A DNA stretch of 40,054 nucleotides from a virus (lineage: Duplodnaviria; Caudoviricetes), in IMG/VR virus record IMGVR_UViG_3300048575_000517, positions 1 through 40,054 of that record; one strand, written 5' to 3'. A program made the position numbers and the translations under genes. Positions 1 to 40,054 of this stretch are shown here, piece after piece. Under the pieces are notes generated by a model. The model did not search any database, was not told the DNA's origin, and saw nothing but the letters and a program-made list of their open reading frames with translations. How positions within the stretch are numbered: position 1 is the stretch's first letter; every line of letters starts with the position of its first letter.

Positions 1-489
1 TCAGTGTTGGTCGTCATGATGGGCTCTCGGATCCTGAAGGGCGTCGACCGCGGCCACAGCACGGTGCCGTCGCAGAAGATGCCGTGCATTGAGAGGTTCC
101 GTCTGCGTCTCGGCGACGAGCATCGGTCGCGCACAGTACGGGCAGCAGGCCGTCCTACCGTCATCGTCCCACTGGTGGATGCGATCGCGCGGGAAGATGG
201 CGAGGCAGTGAAGGCAGGCACAGACGTCGGCGCGTCCGACGGCGTCGCGGTTGTGGCGCGTGAATGCATCCGGAGGAACGTCCGGTGCGGACGACGTATC
301 GGTGTCCGGATGCAGGCCGCGATGGTGCCTACGTCCAAGCCCGGCTTCGATGCTCTTCAGCAGCGCCAGCAGTTCGCTGTGTTCCCGCTGCTCGCGGGAA
401 GGAACCGTGGGCTGGGCATTCGCGTAGAGCGCCAACCCGACCATGAAGACGCCGATCAGGATCATTGCGAACAGTGATGGCTCATTCAT
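1..489 (-). CDS. Membrane-anchored protein with C-terminal Cys-rich (putative Zn-binding) domain
   Basis: N-terminal hydrophobic helix LFAMILIGVFMVGLALYA; CACLHC...CCPYC motif; start overlaps the upstream stop. Confidence 0.65.
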   Translation of the reverse strand: MNEPSLFAMILIGVFMVGLALYANAQPTVPSREQREHSELLALLKSIEAGLGRRHHRGLHPDTDTSSAPDVPPDAFTRHNRDAVGRADVCACLHCLAIFPRDRIHQWDDDGRTACCPYCARPMLVAETQTEPLNARHLLRRHRAVAAVDALQDPRAHHDDQH

Positions 490-1468
490 GCCGGAATCCC
501 CCTGAGCAGGTGGTCGGTGATTGTAACAAGGTCAGTACGTCCTGCCGCGCACGCGGTTCCCAACCAGCATAATGTAAGACACCCCGACCATACACGGCGT
601 CGTACTCAAGCCACCGGTCAGCCATCGCGATGATCGACGCTTCGAGGCTTTGCGTTTGGCACAGTCCCCGCCCTTCCGGAGTGCCAGTGGCGCCGCTCAG
701 GATGTGCATGAGGGCGATCCGGTGGGGTTTCGGCAGATCGATCGGGTAGCGAGACAGCGCAGCGGTGAGCCATTCGACGACGGTCATCCGGTGGCCGACG
801 AGTTGCCCGTACTCGGTTTCGACGAAGCGGTCCCGAGCGGGGTCGAGCCGGTAGCGCTCGGCCTTTCCGGCATCGCGCAGCAGGCTGCCGAGGATGAGCA
901 GCGCAGGAAAGACCTGTCGGTGCCCGGCGGCGATGCGCAGGGCGGCTTCGGCCAGTTCGACGCTACGCCGCAGGTTGCCGTTCATCTGCGCGTAGGGTCC
1001 GCTCAACGCCGCCGGTCCGGCGGCGAACCACAGCAGGCGCTGAGGATCGTGAAAGATGGCGTTGAGGAGTCGTTTGAACCGGCGCGGCAGGCGATTGACG
1101 AGGGCCCGCGCACGGTCGACGAGCGTTATGTCGGGGATCAGCGGCGGCGGAACGGTATCGAAGAGATTGACGCGCTCGTCGGGCGCATCGACCGGCACCA
1201 GACGGGCGATGTGCAGCGCCCCGTCTTCGCAGACGGGCGCGCGATCCCAGCGGATGGCGACCAGCGCGAGTTTCTGAATGCGCGGGTCGATGCTGCTGCA
1301 GGTCCAGGCGACGCGCGGACTCAGATGACGGTGATAGAGGGTGGCGGTGCAGCAGATCAGGGTGTCGCTGATCGCGACACGCTTGATGTCGAGCACCCGA
1401 TACGCCGAGGGCATCGATTCGGGCCGGACGGTCTTGCCATCGATGAAGAAGGACAGGGTTTCAGGCAT
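482..1468 (-). CDS. HD-domain (YhaM-like) protein with degenerate metal ligands
   Basis: GNLRRS...LLRDAGK...VGH...SLEASIIAMAD follows the HD pattern GLLEHS...LLHDIGK...EA..ADD; overlaps the int stop. Confidence 0.7.
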   Translation of the reverse strand: MPETLSFFIDGKTVRPESMPSAYRVLDIKRVAISDTLICCTATLYHRHLSPRVAWTCSSIDPRIQKLALVAIRWDRAPVCEDGALHIARLVPVDAPDERVNLFDTVPPPLIPDITLVDRARALVNRLPRRFKRLLNAIFHDPQRLLWFAAGPAALSGPYAQMNGNLRRSVELAEAALRIAAGHRQVFPALLILGSLLRDAGKAERYRLDPARDRFVETEYGQLVGHRMTVVEWLTAALSRYPIDLPKPHRIALMHILSGATGTPEGRGLCQTQSLEASIIAMADRWLEYDAVYGRGVLHYAGWEPRARQDVLTLLQSPTTCSGGFRHE

Positions 1469-2717
1469 GTTCCTTCTCCTTCGCGGCCAGTTGAATCTGC
1501 CGTTCGGCGTTGCCGAGAACGCCGGTCAGCAGGCGCTCGAAGGCGGAGCCGTCGCGCCGGGTAAGGTTGGGAACATAGCGGCTGTAGACGCGGAAGAGCA
1601 TTTCCGTGGTGGTGTGGCCGAGTTGGCGTGCGATCCACTCGGGCGCTTCGCCGCTCGCCAGCCACAGGGTCGCGGCGGTATGCCGGCACTGGTAGGGGCG
1701 CCTGACCTTGAGGCCGAGATGGCGCAACAGCGGCTTCCAGACGCGGTTGGTGACGTTCTTGTAGTCGAGCGGCTTTCCGTCGCGGTTGCAGAAGACGAAC
1801 TTGGAGAGCGAACGGGTGCCCTTCTCCTGTTCCTTGAGCGCGTCGTAGACGAGCTGGCTCATCTGGATGTCGCGCTGGCTGCCGTCGGTCTTGGTGTACT
1901 CCTCTTCGCCGTCAACTATGGTTTCCCGCACAAGGATCAGCCGGCGTTCGAAGTCGACGTATTTCCATTGCAGGCCGTTCACTTCGCCCGTGCGCATGCC
2001 CGTGAAGAAACGGACGATCAGGTAGTTCCTGAAATCCGCACGAACGGTATCAATCAGCCGCTTCACCTCGTCGAGCGAGAACGGTTCGACGTCGACACGC
2101 TTGACCTTGAGCTGTTTGATATTCTGGAAAGGCATGCGAAAATCAAAGCGGTCGGCGGCTTCCCCGAGTATCTGCCTCAACGGATTCAAGATCTTGTTGA
2201 TGCGCGGGTTGGACAACATGCTGCTCTTGCCCCGTGCCTGAACTTTGGCGAGATCTGCACGGAACGAGAGGATGTCTGCCTTGGTGATCCTGCCGACCTC
2301 CTGATCACCAAAACGCGGAACCAGCAACTTGTCGACATCGTCGCGGACGGTCTTCTTGTGCGACGCCCTCCATTCCACCGACTTCTCGGCGAACCACGTT
2401 TCAGCAAAGTCCTTGAACAGCGGGGTCGCTTTGATATCGCCCTGCTCCGTGCTCACACCTGCTTGAGCAAATGGCGTAGCCTGAGCATCGAGCGTCGGCT
2501 GGTCGAACTTGACCGCATTCTTGCTGTTGGGGAAGAAGTCTCGGTAGTTGAACGTGCCGACACTGATCGCTTCTTCTATCCGGGTCAGAACTTTGGCGAG
2601 ACGCTTCCTATTCGCCGGTGAGTCCAACAGTGCGGTCTGCTCTCTGCAGCGTTCTCCCTGGAATCGGAAGTCGATGAACAAGAGTCCCGTATCACTGCGG
2701 CGACGAATGCTACCCAT
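1461..2717 (-). CDS. int: Tyrosine recombinase/integrase with N-terminal arm-binding domain
   Basis: GMRTGE, TKT, YQCRHT, QLGH, VYSRY catalytic motifs; GGAGGAG SD before MGSIRRR. Confidence 0.95.
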   Translation of the reverse strand: MGSIRRRSDTGLLFIDFRFQGERCREQTALLDSPANRKRLAKVLTRIEEAISVGTFNYRDFFPNSKNAVKFDQPTLDAQATPFAQAGVSTEQGDIKATPLFKDFAETWFAEKSVEWRASHKKTVRDDVDKLLVPRFGDQEVGRITKADILSFRADLAKVQARGKSSMLSNPRINKILNPLRQILGEAADRFDFRMPFQNIKQLKVKRVDVEPFSLDEVKRLIDTVRADFRNYLIVRFFTGMRTGEVNGLQWKYVDFERRLILVRETIVDGEEEYTKTDGSQRDIQMSQLVYDALKEQEKGTRSLSKFVFCNRDGKPLDYKNVTNRVWKPLLRHLGLKVRRPYQCRHTAATLWLASGEAPEWIARQLGHTTTEMLFRVYSRYVPNLTRRDGSAFERLLTGVLGNAERQIQLAAKEKEHA

Positions 2718-2943
2718 TGCAGACTCCTCCATTGGCCATCGGAATAGAAAAGCTCTGCGTCGCTACGTTACCCATGTCCGCTTCGATTTTCTCCCAGATG
2801 TAGAGGATCTTCCTGCCGCCAAACGGGCGGATGTAATGAATCCCTTCCAGTAGGACACTGTCCTTCATCCTCTCCCGAATGGTTCGAGAATCGTATTTGA
2901 TCCGAGACGACAGTTCGTCGGTCGTAAGATAAGTTGCAGCCAT
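2710..2943 (-). CDS. Excisionase-like winged-HTH protein
   Basis: 77 aa, YLTTDELSSRIKYDSRTI helix pattern, directly upstream of and overlapping int; AGGAG SD. Confidence 0.8.
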   Translation of the reverse strand: MAATYLTTDELSSRIKYDSRTIRERMKDSVLLEGIHYIRPFGGRKILYIWEKIEADMGNVATQSFSIPMANGGVCNG

Positions 2944-3025
2944 GAACTTCTCCTTGAGTTAGTATCAACCAGGAAACAATTTAGCCACCCGCCATGCCAA
3001 AATGTCACCCTGAATGAAATTATAC

Positions 3026-3060
3026 ATGACAAATTACCTCTTTAAAGAGCTTTTTGTCAT
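3026..3060. promoter_or_regulatory. Palindromic operator candidate between divergent xis and XRE genes
   Basis: ATGACAAA..CTCTTTAAAGAG..TTTGTCAT nested inverted repeat in an AT-rich intergenic region. Confidence 0.5.
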
Positions 3061-3090
3061 CTTGAACGTCTTTTTTTCACCGAGGAAGTT

Positions 3091-3327
3091 ATGGTGCGTT
3101 GTTACTTGTCGCGAATGATGGGCGACAGAAAAATGAAGATCGTTGACGTAGCCAGATACACCGGGCTGCACAGGAATACGATTACGCTGCTCTACAACGA
3201 GACAGCTACGCGTATTGACCTTGAGACAGTTGACCGCCTGTGCGACCTATTTGGCTGCCGAGTCGGAGACCTATTTGAGTACGTCCCCCAAAACCGTACT
3301 GCCAATCAAGGGCACGAAGAGCAATAG
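3091..3327 (+). CDS. XRE/Cro-family HTH transcriptional regulator
   Basis: VARYTGLHRNTITLLY...LCDLFGCRVGDLFEY pattern; GAGG SD. Confidence 0.9.
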   Translation: MVRCYLSRMMGDRKMKIVDVARYTGLHRNTITLLYNETATRIDLETVDRLCDLFGCRVGDLFEYVPQNRTANQGHEEQ

Positions 3328-3364
3328 TCGTTTTTGTCGCCTGGTAATGAGTGCGTTCGGTTAC

Positions 3365-3403
3365 GGGCACGAAACAGGCACGATTTGGGCACAGAATGGG
3401 CAC
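3365..3403 (+). repeat. Four (G/A)GGCAC direct repeats at 11-bp period; probable integrase arm-type sites of the island
   Basis: Copies start at 3365, 3376, 3387 and 3398, with a further GGGCACGAA at 3310. Confidence 0.65.
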
Positions 3404-3449
3404 AACCGATTAGGTGCCATCGCTGAGGCCAAACGACAGCACCAAACAA

Positions 3450-3482
3450 AAAACCCGCAGAGCCTTGCGCTGTGCGGGTTTT
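3450..3482. terminator. Hairpin, probable bidirectional intrinsic terminator downstream of the tRNA 3' end
   Basis: AAAACCCGCA...TGCGGGTTTT with A/T tracts on both sides. Confidence 0.7.
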
Positions 3483-3497
3483 CGTCTGTTTCGGTCG

Positions 3498-3547
3498 TGG
3501 TGGGCGGTACTGGGATCGAACCAGTGACCCCTGCCGTGTGAAGGCAG
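3498..3547 (-). tRNA. 3' half of tRNA-Val(CAC) only; att core duplication, not an intact tRNA
   Basis: Minus strand: CTGCC-TTCACAC-GGCAG anticodon arm, GGTTCGATCC T-loop, ACCGCCC-A-CCA end; no D-arm or 5' acceptor strand upstream. Confidence 0.9.
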
Positions 3548-3626
3548 TTGAACGGTCCTGACGGCCAGATCAACCCTAGTAAACGCGTTGCCTGAACACC
3601 ATAAAAGACCAGTGCACGGAGCAATT

Positions 3627-3646
3627 TTACACCGGATTTACACCGG
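3627..3646 (+). repeat. TTACACCGG x2; probable prophage integrase arm-type sites (left end)
   Basis: Copies at 3627 and 3638; the same motif pair occurs at 40002 and 40014. Confidence 0.7.
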
Positions 3647-3697
3647 GCTTTCAGCCCATTTATCGATCTGAAAGTTAGAGCTTCCAACAAAAATTCC

Positions 3698-3725
3698 TTG
3701 CTATTTTGTTTTGTGTGTATATAAT
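3698..3725 (+). promoter_or_regulatory. Sigma70 promoter of the two-gene moron
   Basis: TTGCTA-16 bp-TATAAT in an AT-rich patch. Confidence 0.7.
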
Positions 3726-3786
3726 TAAGTCATGGAAGGCAATGACGCCGACCACCGCGCCTCGGGAATCAGGGGTAGGAGTTGAA

Positions 3787-4041
3787 ATGAACAACGTCGA
3801 GAAACTGGTCAAGACCCTGGACATGGCTATCACCCGCCAAGCCGAAGTCTCTACCTCGGAAATGCGCATCCGCGGCATGTCCAACATCGACAGCATCGTC
3901 CCGGCCTTCGGCCCGTGCTGGATGGATTTCGCAACCGTTGAAATCAAGCGCATCGACGACAAAGACTGCCCGATCTACACCGTCACCCCCGAGCAGTTCG
4001 CCGGCTACCTCAACGCCAAGCGCGCTTTCGCAACCCGGTAG
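3787..4041 (+). CDS. Small hypothetical protein (84 aa), moron gene 1
   Basis: AGGAG SD, promoter upstream, high third-position GC. Confidence 0.75.
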   Translation: MNNVEKLVKTLDMAITRQAEVSTSEMRIRGMSNIDSIVPAFGPCWMDFATVEIKRIDDKDCPIYTVTPEQFAGYLNAKRAFATR

Positions 4042-4054
4042 AAGGATCGCGGCC

Positions 4055-4423
4055 ATGACTCACACGAACCGTGGCCGCCTTGTCGTCAACACCGACGGCA
4101 ACTGGCGGCTTTACACCAACACCCTGCCGGCCGGATCAACGCCGCTTGGCACGGTTACACGAGACGGCACGGATACCGGCGCGCTGGCGCGCATTGAGTC
4201 GACCGGATGCTATGTCAAAATCAACGCCGGGTCGATGCTCAATCTCGACGGTCGGAAGGTCGCCGCCGCGCTGGGGGCGGCTGGCAGACCCCCAGAAATG
4301 AAAGACGGAAAGCGAGTCAACGTTTACCTCGACTCCGACGCGCGCAAGATCGCCGAACGGCTCGGCAACGGCAACGTCAGCGAAGGGATACGCGCAGCCC
4401 TCAAGCGCGCCGATTCGGCGTAG
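4055..4423 (+). CDS. Protein with C-terminal ribbon-helix-helix-like DNA-binding domain, moron gene 2
   Basis: GRPP...KRVNVYLD...AERLGNGNVSEGIRAAL strand-helix-helix pattern; AAGGA SD. Confidence 0.75.
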   Translation: MTHTNRGRLVVNTDGNWRLYTNTLPAGSTPLGTVTRDGTDTGALARIESTGCYVKINAGSMLNLDGRKVAAALGAAGRPPEMKDGKRVNVYLDSDARKIAERLGNGNVSEGIRAALKRADSA

Positions 4424-4426
4424 CGG

Positions 4427-4747
4427 CTAGCCCCCTGCTCGTCGCGCGATCAGCGCCGCCTCGATGGCCAGGATCTGCCCTACCCCGGCCGCCAGCGCGG
4501 CTTGCTGATTCGCCGCCGCATCGGCGCTCGGGTGCGCGCAGACGGCGTCGATGATCGCTTCGGCGCTTTTGATCGCCAGGATTTCGTCGGGCGTGGCCAG
4601 CGGCAGCAGGCCGGTGACGATCGGCCGGATCATCGCGTCGCGCGCGCACCAGGTCTGCACGGCCGCGCGTTGGTCAGCGGGATCGCCGGTGGAACTGACG
4701 CACGCAGAGAGGATGCAGGCGATCATGACGAGCAGGATGATTTTCAT
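4427..4747 (-). CDS. Lipoprotein, possible spanin
   Basis: MKIILLVMIACILSA-C lipobox; last gene of the late operon, downstream of the holin. Confidence 0.7.
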   Translation of the reverse strand: MKIILLVMIACILSACVSSTGDPADQRAAVQTWCARDAMIRPIVTGLLPLATPDEILAIKSAEAIIDAVCAHPSADAAANQQAALAAGVGQILAIEAALIARRAGG

Positions 4748-4980
4748 GCAGCGGACTCCGTGGTGATGTCGGCCGCGCGGTAGAGCCGGCCGAATGTCCC
4801 GCAAATCCCGTGCGGGTGGCGGTTTACTTCAACGCGGCGCACCATCGCCGGCCAGTCTTCGCGGTCGACGATGGGCGGATGCCATGTGCACAGCGCAGGC
4901 CGGCTGGCGGCCTCGTGATAGCGGCACCCGGCGCACTCGCGGACCGTACGCCAGGCGACGGCAGGCAGCGGCGCACCCAT
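4744..4980 (-). CDS. Small four-Cys protein
   Basis: CAGC...CTWHPP...ICG; ATGA overlap with the next gene. Confidence 0.6.
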   Translation of the reverse strand: MGAPLPAVAWRTVRECAGCRYHEAASRPALCTWHPPIVDREDWPAMVRRVEVNRHPHGICGTFGRLYRAADITTESAA

Positions 4981-4981
4981 G

Positions 4982-5101
4982 TCAGCGCCGGTCGCTGTCA
5001 CCACGCGCGCGCTGCGTGCGGTGACGATGCACGCGCGCCTCGCCGACGACTGCGGCGATAAGGCCCGCGACGAACAGGACGAGGTCGAGAGCGTCAGTCA
5101 T
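4982..5101 (-). CDS. 39-aa single-TM peptide (MTDALDLVLFVAGLIAAVVGEARVHRHRTQRARGDSDRR); below the ORF-track cutoff
   Basis: Manual translation; overlaps the holin stop and ends 1 nt before the next ATG; hydrophobic N-terminus, basic tail. Confidence 0.55.
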   Translation of the reverse strand: MTDALDLVLFVAGLIAAVVGEARVHRHRTQRARGDSDRR

Positions 5102-5438
5102 GGCCGGCCTCGCTCGATGTGGGCGGCGCGCTCGGCGCTCCCGCTCCGGTTACCCGCGCGAATATCCGCTCGAGTCCGCTGACGCCCAGGCTGGCGAGCG
5201 CCGCGGCGACGCCGATCTGGCCGAGCAAAGAGAGGCCCGGCACCCACACCAGCACCGCGCCGGCGGCCATCGCAATTCCGCCGGTGCTGATGGCGCGGCC
5301 GATGACCAGGCGCGCGGAGAGCGGCTCGCCGCTGGCCATGAGCTTGCCGACACCGATCGACACGCCGACGGCGGCGAAGAGCGCTGCGGTGATCAGCGAT
5401 TCGCCCAGGCTTTCCCATAGTTGCAACCATCGGCCCAT
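5094..5438 (-). CDS. Phage holin (P2 gpY-like, 3 TM)
   Basis: Three hydrophobic segments, IGVGKLMASGEPLSARLVIGRA and AALASLG motifs; AAGGAG SD. Confidence 0.8.
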   Translation of the reverse strand: MGRWLQLWESLGESLITAALFAAVGVSIGVGKLMASGEPLSARLVIGRAISTGGIAMAAGAVLVWVPGLSLLGQIGVAAALASLGVSGLERIFARVTGAGAPSAPPTSSEAGHD

Positions 5439-5449
5439 GGACTCTCCTT

Positions 5450-7744
5450 TCAGAACCGCGACAATTCGGTGGTCTGCTCGGTGACGTAGGCGCCGCCGAG
5501 CGTGTCGAGCCAGTCGGTGAGCGCGCCGTTGCGATAGTTGACGCGCCATTGGTTGCTGAACAGCGTGTTCACAAATTCGTTGTATCGCGTGGCGAAGGTC
5601 ACCGGGTAGCGCTCGGTCGATTTGATGCCGTAGTCCTGGCTGAAGACGTAGGCGTAGAGCATCTCGAGCAGGTTGCACGGGATGAAATGGACAACCGGCA
5701 AGCCGAGCGTGTCGGTGCCGATAGCGTCGTACGTATCGAGCGTGAGGACGAAGTTGAAGAGATAGGTCGGCGTCGCCCCCGCCGAGACCTCGGCCGAGGT
5801 GGTGTAGGCGGCCCCCATGAAATCGCCCTGCGACCGATAAAGCGGGGTGAACAGCACACGCACGCGCGGATTGGGCACGTACGTGACGCCGGTGGTCAGC
5901 GTGATTTCGGGGAGTAGATCGGCGTAGTCGAGCGTTGCGATGAACAGCGACTGCGTCGCATCGCCCTGCGGCGTTGAAATCTTGAGGTCGACGGCCAACG
6001 TCGCGCTCCCCGTGGCCCCGTAGACCTGACTCCCCGAGAATGCCGCCTCGACGCTGATGTAGCAGGCGTTAGCCTCGTCGAATAAAACATAGTCGCTCGT
6101 CGTCCACGATAGCGCCCGAGTATCGACGGTCTGCCGGGACTGCGTTGTCGCGGTGTAGCGGACCTGGTTTACATAGATCTGGTTATCATCGAGCGTGCTG
6201 AACGCTTCCGACCCGACAAACATTTGCGCGGTTGCGTGCATGCTGGCAACGGCCGCCTGCCATCCCGCGCTGTATTTTGTGTAAGGGGAGACGTAGGCAT
6301 ACAAGTCGAAAAACCCCGTCATGTTGTAGCCCATATTGACGCCCCAGCCTCCCGACGGATTAGCCAGATAGCTCGCCGCCCAGTCGTTTTTCGTCAGCGC
6401 GCGCCGATTCCCGGCGCTTCTCTCGCGGCTGAACGATCCGCCGACGAGTGTCCGCGATCCGATTTTTGAGGAGAATTCTCCGGTCGAGCTGTCGGACGTC
6501 CACACGGCGGAGCCATAGGTTTTTGCCGGGACTCCGTACTCGGTCGCGCCGAACGTCCCGCCGCGCGCGTTTGTCGGAAAATACGACCCATCTGAATAAG
6601 CGAGAACTGCTTTCTGACCTGTGTTTGCGCGGGTGTGCCATTGCGCCCGGTGGCCTACCGTGCCGGTGTTCGTCGACTTTATCCGGGTGTTCCTGGCGAG
6701 CACCGTTACTGATTGATCGCCGACGCTGATGCTCTCAGATACCGTCTTTGTATAGGTTGTCCGCGAGTACGCGTTGCTTTCGTAGCCGACCGGCGCCTCG
6801 TCGTACGTGCCATCCCAAGGAAATCCGACGCGCCCACCGGTCTGATCCGGCGCTGTCCCAAACAGGTATGAAAACCCGTTACACGTGCCGTGCAGCATCA
6901 TTTGGCATTCTGGCAGCGGCAGTTCCGTCTCTTCTGTTCCCGTCGACGTGCCCGCGGGGACCGGGACGCAATCTGTCCTGTCCGGCGTCAACGCCGAACC
7001 AACGCTTGACAGATAGGGGGCCGTCAGCAGCATCGCGATAGATGCCGATGAGTACAGCCACGCGCCCGTCAGCGCATCCCACGTAGACCCCGTATAGGCA
7101 AGCTGCGCCAGCCACGCCACATGATTGGCAGCATCGATGCGCGCGCCGCAGACGAGCGCCTTGTTCGGCCGGTACGCCGCGCCACCGAGCGCCGCGTCGA
7201 CGCCGCCGTTGGCCCAAGCATGCACGACGGCGCGACCGACGGCGAAGACGCGCTTGACGGTCGCGTTGGTGACGCTGTCGCCGTACTTTCCGAGGTCGCC
7301 GACCGGCGTGCCGTGCGGGATCAGCCACGGCAGCGCGCCGGCCGGAGCGCCGGCGGTGACGCCGAGCATGGGCAGCGCCAGGCCGTTGATCAGGATCGCG
7401 CCGTCCTTGAAGCTCAGCACGTCGTTGAGTTTGGTCGTGTCGGCAGCCGGGACGTTATACGGCGTGGCGAACGGCAGCACGCTGTACGTGTATCCGAAGA
7501 CCTCGGTGCCGGGGTCGCGCACCGCCAGCGTATCGTGCGCGAAGCACGCCGAGCGCAGCGCGCCGACGACGTGCGCGTACCAGCCGCGCAGGATCTCGGT
7601 GATGCGCCTGATCTTGGGCTTGCCGACCCCTGTGCGCGCCGGGATCTCGGGCAGCTGCTCGACGGGCGGCAGCACCTTGTCCTCGCGCGTCGTCATGCCG
7701 ACGCCGTAGCGCAGCGCGCGACGGGCGAGCGCCAGGTCGATCAT
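5450..7744 (-). CDS. Large tail-tip / putative receptor-binding protein (764 aa)
   Basis: Last tail gene; Thr/Ser/Gly/Tyr-rich beta-type composition; no family recognised. Confidence 0.6.
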   Translation of the reverse strand: MIDLALARRALRYGVGMTTREDKVLPPVEQLPEIPARTGVGKPKIRRITEILRGWYAHVVGALRSACFAHDTLAVRDPGTEVFGYTYSVLPFATPYNVPAADTTKLNDVLSFKDGAILINGLALPMLGVTAGAPAGALPWLIPHGTPVGDLGKYGDSVTNATVKRVFAVGRAVVHAWANGGVDAALGGAAYRPNKALVCGARIDAANHVAWLAQLAYTGSTWDALTGAWLYSSASIAMLLTAPYLSSVGSALTPDRTDCVPVPAGTSTGTEETELPLPECQMMLHGTCNGFSYLFGTAPDQTGGRVGFPWDGTYDEAPVGYESNAYSRTTYTKTVSESISVGDQSVTVLARNTRIKSTNTGTVGHRAQWHTRANTGQKAVLAYSDGSYFPTNARGGTFGATEYGVPAKTYGSAVWTSDSSTGEFSSKIGSRTLVGGSFSRERSAGNRRALTKNDWAASYLANPSGGWGVNMGYNMTGFFDLYAYVSPYTKYSAGWQAAVASMHATAQMFVGSEAFSTLDDNQIYVNQVRYTATTQSRQTVDTRALSWTTSDYVLFDEANACYISVEAAFSGSQVYGATGSATLAVDLKISTPQGDATQSLFIATLDYADLLPEITLTTGVTYVPNPRVRVLFTPLYRSQGDFMGAAYTTSAEVSAGATPTYLFNFVLTLDTYDAIGTDTLGLPVVHFIPCNLLEMLYAYVFSQDYGIKSTERYPVTFATRYNEFVNTLFSNQWRVNYRNGALTDWLDTLGGAYVTEQTTELSRF

Positions 7745-7908
7745 GGGTTGTACCCGATCGGCACCGGCGCAGCCGTGCCCGTGCGCGCCGGAATCGCCAC
7801 GACCGGCGCCGGCGGCGGCAGCACGCGGCGTTTGATCGTCGAGAGCTGCGCGGCCTGGCCGGCGGTGATGCGGTCGAGGTTTTTGGCGAGGTCGGTCGCG
7901 TCGCTCAC
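7741..7908 (-). CDS. Small tail-tip protein (55 aa, GTG start)
   Basis: GTGA and ATGA overlaps with both neighbours; GAGG SD. Confidence 0.65.
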   Translation of the reverse strand: MSDATDLAKNLDRITAGQAAQLSTIKRRVLPPPAPVVAIPARTGTAAPVPIGYNP

Positions 7909-9533
7909 AGGACCACCTCGAAGACGTCCTCGACGAACGGCGCGGCGTAGGTCGCCGAAACGTCGTACGTCGCGGCGTCGCGCTCGGCGGTGGCCACGGC
8001 CGGCAGCGTGACCGATATCGTGTGGTCCTGGCTCGCGCCGCCGTTGAAGACGACCGTCGGCGACGTGGTGAGCGCGGTCGATCCGGCGGTCGATCCGGCC
8101 GGCGCGGCGGTCGCCGTCTCCGGGTGCGTCGTCCCGACGCCGGCGATGGCGCTGATGGCGATCAAAAACTGCGTCGTCGCCTCGCCGGTGTCGGGGCGCA
8201 TGATGTGCTTCACGGCCCGGCACTTGCCGCGCGCCGAGAGCGTCGCGGTGGTTATCGCCAGCGTCTTGTCGAGGTCGATGTCCGGGTTGAGCGGCACCGA
8301 TGCCCCGACGCTGTTGAGCCGGTGGCTCGCCGCGATCTTGACCTTGGCCACATTGATCAGGCAGCACATCGCCGCTTCGGCGGCCGCGCGGTCGGTGTCG
8401 CTGGTCAGCGTGACGTCTGCGCTTGTCGTATGGCCGGCGGTGACCGTTGCCGCGTCCTGCGGCGGGATGCCGGTCACGCCGTTGGCGTAGAGCGTCGCCG
8501 AGGTCTCGGCGGCGACGAGCGAGGTGTAGCGCCCTTCGAGCGCGCCCGAGAGCGTCTCGCGAAGCGTGCCGACCGCCGCGATGCTGGCCGCGTTGGAGAC
8601 GGTTAGCACGTAGCGCTCGTCGATTGTCTGCGTGTAGGCAACGCCGACCAGCGCGGAAAATCCCATGCACAGCTCGGAGTCGTACGGGCCCGGGACCCAC
8701 TGGCCGATGGCGGCGTTGGGCAGCGCAGTGTAGCTGATCGACTCGATCGTCGCGCCGGTCGACTTGATCGCCTGCTCGACGGATGCGCGCTGCAAAAACC
8801 AGTTTTCGCCGTCGACGTAGGTGGCCATGCTGGTCTCGTCGACGTATGAAAACGCGATAGAGTGCCCCTCGGCCTTGACTCGCGGGAAACGGTAGCCGAA
8901 GTCGATGTCGACGCGGTTGATGAGCTGTGACCGGCTGGCGAGCGCGATGGTGACGGCCTCGTCGTCCAGGTGGTCGTCGGTAAAGGTGATGTCGGGCGTC
9001 GTATTGGCGGCCCAGGCGGTGAGGCGCAGCGCGCCGGCCGGAGTCAAGTCGAGCGCGGCGGCGACGGTCGACAGCCGGTCCTGCGCGCGCGACCAGCCGG
9101 TCGTCGCTGGATCAAAGATCGCCGCCGACAGCGTACCGGTCGGGATTGCGGCGTCGATGGCCGCGTAGCTCATCGCATCGACGACGCCCTGCAGGTCGTC
9201 GCTGCACGTGAGCTTGATGGTGCGCGCGACGAGGTCGAGCGCCGGGGTGTCGACGCGGCCGGTGAACAGCCGGCGCACGTCGGCGGCCGTTCCGCTGGCG
9301 TAGTCGGCGATGTCGATGGTCACCGGCTTGCCGACCCAGCCGGCAACGGCGAAGGCGCTCGACGCGGCCGAGCGGAGCGTGACGTCAGCGATGCGCGCGC
9401 CGCCCTCGTCGGCCTCGACGGTGATCTCGCCCTCGACGCGGTCGGACACATCGACGCCGCCGAGCGTGACGATGGCGCGCCAGACGCCCGCGCGACCGGC
9501 GGCGCCCGAGGTCGCGGCGTAGGTCGCGGCCAT
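7905..9533 (-). CDS. Tail-tip hub-like structural protein
   Basis: Second gene after the tape measure; RRLFTGRVD...IKLTCSD pattern typical of hub proteins. Confidence 0.65.
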   Translation of the reverse strand: MAATYAATSGAAGRAGVWRAIVTLGGVDVSDRVEGEITVEADEGGARIADVTLRSAASSAFAVAGWVGKPVTIDIADYASGTAADVRRLFTGRVDTPALDLVARTIKLTCSDDLQGVVDAMSYAAIDAAIPTGTLSAAIFDPATTGWSRAQDRLSTVAAALDLTPAGALRLTAWAANTTPDITFTDDHLDDEAVTIALASRSQLINRVDIDFGYRFPRVKAEGHSIAFSYVDETSMATYVDGENWFLQRASVEQAIKSTGATIESISYTALPNAAIGQWVPGPYDSELCMGFSALVGVAYTQTIDERYVLTVSNAASIAAVGTLRETLSGALEGRYTSLVAAETSATLYANGVTGIPPQDAATVTAGHTTSADVTLTSDTDRAAAEAAMCCLINVAKVKIAASHRLNSVGASVPLNPDIDLDKTLAITTATLSARGKCRAVKHIMRPDTGEATTQFLIAISAIAGVGTTHPETATAAPAGSTAGSTALTTSPTVVFNGGASQDHTISVTLPAVATAERDAATYDVSATYAAPFVEDVFEVVL

Positions 9534-10061
9534 CTAGGCTTCCTCGCAGACCAGCTGCCAGCTGTAACCGGCTTCGCCCATGCGGCCCGACTCGGTCGGG
9601 CGCATGGCGTAGACGGTGACGAGCGGCAGATAAAATGCTTCGTATGCGACCGCTCCGGAGACCGCAGAGAGCGTCGCGATGTTGCCGGCGAGCGTCAGCG
9701 CGGTCGACACGCCAGAGCCGTCGGCGAGGATCGCCCAGCCCCATGGCGTAGCGCCCGCGTCGCTGCGCCGCGCGGCGGGCAAGGTGGCCTGCCGCGTGGC
9801 GAAAACGGCCGGAACGCGCACGGGCTTGACGCAGGCGAGCGCGAGCGTGGCGGTGGTGTCGAGCGTATCGAGGCCGCTCGGCATCCAGCCCGAGCCGCTG
9901 GTGGTGATGCGCATCTTGCGCCAGGTCTCCTGCTTGGTCGCCGCGCCGCTGATCGAGCGGCGCACGTACTCGCCGCCGAGCGGCTCGTAGCTCTGCTCAA
10001 TTTCGAGCCGCGCCAGCAACGGGATCGTGAGCGTGCCGACGATCAGGGCCGGCGCGCTCAT
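9534..10061 (-). CDS. Distal-tail-like protein
   Basis: Directly after the tape measure, ATGA overlap; RRSISG...WRK...SGSGW...YSWQLVCEE. Confidence 0.65.
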   Translation of the reverse strand: MSAPALIVGTLTIPLLARLEIEQSYEPLGGEYVRRSISGAATKQETWRKMRITTSGSGWMPSGLDTLDTTATLALACVKPVRVPAVFATRQATLPAARRSDAGATPWGWAILADGSGVSTALTLAGNIATLSAVSGAVAYEAFYLPLVTVYAMRPTESGRMGEAGYSWQLVCEEA

Positions 10062-12217
10062 CGACGCCCCCCGCGCTTCAAGGCCTCGCGCGCGAAGGCG
10101 GTCTTGAGGTCGTCGACGCCCTTGCTCGCCATCGACACGGGGTAGCGTCCCAGTTCGCCGAAGTCGAAAACCGCTGTCGATTTCGACGGCGCCGCGCTGG
10201 CGGCGAGCGACGGCAGGCTGATGCGCCCGACCAGGCCTCCGTCGGCGTAGCCGGGGATATTGAGCGCGCTGAGGCCGCCGGCGTTGAGCCGAGCGAGCAG
10301 CGCCTTGACGCCGCGCTGCCGCACAACCTCCTGCCGGATGACGAACTCGTCGGCATGCACGATTCCGGCCGGCTGCCACTTTCCGCCCGGCCCGGTCCAG
10401 CCTCCGCCGGCGTAGCCGCCGCCGGACTGCATCGGGACGGTGGTATCGGCGCCCGCCGGAACGCTGCCGACCTGATTGACGGTGACGGTGACGGTCTTAT
10501 CTTTGAGCGCTTCGAGCTGGCCCTGCAGCGTGGCGATGGCGCCCTGCGCGGCTTCGATGTCGGCTTCGACCTTGATCGCGCCGGCCTTTTGCGTGAGGTC
10601 GGCGATCATCGCGTCGAGCTCGGTGATCTGCGCTTTCTGGCTCTCGGCCTGCTGAGCGAACTGCGCAGCCTTCTGCTCTTCGGCCTGCGCCTGCGCGTCG
10701 AGCAGCGCGCTTTGGATCGCTGCGGCGCGCTCGATGGCAGAGGCGCCAGACTGCGGGTCGTCGATCTGGTCTGCGAATTTCGCGGCGCGCGCGGCGGCCT
10801 GCTCGGCGTCCTTGGTGAGCTTGACGGCGTTTTCGGCGCGGCCGGAAAACGCGGCGAGCTTGGCGAGGTTAGCGGCGCTCTCGGCGGCGTCGGCGGCGTC
10901 GGTGAACTGCTTACGAATATCGGCCTGCTGCTCTTCGGGCGTCAGCGTGCTGCGGCGTTTGTCGGCGGCCTTGTCGGCAGCGGCCTGCTTGACGTCGGCC
11001 GACTTCTCGCGCAGCTTGGCGGCCTCGGCGGTCGCGTCATCGGCGGCCTTGAGACTCGCTTTCCAGCCCTGTTCAAATTCGGCGCGGACCCTCTTGGCGT
11101 TGGCAATCTGCGCCTCGGTGCGCTGCGCGTCGGTCTTGAGTATCTCGGACGAGACCTTGCCCTCAGCAATGGCGCGCAGCTGCGCGAGCTCGGCGAGCCT
11201 GGCCTGCAGCTGGCGCTCGATGGTGACGCGCTGCGCGGCGAGTTCCTTTGCGCTCAATACTCCGTCACCGGTGTCCTTTTCCTGCAGGATCTGCAGAACG
11301 CTCTTTTGGCGCTCAAGCCGCGCGATGACGTCGTCCCAGTTGCCGTTGACCAGGGTCTTGCCTTCGCTTCGCAGCCTGTTGGCTTTCTCGAGCTCGGCAT
11401 TGACAACTCGTAGTCGAGCGGCGACGTCGTTCGTCATCATCGCTGCGCCAAGCGAATCCCACAGCCCTCCCCCCGCCTTCTTGGTTTCAAGGAAGGCAAT
11501 TAGCAGGCGGTTGATTACCGGTATCAGACTGTTCGCGATGACTATCCCGGCGACGCTCGACAACTTCGAGAGCTTCTCCAAATTGTCGTTGAATTCCTCG
11601 CTCGCTTTGGCGAGCTTCTCGTCGAACACGAGCCCGAACGCTTCGGCCTCGTCGCCGAGTTCCTTGAGTCCGGCGGCACCGCCGTTGAGTAGCGGGATCA
11701 TCTCGGTGCCGAGTTTCTTGCCGAAGATCGCGATGGCCAGTTCGGTCTTTTCGACGCCGTCGGGCATCTGCGCGAAGCGGTCGGCGAGCTCGCCGAGCAC
11801 CTGGCGCGACGATTTCATTGTTCCATCAGAGGCGCGCACGGTGATACCGAGCCGGGCGTAGCGCTCGGCCATGTCGCCCGACCCGGTCGCTGCCGAGACC
11901 ATGCTTTCGGCGAGGCTGGAAAGCCCTTTCTGCAGCGCTTCGTGCGAGACGCCGGCGAGGTCGGCGGCGTACTGTAGCTTGGAGAGTTCGCCGACGGCGA
12001 TGCCGGTTTTCTGCGCCATCTTGTTGAGTTCGTCGCCGGTGTCGGCGGCGGCTTTGGCCGCGTCGACGAGCTTGGCGACCGACAGCCCGGCGAAGCCGAA
12101 GCCGACGACCTTGGCGGCCAGGCTCTGCAGCCCGGCGAACTCGGCGTTTAGCCGCTTGATCGCGGCGACCGCAGGCGTCGAATCCCCGGTGATGACGATC
12201 TTGGCTTCAGCGGCCAT
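10058..12217 (-). CDS. Tail tape measure protein
   Basis: 719 aa, Ala/Glu/Lys-rich helical; C-terminal GYAGGGWTGPGGKWQPAGIVHADEFV lambda-gpH-type motif. Confidence 0.95.
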   Translation of the reverse strand: MAAEAKIVITGDSTPAVAAIKRLNAEFAGLQSLAAKVVGFGFAGLSVAKLVDAAKAAADTGDELNKMAQKTGIAVGELSKLQYAADLAGVSHEALQKGLSSLAESMVSAATGSGDMAERYARLGITVRASDGTMKSSRQVLGELADRFAQMPDGVEKTELAIAIFGKKLGTEMIPLLNGGAAGLKELGDEAEAFGLVFDEKLAKASEEFNDNLEKLSKLSSVAGIVIANSLIPVINRLLIAFLETKKAGGGLWDSLGAAMMTNDVAARLRVVNAELEKANRLRSEGKTLVNGNWDDVIARLERQKSVLQILQEKDTGDGVLSAKELAAQRVTIERQLQARLAELAQLRAIAEGKVSSEILKTDAQRTEAQIANAKRVRAEFEQGWKASLKAADDATAEAAKLREKSADVKQAAADKAADKRRSTLTPEEQQADIRKQFTDAADAAESAANLAKLAAFSGRAENAVKLTKDAEQAAARAAKFADQIDDPQSGASAIERAAAIQSALLDAQAQAEEQKAAQFAQQAESQKAQITELDAMIADLTQKAGAIKVEADIEAAQGAIATLQGQLEALKDKTVTVTVNQVGSVPAGADTTVPMQSGGGYAGGGWTGPGGKWQPAGIVHADEFVIRQEVVRQRGVKALLARLNAGGLSALNIPGYADGGLVGRISLPSLAASAAPSKSTAVFDFGELGRYPVSMASKGVDDLKTAFAREALKRGGRR

Positions 12218-12235
12218 TGGCGACCTCGACGGCGA

Positions 12236-12637
12236 TCAGGTAGGTGCGCCAGGGGTAGGACCACACCCCGGCGTGTCCGCGCTCGACGAGCGCGCAGACG
12301 GAGCGCTCGAGGTCAGCGCAGAGGCTTCGGCCTGCATCACGCGGGCGACGCCGGCCAGCGCCGTCCGCACCCGGAAAAAATGCGGGTTGAGCGCGCGTGC
12401 GGCGGCGACCAGTTCGTCGAGCTCGGACGGCGCGAATTCCTCGAGCGACTCGGCGGAGGCGCCGCTCATCCAGGCGAGATCGTCCAGGCTGCAGTCGTCG
12501 CGCGCCAGCGCGCGGATGACGTCGACCTCGGCGGCGCACGATTCGATGGCCGCCAGCCGGTCGCGCACCTCGGCGACGGTGACCTCGCGCAGCGTGACGC
12601 GCCGCTCGCCGAGCGGCACGGTGCGGGTCAGCGCCAT
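12236..12637 (-). CDS. Tail assembly chaperone (gpG-like), probable -1 frameshift extension to 12207
   Basis: Between tail tube and tape measure; NPHFF motif; open -1 frame ending ...VERGHAGVWSYPW... Confidence 0.8.
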   Translation of the reverse strand: MALTRTVPLGERRVTLREVTVAEVRDRLAAIESCAAEVDVIRALARDDCSLDDLAWMSGASAESLEEFAPSELDELVAAARALNPHFFRVRTALAGVARVMQAEASALTSSAPSARSSSADTPGCGPTPGAPT

Positions 12638-12640
12638 CTA

Positions 12641-13387
12641 TCAGGTCTCCTGCTCGAGCTTGAGGAACTGGCTGATCCCGGCGCCGGTAACGGTGGTGTC
12701 CTTGGTGATGGTGTAGTTCACCGACAGCGTGCCGTAGTCGTCGCCGATCGCATCGACGCCCTGCGCGACGCTGAGCTTGGCCTTGTAGATACGCACGCTC
12801 GCGTACTTGCCGGTGACCGCGTTGACGCCCTCGAGGAAGATCGAGACGTTCGGCGCGCTGTTGATGATCGCCTCGACGCTCTTGCTGGCGATCGGCGTGT
12901 AGTCGATGGTAATGGCGTCGCCGTCGGCGACGCCTCCTGTGCTGATCGTCGCGGCGATGGTGATGCCGCCCTTGCTGACGACGTAGTCAGAAGCGGCGAC
13001 CGTCGTTCCACCCTTCTTGACGAGCGGCGCGACGGCGGTGTTGATCAGCCGCGCTGTCGGGATGAACGCGCCGGCGTTGATGACGTGCGCCTCGCCAGTG
13101 ATCGCCGTGACACCCCCGGTCGCGACCGTTCCCCACAGCGCGAGCGCAAGGTTTTCCGGAGAGAAATCGCGGAAGTCGATCTGCCCGGAGACGATGTCGA
13201 TGCGCGTGACGCTGTCGGCCGTGCCGCCGGCCGGGTCCTGGTAGTCGCGCAGCTCCTTCTTGTCTTCGGTGAAGCTGTACGTGAAGACGCTGGCGTTGCC
13301 GACGTCGCGGAACTTTCGCGCGCCGAACGTCGCACCGGACTCGTACGCGGCGATCTTGATTCTTCCACTTCCGATAAAACCGCTCAT
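12641..13387 (-). CDS. Major tail tube protein
   Basis: FIGSG...DVGNAS...ENLALALWG motifs; position; CAGGAG SD. Confidence 0.85.
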   Translation of the reverse strand: MSGFIGSGRIKIAAYESGATFGARKFRDVGNASVFTYSFTEDKKELRDYQDPAGGTADSVTRIDIVSGQIDFRDFSPENLALALWGTVATGGVTAITGEAHVINAGAFIPTARLINTAVAPLVKKGGTTVAASDYVVSKGGITIAATISTGGVADGDAITIDYTPIASKSVEAIINSAPNVSIFLEGVNAVTGKYASVRIYKAKLSVAQGVDAIGDDYGTLSVNYTITKDTTVTGAGISQFLKLEQET

Positions 13388-13399
13388 GATGATCTCCTG

Positions 13400-13816
13400 T
13401 TAGCCGGTAAAGACCGGGAGCAAAAAACCGAATGAAAGGCGCAGGACGCGCCCGTCGAAGCCGCTTTCGCGGCCCTTGCCGGACTGCACGGCGCAGCCCG
13501 GCGAGACCTCCCAGCCGAGCAGCGCGCCGAGCGCCGACGAGAACAGCGCGGCGCCGGCGGTCTTCTGCGCGTCGCTCGCGCGCACCGTGTCGACGTAGAG
13601 GTCGAACGACCACTCGACGGTATGCCGCGCGCCGCTGCCGACCTGCCCGGCCGGGTCGAAGGTGGTGAGGAAGGTCTGCGCGGCGATGACCCGGCCGCCC
13701 TCGTCGGTGAGATCGACGGCGGCGAAGGTGTCGACCAGGTCGATGCCAGCCGACGCCGCGTGCGGCGCGAGACGCGCGAGGATCTGCTGTTGCTGGGCGA
13801 ATAGGTCGAAGGCCAT
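13400..13816 (-). CDS. Tail terminator-like protein
   Basis: 138 aa, immediately before the tube gene; ALLGW motif. Confidence 0.6.
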   Translation of the reverse strand: MAFDLFAQQQQILARLAPHAASAGIDLVDTFAAVDLTDEGGRVIAAQTFLTTFDPAGQVGSGARHTVEWSFDLYVDTVRASDAQKTAGAALFSSALGALLGWEVSPGCAVQSGKGRESGFDGRVLRLSFGFLLPVFTG

Positions 13817-13818
13817 GG

Positions 13819-14118
13819 TCAGACTTTCGCGAGCGTCGCGGCAAACTCGGCGCCGTCGAGAATCGACTGCGGGGCTTCGCGCACGACGAAGGTCGCGCCG
13901 CCGATGGTGAACCCGTCGCCGCGCGCCACCGCCGGGAAGTCGGCCGTCATGTAGCGCAGCGTGTGCTCGGTGACGAGCACGTCGCCGCCGTAGAGCGTCG
14001 AGCCCGGGCGGTTGTAGATCGCCTTTTTTGCCGGCTGCGCGGCGCCGCCCGCCGGCGTGTAGATGACCGGCTCGCCGAAGATGGCGTAGAGGGTGGTGAG
14101 GTTGGCGGTGAAGTCCAT
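13819..14118 (-). CDS. Head-tail joining protein (gpFII-like)
   Basis: 99 aa, FGEPVIYTP...RGDGFTIGGATFVV beta pattern; position. Confidence 0.7.
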   Translation of the reverse strand: MDFTANLTTLYAIFGEPVIYTPAGGAAQPAKKAIYNRPGSTLYGGDVLVTEHTLRYMTADFPAVARGDGFTIGGATFVVREAPQSILDGAEFAATLAKV

Positions 14119-14134
14119 GATTGTGCAGAGGGGA

Positions 14135-14944
14135 TTAGATTTGCGACGTGATAGGGGTTGCCGAGATTGCGCCAACCATATCGCTGTAACTCTCAACTCC
14201 CTCGTAGTGCTTCACGGACGAGTAATAGGCGGCGCAGATCTTCCCGCTCCCGGTATGCTTGTAGGTGTTGTACACGCCGAGCTTGAACTGAGGCCCATAA
14301 ACATCGGCAAACGCATTTGCGCGCCGAATTTCGCGATATATCGGGACGCCGGAGACGAACATTTCATGTAGCCCCGCAGCCGCTTCCTGAGACCAGCGGA
14401 CGTGCAGAACGATGTCTATCCACTTGTTTTTGAGCAATGGCGCACTGCCGACATAGCGTCGCGTCGCGTCCTCTGCCGGAGGATCGGTGCGCGGCACGGC
14501 AGGCGTAAGGCTGCTGCCATCAGCCAGCAGCATCAGATTCGGCCAGCGCGGGCTGTCGCCGCCGTCCGGCTTGTCGTGCATCTGCATGACCGAGAATGGC
14601 CGGTTATCTGCGCCGCCCCACTCGCCAGTGAACAACACGCCGAATTTGTACCAACGCTCGACCGGAGTACCTGCGGAAACCGGCTCTGAGGGACAGTAGA
14701 ACTCGGAGCGATTTCCCGCAGCTCCGTCAGGATTCCCGGGCGTCGGGTACGCAAAGCTGTCGACGCTTGATTTCAGCACGACACCGCGCTGCCCAAGAGG
14801 ATCGGGGACAAAGTCCATGTACCCAGGCACAGGGCCTGGGTTGTCGAGGATGTTGTAAAGCCCGGGGTCTGTTTGCAGCACGAATCCTGACTCGGAAAGC
14901 CCGGCCCAAGAGCCGCTAAGCGGAATGTCTCGCAGCAGGGTCAC
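14135..14944 (-). CDS. Polysaccharide lyase-like protein (heparin-lyase-I-like jelly roll), no signal peptide
   Basis: NRSE...ERWYKF...VMQMH...KWIDIVLHVRWS...FKLGVY motif series. Confidence 0.75.
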   Translation of the reverse strand: MTLLRDIPLSGSWAGLSESGFVLQTDPGLYNILDNPGPVPGYMDFVPDPLGQRGVVLKSSVDSFAYPTPGNPDGAAGNRSEFYCPSEPVSAGTPVERWYKFGVLFTGEWGGADNRPFSVMQMHDKPDGGDSPRWPNLMLLADGSSLTPAVPRTDPPAEDATRRYVGSAPLLKNKWIDIVLHVRWSQEAAAGLHEMFVSGVPIYREIRRANAFADVYGPQFKLGVYNTYKHTGSGKICAAYYSSVKHYEGVESYSDMVGAISATPITSQI

Positions 14945-15948
14945 ATCGCCCCCTGCTTAACGAGCTGCGCAGGGCTGGCACGGAGTGCCTTGACAACAGC
15001 AAACGCCTTGGCGACATCGACCTGCGGGTCGGCCGCCGAGAAGCGCAACATCGTCAAGGCGCGCGTCTTTGTTGCCAACCCAATAGCTTCTACGCCTGAC
15101 GTGCTTGCGTCTTTTCCGATATAGACGTTTGAACTGGTGCGTGTGTCGATCGCCGCGCCGGACTTGATCGCGCCAGCGGTAACGACCGCCACGCCGTCTT
15201 CCCACGTCCAGTATTGCTTGCGCTTCCCGGAGATGAGAATGGCGTACTGGTGCAGCGCGCCATCGCCCAGCACCGTAGATGAGTCACCCGCAGCCCATGC
15301 GTTCGTCGATCCGTTTTCTTGCAACCAGAAAGAGAATTTTCCAGTCGGCTGGCAGCGCAGACGGAAGCCGTTGAGCCCAGCCGAGTTCGGGGAGTCGGAA
15401 AGCATCGTTGCTGCCGCCGCTTCCGGGGTGATCTTGCCAAGCCACACAAGCAACAGTTCTTCGCCGCCGTTGTAGTCGTAATTGAGTGGCGGCATGACAA
15501 GACCGGAATCCGGTGTGCCGGATGCCGGGTTGTCGGTTGAGAAGTAACCGGAAGACACCCAAAGGTTTGCCACAGAAAGGTTCGCGCCGCGCACAGCATG
15601 AGACAGCGCGCCGGACTGGTCGTAGACCACGCCATCATCGGCGACCTGATCACCTGCGTACAGGTGGCAGTAGTAGCGGGAGTGGGCGTCAGACGGCATC
15701 TTCCCTGAAGCGGAAACCACGAATAGCTGGGAGCCGTCCGGGCCGATAATTCCAATCCCCCCGGTGAGAGTATTGGTTCGCGCCGTTACGGGCACGCCGA
15801 GCCCGACCTGGTCGGGCGCGGCACCGACCCGCGTCGCGATACCCTTGTAGATGAGATCGGCCTCGAACGCCGGATCGCGCGTGAGCGTTGTCCCGGCAGC
15901 GGTTTCCACGCCGTCGATGCGGATCGCACGGGCAAGCTGTATGGTCAT
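14941..15948 (-). CDS. ConA/LamG-like lectin-domain protein with N-terminal capsid-associated small domain
   Basis: LGDGALHQYA...WEDGV...VYIG LamG pattern; first ~40 aa resemble the 74-aa upstream gene. Confidence 0.65.
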   Translation of the reverse strand: MTIQLARAIRIDGVETAAGTTLTRDPAFEADLIYKGIATRVGAAPDQVGLGVPVTARTNTLTGGIGIIGPDGSQLFVVSASGKMPSDAHSRYYCHLYAGDQVADDGVVYDQSGALSHAVRGANLSVANLWVSSGYFSTDNPASGTPDSGLVMPPLNYDYNGGEELLLVWLGKITPEAAAATMLSDSPNSAGLNGFRLRCQPTGKFSFWLQENGSTNAWAAGDSSTVLGDGALHQYAILISGKRKQYWTWEDGVAVVTAGAIKSGAAIDTRTSSNVYIGKDASTSGVEAIGLATKTRALTMLRFSAADPQVDVAKAFAVVKALRASPAQLVKQGAM

Positions 15949-16169
15949 GCGGTGTCTCCCTTGCGCGCGCCGACGAGACCGCCGGCGCGCCGCGTGGTCA
16001 TCGGGCCGGACGGCGCCGGCTTGTCGCCGGCCGCCCCTTTGACGGTCGGCGCGATCTTGCCGGCGCTCTTGAGCGTGCCGATCAGCTCGCGGTCGGCGAG
16101 GTCGATCTCGCTGCCGACCTCCTGGCGAATGCCCGCCAGGAGGAAGGCGCGAAGCACGGTGAACTCCAT
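15945..16169 (-). CDS. Small post-capsid (head-associated) protein
   Basis: 74 aa directly after the capsid gene; low-complexity basic tail. Confidence 0.7.
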   Translation of the reverse strand: MEFTVLRAFLLAGIRQEVGSEIDLADRELIGTLKSAGKIAPTVKGAAGDKPAPSGPMTTRRAGGLVGARKGDTA

Positions 16170-16182
16170 CCAGCGCTCCGGA

Positions 16183-18033
16183 TCAGGTCACCGAGGTCGC
16201 GATCGAGAACGCGCTCGGTACGCGCACGCCGATGTCCATGGCGTAGAGTGCGCGCACGCCGACCAAGCCGGCCTGGAAGTTGGCGAACGGATTGACTTCG
16301 ATCGCCAGGCTGCCCCACTCGGCCATGACCAGCTGGTCCCACGCGCCGAAGATAATCGACGCGGCGGTCGCCTGCGCGCTAGACATGCCGCGGAAGCCGC
16401 AGACGTTGGCGTCGAGGATCGAGCCGTCCCACAACGGGCTGGCGGTGCCAGAGAATTTCACACGCTGCATGAGCAGCGCGGCGACCGCCGCCGTGGTGAC
16501 GTAGCCGCAGGTTTCCGAAAGCGCGTTGCCGATGTCGGTTTGGAATTCGAGCATGCCGGAATAGGCAATGCTCGTGCCGGTGACCGAGCCTACGCCCGAC
16601 GTGCCGGCGATGCCGGTCGGCTGGCCGCTCGATCCGGTGCCGGCGAGGCCGGCGAGGTCGGCGGCGAGGCCGATGGCCTTGGCGAGGTCGTTCATGACCA
16701 GCGACTCGGCGTCGGGGCTCGACTGCAGCGCGAGCAGGCGGCTGATCTCGGTGTAGGCGCCGACGTGCTTGGGCGTCAGCGAGAGCTGGCCGATCGTCGG
16801 CTGGCTCTCGGTGATCGCGGTCGCTTCGTTTGTCAGCCAGTACGTCGTCGCGGAGGCGGTCTGACGCGGCACGGTGACGTTGCCGACAAGCCCGGTGAGC
16901 CGCCCGGCGCCCATGCGCATGCAGACCGAGCGGTTGCGCAAGAGGTCGATGAAGCTCACGTTTTCGGTGGCGACCAGGTAGTTCGAGCCGCTGGACCCGG
17001 CGCTCGTCATGTCGCGCGTCTCGCGGTGGCGGCGCACGGTCTGCGCTTCGACAGGGACGAAGAAGGTCTGCTCGTTGAGCGGGTTGCCACCCAGGCGCTG
17101 CTGTATGGCGCGGTGCGCCTCGAGTTCGAGCCCGGCCTTCGACCAGTCCTTGTTGAGGACGGCGCGCACGGCCTTGAGCATGCTGTACGCTTCGGCTTCC
17201 TTGCGCGTCATGCCGAGGTCGGCCGGGTTGATCTTCTGCGTCTGACCCTGGCGCGCGACGAGCACGTCGAGCGTGCAGCGCGCGGCGTCGTCGACGCTGT
17301 AGCCATGCTCGACCCACTGCCGGACGACGTCGTCGCCGATCTTGTGCTGCCGCGCGATGGCGCGGATGCCTTCGACGCGCAGCTCTTCGAGCTTGACAGA
17401 GTCGGCGCCGTTGGGCAGAGCGCGGGTTTGTCCGGCGGTGTCGCCCGCCGGGGCGTTTTGTTGCTGTTCCATGCTGCGTCCTTTCGGGAGGATGGCGGGA
17501 GCCGCCGGGGGGGAAACTGGGGTTACTTCTTGATCGCGCTCGACGTCGAGCTCGAATTCGGGCGGCGCGCTCATCTCGCGGAAGAAGCCGGCGTTGATGT
17601 CTGCCGGTTCGGCGACGAGCGCGACGTGCGTAGGCAGCCAGCGCGAGGTGACGAGCACGCCGTCGCGGCGCAGCGTCGATTTGACGCGCGCGTAGCCGAC
17701 GCTGACGCTGCGGATGACGCCAGAGGCGACGTCGGCGGCGTAGCCGACCGCCTCGGGCCGTTCGCCGAAGCGCGCAAAGCCGCGCATCTTGCCGCCCGAC
17801 GGCGCGAGGTCCTCGACGATGCCGACGTTGATCTGCCCGCCGCGATGCGTGACGATGATCGGCAGCGGCGCGCGCGAGAGGTCGACGGCCTGCGGCGAGT
17901 GGTCGAGGATCTCTGGAATGTCACCCACGTCGACGACGGCGTCGCTCGAAATCACGACCGGGAAGCGGCCGGACTCGTCGCGCGCGACGCCGTCGAAGCG
18001 CGCTTCGCGCATCTGTACGTTCTGCAGTTTCAT
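16183..18033 (-). CDS. Fused prohead protease + HK97-fold major capsid protein
   Basis: N-terminal IIVTH...IRSVSVGY...EPAD protease motifs; C-terminal YWLTNE...LTPKHVGAYTEISRLL...GTGSSGQPTGI capsid motifs. Confidence 0.92.
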   Translation of the reverse strand: MKLQNVQMREARFDGVARDESGRFPVVISSDAVVDVGDIPEILDHSPQAVDLSRAPLPIIVTHRGGQINVGIVEDLAPSGGKMRGFARFGERPEAVGYAADVASGVIRSVSVGYARVKSTLRRDGVLVTSRWLPTHVALVAEPADINAGFFREMSAPPEFELDVERDQEVTPVSPPAAPAILPKGRSMEQQQNAPAGDTAGQTRALPNGADSVKLEELRVEGIRAIARQHKIGDDVVRQWVEHGYSVDDAARCTLDVLVARQGQTQKINPADLGMTRKEAEAYSMLKAVRAVLNKDWSKAGLELEAHRAIQQRLGGNPLNEQTFFVPVEAQTVRRHRETRDMTSAGSSGSNYLVATENVSFIDLLRNRSVCMRMGAGRLTGLVGNVTVPRQTASATTYWLTNEATAITESQPTIGQLSLTPKHVGAYTEISRLLALQSSPDAESLVMNDLAKAIGLAADLAGLAGTGSSGQPTGIAGTSGVGSVTGTSIAYSGMLEFQTDIGNALSETCGYVTTAAVAALLMQRVKFSGTASPLWDGSILDANVCGFRGMSSAQATAASIIFGAWDQLVMAEWGSLAIEVNPFANFQAGLVGVRALYAMDIGVRVPSAFSIATSVT

Positions 18034-19670
18034 GCTTGGCCTCGCTTGAGGGGTCGCACGCTGGCTGACGCGGCGGGGGCGTCGGCGGCGGCGGCGTTGT
18101 CGGTTTCGTCAGCGTCGGGGTCCGGGGCCGGTTCCGGCGTTGGCGCCGGCTTGGCGAAAGCCAGGCTTTCCGGGTCGGTGTCGGTGGCGATGTGCTGGCG
18201 GGCGAGCAGGTCGAGCTCGCGCCGGCGTTCGCGCACGACGTCCTCGAGGTCGCGCCCGGCGCCGGTCTGCGCGATGACGTCGCCCTTGGTGATGTAGCCG
18301 GCCTTCTCGGCTTCCTTGTACGCGGCGACTTCCTTGGTCGGATCAACCCACGACCAGCCGCGCGGCTTCCACGTCACGGCCTGGTAGTACGCCGGGCGCA
18401 GCACGTAATCGCCGACGGGGATGGTCTTGACGGCGCGCGCATAGACGGCGGCTTCGAGCCAGACCTTGTGCAGCCGCGCGCGGAATGCGCGGATGTACCA
18501 CTGCTGCAGGACGCGCCAGCCGTCGCGGTCGTCCAGCAGTCCCATGCGCGAGCTCGAATAATTGCTCTGCGAGTAGTCGCGCGAGAGCGACTCGTAGCTC
18601 ATGCCGAAGGCGGCGGCGATGTCGCGCAGCGCGGAGCGTACGAAGGGGTCGAAGTTGGCTTCCGGGTAGGCCGGCGTCCAGTCGGCGATCTCGGTGCCAG
18701 CGGGCAGGATGTCGACCTGACCCTTGCCGCTGGTCCAGGTAAGCGTGCCGTCCTGCGCGCCGTCGCCCAGCGACTTGGCGAGGTCGCCTTGGTCGGATTC
18801 CTTGAGTACCATGACTTTCTCGGCGCCGACGCGTGCGGCGACGACGGCGGCGTCCTGAAACTCGCCGAGCTGGTAAAGCCGGTTCATGGCCGCATGCATC
18901 CACGGCACGCCGCGCACCTGGGGCCAGCGCGAGAGGTGCGCGAGGTGGATGATGTCGTCGGCCGGGACACGCAGCAGGCGGTCGGAGACGCGCTCGCGGC
19001 GCGGGTCGCCGGGGTGGTATTCGTGTATCCAATAGGCGACCGGCCGGTAGTAGGCGTCGCACTCGACGCCCTGGCGCACGAGGTTGCCGCCGACGCTCGG
19101 CGCTTCCCACTCGTCGGCCAGGCGCTCGGCTTCGATGACTTCGAGCGAGAGCGGCACGCGGCCGCGGCCGTCGCGGTGGATGCGTACGAGCACGTCGCCG
19201 GCCTCGAAGACTTCGGCGATGAGCAGGCGCTCGATGTCGGCAAAGGCGAGGCGCCCGCCAATGTGGCAGTGGTCGGCCTGGCACCACTCGGTCCAGGCAG
19301 ATTCGAGCGCGTCGTTGACCTCGTCGACCAGCCGGCCGTGCGAGCTTTGCACCGCTGCCTGCAGGCCGATGCCCATGCCGATGACGTTGTTGGTGACCAC
19401 TGCCTGCGCGCGCTTGGCGTGCGCGTTGTCGCGGATGAGCGCGCGCGAGCGGTTGCGCAGGGCGGTTAGACTCGACACCGACTCCATGTCGGCGCTCGAG
19501 GTGAACGTCGACCAGCCGTCGTTGAGCCGCGAGGGTCGAGCGGCGGCGAAGGCGCGCTGCCCGACGGCGTCGGCCGTCATGGGCTTGCGGCCACCGATCA
19601 GGCGCGCGATGCGCTCGCGACCGGCGAGCGCGGTGACGGCGCGGAACCACAGCGGGACAGGCTTAGCCAC
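18030..19670 (-). CDS. Portal protein, lambda family
   Basis: LRNRSRALIRDN, QVRGVPW, NYSSSR, WVDPTKEV motifs. Confidence 0.95.
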   Translation of the reverse strand: MAKPVPLWFRAVTALAGRERIARLIGGRKPMTADAVGQRAFAAARPSRLNDGWSTFTSSADMESVSSLTALRNRSRALIRDNAHAKRAQAVVTNNVIGMGIGLQAAVQSSHGRLVDEVNDALESAWTEWCQADHCHIGGRLAFADIERLLIAEVFEAGDVLVRIHRDGRGRVPLSLEVIEAERLADEWEAPSVGGNLVRQGVECDAYYRPVAYWIHEYHPGDPRRERVSDRLLRVPADDIIHLAHLSRWPQVRGVPWMHAAMNRLYQLGEFQDAAVVAARVGAEKVMVLKESDQGDLAKSLGDGAQDGTLTWTSGKGQVDILPAGTEIADWTPAYPEANFDPFVRSALRDIAAAFGMSYESLSRDYSQSNYSSSRMGLLDDRDGWRVLQQWYIRAFRARLHKVWLEAAVYARAVKTIPVGDYVLRPAYYQAVTWKPRGWSWVDPTKEVAAYKEAEKAGYITKGDVIAQTGAGRDLEDVVRERRRELDLLARQHIATDTDPESLAFAKPAPTPEPAPDPDADETDNAAAADAPAASASVRPLKRGQA

Positions 19671-20232
19671 GGCCGAACCTCACGAGCAGGCGGTTGCGTG
19701 ACGGCAGGCCCTGGCGCATGGCTTCGGCGTTCTCTTCGCGCCTGACCTCGGCGAGCAGCTGCGAGCGCAGCTTGATGAGCCCGCCGTCAGATCGCTTGAT
19801 GCCGCGATCGGCGAAGGTGGCGTCGATTACGTCGAGCTGGTCGACGGTGGCACGCCCGAGCAGCGCGGCCTCGACGGCGTCGAGCAGCTTGCGCGCGAAA
19901 CTGCGCGCATCGAGCGCAACAGCGGCGGAAAAGTCGGGCAGGACGGTGAGCCGGCCGCGCCCGATCTCATGTCGCTCGGTGGCGCTGGAAACGACGGCGA
20001 TCCAGTCGTACTCGCCGGCGAAGCGCGTGGCGGTGGTCGCCTTGGCGACGGTGACGCTGTGCGCGGCGCCGTCGGCGGCGGCGACGATGTCGAAGTACTG
20101 TGCGCTGCTGCGCACGTAGTAGGTGAGCACCCAGGCGGGCGCGGGGTAGTCGGCGAGGTCGTCGCGCCGCCACTGCCAGGTATCGCCGGCGCGCAGTTCG
20201 CGGGGTTCGGTGGTGAAGGGGGTGATCGCCAT
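19663..20232 (-). CDS. Head-associated protein preceding the portal (gpW-like C-terminus)
   Basis: Position; LRAGDTWQW N-terminus and helical C-terminus LIKLRSQLLAEV. Confidence 0.6.
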   Translation of the reverse strand: MAITPFTTEPRELRAGDTWQWRRDDLADYPAPAWVLTYYVRSSAQYFDIVAAADGAAHSVTVAKATTATRFAGEYDWIAVVSSATERHEIGRGRLTVLPDFSAAVALDARSFARKLLDAVEAALLGRATVDQLDVIDATFADRGIKRSDGGLIKLRSQLLAEVRREENAEAMRQGLPSRNRLLVRFGRG

Positions 20233-20273
20233 ACCGTAAGGATGGCGATCGAATGTCTAGCAATGCGTACGGA

Positions 20274-20546
20274 TTACTTGACTTTTTGCAGCTGATAGAC
20301 GCGCTTGCGGCTAATGCCAAAGCGCTCGGAGACGACGCCGGTCGGCAGCAGCCGCGCCGCCGCCGCGATGCGCTCGGCCCGCGCCGGGTCCTTGCGGCTG
20401 TCGCCAGGCATCAGGTAAATGCGCTCGCCCGGCCAGCGCTGCCGTACCTGCCGCTCGATCTCGATCGCCAGGTGGTCCGAGAAAGACTCGCCGCTTTGCG
20501 CCGCGAGTTCGCGGGCGAATTCGAGGAACTCACGAAGGTTAGGCAT
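20274..20546 (-). CDS. Mor/C-like transcription activator
   Basis: WPGERIYL followed by HTH VSERFGISRKRVYQL; TGATG coupling to terL. Confidence 0.7.
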   Translation of the reverse strand: MPNLREFLEFARELAAQSGESFSDHLAIEIERQVRQRWPGERIYLMPGDSRKDPARAERIAAAARLLPTGVVSERFGISRKRVYQLQKVK

Positions 20547-22381
20547 CAGGATCTCCGGTGGATGCCGCGCTGCGGCGTGTGAACGATTGCCGGGGCGGCG
20601 GGTGGCGCGTCGCCGTTGGCTTCTTTTTCGCGGCGGGCCTTGTCGCGTGCGTCGAGGTCGATATCGGAGAGGCGCAGCGCCGCGTGCATGTAGCGGAAAC
20701 AGTCGTTGGCCTCGTTGCGCAGCCGGGTCTTGACCCACTCGACAAAATTTCGCCCGTTGCGGATCTTGATGACCATCTTCTCAGCGGCGAGCTGCGCAAA
20801 GTACTCGTCGTCGAACGACGCATCGCGCGGGAAATGAATGTATCCGGGGCCGGGCTTGACGAGGCGTAGGCGCGAGGTGAGCAGCGCTTTCGACTGATCG
20901 TCGCCGACCAGGTGCGCGATGACTCCCTTCTTGCGCTGCGTGCGCAGCCGCTGCCGGCGCGCCTTGGCATCCTCGACCACTGGCCGACCGGGGCCGTCCA
21001 TGCCGCGAATCGCGAAGCACCAGGAGCGCGTCGCGACGAACGCATAGACCAAGCTGGTGTTGTAGTTGCTGTCGATGGCCAGGGCTTCCGGCGCCCAGTG
21101 CTCGAGTTCCTCGGCGAAGTCCTCCCACACCTGCGGCTGCGCCGTGTCGCCGGGAACGATGAGGTGCGCAAGCACGTAGCATTCCTCGCCGGCGTGCCAA
21201 TCGCCGATCGTGCATTCGATGCGGTCTTTCTGCACGTCTGCGCCTGCGGTGCGCGCCAGCCCGCGCGGCAGTTCGTCGTAGTCCTCGAGGCGCGCAATCA
21301 GCGCCGTCGGGTCGATTTCCTCGCCGGGCTCGACCCACACTTCGCCGAGATTGGTATTGACGAAGGTCTTGAGCGCGGCGGTCGACTTGATGGCATCCTG
21401 CCACTCGATCGCCAGATCCAGCCACGACGGCCCCAGCCCGATCGGCGCGAGCAGCGCGGTGATGTGGTAGCCGCGCTTTTTCCGCTCGGGATACGCCGCC
21501 ATCCAGCGGCCGGCGGCGAGCATCGCCGGCTTGTGGTGCTCGCGTATCTCGCCGGCACAGTGCGCGCAGACGTACCAGGCGTCGACGACGTTATCGCCAT
21601 GCTTCTTCCACTTGATGCCGTGCGCCGACTCTGGACTGCCCCACTCAAGCGCCTGGTATTCGCCGCAGTGCGGGCACGGCACATGATAGCGCCGCTGGTC
21701 GGTCTGCTTGTATTCGCGCTCGATGAGCGAGAGGTCGGAGACGGTCGGTGTCGAGATCAAGAAGCGCTTGGCGCGCGTCGGCTGGGCCTTGGTGCGTCCA
21801 AAGGCGAGCTTGACCGGGTCGCCCTCGGAGCCGACCTCGGGGGGGAAACGATCGAGGTCGTCGAGGATGATGATGCGCACCGAGGCCTGCGCGTAGCTGT
21901 TAGGGCTGTTGGCGCCGCCGAGGAAGAGCACGCCGCCGGGAAAGTCGATCATGTCCTGCCGGTTGGCCGCGTCGCGCGAACGCTGACCGCCGAGCAGGTC
22001 ACGAATGACCGGCGTGTCGGTGAGCAGCGGGTTGAGCTTCTGCCCTTTCCACTTGTCGCGCGCTTCGAGCGTCGGCATCAACACCATCATCGCCGCCGGC
22101 GCATGGTCCATGATGTAGCCGATGACGTTGACCGATACTTCGGTGACGCCGACCTGCGACGACTTCATGACCACGACGTCATTGACGCGGCTCGACGCGG
22201 AAAAGCAGTCCATGATTTCGCGCAGGAACGGCGTGCGCCTGGTGCGCCAGCGCCCACGCTCGCCCGACTGCTTGCCGGTCAGCTCGCGGTGCGTGTCGGC
22301 CCACTCGGAGACCGACAGCACGCGCCGCGGCTTGGCCGCAGACCAGAAGACGGTGAGGCAGTGGGCGAGGCTGGAAGACAT
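20546..22381 (-). CDS. terL: Terminase large subunit, lambda gpA family
   Basis: RTPFLRE, KSSQVGVTE Walker A, ILDDLD Walker B, ISTPT, CPHC/CAHC, NEANDC. Confidence 0.95.
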   Translation of the reverse strand: MSSSLAHCLTVFWSAAKPRRVLSVSEWADTHRELTGKQSGERGRWRTRRTPFLREIMDCFSASSRVNDVVVMKSSQVGVTEVSVNVIGYIMDHAPAAMMVLMPTLEARDKWKGQKLNPLLTDTPVIRDLLGGQRSRDAANRQDMIDFPGGVLFLGGANSPNSYAQASVRIIILDDLDRFPPEVGSEGDPVKLAFGRTKAQPTRAKRFLISTPTVSDLSLIEREYKQTDQRRYHVPCPHCGEYQALEWGSPESAHGIKWKKHGDNVVDAWYVCAHCAGEIREHHKPAMLAAGRWMAAYPERKKRGYHITALLAPIGLGPSWLDLAIEWQDAIKSTAALKTFVNTNLGEVWVEPGEEIDPTALIARLEDYDELPRGLARTAGADVQKDRIECTIGDWHAGEECYVLAHLIVPGDTAQPQVWEDFAEELEHWAPEALAIDSNYNTSLVYAFVATRSWCFAIRGMDGPGRPVVEDAKARRQRLRTQRKKGVIAHLVGDDQSKALLTSRLRLVKPGPGYIHFPRDASFDDEYFAQLAAEKMVIKIRNGRNFVEWVKTRLRNEANDCFRYMHAALRLSDIDLDARDKARREKEANGDAPPAAPAIVHTPQRGIHRRS

Positions 22382-22605
22382 CAGCGGGGCATGATCCGAC
22401 CGGTACCGACGGGACGGCGCCTGTACTCGCCGCACCAGTCGTCAAACATGGTCAACGGATGCTGCCAACAAAGTGTTTCTTCCAGTTCGAACTCTCTCGC
22501 CAATACCGGCGGATACCGCCTGCAGTCCCAGTGATTTTCGTCTTCACTGGGTACCCGACTGTAGGTCGCCGACCAGAATTTGCATGACTCGCATGACTCA
22601 TTCAT
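22381..22605 (-). CDS. Small four-Cys protein between terS and terL
   Basis: CESCKFW...CRRYPP...DWCGE; AGGAG SD; start and stop overlap both terminase genes. Confidence 0.75.
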   Translation of the reverse strand: MNESCESCKFWSATYSRVPSEDENHWDCRRYPPVLAREFELEETLCWQHPLTMFDDWCGEYRRRPVGTGRIMPR

Positions 22606-23210
22606 TTCGCCACTCCTTTTCTGAGTTCATCAACTTGCCTGCTTACCGCTTCCACAATCGCATTGAGCGCGTCACGGCAGGCCTGCGTCAGCAGCTCGTG
22701 CGCTTCCTCGAGGCTGGTGACCGGCGCGACGAGCGGCGCGGTCTGGTCGGGGAAGACGTCGAGCGCGGCGCGCACGGCGCCGCCGATGAAGCGCATGGCG
22801 GCGTCGACATCGTCCTTGGGGATGAGGTTGCCGCGCATCTGCGCGGCCTTCATCTCTTCCTGGTCGGCCTGCGCGGATTCCTTGCGCAGCTTGGCATCGA
22901 CGAGGCGCACGTCGCCGCCGCCGGCGCGCGCCGGCGCGTCGTTATCCCGTTCCCCGGGTGCAGATACGTCCGCGTCGCCAAGCGCTCCGCCAGCAGCCAG
23001 CTCGCCGCGCTGCTGGGCGTGCCGCTGCTCGACGTCGAGGCGCGCGCCGCGCGTCGCTTCGATGCGCGCCAGCGACTCGGCGACGACGACGCGGCCGGCC
23101 TCGTCGAGCACCAGCCGCCCGTCGCCCTTGAGCTTGGTAACGTAGCTCGGCCGGCAGCCGAGGCGCCGGGCAAAGGCCGAGAGGCTGAGCGTTTCTGCGT
23201 GGGCGTTCAT
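22602..23210 (-). CDS. terS: Terminase small subunit (Nu1-like)
   Basis: N-terminal wHTH FARRLGCRPSYVTKLKGDGRL; coiled coil then GNLIPKDDV; upstream of terL. Confidence 0.85.
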   Translation of the reverse strand: MNAHAETLSLSAFARRLGCRPSYVTKLKGDGRLVLDEAGRVVVAESLARIEATRGARLDVEQRHAQQRGELAAGGALGDADVSAPGERDNDAPARAGGGDVRLVDAKLRKESAQADQEEMKAAQMRGNLIPKDDVDAAMRFIGGAVRAALDVFPDQTAPLVAPVTSLEEAHELLTQACRDALNAIVEAVSRQVDELRKGVAK

Positions 23211-23212
23211 GG

Positions 23213-23465
23213 CTGTTCCAGAACGCCGGAACGCGTTCCAAAAACTGGAACGCTGTAGCCCTTGCGGGGCAAGGCTTGTTCCAGTGTTCCAGTATTTTCC
23301 CTAGGGCGCGCGCGTGAGGAATACGTGTGCGCGTTGACGCGGCGAAGCCTACTCACGTTACGCGCGTGCGCGCTCACGCGAAAATCCGGAACATCGGCAC
23401 AAGCCTTGCGCGGCAACGCTTGCAGCGTTCCAAAAACTGGAACGCGTTGCCGGTTTCTGGAACAG
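23213..23465. repeat. Iteron/palindrome cluster, probable phage replication origin
   Basis: GCGTTCCAAAAACTGGAACGC identical at 23233-23253 and 23425-23445, plus multiple GTTCC/GGAAC copies, directly after the primase gene. Confidence 0.7.
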
Positions 23466-23472
23466 CAGAACG

Positions 23473-25992
23473 TCAGGCGGCGGATTCCCATGACTTGGCG
23501 TCGTCCTTTTCGGTGTATTTGAAGGCGAAAACGCTGCGCGTGCGCCAGACGACTTCTTCTTCGTCTGGCCGGCGCACGTACTTGCCGCCGCCGGTCGCCT
23601 GGATCGCCTCGACGGGCGGGATGACGATCATCGCCGGCGTGGTCGGCCCGGAGTAATGGTCGTTGCCGTAGACGCGGCACTTCTTGACCTTCCAGCCGGC
23701 CTGGCGGTCGAGGTAGCCCATGAAGTGGCTCGAGCTGCGCGGGTTGCGCTCGCCGTTGGCCTTGCACCAGGCGACGTAGGCGCCGTAGAAGTCGTCGCGC
23801 TGCGCCGGGCAGACCGGCCAGCGCGTGTCTTCGCGCAGGTAGTCGGCGATGAAGCGCATCTCGGACGGCATCGAGAGGTCGATGAGCTTCTGTTTGCTGT
23901 CGGTCATCGGCGGGCGCTTCTTGGGGTGGAAGTCGCCCAGGTCGAGCGTGAGCAGGTAGTCGTAGAAGGCGGCGACGCCGCCGTTGTCGATCTCGCGGAA
24001 GACGTCGTCGTAGTAGGCCTCGGAGAGCATCGGCGGCGTCCAGATGACGAGGTGCCGGCGATCGTCGTTCTCGAGCGGCAGCGGCTGGCCTTCGTTCGAG
24101 AGGTAGGCGATGTTGACGTGGTTGCGCTGGCGGTACGCGGCGACGTTCTTGGGGTTGATGCGTATCCAGTCGCCGGTGACGAGTTCCTTGAGTTCGTTCT
24201 TGATGTGCCACATCTCGGCGCGCGTGACGACTTCCTCGGCGAGGATGAAGAGCTTGGAGTCGGCCCAGTCGGAATTGAACTTGTCCTCGAGGCCGCGCTG
24301 GTTGAGCACCGTGCTGTAGTCGCCGTAGATCTTGGCGAGCGTCTGGAAGACGCACGACTTCCCGGTGCCCTGCGGGCCGTGCATGATCACGGCGCTGGCC
24401 ATCTTGGCGCCCGGGTGCTGCAGCGGGTACGCCATCCAGCGCAGCACCCACTGGTAGACGTCGCGGCCGTTCTTCTCGCCGCTGCACAGGTATTCGAGCA
24501 GCTCGAGGATCTGCGTGCAGCGGCCGGGCTTGGCGACGAGCGGCCAGCCCTTCCAGGTGTTGAGCGCGACGTTGTCGTCGGTGCCGCCCGGGTCGAAGCC
24601 GACCTGGTCGAGGTAGTACGCGCCGCGCTCGATCCACACCGGATGCCGCTTGATGTCGTCGCCGCGCACGCCGGCCGGCAGCAGCGTGATCATCTGCTCG
24701 CGCTGCGCGATTCGGGCGGTCCATGTGTCGAAAACGTATTTTCCGGTGCCGTCGTCGATCGGGATGAAGCGCGCGACGATGTCGTCGAGGTTCATCACCG
24801 CCTGCGCGCGCTTGCGCGTGTTCGCTCCGGCGGCGCCGCCAGACTCCCCGCCCCCCTTGTCGTCAGACCCGCCGCGCGAGGCGCCCGGCGTGGGGGCATC
24901 CCGCCACCCGAGCGCGTCGAGCTTGGCGTTGATCTGCAGGGCGACGGCGACGTGCCCGCCGGTGAGCACGGCGAGGTCGTTGTAGTCGGTGAGCTTCTTG
25001 CCGCCGCGCAGGTCGTCCGTTTCACCGCTTTCACCGGGCGCGCTGAAATCGGGTTTCGTCCAGGCGCTGCCCTCGATCTCGCCGTGCGCCTGCGCGGCGT
25101 AGGTACAGCCGGGATTGCCATCGGTCAGGTAGTCGTCGTCGGCGCAGAAGAGCAACCGGGCGCGCGGGCAGGTCCTGCGCAGCAGCTTGCCGGTCTTGGC
25201 CAAGTTGTTGGCCGAGAAGGCGTACGCGACGGTCTGCCCGGTCGCCTCGTGCAGCGTCGCCGCGGTGGCGTAGCCTTCGGCGATAAGGATGATTCCCTCG
25301 CGCTTGATGTGGCCGATGAGCCCGAACGATCCGCCCATGGCCATGCCGCGCGGCCAGAATTCCTTGTCGCGCCCGAGTTTCTCGCGCCGTTCGTGGCCCT
25401 TGGGGTATATCCACTGGATGCCGCAGACGTTGCCGTGCTCGTCGTGCATCGGGACGACCAGCGCGCCGGCGGCGCACTTCAAGCGGTAGAAGTTGCTCTC
25501 GTCGATGCCGGGCAGCTGCAGGTCGGCGCCGTCGCCCATGAGGCGCGCGCCGTGCGCATCGATGCGCTTGCGCGCCAGGTACTCGTGTTCGGTCGCCGGC
25601 GCGCACCTGGCCCACACCGACGCGGCCCACTGCGCGGCGCGCTTGGCTTCGGCCTTGCGCTCGGCGGCGATGCGCTTGTCGGCTTCCTTCTGCGCGGCGC
25701 GCATGGCGATGACGTCCTCTGGCGTCAGCGCCGGCCGCTGCGGGTCGTTGCGCGGCAGTTCGACCTTGATCTTGCCGTCGTCGGTGCCATGCCACACGCC
25801 ATATACGCCGACGATGTAGAGGTGGCCGGCGCGCGACGTCCATTCCTTCAAGCGCGTCCAGCCGCGCCTCTCGCGGTCCTCGCCGTCGACCTTCCAGCGC
25901 TGGATGCGGCTGTCGAGGTTGAGCGGCTTGTCGAGGACGATCCCGATCGCGCTGATCTGCGCGACGACGTCGTCGTAGTTGATGGCGCTCAT
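23473..25992 (-). CDS. Primase-helicase (Toprim + SF3/D5-like ATPase)
   Basis: IAEGYATA, CADDD, TDYNDL Toprim motifs; GPQGTGKS Walker A; ILAEE; LSN; DDRR. Confidence 0.92.
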   Translation of the reverse strand: MSAINYDDVVAQISAIGIVLDKPLNLDSRIQRWKVDGEDRERRGWTRLKEWTSRAGHLYIVGVYGVWHGTDDGKIKVELPRNDPQRPALTPEDVIAMRAAQKEADKRIAAERKAEAKRAAQWAASVWARCAPATEHEYLARKRIDAHGARLMGDGADLQLPGIDESNFYRLKCAAGALVVPMHDEHGNVCGIQWIYPKGHERREKLGRDKEFWPRGMAMGGSFGLIGHIKREGIILIAEGYATAATLHEATGQTVAYAFSANNLAKTGKLLRRTCPRARLLFCADDDYLTDGNPGCTYAAQAHGEIEGSAWTKPDFSAPGESGETDDLRGGKKLTDYNDLAVLTGGHVAVALQINAKLDALGWRDAPTPGASRGGSDDKGGGESGGAAGANTRKRAQAVMNLDDIVARFIPIDDGTGKYVFDTWTARIAQREQMITLLPAGVRGDDIKRHPVWIERGAYYLDQVGFDPGGTDDNVALNTWKGWPLVAKPGRCTQILELLEYLCSGEKNGRDVYQWVLRWMAYPLQHPGAKMASAVIMHGPQGTGKSCVFQTLAKIYGDYSTVLNQRGLEDKFNSDWADSKLFILAEEVVTRAEMWHIKNELKELVTGDWIRINPKNVAAYRQRNHVNIAYLSNEGQPLPLENDDRRHLVIWTPPMLSEAYYDDVFREIDNGGVAAFYDYLLTLDLGDFHPKKRPPMTDSKQKLIDLSMPSEMRFIADYLREDTRWPVCPAQRDDFYGAYVAWCKANGERNPRSSSHFMGYLDRQAGWKVKKCRVYGNDHYSGPTTPAMIVIPPVEAIQATGGGKYVRRPDEEEVVWRTRSVFAFKYTEKDDAKSWESAA

Positions 25993-26780
25993 ATGATGCG
26001 TTCGCTCAGGAACTGCCGGCAGTAACGGTCGAACGATGATTTGAACTCAGCCAGCGCGGCGCGCTCGGCTATCTTGTAGAAGTCGAGGCGAACGCCGTAT
26101 TTTGGCGTCTGAACGAAGAACATCACCGGCTTTACGGCCGATCCGTGCGAGAACTCGAAGCGCTGGTAGATGCCTGGGCGCAACTTTCCGTGCGGCCGCC
26201 AGAGGACAAAGTAGGAAAAACCACGCGCCCCGTTTTTTTTGTCCTTGGCCAGCGCGCGCTTGCGCTTGTCGGTCATGTTCTGCCGCGCGCCGGCGTACTG
26301 CTCGAAGCCCTGGAACCACGAAATGATCTGCACGATCTGGGCGCCGCTCATGTTGCCGTACTGGTCGAGCTTGGCCGCCGGCCCCGGCACGATCGCCATT
26401 CCAGCCGGAAGCACGCCGACGCGCTGCAGCGCAACCTCGTGCCGCTTCATCCGGCGGTTCCCGCCGTAGATTTCGGCGTTGAGCACCTGGCCGGCGGTGA
26501 CGTTGGTCTTGTTACCCCACGCGTCGAAGTCGATGCGCGTGACCGGGCGCGCCGCCGTCGCCTTGGTGTAGCGCACCGAGCGCTGTATCCACGGCGTCGG
26601 GCGATCGAAGACGCGCTTGATCTCGTCAGTTGTCGCCTGGTATCCGGCGCGTCCAGCATCGTTGAGCGCCGCGACCTTCGCCACCTCGACCTTGCGCGCA
26701 AGACCGGACAGTCGCAGATTGAGCGCGTCGAAGCCGCTCGTGTCCACCTTGATGACCACCCCGCCGATATTCATCGACAT
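25989..26780 (-). CDS. gpZ-like (tail completion/morphogenesis) protein
   Basis: AALNDAG...VFDRPTPW...YGGNRRMK...LDQYGN motifs; coupled to both neighbours. Confidence 0.6.
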   Translation of the reverse strand: MSMNIGGVVIKVDTSGFDALNLRLSGLARKVEVAKVAALNDAGRAGYQATTDEIKRVFDRPTPWIQRSVRYTKATAARPVTRIDFDAWGNKTNVTAGQVLNAEIYGGNRRMKRHEVALQRVGVLPAGMAIVPGPAAKLDQYGNMSGAQIVQIISWFQGFEQYAGARQNMTDKRKRALAKDKKNGARGFSYFVLWRPHGKLRPGIYQRFEFSHGSAVKPVMFFVQTPKYGVRLDFYKIAERAALAEFKSSFDRYCRQFLSERII

Positions 26781-26974
26781 CAAAGCACCTCGTCATCATG
26801 AGTCGGCCAGCGACTGCCGACCTCGATACCGTTCTCGCTCGCCCAGAAGCCGCCATTGCCAGCCATTCCCGACCGGATCTGCGCGTCGATCTGATCCTTG
26901 CCGAATGCCTCGCGCATGTCATCGATAAAATCGGTGACCAGTGGCATCGACTCGCGCAGGCTCTGAGCTTTCAC
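26780..26974 (-). CDS. Small conserved phage hypothetical protein
   Basis: LRESMPLVTDFIDDMREAFG...FWASENGIEVG; TGATG coupling; start uncertain (GTG). Confidence 0.65.
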   Translation of the reverse strand: MKAQSLRESMPLVTDFIDDMREAFGKDQIDAQIRSGMAGNGGFWASENGIEVGSRWPTHDDEVL

Positions 26975-27005
26975 TATGCTGGCGCCCCATACCCTAGCGT
27001 TTCCT

Positions 27006-27048
27006 CGAGGTGCGAATGACCCGCAATGAGGAAGCGCAGGAAGGACCC
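27006..27048 (-). other. Lambda-like cos site candidate (cosQ + cosN-like)
   Basis: Minus strand GGGTCCT followed by ...GCGGGTCATTCGCACCTCG; intergenic; phage has a gpA-type terminase. Confidence 0.6.
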
Positions 27049-27114
27049 GCATTCCGGTGAAATAAAGTTCACTCAAGCCTCCGCGCGAGCAATCAATACC
27101 AATGGGGAACGGGG

Positions 27115-27327
27115 CTAGTGACCGAGACGCCGCGCCGTTGCACGGCGCTTCTCGTAGTCGTCGCGGCAGTCGCGGTCGCAAAAGCGCGCTCCGGGCGGGA
27201 CGCTGGCCTCGCAGTTGTGGCAGGCGCCGATAGCGGCGAGCTCGCGCTCGTGGCGCTCCGACTCGTTGATCAGGTCGATCTCGCGTAGGAATTCGGCGGC
27301 GTCCTGCGCCTGGTCGAGCATGTCCAT
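27115..27327 (-). CDS. TraR/DksA-like C4 zinc-finger protein
   Basis: N-terminal DMLDQA (DxxDxA); CHNC...CDRDC. Confidence 0.7.
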   Translation of the reverse strand: MDMLDQAQDAAEFLREIDLINESERHERELAAIGACHNCEASVPPGARFCDRDCRDDYEKRRATARRLGH

Positions 27328-27830
27328 CACGACACCCGCTTGACCAGCGTGGCACGCGCCGGGACGTCGCGCACCATCGTTTCGAGTTCGGCCAGCAGGT
27401 GCATGATCGCGCGCACCGAGCGGTAGCCGCGCAGGCGCAGCGAGGCGAACTCATCGGAATCGACGACTCCGTCTTCGCGCGCCGATGTGAATTCCTGCGA
27501 CAGTGCGCCCATCTGCTGGATGATGTCGAGATAAGCCGCGAGCACGTCGTCCTCGCCCGCCTCGCCGGCCGGCAGCGGCAGGAAGATGCCGTCGAAGTCG
27601 GCGGCGATCGCCTCGGCGTACGCCGTCGATCCGGTCGCGGCTTGCGCGAAGTGCGCCAGTGCGCGCTCTTCGCGGCCCGTCAGCTCGTTGTGCGGGTTGG
27701 CCTCGGAAAACTTGTTGTAGAGCACGCCGACCGAGCGGCCGATGCCCTTGGCCGCCGCGGCGATGCCGCCGGGGATGCCGAGAATGTCGTTGTGCAGCAC
27801 GGCGGCCGGGTCACGCTTGGGATGAGACAT
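27327..27830 (-). CDS. Phage regulatory CII-family protein
   Basis: PGGIAAAAKGIGRSVGVLYNK...EDGVVDSDE pattern; GGAGG SD; downstream of cro. Confidence 0.8.
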   Translation of the reverse strand: MSHPKRDPAAVLHNDILGIPGGIAAAAKGIGRSVGVLYNKFSEANPHNELTGREERALAHFAQAATGSTAYAEAIAADFDGIFLPLPAGEAGEDDVLAAYLDIIQQMGALSQEFTSAREDGVVDSDEFASLRLRGYRSVRAIMHLLAELETMVRDVPARATLVKRVS

Positions 27831-28022
27831 GGCGAACCTCCCTCAGTAAACAGCTTGTGTGTGCTGGGCTACAGTGAGCCCATGGAAACAACGCGCCGAC
27901 TCCCGCGGCAAAAAAGACGCCCCGCCCGGCGCGAGCCGGACGAGGCGCAAGACACGCCGCGCGTAGCCATCGCGGACGTGACAGCCGAGGGAGAGGCGGC
28001 CGATTTGACGAGAGGATTGAAA

Positions 28023-28310
28023 ATGCACGACGCCATCGAAGCGCGGTTGGACGCCCTGACGACGCAGCTCATCGCCCTGCAGGCGACGCTGGTCGCGCTG
28101 GTGCCGGTGATCAGCATCGTCGACGCGGACGACGTGCGAGCCGCGATGCGCGGCGCGTGCCGGGATGCGGCGGCGACGCTCGAGGCCGCGCGGTTTGACG
28201 ACGCGCGGATCGCGGATGTGGTGCGCGAGATCGAGACGCTGTCCGGCGAGATCATCGACCGCGCGCGAAGGCCGGCGGTCGGGTACGTGGTGAAGGCGAT
28301 GCCATGCTGA
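28023..28310 (+). CDS. Hypothetical helical protein (95 aa), opposite strand to the cro operon
   Basis: GAGAGG SD, high third-position GC, amphipathic helices. Confidence 0.6.
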   Translation: MHDAIEARLDALTTQLIALQATLVALVPVISIVDADDVRAAMRGACRDAAATLEAARFDDARIADVVREIETLSGEIIDRARRPAVGYVVKAMPC

Positions 28311-28361
28311 CGGTATCGACGCGGCATGATGTCGGGATAGACTTTGTGGTTCATATCAACA

Positions 28362-28682
28362 TCAAGAAAGGACCGAGCCATGACCATCAGCGTCGACGCC
28401 GTGAGCGTCGACATGAGCTGCCCGAAGTGCGGCAAGAAGCTCAAGTAAACCGTCGGACGGCTCAAACGAAACAAGAGCTTCGCCTGCCCGGACTGCGGGC
28501 GTATCACCGTGGACACGCAGCAGCTTGTCGACGCAGAGCGATCCATCAACAAACAGCTCGACGGCCTTGGGGTAACGATCCCCGTCAAGCTCAAATTCTG
28601 ACGGTCCCAGCAGCGATTGAAGCTCGGCGATCGCCGCGTCGAAGCGTGTCGAATCGGCGCGCAGGAGAATCGATAAGGGCAT
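28362..28682 (-). CDS. Hypothetical protein translationally coupled to cro
   Basis: TGATG overlap with the cro stop; open 106 codons. Confidence 0.55.
   Translation of the reverse strand: MPLSILLRADSTRFDAAIAELQSLLGPSEFELDGDRYPKAVELFVDGSLCVDKLLRVHGDTPAVRAGEALVSFEPSDGLLELLAALRAAHVDAHGVDADGHGSVLS
28380..28601 (+). pseudogene. Zinc-ribbon protein gene interrupted by an in-frame TAA
   Basis: MTISVDAVSVDMSCPKCGKKLK*TVGRLKRNKSFACPDCG...KLKF; AAAGGA SD; stop at 28446-28448 between the two CxxC pairs. Confidence 0.75.
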
Positions 28683-28918
28683 CACGCAGCCTCCTGGTGG
28701 TCGGCGCTGGGCGCCGGGGTTACTGCATCAACGGGGCGCACGCGAACGACGGACCCATGCAGTTCGATGAGCTTCTGGCCGTCGCGCCACTTGAGGTCAG
28801 AACACTTTTCGCTCAGCACCGAGCTAACCCACGCTTGAGAACGCCCAATGCGTTCGGCGATCTGCTCTTGAGACCAGCCTGCCGCGATGATTTGAGCGAT
28901 GAGTGTTTTCCAGTCCAT
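28682..28918 (-). CDS. cro: Cro-like HTH repressor
   Basis: WSQEQIAERIGRSQAWVSSV HTH; divergent from the repressor. Confidence 0.85.
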   Translation of the reverse strand: MDWKTLIAQIIAAGWSQEQIAERIGRSQAWVSSVLSEKCSDLKWRDGQKLIELHGSVVRVRPVDAVTPAPSADHQEAA

Positions 28919-28924
28919 GTGCAC

Positions 28925-28990
28925 AATATAGAAAAGTTGATATTTTACGTCAACACCTTTTTTATATTCTTCTGTACCACCATCTTGATA
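28925..28990 (-). promoter_or_regulatory. PR-like promoter with overlapping operator candidates
   Basis: Minus strand TTGACG-17 bp-TATATT (28953-28925); imperfect TATCA-N6-TGATA palindromes. Confidence 0.8.
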
Positions 28991-29370
28991 TGGAAATGCT
29001 TGGCGAACGCCTGAAACGACTGCGCAAGGAGGCCGACCTCACACAGGTAGAGTTGGCACAGAAGGCCGGCGTTTCTCAGGCGACAATCAGCGGGATCGAA
29101 TCAAGCGGACGGGCCAAACAGCCCGCCACCTTGATTGATATCGCGCACGCACTCGGCGTCGACGCGTACCACCTCAAGACCGGGCGCGGCAAAGCCAAGC
29201 CATCTCAGCTAACCGAACAAGAATCGGCGCTTCTCGACGACTTTCGCGGGCTCACCCCCGACCAGCGCATCGAGTATGCGTCAGCCATCGCACTCGAAGC
29301 TGAACTTAACAAGGCGCGTGCGAAGCTCGGGCTACCCAAGACTACTGATTTGCGACCCACCGGGACCTAG
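28990..29370 (+). CDS. CI-like XRE repressor without a peptidase S24 domain
   Basis: LGERLKRLR...LTQVELAQKAGVSQATISGIE HTH; 126 aa. Confidence 0.9.
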   Translation: MEMLGERLKRLRKEADLTQVELAQKAGVSQATISGIESSGRAKQPATLIDIAHALGVDAYHLKTGRGKAKPSQLTEQESALLDDFRGLTPDQRIEYASAIALEAELNKARAKLGLPKTTDLRPTGT

Positions 29371-29710
29371 CTTCGCTATAGAGCGTAACGCGGTCCATGA
29401 ATCCTTCGCGGTCAGTCGCCACAGCGACGTAAATCCGATACTCGCCAGCGTCGAAGCGCGCGCGCATCGAAGCAAGCCGATCAAGAGGGGCAGATTCCCA
29501 ACGCGACGGGACACAGTCGGCCGTTGTTTCGTAATGCGCTGGCGCATACACCTCAAGACGCTCTTCGTCGCCGTCGTGCGTTACGCCGACGATGCGCAAC
29601 AGGACGTAACCGCCCCGGTCGTAGCGGGCGCGCATCACAGCCAAAGTTTCATGCGCATTCGTCGCACGCCGTAGCGCAACAACTTCGCAACCTGCGGTTC
29701 GAATTTTCAT
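29342..29710 (-). CDS. Hypothetical protein with an internal tandem domain duplication
   Basis: GGAGGTG SD; two MRAR(Y/F)DxGxY repeats. Confidence 0.7.
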   Translation of the reverse strand: MKIRTAGCEVVALRRATNAHETLAVMRARYDRGGYVLLRIVGVTHDGDEERLEVYAPAHYETTADCVPSRWESAPLDRLASMRARFDAGEYRIYVAVATDREGFMDRVTLYSEARSRWVANQ

Positions 29711-30043
29711 GAAAAAACACCTCCCGACGACGCAAGCTGGCGCCCATCGAAAATGCACTTCGCATTCAAATGGTGTATAAAATACAAAAACTTATGTTCG
29801 CGCAGAACGCGTGATTAGGCTTCCTTCATAACATCACGCGCCTATTCTGTAAAGGCAAACTCACAAGGCGCAGCGGGCGAAGCACAGCGCGCCCGTGCGC
29901 GCCAACTTTGCCACCTCGCCGCAGCGACTTTTCAGGGGGACAGAGCAGATCGAGCGGGAACTCGGTCAGCAGCCGGACGGCTCGCATACCAGCAACAATG
30001 ACGATGGTCTATAATTCAGCCAGCAATTCTGACCGGAGGCCCT

Positions 30044-30487
30044 ATGCGCATCGCCCTGGCCCTACTGATTATCCCCACCCTAGCCTACGCTCAAGTCTAT
30101 AAGTGCGTAGTCAACGGGAAGACACAGTACGCCGAACGTCCGTGCGCCCCGAACGCGAAATTCATACCGCCACCCGACGTCATGACAGAGAGTCGCAGAT
30201 CGGAAGCCGCCGAGGTCGCCCAACGCGAGAAGCTGATGGCGCTCGAGCACGAGATTGACAACCTGCAGCAGCAGAATACGCAGATTCGTCGCTCAATATC
30301 GGCCACCCCCCAGCCGGCGTACCGAGCCAAAGATCGGTGCGCAGACCTGTTACGCGTCGCCAAGAACGCCAAAGACGAAGCTGAACTCTATGTAACGCCG
30401 CGCTTTCGCGAAGATGCGAAGCGTCGACAAAAAGAGGCGGAGGACGCCCATTTCACTGAATGCTATGGGTCGGTCGACGTGAACTAA
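30044..30487 (+). CDS. Secreted DUF4124-domain protein
   Basis: Signal peptide ending AYA-Q, then VYKCVVNGKTQYAERPC; GGAGG SD; TATAAT at 30010. Confidence 0.8.
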   Translation: MRIALALLIIPTLAYAQVYKCVVNGKTQYAERPCAPNAKFIPPPDVMTESRRSEAAEVAQREKLMALEHEIDNLQQQNTQIRRSISATPQPAYRAKDRCADLLRVAKNAKDEAELYVTPRFREDAKRRQKEAEDAHFTECYGSVDVN

Positions 30488-30511
30488 ACCCCTCCGCAAC
30501 AACACCTCACC

Positions 30512-30534
30512 GCTCGCTATAGCGAGCTTTTTTT
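30512..30534 (+). terminator. Intrinsic terminator
   Basis: GCTCGC-TATA-GCGAGC-TTTTTTT. Confidence 0.85.
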
Positions 30535-30572
30535 CTCTCTCTAACGAAATCGTGATGTTGCACGCCTAAAAT

Positions 30573-30614
30573 TATCAAAAAGTTGTTGACGTGATATATC
30601 ACGTTCTCTATATT
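30573..30614 (+). promoter_or_regulatory. PL-like promoter of the early operon with operator candidates
   Basis: TTGACG(30586)-17 bp-TATATT(30609); near copy of the PR region. Confidence 0.8.
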
Positions 30615-30650
30615 TATGGCGTACCTCCTACCAACCCACTGGAGCCCGCC

Positions 30651-31076
30651 ATGAACACAATCCGCCACCTCGCCCTGCAGCTCGAGCTGTCGCGCATCGA
30701 AGCGCAAGGCGCCGCGCACACGCAGGCGATCATCAACCGCGCCGCAGACCTCGAGGCGGCGTACGACCTGTGCCTGACCGTCTCGGTCGGCCTGCCCGAG
30801 CGCGAGGCGTTCCGACCGACCGTGACCTACGACGACGAGGACGGCGTGTGCACCGGCTGCCAGATCAACGTGATGCCGCTCGAGCGCGGCGCCGAGTTCC
30901 TCGAGCGCGCGACCGATGCGGGCCTCACCTTCGCGCCGGCAGGGCATCCTTACGGCGCGCTGCGCGACCTCGAATTCACCGGATTTCCGCGCGTGCACGT
31001 GCTCATCCCCGAGCGCGAGCTCGACGACTACCAGCGCCAGGCGTGGCGCGCACGGGCCGCGGCGAAGGCGGCGTGA
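30651..31076 (+). CDS. Hypothetical early protein
   Basis: GGAG SD, first gene after PL. Confidence 0.75.
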   Translation: MNTIRHLALQLELSRIEAQGAAHTQAIINRAADLEAAYDLCLTVSVGLPEREAFRPTVTYDDEDGVCTGCQINVMPLERGAEFLERATDAGLTFAPAGHPYGALRDLEFTGFPRVHVLIPERELDDYQRQAWRARAAAKAA

Positions 31077-31103
31077 TCTCAACAGGCAATGGGAGGGGAA
31101 AAC

Positions 31104-31601
31104 ATGGAACGCAACTGGATCGCGCTCGGCGACGACCACGACACGCACAAACTTGTCGTCACCCCTGACGAAACCGGGCACGTCTCGCGCTACTCCGTCC
31201 AGCCGACCGGAAATTACAACTGGCAGGCACGCCGGATTGACTTCGAGCGGTGCGCCAGCGGCTCGGTTCCGACGCTCGAGGACGCCATGCGCGAAGCCGA
31301 GCGCCATCTCGACATGCCGATCGCCGAGTTCAACGCCGTCGTCGCGCGCAAGTTCCTCGAGCGGCGCGACGAGGCCGACGACATGCTCAAGCAGCTCGGA
31401 CTCGACGGCCTGGACGATGGCGACCGCTACCACGCCGGCTACACCGCGGGCTTTGTCGCTGGCGCGGCCGGAAACGACCGCTACCACGCCGGCTACACCG
31501 ACGGCTTCGAAGCCGCACGCGTCGCGATTCTCGCTGCGCTCGACAAGCTGCGCGCCCAGCACGCCGCCCCCGCTCAATCCGCCGCACAGGTGCCGGCATG
31601 A
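31104..31601 (+). CDS. Hypothetical early protein with DRYHAGYTxGF repeat
   Basis: GGAGG SD; ATGA coupling to the next gene. Confidence 0.7.
   Translation: MERNWIALGDDHDTHKLVVTPDETGHVSRYSVQPTGNYNWQARRIDFERCASGSVPTLEDAMREAERHLDMPIAEFNAVVARKFLERRDEADDMLKQLGLDGLDDGDRYHAGYTAGFVAGAAGNDRYHAGYTDGFEAARVAILAALDKLRAQHAAPAQSAAQVPA
31421..31500 (+). repeat. 26-bp perfect direct repeat, 54-bp period, in frame
   Basis: CGACCGCTACCACGCCGGCTACACCG at 31421 and 31475. Confidence 0.9.
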
Positions 31602-32107
31602 TCACCATTCCCGCCGCCATCATCGCGACCGTCGAAGCCATCCTGCTCTGCGTCGCCGTCTCGCTCGCCGTGTCCATGCTCGTCGGCTTCGCGATCCGAG
31701 CCGCCGGCCCGTCCGGCATGGCGCGCGCCGCCGTGTCGTACCGCCTGGCGGCCGGCGCCGCGCTGCGCCGCCCGGGCGAGCGCTACATCGGCTCGCTGGC
31801 CGACGAGGGCGAACACCTTGGCCGTATCACGCACCTTTACATCATCGACGCCAAATGCACGAGTGACTGGCGCACGGCCCGCGCGTGGGCCGCGAAGCAC
31901 GGCGCCGATCTGCCGACCGTCAACGAGCTGCTGCTGATGCGCGTCCAGGCGCGCGACGCGCTCGACGACGGAATCTACTGGACGCAGGAGACTCCCGGCG
32001 CGCACCCGGGCTGGTCGATGACCGTCTGCGCCAGCACCGGCGAGGTCGCCGACGAGCCGCACGGCGCGATTCTGGACGCGGTGGCGGTGCGGCGGGTCGT
32101 TGTCTAG
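31598..32107 (+). CDS. DUF1566 (Lcl C-terminal)-like protein with N-terminal TM helix
   Basis: WRTARAWA...DLPTVNEL...YWT...AVAVRR. Confidence 0.7.
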   Translation: MITIPAAIIATVEAILLCVAVSLAVSMLVGFAIRAAGPSGMARAAVSYRLAAGAALRRPGERYIGSLADEGEHLGRITHLYIIDAKCTSDWRTARAWAAKHGADLPTVNELLLMRVQARDALDDGIYWTQETPGAHPGWSMTVCASTGEVADEPHGAILDAVAVRRVVV

Positions 32108-32166
32108 TCCGATTTCCAACCAGGCCGCCGGCGCGCCTGTCGCAAGCGCCGCAACAAGGAGGACCT

Positions 32167-32511
32167 ATGTCCACTCGTCCCATCACCGACACGCTTCGCC
32201 ACATCGGCGGCGGCGTGTTTATCGACACCGCCAGCGACAAGCTAGCCGAGCTGGTCGCCGCTGTCGACACGTCTGGCAAGGCCGGCCGAATCGACCTGAC
32301 CATCAGCGTCAAGAAGGCGACGCGCGGCGGCGCGATGCACATCACCGGCAAGGTCAAGCTGACCAAGCCGGCCGAAGAGCCGATGGAAGCCATGCTGTTC
32401 GCGACGCCCGAGGGCAACCTCGTCGCCGAAGATCCGCACCAGCAGAAGCTCGACCTCAAGGTCGCGCCCGGCGCCACCGAGACGCCCGCCACCCAACTCA
32501 AGACCGCGTAA
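32167..32511 (+). CDS. Conserved phage protein preceding DUF2303
   Basis: AAVDTSGKAG...LFATPEGNL..EDPHQ; AAGGAGG SD. Confidence 0.8.
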   Translation: MSTRPITDTLRHIGGGVFIDTASDKLAELVAAVDTSGKAGRIDLTISVKKATRGGAMHITGKVKLTKPAEEPMEAMLFATPEGNLVAEDPHQQKLDLKVAPGATETPATQLKTA

Positions 32512-32519
32512 GGAGGCCC

Positions 32520-33374
32520 ATGGACGACAACGAAATGACCAACATCGCCGAAACGCTGGCGCGCGAAATGAAGCAGCCGATCGAGATCATCAGCGAGCCC
32601 GGCGGCAACCTGAAACGTGTCGCCCTGCCGCCCGGCTGGACGCTCGTCGAGAAGGACGACGACGCCAAGCTGCTCGAGCAGCCGCGCCGCAAGATCGCCA
32701 AGGTTCGCCTGCACGACGCCGAGAGCTTCATCGACTACGCGAAGCGCCACGGCTCGATGACCGATAGCACCATCTGGTGCGTCGCCGACTACAAGGCCGG
32801 CAAGGTCAACTTTACCGCCATCATCAACGATCACGGCGAAGACGAGGCCAAGCCTGCCTGGCGCGATCACCGCGCCAGTTTCACCCCGGAATTCTCCGAG
32901 GAATGGAACCGCTGGACGGGAAAGCACAAGCAGCCGTTCAGTCAGGCCGAGTTCGCCTCGTTCGTCGAAGACAACCTCAAGGACATCGCCAGCGTCGAAG
33001 GCCAGCCGACCGGCGCGCAGATGCTCGAGATGGCGCTCACGTTCGAGGCCAACCAGGACATGCGCTTCAAGAGCGCGATCCGCCTACAGAGCGGCGGCGT
33101 GCAGATGCAATTCGTGCAGGACGACGACGCGCAGACGCTGCAGAAGATGCAGGTGTTCGACCGCTTCTCGCTTGGCTTCCCGGTGTTCTGGAATGGCGAC
33201 GCGTACCGCATCGACGCGCGCCTGCGCTACCGCGTGCGCGACGGCAAGCTGACGTTCTGGTTCGAGCTTATCCGCCAGGACAAGGTACTCGAATCCGCGA
33301 CGCAGACGCTGATCGCGCAGATCCGCGAGAAGACCGGAAACCCGTTCTTCTTCGGCGATCCGTTCGCCAACTAG
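32520..33374 (+). CDS. DUF2303 (YfdQ-like) protein
   Basis: SFIDY...INDH...WRDHRA...SQAEFASFVED...ARLRYR; AAGGAGG SD. Confidence 0.85.
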   Translation: MDDNEMTNIAETLAREMKQPIEIISEPGGNLKRVALPPGWTLVEKDDDAKLLEQPRRKIAKVRLHDAESFIDYAKRHGSMTDSTIWCVADYKAGKVNFTAIINDHGEDEAKPAWRDHRASFTPEFSEEWNRWTGKHKQPFSQAEFASFVEDNLKDIASVEGQPTGAQMLEMALTFEANQDMRFKSAIRLQSGGVQMQFVQDDDAQTLQKMQVFDRFSLGFPVFWNGDAYRIDARLRYRVRDGKLTFWFELIRQDKVLESATQTLIAQIREKTGNPFFFGDPFAN

Positions 33375-33382
33375 GTGCCGCC

Positions 33383-33589
33383 ATGATCGCCGCCGTCTTT
33401 TTCCCCGCCGACCGCCTGCCGGAGAACTTCGACCTGGCGGCGATCGCCTTCCAGGCGCAGCGCGCCGGCCTGCGGCTCTACTGCAACGGGCGGCAACATG
33501 CGCTGCTGCCGAGGGCCGTGCGCGGATGGACGGCGGTGAGCGAAGCGCGCGCCGAAACCGCCACCGCGCCCAGGAGACTACCGCGATGA
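33383..33589 (+). CDS. Hypothetical protein
   Basis: Operon position, ATGA coupling. Confidence 0.6.
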   Translation: MIAAVFFPADRLPENFDLAAIAFQAQRAGLRLYCNGRQHALLPRAVRGWTAVSEARAETATAPRRLPR

Positions 33590-33843
33590 CCGCGTTGATC
33601 CTCTTTGCCAGCACCTTCGTGCTGGTCTTCTTCCTCGGCCTGCAGTCGCTCAACGTCAACGGCGGGCGCTACGTCGCCGCCTTCATGACGAGCTTCGGCA
33701 TCGGGCTATCCCAGCTCATGCTCTACAAGCTCGCGCCCGACGCCGACGGCTGGCAGATCGCCGCGTACTTGAGCGGCGGCCCGTTCGGCATCGTCGCGTC
33801 CATGTGGGCGCATCGGCGCTTTTTCTGTCGGCGGCCGGCATGA
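33586..33843 (+). CDS. Small membrane protein
   Basis: Three hydrophobic segments; AGGAG SD. Confidence 0.75.
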   Translation: MTALILFASTFVLVFFLGLQSLNVNGGRYVAAFMTSFGIGLSQLMLYKLAPDADGWQIAAYLSGGPFGIVASMWAHRRFFCRRPA

Positions 33844-34169
33844 TCACCCACGCCGCCTACCACGCCGCGTACCCGCTGCCGGACTTCGGCGCTCCACTTC
33901 GCATCGAGACCGCGCACGAGCCTGCAGTTGGCATCGGCCGCGTGCACCGCATCGCCGTGCGCGCCGATAGCGCGCCGAAGATCGCCACCAACGACGAGAT
34001 CCTCGCCGCGCTCAGCACGACCGAGTACCGCGGCGCGTCGTACATCGCCGATGCGCTCGGGGTGTGCCCGCAGACGGTCGGCGCGAAGATGGTCACGCCG
34101 GCCATAGCGATCGTCACCGAAAAGCGCATCAGCGGGCGCGGCGGGAAGTATGAATGGAGGCTGCTGTGA
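33840..34169 (+). CDS. Hypothetical protein with a C-terminal wHTH-like segment
   Basis: ASYIADALGVCPQTVGAKM; ATGA coupling. Confidence 0.6.
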   Translation: MITHAAYHAAYPLPDFGAPLRIETAHEPAVGIGRVHRIAVRADSAPKIATNDEILAALSTTEYRGASYIADALGVCPQTVGAKMVTPAIAIVTEKRISGRGGKYEWRLL

Positions 34170-34206
34170 CCCTGCAGCTCAACCTCGACATCCACGGCGA
34201 GCAATC

Positions 34207-35202
34207 ATGACATGGCTCTACATACCATCGAGCTTTGCAGCGGCGTCGGAATGCTCGGCGAAGGACTGCGAGCCGGGCTCGCCTACCTGGGCCTTGAGAA
34301 TCGCACCTGTGTCCACGTTGAGCGGGAAGCTTACGCAGCCGCCGTCCTGGTCGCGCGCATGGAAGAAGGCAGCCTGGATGCGGCACCTGTCTGGCCCGAC
34401 CTATGCACCTTCGACGCTCGCGCTTGGCGTGGAAAAGTGGATTGCGTCGTTGCCGGATTCCCCTGCCAGGACTTGTCTGTTGCCGGCCGGCGCGCCGGAC
34501 TCGACGGCAAGCGCTCTGGACTCTTCTTCGAAGTCGTGCGGATCGCTACCGATAGCGGTGCGCGGCTCATGTTTCTGGAGAACGTCGCAGGCATCGCTTC
34601 TGCCACCGCCGCCGCTCTGGACGAAGCCGAAGGCGAGCTCGAAGAGCGCGCCGCCGCCCGCGTCGTGGGAGAACTGGCCGACCTCGGGTGGGATTCGGAG
34701 TGGATCACTCTATCAGCGTCCGACGTGGGCGCCAGCCACGGCAGAGCAAGGTGGTTTTGCCTTGCGTGGCGAGAACTTGCCCTCGCCTCGCGGCACGGAC
34801 GGCACCAAGGGCGGCCCGAATCAGGCCGGGAGCAAGGGCGACTTGATGCTGACGAGCGCGGCGTGCCAGTGGCCGACGCCGACAGCTCAGGATTGCGAGC
34901 AAGCGGGGAGCGCGAATGCAGGGCATTTCACGCTGCATCGGGCGGCGTCGGACTATTCGCCCCTGGCCCAGCCGACCCGCGATGGGCAGGAATCATCGCC
35001 GACTACCCCTACCTCGCGCCGGCACTTGAACCCGCTTTTCGCTGCGTGGTTAATGGGCTGGCCTTCGACATGGGCGATTGCCGAGCCGCACGCCTCAAGT
35101 GCGCAGGAAACGGCGTTGTGGCGCTGCAAGCTGCAGCAGCATTTGTCGTCCTTGCTCGGCGAGCAGGACTTGTCTGACCTGGCGATACGGAGGGCAGCAT
35201 GA
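34207..35202 (+). CDS. Putative second (beta) chain of the C5 methyltransferase in an alternative frame: motif IX-like segment and WPTP modules
   Basis: Open 331 codons over the whole MTase; RHLNPLFAAWLMGWP; its stop overlaps the next ATG; true start uncertain. Confidence 0.7.
   Translation: MTWLYIPSSFAAASECSAKDCEPGSPTWALRIAPVSTLSGKLTQPPSWSRAWKKAAWMRHLSGPTYAPSTLALGVEKWIASLPDSPARTCLLPAGAPDSTASALDSSSKSCGSLPIAVRGSCFWRTSQASLLPPPPLWTKPKASSKSAPPPASWENWPTSGGIRSGSLYQRPTWAPATAEQGGFALRGENLPSPRGTDGTKGGPNQAGSKGDLMLTSAACQWPTPTAQDCEQAGSANAGHFTLHRAASDYSPLAQPTRDGQESSPTTPTSRRHLNPLFAAWLMGWPSTWAIAEPHASSAQETALWRCKLQQHLSSLLGEQDLSDLAIRRAA
34212..35177 (+). CDS. DNA cytosine-C5 methyltransferase, catalytic (alpha) chain
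   Basis: ELCSGVG (I), GFPCQDLS (IV), ENV (VI), HGRARW (VIII), RLKCAGNGV (X). Confidence 0.92.
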   Translation: MALHTIELCSGVGMLGEGLRAGLAYLGLENRTCVHVEREAYAAAVLVARMEEGSLDAAPVWPDLCTFDARAWRGKVDCVVAGFPCQDLSVAGRRAGLDGKRSGLFFEVVRIATDSGARLMFLENVAGIASATAAALDEAEGELEERAAARVVGELADLGWDSEWITLSASDVGASHGRARWFCLAWRELALASRHGRHQGRPESGREQGRLDADERGVPVADADSSGLRASGERECRAFHAASGGVGLFAPGPADPRWAGIIADYPYLAPALEPAFRCVVNGLAFDMGDCRAARLKCAGNGVVALQAAAAFVVLARRAGLV

Positions 35203-35705
35203 GCGACAAATCGAAAATCGAATGGACCGACGCGACGTGGCAGACGATCACCGCTGCCAAGCGCATCGGCATTTCGGAAAGCGAATATGTTCGGCAGTTG
35301 TCGTCAGGAAAGAAGTGGTGCACGGCATGCCGAGACTGGCACCCGCGAGATCAGTTCGGCAAGGATGCAAGCCGCGGCGATGGGCTGGCTTCGAAGTGCC
35401 TCGCATCTAAGCGTTGTGTCACGAAACGCGCTGCGCCGACCGCTCGAAAGAAGCGTGGATGGATGGCAGCGGTTCGCGATGGCGATAAGAAGCAGGCGCG
35501 GCGGAGAATCAACTACCTCGTCGAGACAAAAGCTATTCCGCATCCAGACGACCTGCCCTGCGTCGATTGTCTCGATGAAATTTTCTTGAACACCTACAGG
35601 CACGAGTACGACCACGCACGAGGGTATGACGGAGAAAATCAGTTCTACGTCGAACCAGTCTGCTCGCGATGCCACCACAACCGGGAGCAAGCGCGACATG
35701 GCTAA
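35199..35705 (+). CDS. Zn-finger HNH-type (homing-like) endonuclease
   Basis: KWCTAC...FGKD...DGLASKC N-domain; CVDC...HEYDH..GY...VCSRCH His-Me-finger-like C-domain; GGAGG SD. Confidence 0.7.
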   Translation: MSDKSKIEWTDATWQTITAAKRIGISESEYVRQLSSGKKWCTACRDWHPRDQFGKDASRGDGLASKCLASKRCVTKRAAPTARKKRGWMAAVRDGDKKQARRRINYLVETKAIPHPDDLPCVDCLDEIFLNTYRHEYDHARGYDGENQFYVEPVCSRCHHNREQARHG

Positions 35706-36651
35706 ACAACGACCGAGCGGCATCACCTGGACCGAAGAGACGTGGAATCCTACGACCGGCTGCACGAAGGTTTCGCAGGGCTGCAAGCACTGCTATGCCG
35801 AGCGTGAATGGCCAAGGCTGACGAAACTGGTGCCGTCCTACGCAGGGCGCGCGTTCACCGAAGTTCGCACGCATTCAGACCGCCTTGACCAGCCGTTGCA
35901 CTGGAAGCGTCCGCGTCGGGTGTTCGTCAATTCGATGAGCGACCTGTTCCATCCGGACGTTCCGGAAGAGTTCATCCGGGCTGTGTTCGCCGTCATGGCG
36001 CAGGCCAGGCAGCACACGTTCCAAGTACTGACCAAGCGGCCCGAGCGCATGCGCGAGATTCTGACGCGCTGGCATCGGGATGAGCTGACGCTGCTGGAAG
36101 GCTGCGGCGCCGTGCTGCCGAACGTCCACCTCGGCGTCAGCGTCGAGGATCAGCCATCGGCTGATGAGCGCGTCATTGAACTGCTCAAGACGCCGGCGGC
36201 GGTGCGCTGGATCAGCGCCGAGCCGCTGCTGGGGCGTGTTGATATGACAACGATTCGACACGGCGCAGACGAGGATCTGCCTGTATTCGGCACGCAATGG
36301 GGTATCGATTGGGTCGTTGTCGGCGGCGAGTCCGGCCCGAATGCGCGGCCGATGCACCCTGACTGGGTGCGCAGTCTGCGCGATCAGTGCGCGGCGGCAG
36401 GCGTGCCATTCTTGTTCAAGCAGTGGGGCGAGCACCGCCCGGATTACGACCGAGACCGCGAAGACCCTGATTGGCGACGCTGCTCATTGGTTGAGCGCGA
36501 ATGCCAGCCCGGACGCTGGCTGAATCTCGCCGGTGGCCACGGCTTTCACGGTGATCGCGTGCACTGGGTTAGCAAGGTCGGAAAGAAGCGTGCCGGCCGC
36601 CTGCTCGACGGCGTGCAGCACGACGGATACCCGAAAGGAGAAAAGCCATGA
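35698..36651 (+). CDS. DUF5131 / phage Gp37-Gp68 family radical-SAM-like protein
   Basis: TWNPTTGCTKVSQGCKHCYAE, VFVNSMSDLFH, LTKRPER, SAEPLLG, GGESG, FKQWG. Confidence 0.92.
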   Translation: MAKQRPSGITWTEETWNPTTGCTKVSQGCKHCYAEREWPRLTKLVPSYAGRAFTEVRTHSDRLDQPLHWKRPRRVFVNSMSDLFHPDVPEEFIRAVFAVMAQARQHTFQVLTKRPERMREILTRWHRDELTLLEGCGAVLPNVHLGVSVEDQPSADERVIELLKTPAAVRWISAEPLLGRVDMTTIRHGADEDLPVFGTQWGIDWVVVGGESGPNARPMHPDWVRSLRDQCAAAGVPFLFKQWGEHRPDYDRDREDPDWRRCSLVERECQPGRWLNLAGGHGFHGDRVHWVSKVGKKRAGRLLDGVQHDGYPKGEKP

Positions 36652-37631
36652 GCGACAACAAATGGAAGGTCGTACCGGCTGAGCCGACCGAGGAAATGGT
36701 CGCGGCTGGCGACGACTGCTGGATGATGAGCCGAGGTAACGCCTCCGGATACTGGCGCGCCATGCTCGCCGCCGCCCCTTCGCCGGCGGCCGAAGGGCTG
36801 GAAGTGGTGGCGTATAGGTTCCGATGCGCAGGGTCGAACCTGTCCTGGCTTTTCGCGTCAATCCCAGCCTCTTCCGAGTATGCGGAAGTCGATCCACTCG
36901 TCCGCCAGTCCGACGCCGCCCGACTGATCGCGGAGCGGGATGCCGAAGTCGAGACGCTGAAAGCCTGCCTGTTTCAAGCGCAGGCAGCGGCGAAGGATCT
37001 GGTCTCCCGCCTCGCCGACATGGAACTGGCGCGAACGGAACCGGCGGCCACCGTAAGATGGGGCCGGGACTTCGGAGCAATGGAGTTCACCGGAAGCGCT
37101 GAGTTGTCCGGATTACTCGGACGATACAGCCACGACTCCATTGTGCGTCTCTACGCCGCCCCGCCCGACGCTGCCGAGATCATCGCCAAGCTGACGCAGG
37201 AGCGGGACGAGTCGCAAGACTCGCGGCAGCGCGAGCACGACTTACGCGCCAAACTCGCTGGCGATGTGGAAGGATACCGCGCCGAAGTCGAGCGCCTGAC
37301 CGCCGAACTCGCCGCCGCGAACGAGCGAATCGCCGCACTACCGAATTGTGAAAGGACACTGGCAGAGAGAAATGCAGCGAGACGCGCCGCTCTTGAGCAG
37401 GACGCGGCGCGGTGGATTGACCCGAACGACAAGACGCAGAAGCAATACCTGCCATGGGTCGGCGAGCCGGTGTTGTTCTGTCATGAAGGGAAAACGTACT
37501 ACGGAAAGCATACTGGCGGCTCGTTCATTTCGATGGCTGCGCCGCTTGGAAAAGTATTTGGCACATGGGATTGCTTCTGGATGTATCCGCCGAAGGCAAT
37601 CGACGCCGCCAGGAAGGAGGCGCAGGCATGA
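36648..37631 (+). CDS. Mosaic phage early protein with coiled coils
   Basis: VPAEPTEEM...AMLAAAP module, heptad segments; AGGAG SD. Confidence 0.7.
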   Translation: MSDNKWKVVPAEPTEEMVAAGDDCWMMSRGNASGYWRAMLAAAPSPAAEGLEVVAYRFRCAGSNLSWLFASIPASSEYAEVDPLVRQSDAARLIAERDAEVETLKACLFQAQAAAKDLVSRLADMELARTEPAATVRWGRDFGAMEFTGSAELSGLLGRYSHDSIVRLYAAPPDAAEIIAKLTQERDESQDSRQREHDLRAKLAGDVEGYRAEVERLTAELAAANERIAALPNCERTLAERNAARRAALEQDAARWIDPNDKTQKQYLPWVGEPVLFCHEGKTYYGKHTGGSFISMAAPLGKVFGTWDCFWMYPPKAIDAARKEAQA

Positions 37632-38083
37632 AAAAGGATGAATGGATCGCTCGATGCGCTCATCGGTACGTCGAGATTGCTGGTGTCACTCTTGAGGAAG
37701 GGTATCAGGCGGCGTATGCAAATTTCGAATCGGAAGATGGGGTATTTGACGAATCAGATGACCATTGCCCCGAGGCATGCGCTGACGCAGATGACGCGGT
37801 TATTTCTCGCTTTCTGCAGAATGACACAGCAGCCGACGAAATCGACGCCCTTCCCGCCAAGGTCGCCGCGCTCACCGCCGCGCTCGGGAAGGCGCGGGAG
37901 GCGCTTTATAGAGTGCAAAAAGTTACCGATGCCGCGAAGTGGTCTGGCGATGGCGATGTATATCACGCAACGGTCTCGGAAGTCGCACTCGAAGCCCTCG
38001 CCGCCATCGACGGTGTACTAAATCAGCAGGAGATTAGTAGGACGGTGACATGCGCCGAAGGCGAGGAAGGAGAATCGAAGTGA
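37628..38083 (+). CDS. Hypothetical protein
   Basis: AAGGAGG SD, ATGA coupling. Confidence 0.6.
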   Translation: MKKDEWIARCAHRYVEIAGVTLEEGYQAAYANFESEDGVFDESDDHCPEACADADDAVISRFLQNDTAADEIDALPAKVAALTAALGKAREALYRVQKVTDAAKWSGDGDVYHATVSEVALEALAAIDGVLNQQEISRTVTCAEGEEGESK

Positions 38084-38322
38084 TCAAAAACAACGGCGGT
38101 CCGGCGTTTCCTTCGCCACGCTACTTCAAAGGACTAGGTCCTGACGGCATGACCCTGCGTGACTACTTCGCGACCAAGGCTATGCAGAGCAAATTGCTCT
38201 GCGAGTTCCCTCGTCGTTTGCCAGAGTCTGCGCAGGGGAAGACGGTTGGAGAGTGGATCGCCGATCAGTCTTACGAAATGGCCGATGCCATGCTCAAGGC
38301 GCGCGAGAAAGGAGGCGCGTGA
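38080..38322 (+). CDS. Conserved small phage protein
   Basis: GGPAFP...GMTLRDYFA..AM...ADAMLKAR motif. Confidence 0.8.
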   Translation: MIKNNGGPAFPSPRYFKGLGPDGMTLRDYFATKAMQSKLLCEFPRRLPESAQGKTVGEWIADQSYEMADAMLKAREKGGA

Positions 38323-38489
38323 TGAAATACGACGAAATACTGGCGCTGATCCGGAGGGAGATTGAAACCGCAGTCGCCGCCGAGCGCGAGGCGTGCGCGC
38401 AGATCGTCGAGGCCCCGCACTGGAAGCCGGCGGTGCGCGCTGTCCTCAAGCAACGGGCGACGGCTATCCGAGCAAGGGGAGAGAAATGA
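38322..38489 (+). CDS. Small phage protein
   Basis: AEREACAQI...AIRARG motif; AGGAGG SD. Confidence 0.7.
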   Translation: MKYDEILALIRREIETAVAAEREACAQIVEAPHWKPAVRAVLKQRATAIRARGEK

Positions 38490-38647
38490 TCGCCTACGCG
38501 TTTCTGATGGCGGTATACATCGGAGTGGCCGTCTGGCAAGGGTCATACGGATGGGCTGCTGCAGCGTTCGCGCTGATGGTCGGCTTGATGCTCACGGCAA
38601 TTATTGAGCTGCAGCACGAAATCATTGATGCGTTGAGGAAGAAATGA
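38486..38647 (+). CDS. Small 2-TM membrane protein
   Basis: Hydrophobic; ATGA couplings. Confidence 0.65.
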   Translation: MIAYAFLMAVYIGVAVWQGSYGWAAAAFALMVGLMLTAIIELQHEIIDALRKK

Positions 38648-38883
38648 ACGACGACTACCTCGCCTGGCGCCTGTCGTTTCAGAGCGCTGATCAGGCAGCC
38701 CGGGCTGCGTTCGACGAAGCGCAGAAGCTGCGCGCCGAAGTCGCCCGCCAGCACGCCGAGATCCTGCACCTGATGATCTACGCGCCTGGACGGAACGTAG
38801 TGCGCGAGCCTGTGCCGATCAAGCAGATCGCGCCGACCAACTTCGCCGCCTGGGGGATATCCATGGCCGCCCCTGCGCAGTGA
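38644..38883 (+). CDS. Hypothetical protein
   Basis: GAGG SD, ATGA coupling. Confidence 0.6.
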   Translation: MNDDYLAWRLSFQSADQAARAAFDEAQKLRAEVARQHAEILHLMIYAPGRNVVREPVPIKQIAPTNFAAWGISMAAPAQ

Positions 38884-39161
38884 TATCCACCATGATGACC
38901 GACCTCAACAGACAACAACTCTGCGCGGCGCTCGGCATATCCGAATCAACCGTGCGCCGCCTCGAACTATCCGGCATGCCGTTTACCCCGGTAGGCATCC
39001 GCGCCAAGCGCTACAATCTTGACGAGGTCAAGCAATGGCTCAGGGGTAATCCATGTCTATCTGGACCGAAAACTGTCGAATCCACGTCGGCATCATGGTC
39101 GGCGGGAAGCGCATTCACAGACGCCTGCCGGAAGGTGCATCTAAGAGTGATGCCAAGCTGA
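38880..39161 (+). CDS. xis: Excisionase-like HTH protein
   Basis: LNRQQLCAALGISESTVRRL...RYNLDEVKQWL; precedes int; start may be 38892. Confidence 0.8.
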   Translation: MISTMMTDLNRQQLCAALGISESTVRRLELSGMPFTPVGIRAKRYNLDEVKQWLRGNPCLSGPKTVESTSASWSAGSAFTDACRKVHLRVMPS

Positions 39162-40054
39162 TCGAAGCCGAGCTGCGCAAGGCAGCTGGCACGCGGCACG
39201 TCTCCATCCCCGGCGACCCGCCGCTTTCCGTAGTCATGGACCTCTATATCGAGCACGCTAGATCACTCAGAAGTCCGGACACCGCCGTATATCACGCCCT
39301 GCGCACCGGCCCCTGGTGCGAAGGTTACAAGGCCAGCCAGGCTCCCGAGGTCGCCGCCAAGATGATCGCCGACCTCAAGAAAGCCTATGCGCCGGCGACC
39401 ATCAACCGCTCGATCGGCGCGTTCAAGACCGCCCTTAAGCTCGCCCACGAGCGAAAAATAACGCCGGCCAACTACGGCGAGACGATCAAGCGCCTGCCCG
39501 AAAACAACCAGCGGCACAACTACCTGGCCATCGACGCCGTCAAGCGCCTTGGCGACTGCTGCTCTGAACAGGTGCGCGCGGCCGTGTGGATCGCACTGCT
39601 CACCGGCTGCCGTCGCGGCGAGATACTCAAGCTCAAGCGCGAAGACATCCTCGGCGACCGGCTGCGCATCAGGTCGGGGAACACCAAGACACTGCGCGAA
39701 CGCTCGTGCCCGATCGTCCCGGCGCTGCGCCCGTGGCTCGAGTTCGTTCCGCTGCAGATTAACTTCGAGGGACTCAAGACAGGATTTCGGCGGGCGCGCG
39801 AAAAGGCCGGCCTCGACGTGAATTTCCACGATCTGCGCCACTCGTGCGCCAGCCTGCTCATCAACATGGGCGTACAGCTCGAGGTTATCCGCGACATCCT
39901 CGGGCACACCACCGTCAAGACGACCGAGCGCTACGCGCACCTGCGACTCGACCGCCAGGACGATGCGATGCGTAGGCTATCCGACGCAGTTTCGGTGCAA
40001 ATTACACCGAAGATTACACCGGAAAACAAAAAGGCCACCGAGCAGGTGGCCTAA
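39053..40054 (+). CDS. int: Prophage tyrosine integrase
   Basis: GCRRGE, TKT, HDLRH, LGH, RYAH catalytic residues. Confidence 0.95.
   Translation: MSIWTENCRIHVGIMVGGKRIHRRLPEGASKSDAKLIEAELRKAAGTRHVSIPGDPPLSVVMDLYIEHARSLRSPDTAVYHALRTGPWCEGYKASQAPEVAAKMIADLKKAYAPATINRSIGAFKTALKLAHERKITPANYGETIKRLPENNQRHNYLAIDAVKRLGDCCSEQVRAAVWIALLTGCRRGEILKLKREDILGDRLRIRSGNTKTLRERSCPIVPALRPWLEFVPLQINFEGLKTGFRRAREKAGLDVNFHDLRHSCASLLINMGVQLEVIRDILGHTTVKTTERYAHLRLDRQDDAMRRLSDAVSVQITPKITPENKKATEQVA
40002..40022 (+). repeat. TTACACCG x2; probable arm-type sites (right end) inside int
   Basis: Copies at 40002 and 40014 matching 3627 and 3638. Confidence 0.7.
40023..40052 (-). terminator. Intrinsic terminator on the minus strand, placed to stop the tRNA transcript entering from the right
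   Basis: AGGCCACC-5 nt-GGTGGCCT followed by TTTTGTTTT on the minus strand. Confidence 0.7.

Follow-up and report, generated by a model that had tools for sequence, protein, structure and literature searches.

A DNA cytosine-5 methyltransferase gene of a provirus is open in two overlapping reading frames from end to end, and this two-frame gene is real and conserved among its relatives. Sequence comparison suggests that the two products, here called A and B, are probably two chains that assemble into one DNA cytosine-5 methyltransferase, with B giving motif IX and the recognition part. The window, by which we mean the whole analyzed stretch of 40,054 bases, is a complete-looking provirus record with a GC content of 66% and numerous long spurious ORFs. 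Its 32 scanned ORFs include lambdoid head, tail and terminase genes as well as a primase and integrases, and the methylase locus sits within a run of plus-strand early-type genes. The features of the locus are as follows.

34207-35202, plus strand: frame B ORF, 331 aa, likely second chain with recognition part and motif IX (translation, PHROG, homologues)
34212-35177, plus strand: frame A ORF, 321 aa, catalytic chain bearing motifs I-VIII and motif X (translation, Pfam, alignment, model)
34207-34214, plus strand: paired starts ATGAC-ATG, B first and A 5 nt on (sequence, offsets in relatives)
34230-34250, plus strand: A motif I (ELCSGVG), G11 and G13 invariant
34455-34469, plus strand: A motif IV (GFPCQ) with catalytic Cys85; intein site in the relative L030 (alignment)
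34555-34704, plus strand: conserved B block, residues 117-166 (FWRTS...PPPPLW...SWENWP...G.R.G), lying over A motifs VI-VII (conservation)
34578-34586, plus strand: A motif VI (ENV) (alignment)
34737-34751, plus strand: A motif VIII (HGRAR) (alignment)
34773-34949, plus strand: A residues 188-246, unconserved linker, predicted disordered (conservation, 4-fold sites, model)
34777-34869, plus strand: B module 1, LPSPRGTDGTKGGPNQAGSKG type, common to 14 other loci, duplicates included (module comparison)
34870-34956, plus strand: B module 2, WPTPTAQD type (translation, module comparison)
35020-35073, plus strand: B motif-IX-like segment, residues 272-289 (conservation, profile alignments)
35106-35120, plus strand: A motif X core (GNGVV) (alignment)
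35199-35202, plus strand: ATG of the next gene overlapping the frame B stop (ATGA) (sequence, ORF list, 27-locus comparison)

The catalytic chain and the frame that overlaps it

As evidenced by a PF00145 match and by alignments, frame A is open and carries motifs I, IV, VI, VIII and X without motif IX, as a preliminary description of the sequence had stated. The Pfam match covers residues 4-188 only (E 8.6e-26) and the alignment to M.HhaI reaches through motif VIII. Motifs I, IV (PC), VI (ENV) and VIII follow in order on a predicted SAM-dependent catalytic fold, as in C5 DNA methyltransferases. The predicted structure, which matches about 185 columns of M.HhaI and M.HaeIII, is confident for residues 1-190 and 301-321, and pLDDT falls below 50 for residues 191-252 and 265-299. 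Motif X (A299-303) has invariant G299, N300 and V302, and its alignment to M.HhaI is weak. Neither the PF00145 search nor the alignments of the A profile matched motif IX in frame A; the profile aligns only near motif X. Unlike the ordinary PF00145 layout, motif IX and the variable region are not in the catalytic chain, and A residues 188-246 are a shadow of the modules encoded in B. Three relatives (L063, L089 and L091) have frame A stops between motifs VIII and X with B intact. In these loci the W-P-T codons of the modules can read ATG/GTG-GCC-GAC in frame A, which could restart a separate motif X piece and give a three-piece enzyme.

Frame B is the +1 frame of A. It runs from 34207 to 35202 and, as previously described, is open throughout; frame A likewise has no internal stop. 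B begins 5 nt before A and ends 25 nt after it, and the reported pair of starts 5 nt apart is present as ATGACATG at 34207-34214. Upstream of this start, too, the B frame lacks stops for roughly 100 nt. Despite an in-frame ATG at 34150 in the window, B starts at an offset of -5/-2 relative to A in most close relatives, and a start at this position followed by W is conserved in the window's clade. A Shine-Dalgarno scan did not separate the B start from the A start by strength.

The B protein has 903 relatives and matches PHROG 1008 'DNA methyltransferase' (E 1e-15), with no match in Pfam, NCBIfam or PADLOC. Neither B nor its profiles found a meaningful match among PDB sequences; hits to MS2 coat and ChlH were rejected as short and resembling chance. 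Modeled alone, B has low confidence (pLDDT 58.7, pTM 0.28) and no fold match. Such a poor lone fold would be expected of a partner-dependent chain, yet it is no evidence for one. Part of the conserved N-terminal sequence of B, and likewise part of the block at residues 117-166, is a by-product of A's motifs. B also keeps a conserved tail after motif IX.

The suggestion that frame B holds a sequence resembling motif IX is borne out by RHLNPLFAAWLMGWP at 35020-35064 and by profile alignments. All of 77 B sequences share L274, N275, P276, F278, L282, M283 and G284, and a profile of 83 B segments aligned to the canonical motif IX of the relative L196 with an HHalign probability of 88 (E 3e-6). Alignment of the B profile to motif IX of two plasmid restriction-modification (R-M) methylases was weak (E 0.046 and 0.1). 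In nine relatives that have both in one frame, the IX segment and motif X are contiguous, as in canonical enzymes. A profile of IX plus X from these nine had as its sole PDB matches the DNA methyltransferase entries 4onj/4onq, and these were weak (E 0.39).

The next gene does begin in an ATGA at 35199, as described, and the coupling to the stop of B was considered as evidence specific to B. This was rejected, since a comparison of 27 loci showed that coupling goes with whichever frame ends last (13 of 15 loci where B is last, 9 of 12 where A is last). The downstream ORF (35199-35705, 168 aa) has weak, nuclease-like PHROG matches, of the endonuclease VII/Lar type, and its first 23 residues resemble the start of a DUF5131 protein (E 9e-4). 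A DUF5131 gene follows directly. From its sequence, the ORF resembles a nuclease that has entered the 5' end of the DUF5131 gene. No restriction enzyme was identified beside the methylase gene, the next ORF giving no restriction-enzyme match, in agreement with the phage orphan version proposed earlier. Integrase genes in opposite orientation lie at both record ends, at 1461-2732 (minus strand) and 39053-40054 (plus strand), and a second element may be the source of the left one. We also considered four-base palindrome bias in the window as a guide to the methylation target and rejected it, as the values (GGCC 0.78, CTAG 0.38) point to no site.

Frame B is open far beyond chance in relatives

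Openness was compared with a chance model in which the A protein is fixed, synonymous codons are random and +1 stops are counted. Applied to the window by itself, the model predicts 3.8 stops in frame B where there are none (P 0.014, or 0.002 with A's own codon usage), a result that is only suggestive. In control genes of the window the +1 stops are mostly near or slightly under expectation (e.g. 6 vs 7.4, 7 vs 6.5 and 8 vs 5.5), and +1 stops number 28 in one plasmid R-M methylase and at least 40 in the other. A first sample of 38 sequences, comprising the window and 37 mostly B-found homologues with duplicates dropped, contained 3 +1 stops within A codons 1-187 compared with 97 expected. All three fall in loci where B starts just after the start of A, leaving none inside B.

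Because a sample found with B is biased towards B, we resampled with the A alignment only. Taking the best 80 of 563 relatives from one scan and the best 80 of 573 from another yielded 160 loci. Contig ends truncated 25 of these and one was broken, so that 134 were complete and 133 distinct, with GC from about 0.40 to 0.73. Over codons 50-100 after the catalytic Cys, the surroundings of motif VIII (6,615 codons), these 133 loci have no +1 stop compared with 165 expected. In the +2 frame the same codons hold 244 stops vs 327 expected. The loci share kinship and their counts therefore overstate independence. That both frames stay open across homologues, which the preliminary description proposed as a check, is confirmed, and the openness of frame B in relatives is far beyond chance.

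In one relative, L030, the catalytic Cys of frame A is the insertion site of a 337-aa intein (positions 1291-2301; Hint_2, E 7e-10). Across it there are no +1 stops compared with 10.6 expected (P about 2e-6), and the +2 frame has 24 vs 24.7. It is difficult to account for this openness without translation of B from its N-terminal start. The B product of L030 would carry a 337-aa insertion unable to splice. A search for relatives of the intein returned L030 alone, so this result concerns one locus.

The second proposed check concerned suppressed synonymous variation, and its outcome was divided. Over A motifs I-IV, the excess identity at 4-fold sites is 0.24-0.55 in the window's clade vs 0.01-0.06 in 14 single-coded loci. 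Neighboring genes reach 0.14-0.46 in the same identity bands (4-24 pairs per band), so the suppression stands above the single-coded control but not above the neighboring genes. For B residues 1-110 the outcome is mixed: openness and the start are shown, and amino-acid selection is not part of the result.

Variable modules and layouts among relatives

The repeated (W/L)P(T/S)P modules noted earlier are present, though the window has just two, LPSP at B191 and, 31 aa further on, WPTP at B222. Across 27 loci, B carries one to seven (W/L)x(T/S)P modules, mostly spaced 24-49 aa, and the lengths of A and B co-vary, the window with its two modules being the shortest. Module types recur in varied combinations across loci. 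In 28 two-frame loci, the 4-fold sites of B residues 191-250 are near saturation (0.45-0.57 vs 0.40 expected) and those of A residues 188-246 are almost fixed (0.87-0.98). This indicates that the module region is selected for B, with A as passenger.

The notion that the modules set specificity gained indirect support from their position, their variability and the selection on B; a significant match to a TRD was not obtained. Comparison with known recognition domains, including the T-L region of the two plasmid R-M methylases, gave no significant match, and of eight proteins scanned, the B of one relative (L122) aligns weakly to Pfam positions 197-316 (E 0.033). The weakest step of our reading is that the modules may be target-recognition domains, as their place before motif IX, their variability, the L122 alignment and the example of the multispecific Bacillus phage enzymes suggest. 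Going further, B could tentatively be seen as a separate, modular specificity subunit, overprinted on the catalytic gene over its full length, in which cassettes of about 30 aa are gained, lost and shuffled, A serves as a passive linker, slippage at poly-G runs in some cassettes switches the enzyme on and off and the point at which IX and X pass from one frame to the other has moved repeatedly. We hold this extended picture to be a little less probable than even.

The layouts vary. Among the 133 A-found loci, a motif-IX HMM matched the +1 frame in 95 and frame A in 5; 33 had no match at the threshold, and in many of these a segment resembling IX can be seen on inspection. B is open end to end in 68 of the 95 and starts at codons 9-90 in the other 27. 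A start codon plus an aromatic residue near the start of A was found in 58 of the 68, most often at +4 (34 loci). In a quick-method tree of the catalytic core (166 rows), the end-to-end overlap forms one branch (111 of 114 rows, SH-aLRT 98). Among 36 complete distinct loci found with B or with its close A, 28 share the window layout, one is distant with a later B start, two have IX in A and five are frame-swapped (L006, L007, L013, L022 and L038).

L108, L131 and L203 have IX and X in frame A, and their B, consisting of the N-terminal block and modules, is still open. L005 and L017 resemble them in having IX in frame A. As these five loci keep B modules with IX in A, the modules matter in their own right. 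In L005 and L017 a long insertion follows the A-frame motif IX and precedes motif X. A further sub-type (L125, L193 and L196) has a canonical motif IX outside the +1 frame yet keeps a +1 ORF of 160-170 codons, which ends in a conserved SLLS.(I/V)LE...KYSLS.KAAQGILRRA.

Frame swaps occur at runs of 6-15 G in all five B-found swapped loci, in the 5'-cut L010 and in the A-found L079, L085, L149 and L162. The runs fall in Gly-coding parts of modules (L006:3506, L007/L037:3359, L010:1290, L013:1030, L022:3492 and L038:2328). L078 (G10, intact) and L085 (G9, swapped) differ by a single internal gap, located in the G-run, and the broken loci L074 and L159 have no such run. Among intact loci, 3 of the 96 found with A and 5 of the 29 found with B contain runs of at least 7 G; the longest G run in the window gene is 4. 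The swaps may represent phase variation, i.e. an on/off switch, or assembly error. Sequencing runs searched for L037 with regard to G-run length variation gave shares of only 0.16 or less. Since a swap harms both A and B, swaps do not prove B dispensable.

A probable two-chain enzyme, rival readings and known systems

A two-chain reading like that of M.EcoHK31I, already put forward in the preliminary description, is supported by the conserved start of B, its freedom from stops and the presence of motif IX in B and not in A. As a mechanism, both starts, being 5 nt apart, would be used from one initiation region, yielding roughly matched amounts of the chains. The N-terminal helices and conserved block of B would bind A, and its motif IX would pack with motif X of A. 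Each module of 26-45 aa with a (W/L)PTP signature might act as a target-recognition unit, the weakest element of the model; the number and type of modules would then set the methylated sequences, and A need only stay open across them. Orphan methylases of phages serve to protect phage DNA from host restriction, and the likely purpose here would be the same shielding.

A single chain made by two programmed frameshifts, from A to B after motif VIII and back to A after IX, would give the order I-VIII (A), modules and IX (B) and X (A), colinear with a canonical enzyme, and the five relatives with IX and X in the frame of A (L005, L017, L131, L203 and L108) agree with such a chain. The window gene, however, has neither a slippery heptamer nor a run of at least 5 identical bases, and a heptamer lies near the first junction in just 4 of 27 loci. 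Frameshifting also leaves unexplained the start of B, the missing stops before motif VIII, the open L030 intein and the tail after IX; under it the start and N-terminal half of B would need no conservation. This alternative, which had been raised alongside the two chains, is thus disfavored and we consider it quite improbable. No more probable is a version in which two chains are made but B starts internally, its N-terminal half being an untranslated shadow of A's motifs. Internal Met starts of the M.EcoHK31I β chain gave some activity, according to the accessible text of PMC2836561, 27 of the 95 A-found loci have a B that starts at codons 9-90, and synonymous suppression across motifs I-IV is no greater than in the neighboring-gene control. 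Against it stand the conserved -5/-2 start followed by W in the window's clade, the lack of any stop inside B where about 97 would be expected across A codons 1-187, and the open intein.

B could instead be a stabilizing or regulatory partner that holds motif IX, with A either holding specificity or working alone at low specificity. This is unlikely, though slightly less so than the two readings above: the predicted TRD of M.EcoHK31I is in the α chain (accessible parts of PMC3404938 and PMC2836561) and the modules have no significant match to known recognition domains. But the middle of A is unconserved, predicted disordered and breakable by stops, with selection there on B, and the modules lie directly before motif IX, in the place of the variable region, where the L122 B aligns weakly to Pfam 197-316 (E 0.033). 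Least probable by far is that frame B is open by chance, owing to the high GC content of the gene, and that A is a degenerate methylase. A GC content of 66%, many long spurious ORFs and a window-only P of 0.014 would fit, but not 0 vs 165 expected stops at GC of about 0.40 to 0.73, nor +1 stops near expectation in control genes and numbering 28 and 40 or more in the plasmid R-M methylases.

To our knowledge, an overlapping two-frame methylase layout has so far been proven for one E. coli enzyme only. This enzyme, M.EcoHK31I, of which Lee, Kam and Shaw reportedly gave the original account in 1995, is part of a restriction-modification system. Bacillus phages have multispecific C5 methyltransferases, a subject reportedly treated by Trautner et al. 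in 1996, in which short units that can be exchanged follow one another between motifs VIII and IX of a single chain and were reportedly shown to be TRDs. The modules described here may be of a comparable kind; they lie in an overlapping frame and their recognition role is inferred.

In the accessible parts of PMC3404938 and PMC2836561, M.EcoHK31I (E. coli, YGGCCR) is described as having a β chain encoded wholly in the alternate frame of α and carrying motif IX, an α chain with motifs I-VIII, X and a predicted TRD, and a requirement for both chains. N-terminal deletions of β weaken association, as far as the accessible text of PMC2836561 goes. Similarly, the present gene has I-VIII and X in one of two overlapping frames and IX in the other, here known from sequence. 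Unlike the smaller, nested EcoHK31I β, B (331 aa) is about as long as A (321 aa) and overhangs it, and it has variable modules (1-7 in relatives) whereas the predicted TRD of EcoHK31I is in α. The setting also differs, being a prophage with no restriction enzyme identified beside the gene. Lacking the nesting and the TRD placement, the gene represents a variant of that layout as described. A plasmid search for the EcoHK31I gene identified it in none of three regions; the two of these that were translated, L213 and L214, are ordinary single-chain enzymes of 415-421 aa.

M.AquI, a two-chain C5 methyltransferase split after motif VIII according to the accessible part of PMC3404938, likewise has a second chain with part of the variable region and motif IX. 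Unlike its I-VIII/IX-X split, the window keeps X in A. AquI-like splits occur in the relatives L116, L118, L120, L122, L123, L127, L130, L169, L177 and L208. Overlapping 'DNA methylase' pairs of actinobacteriophages (Corndog gp7/gp6 and Phanphagia 65/66) are distant B relatives (32-42% over part of the length), but overlap only partially (about 210-250 nt as annotated) and have an A that ends after motif VIII. For the closely related Acidovorax phage Alfacinha3, GenBank annotates one of the two frames. Full-length B relatives in Burkholderia phages (AY453853/NC_005284, OM892879, PV072766 and PQ789827) bear conflicting labels, namely 'chromosome partitioning protein', 'gp67' and 'DNA methyltransferase'. 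The out-of-frame HNH within a phage methylase described in the accessible text of PMC11855218 is a different case, and the accessible parts of PMC5009743, PMC12707154 and PMC8227390 do not contain the two-frame layout. Our search of a literature collection with few subscription journals found no paper on this phage family.

The basic two-frame layout is already known; new here is a frame overlap much larger than in M.EcoHK31I. If the two-chain reading is true, annotation usually misses a second protein of 300-500 aa concealed in a very common phage gene, and many truncated-looking phage methylases are complete. The gene would then be a natural case in which the same bases encode both subunits of one enzyme from end to end, and its many divergent copies would make the co-evolution of overlapping frames directly testable. 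Should the modules be recognition units, they would offer small swappable parts for methylases of chosen specificity and a mechanism for phages to vary their defense against restriction. Finally, if the modular-subunit picture holds, one stretch of DNA would give rise to a family of one-, two- and three-piece enzymes, and phages would alter their methylation pattern via frame B cassettes.
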